A stretch of DNA of 8,765 nucleotides from IMG/VR virus record IMGVR_UViG_2585427739_000005. One strand, written 5' to 3'. Source of the stretch: a virus (taxonomy: Duplodnaviria; Heunggongvirae; Uroviricota; Caudoviricetes). Positions 1 through 8,765 of this stretch are shown in pieces. The position numbers and the translations under genes are program-made. The notes under the pieces are model-generated. The model had not been told where the DNA came from. It did no database searches and was given only the letters and a program-made list of their open reading frames with translations. Within the stretch, counting starts at the first letter, position 1. Each line of letters starts with the position of its first letter.

Positions 1-1
1 C

Positions 2-436
2 TGCGTTACCGAGTGGATGGATGAATGCCGCCGCGAACCATTCAAAACCCGCGAAGGCAGAGAAATCACGGGGCCGTGGCAGTCGCATCCCAAACGGATG
101 TTACGGCATAAAGCCATGATTCAGTGTGCCCGTCTCGCCTTCGGATTTGCTGGTATCTATGACAAGGATGAAGCCGAGCGCATTGTCGAAAATACCGCAT
201 ACACTGCAGAACGTCAGCCGGAACGCGACATCACTCCGGTTAACGATGAAACCATGCAGGAGATTAACACTCTGCTGATTGCCCTGGATAAAACATGGGA
301 TGACGACTTATTGCCGCTCTGTTCCCAGATATTTCGCCGCGACATTCGCGCATCGTCAGAACTGACACAGGCCGAAGCAGTGAAAGCTCTTGGATTCCTG
401 AAACAGAAAGCCACTGAGCAGAAGGTGGCTGCATGA
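2..436 (+). CDS. bet: Bet single-strand annealing recombinase (Red beta), 3' portion; 5' end lies upstream of the window
   Basis: Open frame from window edge; translation (...[48 protein letters not shown]...KVAA) matches recalled lambda Bet C-terminus. Stop TGA 434-436 overlaps the exo ATG (ATGA). Confidence 0.9.
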
Positions 437-1113
437 CACCGGACATTATCCTGCAGCGTACCGGAATCGACGTGAGAGCTGTCGAACAGGGGGATGATGC
501 GTGGCACAAATTACGGCTCGGCGTCATCACCGCTTCAGAAGTTCACAATGTGATAGCAAAACCCCGCTCCGGAAAAAAGTGGCCTGACATGAAAATGTCC
601 TACTTCCACACCCTGCTGGCTGAGGTTTGCACCGGTGTGGCTCCGGAAGTTAATGCTAAGGCGCTGGCATGGGGAAAACAGTACGAGAACGACGCCAGAA
701 CTCTGTTTGAATTCACTTCCGGCGTGAATGTTACTGAATCCCCGATCATCTATCGCAACGAAAGTATGCGTACCGCCTGCTCTCCCGATGGTTTATGCAG
801 TGACGGCAATGGCCTTGAGCTGAAATGCCCGTTTACCTCCCGGGATTTCATGAAGTTCCGGCTCGGTGGTTTCGAGGCCATAAAGTCGGCTTACATGGCC
901 CAGGTGCAGTACAGCATGTGGGTGACGCGAAAAGATGCCTGGTACTTTGCCAACTATGACCCACGAATGAAGCGTGAAGGCCTGCATTATGTCGTGGTTG
1001 AGCGGGATGAAAATTACATGGCGAGTTTTGACGAGATGGTGCCGGAGTTCATCGAAAAAATGGACGAGGCACTGGCTGAAATTGGTTTTGTATTTGGGGA
1101 GCAATGGCGATGA
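433..1113 (+). CDS. exo: Lambda-type 5'-3' exonuclease (Red alpha), 226 aa
   Basis: Full-length translation ([40 protein letters not shown]...GFVFGEQWR) matches recalled lambda Exo with a few substitutions (e.g. IYRNESMR where I recall IYRDESMR); ATGA overlap with bet. Confidence 0.95.
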
Positions 1114-1292
1114 CGCATCCTCACGATAATATCCGGGTGGGCGCGATCACTTTCGTCTACTCCATTACAAAGCGAGGCTGGGTATTTCCCGGCCTTTCTG
1201 TTATCAGAAATCCCCTGAAAGCACAGCGACTGGCTGAGGAGATAAATAATAAACGGGGAGCTGTATGCACAAAGCATCTCCCGTTGAGTTAA
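1110..1292 (+). CDS. Lambda orf60a-like hypothetical protein (60 aa)
   Basis: ATG at 1110 overlaps the exo stop (ATGA). Size and position match recalled lambda orf60a (183 bp, 4-bp overlap with exo). The track's 1104 start is an upstream in-frame ATG. Function unknown. Confidence 0.7.
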
Positions 1293-1456
1293 GAACGAGT
1301 ATCGAGATGGCACATAGCCTCGCTCAAATTGGAGTCAGGTTTGTGCCAATATCAGTAGAAACAGACGAAGAATTTCATACGTTAGCCGCATCCCTTTCAC
1401 AAAAGCTGGAAATGATGGTGGCGAAAGCAGAAGCAGATGAGAGAGACCAGGTATGA
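1265..1456 (+). CDS. Lambda orf63-like hypothetical protein (63 aa)
   Basis: 192-bp ORF overlapping orf60a by 28 bp, as recalled for lambda orf63; GGGGAG Shine-Dalgarno 5 nt upstream of the ATG. Confidence 0.7.
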   Translation: MHKASPVELRTSIEMAHSLAQIGVRFVPISVETDEEFHTLAASLSQKLEMMVAKAEADERDQV

Positions 1457-1536
1457 CAACCACTGAATGCATTTTTCTGGCAGCGGGCTTCATATTCTGT
1501 GTGCTTATGCTTGCCGACATGGGGCTTGTTCAATGA
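1453..1536 (+). CDS. Candidate micro-ORF, 27 aa, hydrophobic (MTTTECIFLAAGFIFCVLMLADMGLVQ)
   Basis: Seen: its ATG overlaps the orf63 stop (ATGA at 1453-1456) and its stop overlaps the next ORF's ATG (ATGA at 1533-1536). Hydrophobic core suggests a single membrane helix. Below the ORF-track size cut-off; no homology evidence. Confidence 0.3.
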   Translation: MTTTECIFLAAGFIFCVLMLADMGLVQ

Positions 1537-1748
1537 CACCTCAGCAAGAAAACGCCCTTCGCAGCATTGCCCGTCAGGCTAATTCTGAAATCAAAAAAGC
1601 CAGACAGCAGTTTCCGGATAAAAACGTCGATGACATTTGCCGTAGCGTACTAAAGAAGCACCGCGAAACGGTAACGCTGATGGGATTCACACCGACTCAT
1701 TTAAGCCTGGCGATCGGCATGTTGAACGGCGTCTTTAAGGAACGGTGA
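1533..1748 (+). CDS. Hypothetical phage protein, 71 aa (MTPQQENALRSIARQANSEIKKARQQF...)
   Basis: Start chosen at the ATG coupled to the upstream micro-ORF; the track ORF 1467..1748 is the same frame from an earlier ATG with no Shine-Dalgarno. Sits where lambda has orf61 but I cannot confirm it is the same protein. Confidence 0.5.
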   Translation: MTPQQENALRSIARQANSEIKKARQQFPDKNVDDICRSVLKKHRETVTLMGFTPTHLSLAIGMLNGVFKER

Positions 1749-1768
1749 ACATGAAAAGCAAAATCATC

Positions 1769-1791
1769 AGGGAGCTACAGGCTCCTTTTTT
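1769..1791 (+). terminator. Candidate rho-independent terminator
   Basis: Seen: stem AGGGAGC / GCTCCTT (7 bp including one G-U pair) with loop TACAG, followed by TTTTTTATTATT. Confidence 0.45.
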
Positions 1792-1846
1792 ATTATTCGC
1801 ATTCACCCTCAAGCGTATTAACCAACAATTCAGGGATTAATGAAAG

Positions 1847-2068
1847 ATGGCAGACATAATTGATTCAGCATCAGAAATTGAAGAATTACAGCGCAACACA
1901 GCAATAAAAATGCGCCGCCTGAACCACCAGGCTATATCTGCCACTCATTGTTGTGAGTGTGGCGATCCGATAGATGAACGAAGACGACTGGCCGTTCATG
2001 GTTGTCGGACTTGTGCCAGTTGCCAGCAAGATCTGGAGCTTATCAGTAAACAGAGAGGTTCGAAGTGA
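1847..2068 (+). CDS. TraR/DksA-family C4-type zinc-finger protein (73 aa)
   Basis: Motif CCECGDPIDERRRLAVHGCRTCASCQ fits the TraR/DksA pattern CxxCGxPIxExRR...CxxCQ. This family is common in the early region of lambdoid prophages. Confidence 0.8.
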   Translation: MADIIDSASEIEELQRNTAIKMRRLNHQAISATHCCECGDPIDERRRLAVHGCRTCASCQQDLELISKQRGSK

Positions 2069-2472
2069 GCGAAATTAACTCTCAGGCACTGCGTGAAGCG
2101 GCAGAGAAAGCCGGTGAAGATAAGTGGCAGGCTAAAAAAATAAATGGTGATTTTTTCGTTATTCGTCACGGTAGTTATACAAGACAGCATGGCTACACAT
2201 CGTATCAACCCATTGCGGAGATTGATTGTAAGCCAGTCCGGGATTTTGTTGCCAAGGCTAATCCGGCTACCGTGCTGGAATTACTGGATGAACTGGAAGC
2301 AGCAAAAAAGCGCATTGCAGAACTGGAAGCGCGGGAAATACTGCTCCCGGAACGTAGCAGCATGCTTCATCGAACAGATTTTCACGATGATTACCAAACG
2401 GTAATGGCATACAAAGTTTCTGAAGTCATCGATGCAATCCGCGCTACTGGCATTCGCATCAAAGGAGAGTGA
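2065..2472 (+). CDS. Ead/Ea22-like phage protein (135 aa), likely coiled-coil C-terminal region
   Basis: GTG start overlaps the upstream stop (GTGA) with GAGAGG Shine-Dalgarno 6 nt upstream. Segment PATVLELLDELEAAKKRIAELEARE resembles the Ead/Ea22-like family as I recall it. An SphI site at 2360-2365, absent from recalled lambda, argues it is not lambda ea22 itself. Confidence 0.5.
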   Translation: MSEINSQALREAAEKAGEDKWQAKKINGDFFVIRHGSYTRQHGYTSYQPIAEIDCKPVRDFVAKANPATVLELLDELEAAKKRIAELEAREILLPERSSMLHRTDFHDDYQTVMAYKVSEVIDAIRATGIRIKGE

Positions 2473-2473
2473 G

Positions 2474-3229
2474 ATGATTCACTACCACGGTGGGCCTATT
2501 ACTCCTGATACGTGCGCAATGAGAGCATGGAAAGGGCGACATGCGTTTATCAGTTTTGCGCATTCAGGCCAGATCAATCTCGCGGCTGAATACTGTCAGT
2601 AGTTCGCGCTGGACAACGGTGCATTCACCGCCTGGAAAGCAGCTGGCAAAAACAAAATCGACTGGAGCGATTACTACGAGTTTGTTGCTCGCTGGAAGAA
2701 TCACCCAGGATTCGATTTTGCCATTATCCCGGATGTTATTGATGGCGGAGAGGAGGAAAATGATGCGCTTCTGAATGAGTGGCCTCACGGAAAACTAGCT
2801 GGCGTTCCAGTGTGGCACATGAATGAAAGTGACGAGCGATTTATTCATTTGTGCAATGAGTTTCCGCGAGTGGCTATCGGTAGTTGTGGCGACTATGACG
2901 TAAAGCGCCCAACTCTTGCGGTAGCCAGAATGAAAGACCTGATTCGTCACATTGTTGATGGGCATGGTCAGCCGGTTACGAAACTACATGGATTGCGCAT
3001 GTTAAATCCGCTGATATTCACAAAATTACCCTTAGCCAGCGCAGATAGTACGAACGTCGCTCGAAACATCGGTATTGATAAAGCCTGGTCTGGGGCTTAT
3101 GCACCTGCAAGTAAAGAGACACGCGCAGCATTAATGGTAGAACGGATTGAGGCACACAATAGCCCTGGTTCTCTTGCGTATTGTGAACAACGCGACCGCT
3201 TTGAAATGCAATTGCAACTAGCAGTTTAA
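2474..3229 (+). pseudogene. TGT-like (queuine/7-deazaguanine transglycosylase, DpdA-like) gene interrupted by an in-frame amber codon at 2600-2602
   Basis: Seen: strong AAAGGAGAG Shine-Dalgarno before ATG 2474; one frame runs 2474..3229 with a single TAG after codon 42 (...EYCQ*FALDNG...), preceded by CAG. Inference: AIIPDVID, VAIGSCGD and ASADSTNVARNIG occur in the same order as recalled TGT motifs MIFDEC, YAVGGLAVGE and DCVMPTRNARNG. Family assignment is from memory, not searched. Confidence 0.5.
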
Positions 3230-3239
3230 GGACTAACAA

Positions 3240-3815
3240 ATGACCACTATTACCAAAGAACGTATTGAATTGTTCATTAAAAATCCGCTTGAAAACGGGC
3301 TTACTCGTGACGAACAAATGGAACTGGCACGAATTGCACTGGCATCACTGGGAGCAGAACCTGTAAGCCAAACTTACAACTTGCCAGAATTAATCGAAGG
3401 CATGGAGGTTTCCATTGATGTAAGCACTTGTGATGCGGATTTAGGTAATCGCTATTTCGGTACCGTCACCGAGGCGTTAGAACTTGATACTGCCAAGAAT
3501 GGTTACATCCTCCTGGTTCAGGACGCAGAGCCAAACTTCGATATAAATGGCAATTCTCCGGTAACTCCGGATGGTTGGGTTATAGTGCCGAAGAAACTAA
3601 CCGCTGAGAACGGCGCTAAGGGTGTGCTATCCGGTGAATTTTCAGAAACTACGTTTATAAGCTGCCCGGAATGCTTTGGTGATGATGATTGCGAAACTTG
3701 TGACGGCAGCGGAAGAATCGAAATCAAGGTTCCAGTCAGTTGGACAACTATCAAAACTATTTGGGCTAAAGGGTGTGAGTACTTTTCAATAGTAGCACCG
3801 CAGCAAGATGGGTGA
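3240..3815 (+). CDS. Hypothetical protein (191 aa) with a C-terminal DnaJ-like cysteine motif CPECFGDDDCETCDGSGR
   Basis: AAGGA Shine-Dalgarno 7 nt upstream of ATG 3240. CxxCxGxxxCxxCxGxG resembles the DnaJ cysteine-rich zinc-binding repeat. A KpnI site at 3459-3464 is absent from recalled lambda. Function unknown. Confidence 0.7.
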   Translation: MTTITKERIELFIKNPLENGLTRDEQMELARIALASLGAEPVSQTYNLPELIEGMEVSIDVSTCDADLGNRYFGTVTEALELDTAKNGYILLVQDAEPNFDINGNSPVTPDGWVIVPKKLTAENGAKGVLSGEFSETTFISCPECFGDDDCETCDGSGRIEIKVPVSWTTIKTIWAKGCEYFSIVAPQQDG

Positions 3816-3902
3816 TGAAAACAAGTATTTATAACTTAAAAGCATTAAAAAATCGCTTATAGATCAAAAGAAATCTACGTCAAATATTACTATATTTCAA
3901 TG

Positions 3903-3911
3903 TGTTATAAT
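3903..3911 (+). promoter_or_regulatory. Candidate extended -10 promoter element (TGTTATAAT) in an AT-rich intergenic island (3816-3941)
   Basis: Seen: TGnTATAAT at 3903-3911, about 30 bp upstream of ATG 3942; no good -35 hexamer. Confidence 0.4.
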
Positions 3912-3941
3912 TACCCCGTCCATAAAATGGGGGGACACAAA

Positions 3942-4184
3942 ATGTTCAAACGCTGCATCGCCAAGTGTGGAAGCACACCTGACATCCAAGCTTTTATTAA
4001 TGAAGATGGTAAGCTTGTTGTTGAGAGGAGTGGTCCTTTTATTAGCAAACAACTTATCATTACCTCTCCAGCGGAGATGGCCGGGGAATGGATAGTTTCT
4101 GAACCAGAGGAGTTGCACATCCCGCTTCCTTATGGCCCTCAGGGACTGATTTATAACCGTTATGTTCAGAAGGAGGCGGGTTGA
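3942..4184 (+). CDS. Hypothetical small protein (80 aa; MFKRCIAKCGSTPDIQAFINEDGKLVVERSG...)
   Basis: GGGGGGA Shine-Dalgarno 6 nt upstream of ATG 3942. The track ORF 3900..4184 is the same frame from an ATG that lies inside the candidate promoter. HindIII sites at 3988 and 4011 are absent from recalled lambda. Confidence 0.5.
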   Translation: MFKRCIAKCGSTPDIQAFINEDGKLVVERSGPFISKQLIITSPAEMAGEWIVSEPEELHIPLPYGPQGLIYNRYVQKEAG

Positions 4185-4443
4185 CAATGTCAGGCATAAC
4201 ATCGCCGAGAAATCGAAAGAAAAACAGAACAAGGTAAACGTTGACCTTGCAGCATCAGGCATGGAGTACAGAGAGCGCCTTAACATACCTGTTATCACTG
4301 AGCAGGTATCATGAGAGCAACCTGAGCACTCACGCGAGTATTTCATGGAGCGCATCAGATACTATCGCGAGCAGTCGTTAAACATGCCCAAGGGAAGCAA
4401 CCCATGGTATATCGATATGGATGAACAGAACGCCAAGAAGTAA
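4162..4443 (+). pseudogene. 282-bp ORF at the position of lambda ea8.5, interrupted by an in-frame TGA at 4312-4314
   Basis: Seen: ATG 4162 to TAA 4441-4443 is one frame with a single internal TGA. Length and distance from xis match recalled lambda ea8.5 coordinates to within 1 bp. The translation has no Cys, and NcoI (4402) and ClaI (4411) sites not recalled in lambda lie inside it, so identity with ea8.5 is uncertain. Confidence 0.35.
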
Positions 4444-4463
4444 ACGCAATTTGAACGAATGCG

Positions 4464-4489
4464 AACCCGCCGAGTGCGGGTTTTCTTTT
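4464..4489 (+). terminator. Rho-independent terminator (first of a tandem pair)
   Basis: Seen: stem AACCCGC / GCGGGTT (7 bp), loop CGAGT, then TTCTTTT. Confidence 0.6.
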
Positions 4490-4493
4490 ATCT

Positions 4494-4519
4494 GAACTCG
4501 CTACGGCGAGTTTTGTTTT
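4494..4519 (+). terminator. Rho-independent terminator (second of a tandem pair)
   Basis: Seen: stem ACTCGC / GCGAGT (6 bp), loop TACG, then TTTTGTTTT. Confidence 0.55.
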
Positions 4520-4532
4520 ATGGCGATGATAA

Positions 4533-4700
4533 ATGCACTTCCGAGTTACAGGTGAATGGAATGGAGAACCATTCAACAGAGTTATCGAAGCCGAGAACAT
4601 CAGCGACTGCTATAACCACTGGATGCTGTGGGCGCAGATAGCACATGCAGACGTAACCAATATTCGAATTGAAGAACTGAAAGAACACCAAGCCGCCTGA
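4533..4700 (+). CDS. Lambda orf55-like hypothetical protein (55 aa; MHFRVTGEWNGEPFNRVIEAENISDCYNHWMLWAQIAHADVTNIRIEELKEHQAA)
   Basis: Seen: ORF below the track cut-off, ending inside the next terminator. Maps exactly onto my recalled coordinates for the 55-aa hypothetical gene next to xis in lambda. Weak Shine-Dalgarno. Confidence 0.5.
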   Translation: MHFRVTGEWNGEPFNRVIEAENISDCYNHWMLWAQIAHADVTNIRIEELKEHQAA

Positions 4701-4713
4701 TGGCGGTTTTTTC
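4691..4713 (+). terminator. Rho-independent terminator overlapping the orf55-like stop codon
   Basis: Seen: stem AGCCGCC / GGCGGTT, loop TGAT (holds the TGA stop), then TTTTTTCTT. Confidence 0.6.
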
Positions 4714-4727
4714 TTGCGTGTAATTGC
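4714..4727 (+). promoter_or_regulatory. CII-type activator site TTGC-N6-TTGC of the int promoter (pI-like) just upstream of xis
   Basis: Seen: TTGCGTGTAATTGC at 4714-4727, about 13 bp upstream of the xis ATG. Established: lambda pI is CII-activated at TTGCN6TTGC and its transcript starts inside xis so Int is made without Xis. Confidence 0.6.
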
Positions 4728-4739
4728 GGAGACTTTGCG

Positions 4740-4958
4740 ATGTACTTGACACTTCAGGAGTGGAACGCTCGCCAGCGACGCCCAAGAAGCCTTGAAACAG
4801 TTCGTCGATGGGTGCGCGAATGCAGGATATTCCCTCCTCCGGTTAAGGATGGAAGAGAATATCTGTTCCACGAATCAGCGGTAAAGGTTGACTTAAATCG
4901 ACCAGTAACAGGTAGCCTTTTGAAGAGGATCAGAAATGGGAAGAAGGCGAAGTCATGA
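4740..4958 (+). CDS. xis: Excisionase Xis (72 aa)
   Basis: Translation MYLTLQEWNARQRRPRSLETVRRWVRECRIFPPPVKDGREYLFHESAVKVDLNRPVTGSLLKRIRNGKKAKS matches recalled lambda Xis; 23-bp overlap with int as in lambda. Confidence 0.95.
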   Translation: MYLTLQEWNARQRRPRSLETVRRWVRECRIFPPPVKDGREYLFHESAVKVDLNRPVTGSLLKRIRNGKKAKS

Positions 4959-6006
4959 GCGCCGGGATTTACCCCCTAACCTTTATATAAGAAACAATGG
5001 ATATTACTGCTACAGGGACCCAAGGACGGGTAAAGAGTTTGGATTAGGCCGAGACAGGCGAATCGCAATCACTGAAGCTATACAGGCCAACATTGAGTTA
5101 TTTTCAGGACACAAACACAAGCCTCTGACAGCGAGAATCAACAGTGATAATTCCGTTACGTTACATTCATGGCTTGATCGCTACGAAAAAATCCTGGCCA
5201 GCAGAGGAATCAAGCAGAAGACACTCATAAATTACATGAGCAAAATTAAAGCAATAAGGAGGGGTCTGCCTGATGCTCCACTTGAAGACATCACCACAAA
5301 AGAAATTGCGGCAATGCTCAATGGATACATAGACGAGGGCAAGGCGGCGTCAGCCAAGTTAATCAGATCAACACTGAGCGATGCATTCCGAGAGGCAATA
5401 GCTGAAGGCCATATAACAACAAACCCTGTCGCTGCCACTCGCGCAGCAAAATCAGAGGTAAGGAGATCAAGACTTACGGCTGACGAATACCTGAAAATTT
5501 ATCAAGCAGCAGAATCATCACCATGTTGGCTCAGACTTGCAATGGAACTGGCTGTTGTTACCGGGCAACGAGTTGGTGATTTATGCGAAATGAAGTGGTC
5601 TGATATCGTAGATGGATATCTTTATGTCGAGCAAAGCAAAACAGGCGTAAAAATTGCCATCCCAACAGCATTGCATGTTGATGCTCTCGGAATATCAATG
5701 AAGGAAACACTTGATAAATGCAAAGAGATTCTTGGCGGAGAAACCATAATTGCATCTACTCGTCGCGAACCGCTTTCATCCGGCACAGTATCAAGGTATT
5801 TTATGCGCGCACGAAAAGCATCAGGTCTTTCCTTCGAAGGGGATCCGCCTACCTTTCACGAGTTGCGCAGTTTGTCTGCAAGACTCTATGAGAAGCAGAT
5901 AAGCGATAAGTTTGCTCAACATCTTCTCGGGCATAAGTCGGACACCATGGCATCACAGTATCGTGATGACAGAGGCAGGGAGTGGGACAAAATTGAAATC
6001 AAATAA
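4936..6006 (+). CDS. int: Tyrosine site-specific integrase Int (356 aa), lambda type
   Basis: Full-length match to recalled lambda Int (MGRRRSHERRDLPPNLYIRNNGYYCYRDPRTGKEF...REWDKIEIK) with a few apparent substitutions. Recalled lambda BamHI, NruI and NcoI sites all present at the expected offsets. Confidence 0.97.
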   Translation: MGRRRSHERRDLPPNLYIRNNGYYCYRDPRTGKEFGLGRDRRIAITEAIQANIELFSGHKHKPLTARINSDNSVTLHSWLDRYEKILASRGIKQKTLINYMSKIKAIRRGLPDAPLEDITTKEIAAMLNGYIDEGKAASAKLIRSTLSDAFREAIAEGHITTNPVAATRAAKSEVRRSRLTADEYLKIYQAAESSPCWLRLAMELAVVTGQRVGDLCEMKWSDIVDGYLYVEQSKTGVKIAIPTALHVDALGISMKETLDKCKEILGGETIIASTRREPLSSGTVSRYFMRARKASGLSFEGDPPTFHELRSLSARLYEKQISDKFAQHLLGHKSDTMASQYRDDRGREWDKIEIK

Positions 6007-6101
6007 TGATTTTATTTTGACTGATAGTGACCTGTTCGTTGCAACAAATTGATAAGCAATGCTTTTTTATAATGCCAACTTAGTATAAAAAAGCAGGCTT
6101 C
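6007..6101. other. attL (B-O-P') prophage-host junction: P' arm with Int arm-type and IHF sites, 15-bp core, bacterial B arm
   Basis: Seen: core TTAGTATAAAAAAGC at 6080-6094 is the reverse complement of the lambda core GCTTTTTTATACTAA. P' arm holds arm-type site ATAGTGACCT (6024-6033) and IHF-like GTTGCAACAAATTGATAAGCAATGC. The string AATGCTTTTTTATAATGCCAACTTAGTATAAAAAAGCAGGCTTCA matches the recalled wild-type attL. Confidence 0.9.
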
Positions 6102-6140
6102 AACGGATTCATTTTTCTATTTCATAGCCCGGAGCAACCT

Positions 6141-7424
6141 GTGAACACATTTTCAGTTTCCCGTCTGGCGCTGGCATTGGCTTTTGGCGTGACGCTGACC
6201 GCCTGTAGCTCAACCCCGCCCGATCAACGTCCTTCTGATCAAACCGCGCCTGGTACCTCTTCTCGCCCGATTCTGTCGGCAAAAGAAGCGCAGAATTTCG
6301 ATGCTCAACACTATTTTGCATCCCTGACACCAGGTGCTGCAGCGTGGAATCCTTCCCCGATTACCCTGCCTGCGCAACCTGACTTTGTTGTCGGCCCGGC
6401 GGGCACTCAAGGTGTAACGCATACCACGATTCAGGCGGCGGTAGATGCGGCAATTATCAAGCGTACCAACAAGCGCCAGTATATTGCCGTGATGCCTGGT
6501 GAGTATCAGGGAACGGTATATGTCCCTGCCGCTCCGGGTGGAATTACTCTGTACGGTACAGGTGAAAAACCGATTGATGTGAAGATTGGGCTTTCCCTTG
6601 ATGGTGGCATGAGCCCTGCCGACTGGCGTCACGACGTCAACCCGCGCGGCAAATATATGCCAGGTAAACCAGCGTGGTATATGTACGATAGCTGCCAGAG
6701 CAAACGCAGCGACAGTATCGGTGTTCTCTGCTCTGCGGTCTTCTGGTCACAAAACAATGGCCTGCAACTGCAAAATCTGACCATCGAAAACACGCTGGGC
6801 GATAGCGTAGATGCAGGTAACCATCCGGCGGTGGCACTGCGTACTGATGGTGACCAGGTACAGATTAACAACGTTAACATTCTCGGTCGTCAGAACACCT
6901 TCTTTGTCACCAACAGCGGTGTGCAGAACCGTCTGGAAACGAATCGTCAGCCGCGTACGCTGGTGACCAACAGCTACATTGAAGGGGATGTGGATATCGT
7001 TTCTGGTCGCGGCGCAGTGGTGTTCGATAACACCGAATTCCGCGTGGTGAACTCACGTACTCAGCAAGAAGCGTATGTGTTTGCACCGGCTACGCTGTCC
7101 AACATTTACTACGGTTTCCTCGCCGTAAACAGCCGTTTCAATGCTTTCGGTGATGGTGTGGCGCAACTGGGCCGCTCGCTGGATGTTGATGCCAATACCA
7201 ACGGTCAGGTGGTGATCCGTGATAGCGCCATCAACGAAGGTTTTAACACGGCTAAACCGTGGGCCGATGCGGTGATCTCTAATCGTCCGTTTGCGGGTAA
7301 TACCGGCAGCGTAGATGATAACGACGAAATACAGCGCAATCTGAATGACACTAACTACAACCGCATGTGGGAATACAATAACCGCGGCGTGGGTAGTAAA
7401 GTGGTTGCAGAGGCGAAGAAGTAA
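6141..7424 (+). CDS. ybhC: Pectinesterase-family lipoprotein (E. coli YbhC-like putative acyl-CoA thioesterase), 427 aa
   Basis: GTG start with GGAG Shine-Dalgarno; signal peptide with lipobox LTAC (MNTFSVSRLALALAFGVTLTACSS); pectinesterase-like motifs HPAVAL and GDVDIVSG. Location beside attL fits recalled E. coli gene order (ybhJ-ybhC-att lambda-ybhB). Confidence 0.88.
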   Translation: MNTFSVSRLALALAFGVTLTACSSTPPDQRPSDQTAPGTSSRPILSAKEAQNFDAQHYFASLTPGAAAWNPSPITLPAQPDFVVGPAGTQGVTHTTIQAAVDAAIIKRTNKRQYIAVMPGEYQGTVYVPAAPGGITLYGTGEKPIDVKIGLSLDGGMSPADWRHDVNPRGKYMPGKPAWYMYDSCQSKRSDSIGVLCSAVFWSQNNGLQLQNLTIENTLGDSVDAGNHPAVALRTDGDQVQINNVNILGRQNTFFVTNSGVQNRLETNRQPRTLVTNSYIEGDVDIVSGRGAVVFDNTEFRVVNSRTQQEAYVFAPATLSNIYYGFLAVNSRFNAFGDGVAQLGRSLDVDANTNGQVVIRDSAINEGFNTAKPWADAVISNRPFAGNTGSVDDNDEIQRNLNDTNYNRMWEYNNRGVGSKVVAEAKK

Positions 7425-7439
7425 GAGCAATTAACTATT

Positions 7440-7645
<206 letters not shown>

Positions 7646-7657
7646 ACATGGCGCTTT

Positions 7658-8067
7658 TTACATCTGACGGTTTTTATTGAAGTTAATCAAACTACCCGCC
7701 TTGATAATCTCGCGCTCTTCAGCAGTCAGACTTTCCATATAGAGCGTAATTTCCGTTACCGGCGCATCTTCATGGATCACATAACCTTTAAACGTCGTAC
7801 CCGGATTATCCAGCGCCGCTTTAATGCCAGGGATGTAAATGTAATCCCCCACTTCAAAGGTTGGCACTTCCGCCATCTGCAGCGGTAACATCCCCCAGTT
7901 GATGACGTTAGAACGGTAGCGTTTAGTCGCGTACTCTTCGGAAATATTCGCCAGACCGCCAATCACACGCTGGCAGCTCGCCGCCTGTTCACGCGCAGAA
8001 CCATCGCCTGGTTTCACCGCATATACCATGCTGCCAATTTCAGTTTGCAGCGGATCAATATGCTCCT
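7658..8067 (-). pseudogene. ybhJ: 3' portion of an aconitase-family hydratase gene (YbhJ-like), truncated by IS2 insertion at 8068
   Basis: Translation contains an aconitase C-terminal-domain-like segment ([44 protein letters not shown]). The frame runs straight into the IS2 end; the track ORF's first ~12 codons are IS2 sequence. The gene's 5' part would lie beyond the IS2, outside the window. Confidence 0.7.
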
Positions 8068-8765
8068 TGGATTTGCCCCTATATTTCCAGACATCTGTTA
8101 TCACTTAACCCATTACAAGCCCGCTGCCGCAGATATTCCCGTGGCGAGCGATAACCCAGCGCACTATGCGGATGCCATTCGTTATAATGCTCGAACGCCT
8201 CTGCAAGGTTCTTTGCTGCCGTTAACCCGTCTGGTTTGGGCATGATACTGATGTAGTCACGCTTTATCGTTTTCACGAAGCTCTCTGCTATTCCGTTACT
8301 CTCCGGACTCCGCACCGCCGTGTTCTTCGGTTCAAGTCCCAACATCCGGGCGAACTGGCGTGTTTCATTAGCCCGGTAGCATGAACCATTATCCGTCAGC
8401 CACTCCACTGGAGACGGCGGAAGATCGTTGCCGAAGCGGCGTTCCACCGCTCCCAGCATGACGTCCTGTACTGTTTCACTGTTGAAGCCGCCGGTAGTGA
8501 CCGCCCAGTGCAGTGCCTCACGATCACAGCAGTCCAGCGCGAACGTGACACGCAGTCTCTCTCCGTTATCACAGCAGAACTCGAACCCGTCAGAGCACCA
8601 TCGCTGATTGCTTTCTTTCACGGCCACTCTGCCTGTATGTGCCCGTTTCGATGGCGGTACAGCAGGTTTTCGCTCAAGCAACAGCGCATTCTGGCGCATG
8701 ATCCGGTAAACACGTTTGGCATTGATCGCAGGCATACCATCAAGTTCTGCCTGTCTGCGAAGCAG
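8068..8765 (-). mobile_element. IS2 insertion sequence (IS3 family), right end through most of insD; truncated by the window end
   Basis: Seen: terminal inverted repeat TGGATTTGCCCCTATATTTCCAGACATCTGTTATCACTTAACCC starts at 8068 (recalled IS2 right end); the InsD ORF follows on the minus strand. Confidence 0.9.
8079..8765 (-). CDS. insD: IS2 transposase OrfB/InsD (DDE integrase core), 5' end beyond the window
   Basis: Translation (...[53 protein letters not shown]...[10 protein letters not shown]) matches recalled IS2 InsD; the frame is open to the window edge. Confidence 0.9.

Follow-up and report, generated by a model that had tools for sequence, protein, structure and literature searches.

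The window analysed here, meaning the whole stretch of 8765 bp, is the complete contig JOQS01000101.1 of the E. coli draft assembly GCA_000714215.1. It carries, in order, the C-terminal part of bet, exo, a DUF1317 gene, a DUF1382 gene, a small ORF, a TraR/DksA-like gene, an Ea22-like gene and the dpdA-like gene that is the subject of this study. On the 3' side of the latter follow a 191-aa ORF, small ORFs, a theta-like pseudogene, xis, int, ybhC and ybhJ. Since xis and int are followed by the host gene ybhC, a prophage ends here at the lambda attachment site, and the region is the distal part of the early-left (pL) operon together with the right end of a lambdoid prophage. The features are the following.

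2065–2472, + strand: ead/Ea22-like gene (Pfam PF13935, E 2.6e-17); its position is identical in phage BTP1 (synteny)
2474–3229, + strand: dpdA-like gene of the phage ‘DpdA-only’ group, 251 codons, broken at codon 43
2474–2602, + strand: 42-residue N-terminal peptide by translation, the sole product expected in a non-suppressing host and without any active-site residue
2600–2602, + strand: in-frame amber codon TAG, ancestrally TCG (Ser43), C-to-A transversion at 2601
2612–2614, + strand: codon of D47 (LDNGAF), presumed general acid/base, 3' of the stop; corresponds to Asp95 of S. Montevideo DpdA
2732–2734, + strand: codon of D87 (IPDVI), candidate base-recognising Asp, 3' of the stop; compare Asp130 of bacterial DpdA
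3044–3046, + strand: codon of D191 (SADST), presumed nucleophile, 3' of the stop; corresponds to Asp256 of bacterial DpdA
4740–4958, + strand: xis (Pfam Exc; annotation of relatives)
4936–6006, + strand: lambda-type int (Pfam Phage_integrase; annotation of relatives)
6141–7424: host ybhC, after int

The functional Salmonella phage BTP1 has an orthologue of the dpdA-like gene, 93% identical, in the same slot; the order there is N, ral, cIII, kil, erf, abc, eaE, the Ea22-like gene, the orthologue, eaA, xis and int. Related E. coli prophages contain IS21 and IS2 insertions and several pseudogenes, which indicates that the prophage lineage was already decaying. The DNA polymerase III theta (HolE)-like gene at 4162–4443 (+) has an in-frame TGA at 4312–4314. 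Its relatives share this internal stop and are annotated as pseudogenes, so the TGA is older than the amber mutation. At the end of the contig an IS2 element (IS3 family, rve domain; 8067–8765) splits the host gene ybhJ, which is intact in strain 582. The 191-aa ORF directly 3' of the dpdA-like gene (3240–3815, +) encodes a zinc-finger-like segment, CPECFGDDDCETCDGSG (CxxC...CxxC), and gave no Pfam match. The RefSeq annotation of relatives is limited to the first 138 bp of this ORF, given as a partial pseudogene, although the full ORF is collinear there.

The dpdA-like frame starts with the ATG at 2474, preceded at a distance of 6 nt by an AGGAG Shine-Dalgarno sequence at 2463–2467 (+). The TGA of the Ea22-like gene (2470–2472) is separated from this ATG by 1 nt, so that both genes are translationally coupled. 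The sequence-only reading had described a strong ribosome-binding site and coupling to the upstream stop, and both are borne out. The start codon is further confirmed by the N-terminus MIHYHGGPI, which is invariant across the family. The frame ends with TAA at 3227–3229 and contains one internal stop, the TAG at 2600–2602 (codon 43), immediately preceded by CAG at 2597–2599; it is otherwise open, as the earlier reading had stated, and comprises 251 sense positions if read through. With an intact CDS in relatives and a large family behind it, the frame 2474–3229 is a true gene rather than a chance ORF.

To which family the 251-residue read-through protein belongs was not evident from the standard models. 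No Pfam match was obtained at E ≤ 1, nor any Pfam or NCBIfam match even at E ≤ 1 or 10; the curated cut-offs of TGT PF01702 and of the NCBIfam tgt model were not reached, and the PADLOC DpdA model gave no match at E ≤ 10. Searches of the PDB sequences by phmmer, and by hmmsearch with the profiles of three progressively broader alignments (A1, A2 and A3, the last with 63 sequences from this family and Iggy-type DpdA), returned noise only and no TGT or DpdA. An hhalign comparison of the family with E. coli Tgt gave no match, and a Pfam scan of 71 divergent members detected fusion partners only, neither TGT nor DUF6610. The DpdA proteins of Iggy, MED16 and 7-11 are likewise without a Pfam TGT match. 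Known phage DpdAs are thus also missed, and the Pfam TGT test does not discriminate.

Comparison with phage proteins gave an assignment. In PHROGs the protein falls into phrog_887, ‘queuine tRNA-ribosyltransferase’ (E 3.7e-103). A database clustered at 90% contains at least 7855 close homologues, and 1563 clusters formed at 50% identity have E ≤ 1e-3. By tblastn against 50,697 phage records the gene was found in 132 phages, with 93% identity in BTP1 and SPN3UB (E about 1e-160), 68% in SfI (E 4e-112), 37.5–37.9% in SEN1 and SW9 (E about 4e-41), 38% in MED16 (E 2e-34), 36% in 7-11 (E 2e-24) and 26% to the DpdA of Iggy (E 1e-5). The family profile aligned by hhalign with MED16 gp38 (100%, E 3e-61), with 7-11 gp032 (100%, E 4e-48) and with Iggy DpdA (98.6%, E 6e-16), the conserved motifs being in register; in Iggy DpdA these are D-x-G-A-F, H, H-G and S-x-D-S. 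The TGT/DpdA-like identity proposed from the sequence therefore holds with regard to phage DpdA, on the strength of the hhalign matches and the BTP1 orthologue, and fails in the Pfam TGT profile search.

The proteins of BTP1, SPN3UB, SfI, HK106, SEN1 and 7-11 are listed as DpdA in Supplementary Data 1 of Hutinet et al. 2019 (PMC6884629), where these phages encode DpdA and nothing else of the pathway. They belong to a ‘third group’ of 76 phages, and the singleton-DpdA cluster is specific to gamma-proteobacterial phages (Hutinet et al. 2019, PMC6884629). A literature search found no study of a lambdoid DpdA. Two further observations concern the records themselves. OR850331.1 (1719 bp), labelled ‘Staphylococcus phage SA 1298 Kay’, contains a copy of this enterobacterial gene, 93% identical in protein sequence; a wrong label or contamination is the probable reason. 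In two database proteins, P0240 (421 aa) and P0263 (399 aa), a DpdA-like segment is combined with either a Dam-type N6-adenine methyltransferase or a phage baseplate hub (GPD) domain; with both partners incomplete, the apparent fusions may result from chimeric gene calling.

The intact protein, 251 residues long, is a compact TIM barrel and belongs to the tRNA-guanine transglycosylase superfamily, whose (beta/alpha)8 barrel fold it shares. A Foldseek search of the PDB yielded generic TIM barrels and placed TGT at rank 36; the nearest solved structure was Cap10. In the model D47 lies at the C-terminal end of strand beta-3 and D191 on strand beta-8, so both catalytic Asp residues are found at the expected strand ends, for the read-through or ancestral protein only. 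In bacterial DpdA, Asp95 at beta3/alpha3 is the general acid/base and Asp256 the nucleophile (PMC10164549). D47 is invariant in A1, A2 and A3, Iggy DpdA included. D191 never varies in A1 or A3, and in A2 its conservation is at least 90%; its SADST motif aligns with SCDSS of Iggy DpdA (hhalign). D87 is likewise without variation in A1, with at least 90% conservation in A2, and H115, the candidate counterpart of the base-recognising His181 of bacterial DpdA, is conserved in the family. F51, four residues after the first Asp, is equivalent to Phe99, and G136-S137 after beta-6 corresponds to the Gly-rich substrate loop. Three motifs resembling the catalytic region of TGT had been noticed beforehand; the conservation of D47, D87 and D191 supports them, except that the alignment of D87 with an Asp of Iggy DpdA is ambiguous by 3 residues. 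A structural Zn site was not found in the 251-residue family, neither as a CxCxxC...H motif nor as an Ins8-like insertion or such a conserved Cys set.

Genes for preQ0 synthesis were sought around the gene and its relatives. No que gene was detected within 10 kb in the 80 viral loci (1.06 Mb) by tblastn with the four Iggy preQ0-synthesis proteins and the QueD of Caulobacter phage DMCA, a search of limited sensitivity that also missed a Pfam-detected QueD domain in the locus L006; these 80 loci are the close relatives (A1), and distant members were seen through phage records only. With Iggy FolE, QueD, QueE and QueC, tblastn found none in the window, BTP1 or strain 582, and the gene calls of the window contained no Pfam family of the preQ0 pathway. 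The gene accordingly stands without a phage-encoded preQ0 pathway, as in the solitary group, which agrees with the earlier remark that an enzyme encoded alone could use host preQ0. In L006 (metagenome contig Ga0452210_009018, phage-like) a QueD::DpdA-like fusion is encoded at 2840–3847, and in phage DMCA (L010, 4705–5726) a gene for QueD (6-carboxytetrahydropterin synthase) adjoins the family member. Around these two QueD genes the annotation and Pfam records showed no QueC, QueE or FolE. The fusion and the adjacency are two independent links that tie the family to 7-deazaguanine chemistry.

We concluded that the gene is a member of the solitary phage DpdA group, which had been catalogued before, and is nothing new in kind. 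Members of that group (the Salmonella phages BTP1, SPN3UB, SEN1 and 7-11, the Enterobacteria phages SfI and HK106, and the Pantoea phage MED16) belong to the same family, are typically about 250 aa long and lack preQ0-synthesis genes. The window copy differs from them by a private Ser43-to-amber change, with which the enzyme cannot be made, whereas the relatives are intact (79 of the 80 viral loci). The DpdA1 proteins of the Queuovirinae-type phages 9g, CAjan and Iggy share a homologous core and have been shown in vivo to be DNA preQ0 transglycosylases, and by analogy we infer a similar mode of action for the present family. DpdA1 is, however, only about 25% identical, is longer (312 aa in Iggy) and lies within a folE-queD-queE-queC cluster. 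It replaces 16–32% of G, compared with 0.02–0.13% in the measured DpdA-only phages, so that the tested solitary relatives modify their DNA about 100 to 1000 times less densely than DpdA1 phages. The dADG content is 50 per 10^6 nt in 7-11 DNA and 354 per 10^6 nt in MED16 DNA (PMC6884629; PMC8306585), and MED16 DNA was not protected from the restriction enzymes tested (Simoliuniene et al. 2021, PMC8306585).

Bacterial DpdA (S. Montevideo, PDB 7UI4) is 15% identical, with no detectable sequence match; it is 413 aa long, depends on the DpdB ATPase and contains four insertions, one of which, the large Ins8, has a Zn site (PMC10164549). In fold and catalytic geometry the family agrees with bacterial DpdA and TGT; their insertions and Zn site are absent from it, and their sequence models do not detect it. 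Of the bacterial Dpd restriction-modification system no dpdB, dpdC or dpdC-K neighbours were present; the neighbours are lambdoid early genes. Compared with the tRNA TGTs (bacterial TGT and archaeal ArcTGT, PF01702), the family is much shorter, is without the Zn subdomain and has DNA as its presumed substrate.

The origin of the amber codon could be read from near-identical copies. The relatives contain an intact 756-bp CDS (WP_000582234.1) that differs from the window gene by one base. The gene differs from that of E. coli FORC064 by 1 base and from that of IAI1 by 2, and base 2601 is C in both and A in the window. As this is the difference common to both comparisons, the event was TCG (Ser43) to TAG. 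Codon 43 encodes Ser in all 80 viral loci (TCA in 39, TCG in 35, TCT in 4 and TCC in 2), and the use of four synonymous codons indicates purifying selection on the residue. The earlier proposal of a classical CAG-to-TAG mutation is thereby refuted. All relatives compared directly with the window gene were intact; in the viral set the only other disrupted copy was an IMG/VR locus (L069) with an internal stop at codon 170, so independent pseudogenisation of the gene occasionally happens. A 71-mer across the site matched 200 complete E. coli genomes, none exactly and none with the TAG allele, and an exact 40-mer with the TAG had no match in three scans of genome, metagenome and viral collections.

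The frame of the window copy is interrupted and cannot give the enzyme, the TAG at codon 43 preceding all active-site residues. Restart of translation 3' of the TAG was considered and rejected, since the next in-frame start is codon 113, without a Shine-Dalgarno sequence, and its product would lose D47 and D87. Programmed read-through or recoding was likewise rejected, as the TAG is conserved nowhere. We concluded that the window copy is a pseudogene of the solitary phage DpdA family. The simplest reading is that this strain alone has lost the function through a very recent mutation, the gene being repressed and not under selection in the lysogen. Besides the amber, four private substitutions were found against three close relatives, at 1229, 1999, 3310 and 3960. 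One is synonymous (DUF1317 gene), and the others are Q51H in the TraR/DksA-like gene, G24D in the 191-aa ORF and T7A in an 80-aa ORF; these mostly non-synonymous changes fit relaxed selection, the numbers being small.

Three other explanations were weighed against this reading. The gene had been described as either dead or expressed only in an amber-suppressor host; the first part stands, as the TAG precedes the catalytic residues and no restart is available, and the second finds no support. That a supE- or supD-type suppressor in the host keeps the amber, with full-length DpdA made only in that background, is extremely unlikely. The TAG is a single clean substitution in an otherwise undamaged gene, and the window is an isolated 8.7-kb contig with the host tRNA complement outside it, both of which leave room for such a host. 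An undamaged remainder is, however, equally expected of a very recent null mutation, and the TAG was absent from all 200 E. coli genomes with the region, all 80 viral loci and every collection scanned, so that nothing indicates that the allele is maintained. As the ancestral residue is Ser and not Gln, suppression by supE would produce S43Q, a change at a site with at least 90% conservation among close relatives; the wild-type protein would be regained only with a suppressor that inserts Ser. Suppressor tRNAs are moreover rare in natural isolates. Very unlikely, too, is an artefact: the strain itself would have TCG, and the A at 2601 would stem from faulty sequencing or consensus calling or from a change in the culture that was sequenced. 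In favour of an artefact, the allele is known from a single draft assembly. Over 6359 bp, the TAG among them, the window agrees at every base with a separately made Logan assembly of run SRR1186499, which rules out an error of one assembler. This contig and the Logan assembly probably rest on the same reads, a further point in favour of an artefact. A literature search found no mention of GCA_000714215.1 or SRR1186499. Against an artefact, two assemblers agree on the base with complete identity over 6.3 kb, the four other private substitutions look like ordinary divergence, and consensus substitution errors are rare at normal Illumina depth.

The remaining alternative concerns the family and not the allele. 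The family could consist of TGT-fold proteins with another substrate, such as a Cap10-like protein deazaguanylase, a tRNA enzyme or a non-catalytic anti-defence protein, and ‘DpdA’ would then be merely a fold-level label. Cap10 of type IV CBASS (PDB 9NTN) conjugates 7-deazaguanine to the N-terminus of a CD-NTase and works with Cap9; neither a Cap9 (QueC-like) nor a CD-NTase gene was found in the window or the related loci. We consider another substrate improbable, since the sequence matches DNA-acting phage DpdAs with both catalytic Asp residues invariant, the QueD fusion and adjacency link the family to 7-deazaguanine, and dADG is present in the DNA of both tested DpdA-only phages with preQ0-producing hosts.

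Our preferred reading, which we hold to be very probably correct, is that of a recently inactivated solitary dpdA of lambdoid/P22-like Enterobacterales phages, the allele being null in an ordinary host and a case of ordinary decay in a resident prophage. By homology, the intact gene would be expressed as part of the early leftward (pL) operon once the prophage is induced or a cell is infected. In duplex phage DNA the intact enzyme would then replace guanines with preQ0 from the host by double displacement, with D191 as the predicted nucleophile, forming a covalent enzyme-DNA (Asp191-deoxyribose) intermediate, and D47 as the putative general acid/base. E. coli makes preQ0 via FolE, QueD, QueE and QueC. 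The DpdA of 9g alone puts host-derived dPreQ0 into plasmids in E. coli (PMC6884629). Judging from the homologues, the product would be a sparse 7-deazaguanine mark, either dPreQ0 or, after hydration, dADG; insertion of 7-deazaguanines into DNA is known only for relatives at 36–38% identity or less. With the C-to-A change at 2601, translation ends after 42 residues, before every catalytic residue and with no usable restart.

The finding itself is minor, one more decayed prophage gene, and the sole new fact is the null allele in one draft genome. The protein concerned is a very common one in enterobacterial prophages, which is ‘hypothetical’ in PGAP/RefSeq and unseen by Pfam, NCBIfam and PADLOC, while the literature has counted it as DpdA since 2019. 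Because it is invisible to the Pfam TGT model, annotation pipelines and automated refutation tests that rely on this model miss it. For the solitary DpdA relatives, trace dADG is known in two distant ones and restriction protection was not measurable. It is conceivable, though rather unlikely, that the solitary DpdA of temperate phages makes a sparse, sequence-specific mark for something other than broad anti-restriction. If so, the mark might mimic the bacterial Dpd self-mark or act as an epigenetic or packaging signal, and the amber allele would be a natural knock-out, about a dozen SNPs from intact prophages (582, FORC064). Near-identical prophages that carry natural intact and null alleles could help in studying the role of solitary DpdA in temperate phages.

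Follow-up and report, generated by a model that had tools for sequence, protein, structure and literature searches.

The exo-xis region and its accessory proteins have been described previously (PMC8614690, PMC10834534), and the C-terminal domains of one of these proteins, Ea22, are portable, mosaic, and acidic (PMC10834534). Ea22 is pro-lysogenic and occurs in lambda and, as variants V1 to V3, in Stx phages (Ead/Ea22-like; PF13935). A second point of reference is Anti-TRAP of Bacillus subtilis, a small acidic protein-binding module on DnaJ-type CxxCxGxG zinc knuckles. Here, we compare with these systems a 191-aa protein encoded in a window of 8,765 nucleotides (the whole stretch of DNA analyzed; IMG/VR virus record IMGVR_UViG_2585427739_000005). 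We conclude that its gene is probably an independent accessory gene whose hyper-mosaic product belongs to the Ea22/EaA/HkaE type and works without the transglycosylase encoded next to it.

The window covers the exo-xis region of a lambdoid prophage that sits at lambda attB, with the gene order bet-exo-orf60a(DUF1317)-orf63(DUF1382)-orf61-orf73(TraR)-ea22 ... xis-int-ybhC. The open reading frame (ORF) of interest (3240-3815, plus strand) runs complete from ATG to TGA, encodes a mosaic early accessory protein, and is placed downstream of ea22 in the variable, int-proximal part of the region. The Ea22-like ORF (2065-2472) matches PF13935 (E = 2.6e-17) and ends in IKGE. Between the two ORFs lies a singleton DpdA/TGT-like gene (2474-3229, plus strand; phrog_887), which was considered here as context only. 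The Shine-Dalgarno sequence AAGGA (3228-3232, plus strand) overlaps the TAA stop codon of this TGT-like gene (3227-3229) and stands 7 nt before the ATG, which itself is 10 nt past that stop; the first-pass annotation, which had the Shine-Dalgarno sequence beginning 1 bp after the stop, was thus essentially right. The junction, TAAGGACTAACAAATG, contains AAGGA and is kept in all sampled E. coli contexts, with TAAGGATTAACAAATG as the version in L006. We found no plus-strand promoter-like or terminator-like sites between 1800 and 4463. Thus, orf73, ea22, the TGT-like gene, and the 191-aa ORF form one pL-type early transcription unit, and the suspected coexpression with the TGT-like gene is real, yet it is not specific to that pair.

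Relatives of the protein are encoded in similar places: close to xis/int (ST64B, Serratia OS31), close to an integrase (Citrobacter, Enterobacter, and related prophages), and beside a TraR/DksA gene (Pseudomonas pAN). In genomes related to this one the prophage looks degraded, and two genes neighboring the 191-aa ORF are pseudogenes. The slot also hosts morons of the anti-restriction type, namely methyltransferases, the DpdA-like gene, and anti-RecBCD. With its gene between exo and xis, in the pL operon, and with its portable modules, the 191-aa protein fits the exo-xis/ea-region mosaic class.

The protein is a shuffled mosaic of three portable modules, N, M, and C, that are common in lambda-like prophages. 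All of them are acidic, and the pI of the whole protein is 4.18. The N module (3240-3353, aa 1-38, plus strand; MTTITKERIELFIKNPLENGLTRDEQMELARIALASL) matches phrog_3323 and phrog_660, and its two predicted helices would form a helical hairpin. It also stands at the head of many otherwise different ea-region proteins (DUF550, DUF551, and a 454-aa protein). DNA-level and protein-level breakpoints cluster at the first joint, GAEPV (3351-3365, aa 38-42, plus strand); this joint, as LEAEPVSQ, also connects Ea22 coiled coils to M plus C in other proteins. The M module (3354-3545, aa 39-102, plus strand) has a pI of ~4.05 and weakly predicted beta strands; it is common to HK620 HkaE and P22-like "DUF551 proteins" and recurs without the C module. 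The second joint is the linker NGNSPVTPDGW (3546-3578, aa 103-113, plus strand), which precedes DUF551 domains in other proteins too. It leads into the C module of ~75 aa (3579-3797, aa 114-186, plus strand), a predicted portable zinc knuckle with the pattern LTAENGAK..GEF..CxxC-x5-CxxCxGxGRIE..VPVxW..IK.IW. Over the protein as a whole, the mosaic breakpoints fall at aa ~25-38 and ~101-124.

These modules recur independently of one another in thousands of proteins of prophages and temperate phages. Homologues of the 191-aa protein number more than 7,800 word-indexed entries, and 2,031 representative clusters (50% identity) match some part of it at E<1e-3. The C module is present in 87 of the 150 best-scoring of these clusters, which divide into 81 with C only, 63 with M only, and 6 with both. 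Pfam and similar partners fused to the C module were PF13935 (8 cases), PF04447 (7), PF04448 (3), DUF3850 (1), and ASCH (1); the domains joined to it outside the 191-aa protein are thus of the Ea22 (N-domain or coiled coil), dATP/dGTP pyrophosphohydrolase, DUF551, and ASCH types. Database proteins composed of Ea22-N plus M plus C also exist, including P0080 and P0089, where the fusion lies at the LEAEPV joint. DUF551 itself (PF04448) has no Pfam match in the 191-aa protein, which has only the N module, the M module, and the SPVTPDGW linker in common with DUF551 proteins. Scans with the full protein and its 137-aa C-terminal part gave nothing significant in Pfam, NCBIfam, or PADLOC, and neither Pfam nor NCBIfam has a model for the C module. 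The protein does match phrog_60, of unknown function (E = 1.3e-41), with residues 1-190 aligned to positions 116-322 of the 461 in the profile.

Such extreme mosaicism might suggest that the ORF is a functionless by-product of recombination, a chimera retained merely for lying between useful genes. The fragments called by PGAP, the degraded prophage of the relatives, and the two neighboring pseudogenes fit this explanation as well. However, about 40 E. coli genomes and many IMG/VR loci have the frame uninterrupted, and purifying selection acts on the C module, with a median pN/pS of 0.175 among 41 distinct diverged copies at a pS of about 0.5. Across 88 sequences 26 columns are invariant, all four cysteines included, and the cysteines are invariant in all 87 diverse carriers. 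Moreover, the module is kept at 35-47% identity in elements of Pseudomonas, Serratia, Vibrio, Marinobacter, and Flavobacteriales. A scan of GTDB representative genomes returned only 11 loci; it required exact peptide patterns, so taxonomic breadth is undersampled there. We therefore regard a by-product without function as highly improbable. A chance ORF was ruled out by the purifying selection and strong conservation, and the first-pass observation of an ORF with a cysteine cluster stands confirmed. A 78-aa ORF on the minus strand (3518-3754) is taken to be a shadow of the selected plus-strand frame.

The cysteine cluster, CPECFGDDDCETCDGSGR (3663-3716, residues 142-159, plus strand), comprises C142, C145, C151, and C154, which are predicted to form one C4 zinc center of the DnaJ type. 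It contains two CxxC pairs, one of them a full CxxCxGxG. The best profile match in the PDB was the DnaJ Cys-rich domain 1EXK, a weak match (E = 0.006) over about 23 residues, and hhalign gave a 74% probability over 28 columns. The strands before and after the motif had a weak collinear similarity to those around the zinc fingers of DnaJ and DNAJA3 (p of about 0.01 to 0.04). Together with the invariant cysteines, these matches support, at the level of sequence, the earlier suggestion of a zinc-binding DnaJ-like cluster. The likeness is marginal and largely one of motif, spanning about 28-45 residues. In Sb31 of ST64B the first cysteine is lost, which suggests that zinc binding may not be essential for every member.

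Lambda replication relies on DnaK/DnaJ. It is conceivable, then, that the protein acts as a DnaJ-type cochaperone or a chaperone mimic and recruits or blocks host DnaK/DnaJ through a zinc finger derived from DnaJ, and the 1EXK and hhalign matches and the similar flanking strands point in that direction. The rest of the protein argues otherwise. Neither the J domain (PF00226) with its HPD motif nor any other DnaJ model was matched in Pfam at E<=1, and direct reading of the sequence shows zero histidines. The Pfam scan also gave no match to PF00684, with its four CxxCxGxG repeats and two zinc centers, or to the client-binding beta-sandwich PF01556; the protein stops 37 residues past the last cysteine of the motif. 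With no G/F region, no C-terminal client-binding domains, one zinc center instead of two, and a similarity of marginal significance over so short a stretch, this role is very unlikely. True DnaJ identity was rejected on account of the missing J domain and the single zinc center. NCBI sources nevertheless name the protein "molecular chaperone DnaJ," which is a misnaming by over-annotation; PGAP/RefSeq either fragments the gene or applies this name.

Structure prediction gave models of low confidence. AlphaFold2 on the full-length protein (88 sequences) reached a mean pLDDT of 52, with about 55-66 in the C module, and on residues 39-153 (150 sequences) it reached 41, which left the M module without a usable model. 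Foldseek with the low-confidence full-length model found no match in the PDB at E<=0.001 (the best was 1.7), and a single-sequence phmmer search of the PDB returned noise only. The Anti-TRAP model (PF15777) gave an insignificant match of 10.4 bits, where the cutoff is 32 (E = 0.68). A nucleic-acid-binding zinc ribbon or transcription factor was rejected on the pI of 4.2-4.4.

The position of the gene raises the question of its relationship to the TGT-like gene. The first-pass annotation had proposed that the protein could be a partner of the transglycosylase or a specificity factor for it. In such a model, the protein would be cotranslated with the TGT/DpdA-like DNA transglycosylase and act jointly with it in 7-deazaguanine DNA modification. 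The spacing of the two genes, with the Shine-Dalgarno sequence overlapping the stop, is consistent with this, as are the conserved junction and the adjacency, which was seen in 30 E. coli genomes and, among the near-identical viral loci, at 12 of 19. However, the TGT-like gene carries an amber codon here while the 191-aa ORF is intact: codon 2600-2602 is TAG in this window, whereas each of the 200 complete E. coli genomes with that stretch of the gene reads TCG. Either the TGT-like gene here is a pseudogene, or the TAG base is a sequencing error. The amber codon had been missed in the first reading.

Comparison of loci also speaks against a partnership. Of the 201 E. coli genomes that carry the TGT-like gene, 30 encode the 191-aa protein beside it and 171 do not; in the latter, the gene that follows has at most the N module in common and its C terminus is swapped. 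In all six other E. coli contexts sampled, the downstream gene has only the first ~38 aa in common, or a variant of them, and after this shared start all six carry DUF550, DUF551, or other domains; the downstream gene in L006 retains just MTTITKER and the ARIALASLEAE joint. On viral contigs, the downstream gene encodes a C-module protein at 11 of 78 TGT-like loci. Conversely, a TGT-like gene stands at 13 of 80 C-module loci, a sample biased to top matches, and these comprise 12 of the 19 near-identical copies but just a single one of the 61 that are diverged. Four TGT-like genes with identities of 93%, 70%, 68%, and 61% (diverged copies from Salmonella SI8, Klebsiella, SfI, and Vibrio phages) are followed by unrelated genes, with no module downstream in any of the four. 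We found no TGT-like gene near the C module in four phage contexts (three distant ones and ST64B) or within 5 kb in nine species-representative genomes with a C-module relative. Linkage between the C module and the TGT/DpdA-like gene is limited to a single recent lineage.

In addition, when dpdA of phage 9g was expressed alone in E. coli, dPreQ0 was found in plasmid DNA; a partner encoded by the phage is therefore not required for DpdA (PMC6884629). Given the nonsense allele, the 30/201 adjacency, and the single diverged locus, we did not find support for a partner or specificity factor, and we consider this explanation very unlikely. The earlier annotation had itself set two outcomes against its proposal, a lack of co-occurrence with TGT-like genes and a confident match to a characterized family unrelated to DNA modification; the first is what we observed, and the second is not. 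A tempting but wrong link to phage 7-deazaguanine DNA modification is thereby removed, and the candidacy of the protein as a cofactor does not hold up.

A stand-alone role in counter-defence was also suggested earlier. The protein would then be an acidic early inhibitor of a host nuclease or immune sensor, maybe a DNA mimic, on a zinc-knuckle scaffold. Its low pI, its place in the early pL operon, and a slot shared with anti-restriction-type morons are in keeping with this, and so are the very high rate of module shuffling, which is typical of arms-race genes, and the fusion of the C module to dNTP pyrophosphohydrolases in other phages. Against it, no known family was matched, and full-text literature searches on four motif strings (LTAENGAK, CETCDGSG, ECFGDD, and TCDGSGRIE) brought up no paper. 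Likewise, literature searches on DnaJ-like zinc fingers with phage and anti-defence, or on DpdA with lambdoid, yielded nothing relevant to the 191-aa protein. The only PADLOC match, PDC-M01B, covered the 25-residue Cys motif and was not significant (E = 0.015, 12.6 bits); this says little on anti-defence, because PADLOC-DB consists of models of defence systems and not of anti-defence proteins. Furthermore, among Enterobacterales the C module is highly conserved (60-90% identity), as would be more typical for a conserved target than for diversification in an arms race. On balance we consider a stand-alone counter-defence protein possible but unlikely.

We favor the independent Ea22/EaA/HkaE-type accessory protein, and it could work as follows. 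Its three portable modules meet at the conserved recombination joints GAEPV and SPVTPDGW. The four cysteines would hold one zinc ion in a DnaJ-type knuckle (CxxC...CxxCxGxG), and this knuckle would be a protein-binding rather than a nucleic-acid-binding head, since the module, like the protein as a whole, is acidic (pI of about 4.2-4.4). Acidity speaks against DNA binding without naming a target. Early in infection or induction, the head would bind to a protein of the host or of the phage. The N-terminal helical hairpin could provide self-association or a common scaffold, as the tetrameric N terminus and coiled coil of Ea22 suggest by analogy. The most likely output would be a modulated host physiology or lysis-lysogeny decision, as for Ea22, or counter-defence; the lysis-lysogeny link would be by analogy, drawn solely through Ea22, whose studied C-terminal domains differ.

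A more specific reading of the C module is that it is a portable "targeting head," taken from the DnaJ zinc-finger region minus zinc center II, which temperate phages of gammaproteobacteria graft onto many effectors (Ea22 coiled coils, dNTP pyrophosphohydrolases, ASCH, DUF551) and thereby direct to one conserved host complex, e.g., the DnaK/DnaJ machinery or a client. We think this doubtful; were it true, the 191-aa protein would be the minimal carrier of that head. Whatever its target, the C-terminal module, a predicted zinc module, is abundant, strongly conserved, under selection, and unmodeled in Pfam and NCBIfam, which gives it a modest value. Thousands of prophage genes would become easier to annotate once the module is defined as a portable domain and its binding partner is found. 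The exo-xis region affects the induction of Stx prophages, and the module could inform how exo-xis proteins tune lysis-lysogeny or the takeover of the host.

How the protein compares with known systems depends on the part considered. With the Cys-rich region of DnaJ/Hsp40 (E. coli 1EXK and human DNAJA3 2CTT) it has the motif CxxC...CxxCxGxG(R)(I/V)E in common; unlike DnaJ, which has two zinc centers, it has a single one, and it lacks the J domain, the G/F region, and the client-binding C-terminal domains. Anti-TRAP offers an analogy for a zinc knuckle as a protein-binding head, a lead rather than a test, and the context and flanking sequence of the 191-aa protein differ from those of Anti-TRAP. 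Ea22 has its genomic region and operon in common with the 191-aa protein, and it follows the same design logic, in which an N-terminal helical or oligomerizing part is combined with portable, mosaic, acidic C-terminal domains (PMC10834534, PMC7093339). In contrast to Ea22, the 191-aa protein had no PF13935 match in the Pfam scan, and it ends in ...APQQDG, missing the C-terminal K/R-G-E tripeptide (PMC7093339). Nor is the zinc module related to the Ea22 C-terminal domains that were studied experimentally (the lambda CTD and DUF551 of V2). The uncharacterized HkaE/P22-like EaA/DUF551 group (PHROG 60) mostly carries DUF551 or DUF550 in place of the zinc module. Its members have in common with the 191-aa protein either the SPVTPDGW linker together with the N and M modules (as much as 96% identical, in HkaE of HK620) or the C module (Sb31 of ST64B, "EaA," and the "Ea22" of PhiR47_1).

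A lambdoid prophage has integrated at the lambda attachment site, and the 8.8-kb window shows its int-proximal end. This stretch encodes the Bet C-terminus (17-436), Exo (433-1113), orf60a/DUF1317 (1104-1292), orf63/DUF1382 (1265-1456), an orf61-like ORF, orf73 with a TraR/DksA zinc finger (1847-2068), an Ea22-like gene (2065-2472; PF13935, E=2.6e-17), the TGT-like gene (2474-3229; phrog_887 'queuine tRNA-ribosyltransferase', E=1.7e-84), the 191-aa ORF (3240-3815), a small hypothetical ORF, a DNA polymerase III theta (HolE/Hot-like) pseudogene (4162-4443; PF06440, E=3.4e-15), Xis (4740-4958) and a lambda-type Int (4936-6006). The theta pseudogene has an internal stop at 4312-4314, which RefSeq also flags as 'internal stop' in two near-identical prophages (L001 and L002). 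The first-pass annotation proposed that the TGT-like gene and the 191-aa ORF are co-expressed. Co-transcription is real but generic, as we found no promoter-like or terminator-like site on the + strand between 1800 and 4463. Going downstream from 1800, the earliest terminator-like sites on the + strand are three hairpins with T tracts, at 4463-4513 and 4690-4709, between the theta pseudogene and xis. Past int the DNA is chromosomal and carries a gene for a pectinesterase-like protein, a REP-like array, an aconitase-C-like ORF and an IS transposase. The array, which we take to be REP/BIME-like, consists of 2.1 copies of a 93-nt unit (91% match) at 7440-7635, downstream of the pectinesterase-like gene, and gives rise to mirrored spurious ORFs on both strands. 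The transposase ORF, which has an rve integrase core (E about 1e-18), adjoins the aconitase-C-terminal-domain ORF and overlaps its start (7658-8104 and 8079-8735, - strand), suggesting IS insertion into or beside that chromosomal gene.

The 191-aa gene is real. The first-pass observation of it is correct: its ORF runs from the ATG at 3240 to the TGA at 3813-3815. We place its cysteine motif CPECFGDDDCETCDGSGR at residues 142-159 (nt 3663-3716) and its Shine-Dalgarno sequence, AAGGA (3228-3232), across the TGT-like TAA stop (3227-3229), 7 nt before the ATG. The protein has more than 7,800 word-indexed homologues, and searching exhaustively with HMMER matches it to 2,031 representative clusters at E<1e-3. 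The match coordinates, from both BLAST and HMMER, cluster at two joints, GAEPV (aa 38-42) and the linker NGNSPVTPDGW (aa 103-113). These joints separate an N module (aa 1-38; two predicted helices, pLDDT 65-80), an acidic M module (aa 39-102; pI about 4.05) and a C module (aa 114-186) with the signature P.G[WY]V..P..LTAENGAK..L.GEF...C..C...C..C.G.G...V.W..IK.I[WY].

We found that these modules occur in many other combinations. By a strict criterion, 81 of the best 150 of the 2,031 representatives have C only, 63 have M only and 6 have both. HK620 HkaE and P22-like 'DUF551 proteins' carry N and M, at up to 96% identity, with a DUF551 domain in place of C. The C module forms the C-terminus of proteins 109 to 442 aa long, where its fusion partners are Ead/Ea22 domains (8), dATP/dGTP pyrophosphohydrolase (7), DUF551 (3), DUF3850 (1) and ASCH (1). 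In two database proteins (P0080 and P0089), an Ea22 N-domain and coiled coil are joined at '...AELEAEPVSQ' to exactly the M and C modules of the 191-aa protein. Copies of the C module in phages of Salmonella (ST64B Sb31, 'EaA'), Klebsiella and Enterobacter share 75-80% identity, and those in Pseudomonas, Serratia and Vibrio phages, as well as in Marinobacter and Flavobacteriales MAGs, share 35-47%. Among the members seen, only Sb31 (L012 2404-3237), in which the first cysteine of the C module is Phe (SFPEC), lacks a complete C4 set. Two distant relatives, in a Flavobacteriales MAG (L184 5010-5168) and a Marinobacter MAG (L185 5001-5171), are 35-38% identical (E=1e-8 and 5e-6); the C module may therefore range well beyond Enterobacterales. 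An integrase lies 2.3 kb downstream in the Marinobacter locus. Because of this module mosaicism, RefSeq PGAP splits the intact ORF (L001 4841-5416; L002 2341-2478) into a 46-codon 'partial' pseudogene and a 137-aa product that begins at the internal Met55 and is named 'molecular chaperone DnaJ', and in other genomes leaves its 3' two-thirds unannotated. Both the split and the omission are annotation artefacts.

That such a protein is a functionless chimera is very improbable. Across 88 aligned sequences 26 columns are invariant, including C142, C145, C151 and C154; C179 is not conserved in this alignment. The median pN/pS of the C module is 0.175, with pS about 0.5, over 41 distinct diverged copies. 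In the window genome, the ORF is intact and the frame of the TGT-like gene is broken. This amber break was overlooked in the first-pass annotation: codon 2600-2602 is TAG in the window and TCG (Ser) in all 200 E. coli complete genomes matching that stretch. Either the TGT-like gene is a pseudogene here, its TAG a private nonsense allele, or the TAG comes from an error in sequencing. The product of the TGT-like gene is a genuine distant DpdA relative, 24-37% identical to Salmonella phage 7-11, Pantoea Vid5 and Pseudomonas 'DpdA' entries, and fits a group described in PMC6884629, the 'singleton DpdA of gamma-proteobacterial phages'. Apart from this codon, 190 of 204 matching E. coli genomes have the gene at 99% identity or more despite differing flanks, a pattern suggestive of recent horizontal transfer as a cassette.

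The same annotation raised the possibility that the 191-aa protein is a partner of the transglycosylase, which the distribution of the two genes makes extremely unlikely. Among 5,426 complete E. coli genomes, the TGT-like gene is present in 201, the full-length 191-aa gene in 40 and fragments of it in 1,556; the two genes are adjacent in 30. The junction after the TGT-like stop is TAAGGACTAACAAATG (TAAGGATTAACAAATG in L006) in every sampled E. coli context (window 3226-3242; about 3253-3269 in L003-L008), and in all six other TGT-like contexts the downstream gene starts there. Five of these six genes share the first ~38 aa near-exactly, and of this part the sixth, in L006, has kept no more than its first eight residues (MTTITKER) and the ARIALASLEAE joint. 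Past this N-terminal part all six continue with DUF550/MazG-like, DUF551 or other sequences of 207-454 aa, so it is the N-terminal joint that travels with the TGT-like gene. The N module itself is far commoner than that gene. The junction, the shared first ~38 codons and the upstream Ea22 '...IRIKGE' end look like homology arms moving the TGT-like cassette.

Among the IMG/VR loci, the downstream gene encodes a C-module protein at 11 of 78 usable TGT-like loci, and a TGT-like gene lies within 4 kb at 13 of 80 C-module loci: 12 of the 19 with at least 99% identity to the 191-aa protein's C module and 1 of the 61 diverged ones. No N, M or C module lies downstream of the diverged TGT-like genes of Salmonella SI8 (93% identity), a Klebsiella phage (70%), SfI (68%) and Vibrio D453 (61%), and no TGT-like gene is near the C module in nine species-representative genomes or four phage contexts (three distant ones and ST64B). 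The genes upstream of C-module genes are very diverse, including HNH, methyltransferases, PAPS-reductase-like, DGQHR/ParB-like, Ea22-like and many small ORFs. Together, these counts and neighbours argue that the linkage reflects recent lineage-specific synteny through recombination at conserved joints rather than functional partnership. To the extent that comparative genomics allows, the DNA-modification-cofactor hypothesis is refuted. We show that the 191-aa protein is independent of the TGT-like gene. It is an early-operon protein, abundant and under selection, built of modules that many ea/exo-xis proteins exchange.

By eye, from sequence motifs, we named the ORFs directly upstream of C-module genes in five viral contigs (L129, L131, L132, L142 and L145) as PAPS-reductase-like, DNA methyltransferases of two kinds, an HNH endonuclease and DGQHR/ParB-like. 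The slot upstream of C-module genes seems to collect DNA-modification or anti-restriction morons, which may be the region's general character. With such neighbours, a dedicated anti-defence role for the 191-aa protein, also raised at first pass, is conceivable, although we consider it unlikely.

The four invariant cysteines would hold one zinc in a DnaJ-type knuckle. All modules are acidic (pI 4.05-5.1; whole protein 4.18), which makes a protein, not nucleic acid, the most likely ligand of the knuckle. Like the N-terminus and coiled coil of Ea22 (PMC10834534), the N hairpin may self-associate. The protein probably acts by modulating host physiology or the lysis-lysogeny decision, as demonstrated for Ea22 (PMC7093339), or in counter-defence.

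The DnaJ-like cysteine cluster noted at first pass holds up as a DnaJ-type predicted zinc motif, to which no model in Pfam, NCBIfam or PADLOC gives a match in this protein. Against the PDB, the best match of the C-module profile is weak, to the E. coli DnaJ Cys-rich domain (1EXK; E=0.006, 19.7 bits), followed by DNAJA3 (2CTT; E=3.2). hhalign aligns the C module with the DnaJ region at 74% probability over 28 columns (CxxC...CxxCxGxGR[IV]E). Similarity to the matching DnaJ and DNAJA3 strands extends to the 26 residues before the first cysteine and to the strand that follows the motif (p about 0.01-0.04 in shuffling tests), a collinear likeness that is suggestive, not proof. Neither AlphaFold run gave a confident fold (pLDDT 52 and 41), and Foldseek with the better model returned only noise. 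The predicted C-terminal zinc domain is a widespread uncharacterised domain, described by no curated domain library, that merits a Pfam entry.

The likeness to DnaJ lies largely in this predicted zinc motif. The protein has no J domain, G/F region, client-binding domains or HPD motif, contains no histidine at all, and has one predicted zinc centre where DnaJ has two. Lacking every defining J-protein feature, the protein is not a DnaJ chaperone, and 'molecular chaperone DnaJ', its name in NCBI, is an over-annotation. That it mimics DnaJ to act on the DnaK system is improbable too. We classify it, a member of PHROG 60, a family without known function, among the hyper-mosaic lambdoid early accessory proteins. 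Although it lacks the PF13935 domain and K/RGE terminus of the Ea22 family, that family of mosaic, acidic, portable-domain exo-xis proteins is the closest to it in working principle.

Follow-up and report, generated by a model that had tools for sequence, protein, structure and literature searches.

Gene organization of the locus

The analyzed stretch of 8,765 nucleotides (virus record IMGVR_UViG_2585427739_000005, Caudoviricetes), referred to as the window, represents the pL arm of a prophage of the lambda type that lies at the ybhC attachment site. The lambda order is kept (bet, exo, an Ea22-like gene, xis, int, ybhC). A sequence-only reading had placed a promoter-gene-terminator unit at positions 3816-4519, inside the leftward operon. 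This placement is borne out, as bet and exo lie upstream of the unit, xis and int downstream, and all of them on the plus strand. The features listed in that reading, i.e., the spacer, the extended −10 element, the Shine-Dalgarno (SD) sequence, an open reading frame (ORF) of 80 amino acids, and two terminators, were all found in their places. The unit with the 80-aa ORF, termed orf80, sits in the slot that is held by ea8.5 in lambda. The features are as follows.

3549-3815, plus strand: 3′ part of the upstream 191-aa ORF (3240-3815), with a C-terminal CxxCxGxG zinc-finger-like domain; phrog_60.
3816-3941, plus strand: AT-rich intergenic island with a promoter-like block; GC 0.278.
3860-3877, no strand assigned: possible operator; TAGAT-N8-ATCTA palindrome at about −58 to −41 relative to the predicted start.
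3875-3882, plus strand: putative binding site of a regulator; conserved CTACGTCA box that overlaps the −35 position (about −43 to −36).
3901-3911, plus strand: extended −10 element TGTG-T-TATAAT, with TG at 3903-3904 and the hexamer at 3906-3911; start predicted near G3918.
3929-3935, plus strand: SD-like GGGGGGA, ending 6 nt upstream of the ATG.
3942-4184, plus strand: orf80, 80 aa, phrog_9613; predicted small all-beta domain, function unassigned.
4162-4443, plus strand: pseudogene of a DNA polymerase III theta subunit (HolE/Hot-like), with SD AAGGAGG at 4170-4176, native ATG at 4187, and TGA at 4312-4314.
4463-4492, plus strand: predicted terminator 1, GAACCCGC-cgagt-GCGGGTTT and a T-run; part of the cassette or theta module.
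4494-4522, plus strand: terminator 2, GAACTCGC-tacg-GCGAGTTT and a T-run; equals the predicted lambda t4, a common lambdoid joint.
4533-4700, plus strand: homolog of lambda orf55, phrog_676; backbone gene after the cassette.
4690-4716, plus strand: terminator 3 (hairpin 4690-4709); equals the predicted lambda t5, the last barrier before pI/xis.

The PGAP names for the upstream 191-aa ORF include “molecular chaperone DnaJ,” DUF550, DUF551, and Ea22-like. An Rfam search of 3816-4519 returned nothing beyond a chance rsmX-like match at the tandem hairpins (E = 0.29), and a search of the literature on this locus found nothing beyond terminator predictions for lambda.

Conservation and predicted structure of the orf80 product

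The 80-aa ORF is called identically by PGAP (WP_000476264 family). A 94-aa version starting at ATG 3900, which is given in some annotations, was rejected because L039 and L041 do not conserve the N-terminal extension. The protein matches phrog_9613 over its full length (E = 1e-49, residues 1-80 on profile positions 3-82 of 82), and distant homologs from Pectobacterium and metagenomes match the same family (E = 1.5e-21 and 2.3e-17). The family is unannotated, so this end-to-end membership gives no function. Pfam, NCBIfam, and PADLOC contained no match to orf80, two scans of 185,579 species-representative genomes detected no relatives, and by tblastn none of 50,697 phage isolates encodes it. From an exhaustive HMMER search, just three further real clusters were accepted; two others, P0014 (nine matched stretches) and P0015 (a repeat protein), were left out as spurious.

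The homology search that had been proposed for the 80-aa product revealed a conserved family in diverged prophage lineages. In deep comparisons, dN/dS is 0.19-0.31, i.e., orf80 is under purifying selection. Among variants of the E. coli clade, 13 non-synonymous and 7 synonymous changes were counted, a per-site ratio of about 0.5. Of 38 copies checked (36 loci and the window), 35 have an intact orf80; the gene is truncated in L034 and frameshifted in L007. On this comparative evidence, orf80 is a real gene.

An AlphaFold2 model of the protein (pLDDT 81) has six strands; an earlier model built from three sequences (pLDDT 39) was unusable. No significant structural relative of the better model was found. 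A PilZ or split-beta-barrel fold was considered and rejected, as the combination of a confident structural match with the c-di-GMP motifs RxxxR and D/NxSxxG was not found. Our best guess is that the orf80 product is a binding-type accessory factor which is dispensable for phage growth.

The AT-rich spacer and its promoter-like block

The spacer (GC 0.278) deviates from every flanking gene (GC 0.45-0.49). The claim that an AT-rich composition sets the unit apart from its neighbors hence stands for the spacer. It does not stand for orf80 itself, which with GC 0.465 and GC3 0.444 matches the neighboring genes (GC3 0.41-0.51).

The extended −10 element TGTTATAAT is present at 3903-3911, as the sequence-only reading had stated. 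The motif TGNTATAAT occurs once in the window, at this element, and is weak by itself, as 0.25 chance matches are expected and at least one match was seen in 46 of 200 shuffles. No usable −35 hexamer was found for the element, and a two-hexamer promoter scan made no call at this site. Homologs with 42-70% protein identity (E. coli, Pectobacterium, and metagenomes) are likewise preceded by 130-210 nt of AT-rich DNA (GC 0.26-0.35), and there TG and T-A-T-x-x-T are invariant in five lineages including Pectobacterium. The invariant positions G3904, T3906, A3907, T3908, and T3911 are the information-rich positions of a sigma-70 promoter. In the CTACGTCA box, CTACGTC and the following AA are invariant in six sequences from five lineages, and the −10 hexamer lies 22-23 nt downstream of the box across lineages. 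The box is doubled in L041 and L045, with the copies 21 nt apart, and the palindrome (TAGAY/TAGAT...ATCTA) was found in four of the five lineages.

Homology to the lineage with 70% protein identity (L039, L006) begins at about 3826-3828. Between the window and L039, the promoter block is 81% identical, the leader 60%, and the region further upstream 59%; at synonymous sites, pS is 0.62, which is near saturation. The strong SD that had been noted is the G-rich ribosome binding site GGGGGGA, and the homologs have purine-rich equivalents (AAGAGGAG, AAAGAGGG, AATGAGGA, and AAAGGGTA).

As the operator-like box lies over the −35 region, its position suggests regulated rather than constitutive expression. 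In the viral contigs of IMG/VR, the pattern of box and −10 at the cassette spacing was found at 29 loci with the block of the window, and 28 of these 29 have an orf80 match. The remaining matches are scattered over unrelated contigs lacking an orf80 match and are read as chance. A phage-wide regulon for the box was rejected: within the 49 kb of the IAI1 prophage, ATCTACGTCA occurs exactly only once, and near-matches are at chance level. Judged by eye, the box is also a poor fit to the consensus sites of MetJ, IHF, CRP, FNR, or LysR-type regulators.

A theta pseudogene downstream of orf80

The 280 nt between orf80 and the terminators, which had been overlooked in the sequence-only reading, are the theta pseudogene. 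Residues 12-49 of its 5′ fragment match Pfam PF06440 with 56.0 bits against a cutoff of 34.6. Both fragments match NCBIfam and PHROG profiles, with the 3′ fragment covering profile positions 43-68 (NCBIfam) and 45-79 (phrog_1105). The gene thereby resembles HolE, P1 Hot, and phage thetas (PF06440, PRK10969, phrog_1105). Unlike E. coli HolE and P1 Hot, it is a pseudogene. The in-frame TGA at 4312-4314 is CGA in L034 and L035. The native ATG at 4187 is out of frame owing to a 1-nt deletion relative to L039, in which the start is intact. Further lesions occur in L021 and L035-L037, and at least five independent lesions are found in theta altogether. PGAP flags an “internal stop” in every genome inspected, and the native theta start next to orf80 is out of frame in all E. 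coli copies. Rescue by a programmed −1 frameshift was rejected, as CGAAAGAAAAAC offers no slippery site of the form X XXY YYZ and theta has several other independent lesions. Judged from these remnants, the unit was a two-gene cassette, the second gene of which, a theta homolog, is now dead.

The two genes do not form an obligatory pair. The partner downstream of orf80 differs between lineages: Pectobacterium has a 158-aa protein of phrog_1636 there, and L046 has an HNH_2 nuclease. The orf80 family is also present without theta in Pectobacterium and two metagenomic lineages. Conversely, no orf80-like gene was found upstream of the other phage thetas examined. In HK639, theta similarly comes after a gap of about 180 nt that is preceded by an annotated terminator, and in Gifsy-2, the 3′ end of theta is linked to the same tandem hairpins. 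In contrast to HK639, Klebsiella phages, and Gifsy-2, where theta lies in nin regions, it lies here in the pL arm.

Terminators

Two consecutive intrinsic terminators had been proposed, and both are present as hairpins (4463-4483 and 4494-4513), each followed by a T-run. A terminator scan gave eight terminator-like sites against 2.2 ± 1.3 expected. Folding predicted −12.4 kcal/mol (z = −2.2) for terminator 1, −11.9 kcal/mol (z = −3.8) for terminator 2, and −14.6 kcal/mol (z = −3.1) for terminator 3, which follows the orf55 homolog.

The lambda terminators t3, t4, and t5 of the exo-xis region are predictions (Bloch et al. 2014, PMC4195576), and the lambda hairpins that we read from its sequence agree with Table 4 of that paper. 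Positions 4478-4760 share 95-98% identity with lambda 29058-29340. By sequence identity and by their placement with respect to orf55 and xis, terminators 2 and 3 are t4 and t5, whereas terminator 1 is a positional analog of t3. Homology to lambda resumes at 4478, within the T-tail of terminator 1, and 190 other phage records likewise match the unit no earlier than this position. As in lambda, the mosaic joint lies within the T-tail of the first hairpin. The terminator 1 hairpin is also found 3′ of the theta remnant in Gifsy-2, and a similar hairpin comes immediately after orf80 in Pectobacterium. Of the tandem hairpins, terminator 1 alone is specific to the cassette; terminator 2 is a hairpin that lambdoid phages share. 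Since lambda also has tandem hairpins after ea8.5, the hairpins are not evidence specific to orf80 cargo. A hairpin with a T-run directly follows the orf80 homolog in the Pectobacterium and L045 lineages (L041, L045). IsrB-type sRNAs were sought by Rfam in the Gifsy-2 counterpart, and none was found.

Distribution and mobility of the cassette

Among 5,426 complete E. coli genomes, 91 carry the unit, which occurs in more than one type of prophage and at several attachment sites; several of the carrier prophages are degraded. In BLASTN comparisons of the window with 39 loci, a shared block (3549-4535) starts at about 3549 in most contexts and ends at about 4535, just past terminator 2, in many E. 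coli contexts. Its left part, 3549-3815, is common to E. coli prophages. As the E. coli block includes these 267 nt of the upstream gene, the joint travel of promoter and ORF reflects recent common descent there. The upstream block with the TG-extended −10 accompanies orf80 in each of five diverged lineages and does so in either arm of the phage genome: the cassette lies in the pL arm in the window and Pectobacterium and in the pR/nin arm in L006, L039, and L046. In L042, a deleted Pectobacterium prophage, the block precedes orf80 as well; a gene remnant of the same strand lies directly upstream of it, and the closest upstream genes that are intact run in the opposite direction.

Comparison with morons and with lambda

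Morons are insertions of a promoter, a gene, and a terminator in lambdoid phages, such as lom and bor of lambda and the morons of HK97 and HK022. A deviant base composition is frequent among morons and not obligatory. The original definition reportedly comes from Hendrix, Juhala and colleagues in 2000. We use the concept in the sense of PMC7067206.

Like morons, orf80 is an additional gene that interrupts the run of backbone genes, is missing in close relatives, and occurs in varied phage contexts, and no core phage role is evident. It also has a promoter-like element upstream, the informative positions of which are invariant in five lineages even if the motif alone is not significant, and, in silico, its own intrinsic terminator downstream. 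It differs from typical morons in that only the intergenic island, and not the gene, deviates in composition, in that the cassette had two genes of which one is dead, and in that the second terminator belongs to the shared backbone. A further difference is the operator-like box, which suggests regulation; expression in the lysogen is a prediction. The autonomous cargo unit proposed by the sequence-only reading is supported by the comparison, with the corrections that it had two genes, shares terminator 2, and carries cargo of ordinary composition, and that its staying on during lysogeny is a prediction, the operator-like box suggesting regulation instead.

As with ea8.5 in lambda, the orf80 unit lies between an Ea22-type gene and orf55/xis. 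Unlike in lambda, the cargo is orf80 and the theta pseudogene, which are unrelated to ea8.5, and the 126-nt AT-rich spacer has no similarity to the 191-nt spacer between ea22 and ea8.5. We consider it probable that the region represents a cassette of the moron type, placed where lambda has ea8.5 within the exo-xis part of a lambda-like prophage. Judged by these likenesses, orf80 appears to be an ordinary moron of a kind already known, with a promoter and terminators that are apparently its own.

Alternative explanations

orf80 could instead be a further early gene of pL that is transcribed only under N antitermination, with TGTTATAAT as a chance match and the hairpins as generic elements overridden by N. 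This would fit the arrangement of orf80 in line with bet, exo, xis, and int, which all have the same strand, its GC content equal to that of the neighbors, the lack of a −35 hexamer, the expectation of 0.25 chance occurrences of TGNTATAAT, and the presence of the same hairpins after ea8.5 in lambda. However, the positions that are invariant in five lineages are precisely the informative ones of the −10 and the TG, at a fixed spacing from a second conserved box, and the promoter block is much better conserved than synonymous sites. The block also precedes orf80 in pR-arm contexts and, in L042, behind intact genes of the opposite strand (adjoining the same-strand remnant), and a gap of 126-210 nt is unusual in tightly packed early operons. 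We regard transcription from pL only as unlikely. Even less likely, in our judgment, is an inert, decaying relic in which theta was the functional cargo and orf80 is intact merely because the E. coli copies are recent. The multiple independent theta lesions, the per-site ratio of about 0.5 among E. coli variants of orf80, the truncated and frameshifted copies in L034 and L007, and the degraded carrier prophages point in this direction. Against it stand the dN/dS of 0.19-0.31 in deep comparisons, the persistence of the family without theta in Pectobacterium and two metagenomic lineages, and the contrast between 35 intact orf80 copies among 38 and a native theta start that is in frame in no E. 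coli copy.

The AT-rich block might also serve the opposite strand, with TTGACG, the reverse complement of the box, as the −35 of an antisense promoter into the upstream gene. In the window, TTGACG is indeed followed 16 nt downstream by TATAAG, and a scan found one minus-strand promoter-like site, TTGAAA-17-TAGATT, from 3900 to 3872. This single match compares with 3.8 expected, i.e., there is no enrichment; the minus-strand −10 is not conserved (TATAAG, TATGAA, TAACTC, TAACAG) and lacks the final T, whereas the plus-strand −10 positions are invariant. An antisense promoter is therefore very improbable. Going beyond the moron-type cassette, orf80 could represent an undescribed beta-rich family of Enterobacterales prophages with a portable, operator-controlled promoter, i.e., a domesticated lysogeny factor with a dedicated CTACGTCA-binding regulator; we put this forward as a doubtful extension. 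It includes that orf80 would be under selection in lysogens, even in degraded prophages with a decaying theta. Its product might then act on the replisome, given that theta homologs accompany orf80 in two lineages of E. coli.

Proposed mechanism

For the moron-type cassette, we propose the following course of expression. Sigma-70 RNA polymerase would start near 3918 from the extended −10 promoter TGTGTTATAAT, which should need no −35 hexamer. A regulator probably binds the CTACGTCA box at about −40, with the TAGAT-N8-ATCTA palindrome just upstream as a possible further site. From a leader of about 24 nt with the G-rich ribosome binding site, orf80 would be translated into the 80-aa beta-rich accessory protein. 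The transcript would cross the dead theta gene and stop at terminator 1 or 2, giving a predicted mRNA of about 570-600 nt. In the repressed prophage, these terminators and the third one after orf55 would shield xis and int from this promoter, while in lytic growth, N-modified polymerase from pL would pass through the terminators.

The current view of phage genome organization is unchanged by this locus. If the promoter is active in lysogens, orf80 would be one more expressed prophage accessory gene carried by E. coli and Pectobacterium. The joint formed by the tandem hairpins before xis is common to lambdoid phages and probably insulates xis and int from whichever cargo lies upstream. The regulatory region, with its extended −10 and conserved box, is unusually well defined and could help to find the regulator.

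Prophage setting and distribution

The window holds the pL (leftward) arm of a lambda-like prophage, read on its + strand, with the following genes.

17-436, + strand: bet, cut by the contig end
433-1113, + strand: exo
2065-2472, + strand: Ea22-like gene, among several small exo-xis genes
3240-3815, + strand: 191-aa ORF with a DnaJ-type zinc-finger motif
4533-4700, + strand: homolog of lambda orf55
4740-4958, + strand: xis
4936-6006, + strand: int
beyond int: bacterial genes ybhC and ybhJ

In a megablast search against 50,697 phage records, phage matches start at 4478 (lambda 29340-29058). As they are found only from this position onward, the unit fills the slot of ea8.5 in lambda. Both phage arms can harbour the cassette. 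The window and Pectobacterium have it in the pL arm, immediately ahead of xis; in L006 and L039 (a lineage of 70% identity) and in the metagenomic locus L046, its place is the pR/nin arm. It is also present in L042, a deleted Pectobacterium prophage, in which the nearest intact upstream genes are oppositely oriented and a remnant of a same-strand upstream gene persists. The block common to E. coli prophages is 3549-4535 in most contexts and thus takes in both hairpins as well as the final 267 nt of the gene upstream.

Structure of the cassette

All elements listed in the sequence-only reading were found in the sequence. The spacer 3816-3941 is indeed AT-rich (GC 0.278 vs 0.45-0.49 in all adjacent genes) and carries the extended -10 element TGTTATAAT at 3903-3911, the sole TGNTATAAT within the window. 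The strong Shine-Dalgarno sequence is GGGGGGA, ending 6 nt 5' of the ATG at 3942. This codon opens the 80-aa ORF (orf80, 3942-4184), for which the PGAP call is identical, and the terminator scan returned the two consecutive terminators as hairpins with T-runs at 4463-4483 and 4494-4513. An AT-rich composition relative to the neighbours had been claimed as well; this holds for the spacer but not for orf80, which is ordinary (GC 0.465, GC3 0.444). The 280 nt between orf80 and the terminators, left out of that reading, are a gene remnant.

The theta pseudogene

A match to the DNA polymerase III theta subunit family spans 4162-4443. The first fragment scores 56 bits with PF06440 (cutoff 34.6), and both fragments are matched by NCBIfam PRK10969 and phrog_1105. 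By sequence, the second cassette gene is thus a member of the theta family, but its frame is not intact: an in-frame TGA interrupts it at 4312-4314, and all E. coli genomes inspected carry the PGAP annotation "DNA polymerase III subunit theta, internal stop". The diverged cassette of L039 (IMG/VR) has an intact 64-aa theta starting at ATGTCAGGCCAT with its own ribosome-binding site upstream. Compared with L039, one C is missing at the theta start (ATGTCAGGCAT) in all E. coli copies, which puts the native ATG at 4187, behind AAGGAGG (4170-4176), out of frame. At the position of the TGA, L034 and L035 carry CGA (Arg). Further lesions are an additional 1-nt deletion in L035, a 2-nt deletion in L036 and L037, and a second stop in L021. 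The total of at least five independent lesions shows theta to be a pseudogene in decay.

In L039, orf80 and theta are separated by a spacer of about 61 nt (3241-3301) that has been lost from the window lineage (4161-4172). Consequently, the theta ribosome-binding site AAGGAGG doubles as the final codons of orf80 (QKEAG). Directly after theta, L039 has a possible accessory gene (3515-4060), whose 181-aa product carries hydrophobic segments at both termini and matched nothing in Pfam, PHROGs, or PADLOC. The E. coli IAI1 prophage has a second theta pseudogene in its nin region (L048 17390-17638), with the in-frame TGA at another codon (Gly position). That a single prophage carries two theta copies, each inactivated independently, may reflect selection against phage theta expression, or coincidence. 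IS elements lie within the cassette in related strains: in NT1N25 they separate orf80 from theta, and in IAI1 they follow terminator 1.

orf80 as a gene

The homology search proposed for the 80-aa product matched phrog_9613 end to end (E = 1e-49) and recovered diverged homologs. Searched exhaustively with HMMER, 1.84 billion representative proteins gave few clusters only: the E. coli forms, P0005 (70% identity), and three forms of 74-79 aa (42-49% identity), one of them from Pectobacterium. No Pfam, NCBIfam, or PADLOC family matched orf80, and its protein family is uncharacterised. It is carried by 91 of 5,426 complete E. coli genomes, and no member of the family turned up among 185,579 species-representative genomes or 50,697 sequenced phage isolates. 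In deep comparisons, dN/dS is 0.19 (window vs L039), 0.27, and 0.31; these values point to purifying selection on the predicted protein.

Public assemblies also contain two chimeric small ORFs, P0009 with the N-terminus of orf55 and P0007 with another N-terminus, both ending in the same orf80 C-terminus. They suggest deletions at short shared motifs around GEW/EELH.

Terminators

The hairpin and T-run scan found 8 sites where 2.2 were expected. The two hairpins behind theta are stable, with folding energies of -12.4 (4463-4483) and -11.9 kcal/mol (4494-4513). In lambda, ea8.5 is followed by two hairpins and orf55 by a third, predicted as t3, t4, and t5 (Bloch et al., PMC4195576, Table 4). By sequence, terminator 2 (4494-4522) is t4 and terminator 3 (4690-4716) is t5; terminator 1 (4463-4492) is cassette-specific, with its T-tail containing the mosaic joint to lambda. 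The nin region of Gifsy-2 (L134 1440-1620) has the pair of terminators 1 and 2 after a deleted theta remnant, between STM1019.1n and dinI, and Pectobacterium orf74 has a similar hairpin, AACCCGC-cctgt-GCGGGTTTTTT, directly 3'. Given the shared block 3549-4535 and these hairpins in lambda, Gifsy-2, and Pectobacterium, the tandem hairpins are a common lambdoid joint, not private to orf80 cargo. They likely keep transcripts begun in the exo-xis region from xis and int in the lysogen, while N-modified polymerase from pL likely reads through them.

The Gifsy-2 stretch matched no Rfam family, and the LexA-box promoter of dinI comes after its theta remnant and tandem hairpins.

Putative promoter region and proposed expression of orf80

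In every lineage, an AT-rich gap of 130-210 nt (GC 0.26-0.35) lies 5' of the ORF. Aligning six upstream regions from five lineages gave two conserved blocks, separated by a spacer variable in sequence and fixed in length.

3875-3884: conserved block 1, CTACGTC.AA
conserved block 2: T..A.T.CA.T..G.TAT..T, with invariant G3904 (TG motif) and T3906, A3907, T3908, and T3911 (hexamer)

The invariant positions of block 2 are the most informative ones in sigma-70 -10 elements, and the extended -10 variants among the lineages are TGTTATAAT, TGTTATGCT, TGTTATGAT, and TGATATATT. No -35 hexamer is present at the TGTTATAAT site, which is why a two-hexamer scan did not report it. In all lineages, the box in block 1 precedes the hexamer by 22-23 nt, which places it at about -43 to -36 relative to the predicted start near 3918. 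The Pectobacterium and L045 (metagenomic) lineages have a second copy 21 nt 5' of the first, and in four of the five lineages the box is overlapped by a TAGAT-N8-ATCTA palindrome. Between the window and L039, 3826-3911 is 81% identical, compared with 60% for the leader and 59% for the next 80 nt upstream; synonymous sites of orf80 differ at pS 0.62. When IMG/VR was scanned for the box and -10 pattern with a variable gap, 29 loci had the promoter block of the window at cassette spacing; 28 gave an orf80 hit and one was too short for the ORF, and the other matches, on unrelated contigs without an orf80 hit, were read as chance. Taken as a whole, these comparisons argue well for a functional extended -10 promoter that is accompanied by an operator-like site.

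We consider it rather probable that the cassette is a moron working as follows. Sigma-70 polymerase would initiate near 3918 at the extended -10 promoter, possibly controlled by a factor binding CTACGTCA and the palindrome region; orf80 would be translated; and the RNA would traverse the dead theta gene and end at terminator 1 or 2. That the cassette is on in the repressed prophage, as first proposed, is conceivable, with lower odds than this mechanism. The layout is that of a classical moron and as such already known. As in morons, the cassette is an insertion and, in silico, is closed by terminators; for its promoter the support is conservation, and its composition does not set it apart. Beyond routine annotation are only the conserved box and the contrast between the maintained orf80 and the decaying theta.

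Alternatively, orf80 might be transcribed only from pL and the promoter match be due to chance. Taken by itself, TGTTATAAT is not significant (0.25 matches expected; present in 46 of 200 shuffles). We regard transcription from pL only as unlikely. More doubtful still is a functionless relic; in its favour, the orf80 ratio is relaxed in the near-identical E. coli clade (13 non-synonymous vs 7 synonymous variants, about 0.5 per site), but of the 38 copies checked, 35 have orf80, unlike theta, in intact form. An antisense promoter seems very improbable.

Other features of the window

In a 251-aa gene at 2474-3229 (phrog_887) that resembles queuine tRNA-ribosyltransferase/DpdA, codon 43 (2600-2602) is a nonsense codon; strain FORC 064 has an intact copy. 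Just 5' of the xis start, 4714-4729 reads TTGCGTGTAATTGC (TTGC-N6-TTGC), at the position of the CII-activated promoter pI of lambda, and "cII" is annotated under this match in one phage record. Downstream of ybhC, REP/BIME-type repeats at 7427-7655 match Rfam naRNA4 (RF02564), with one copy passing the gathering threshold at 60.7 bits and two others that are partial. At 7658-8104 and 8079-8735 on the - strand, a truncated ybhJ fragment borders on an IS3-family transposase orfB of 218 aa; hence, the host gene beside the attachment site was interrupted by an insertion sequence.
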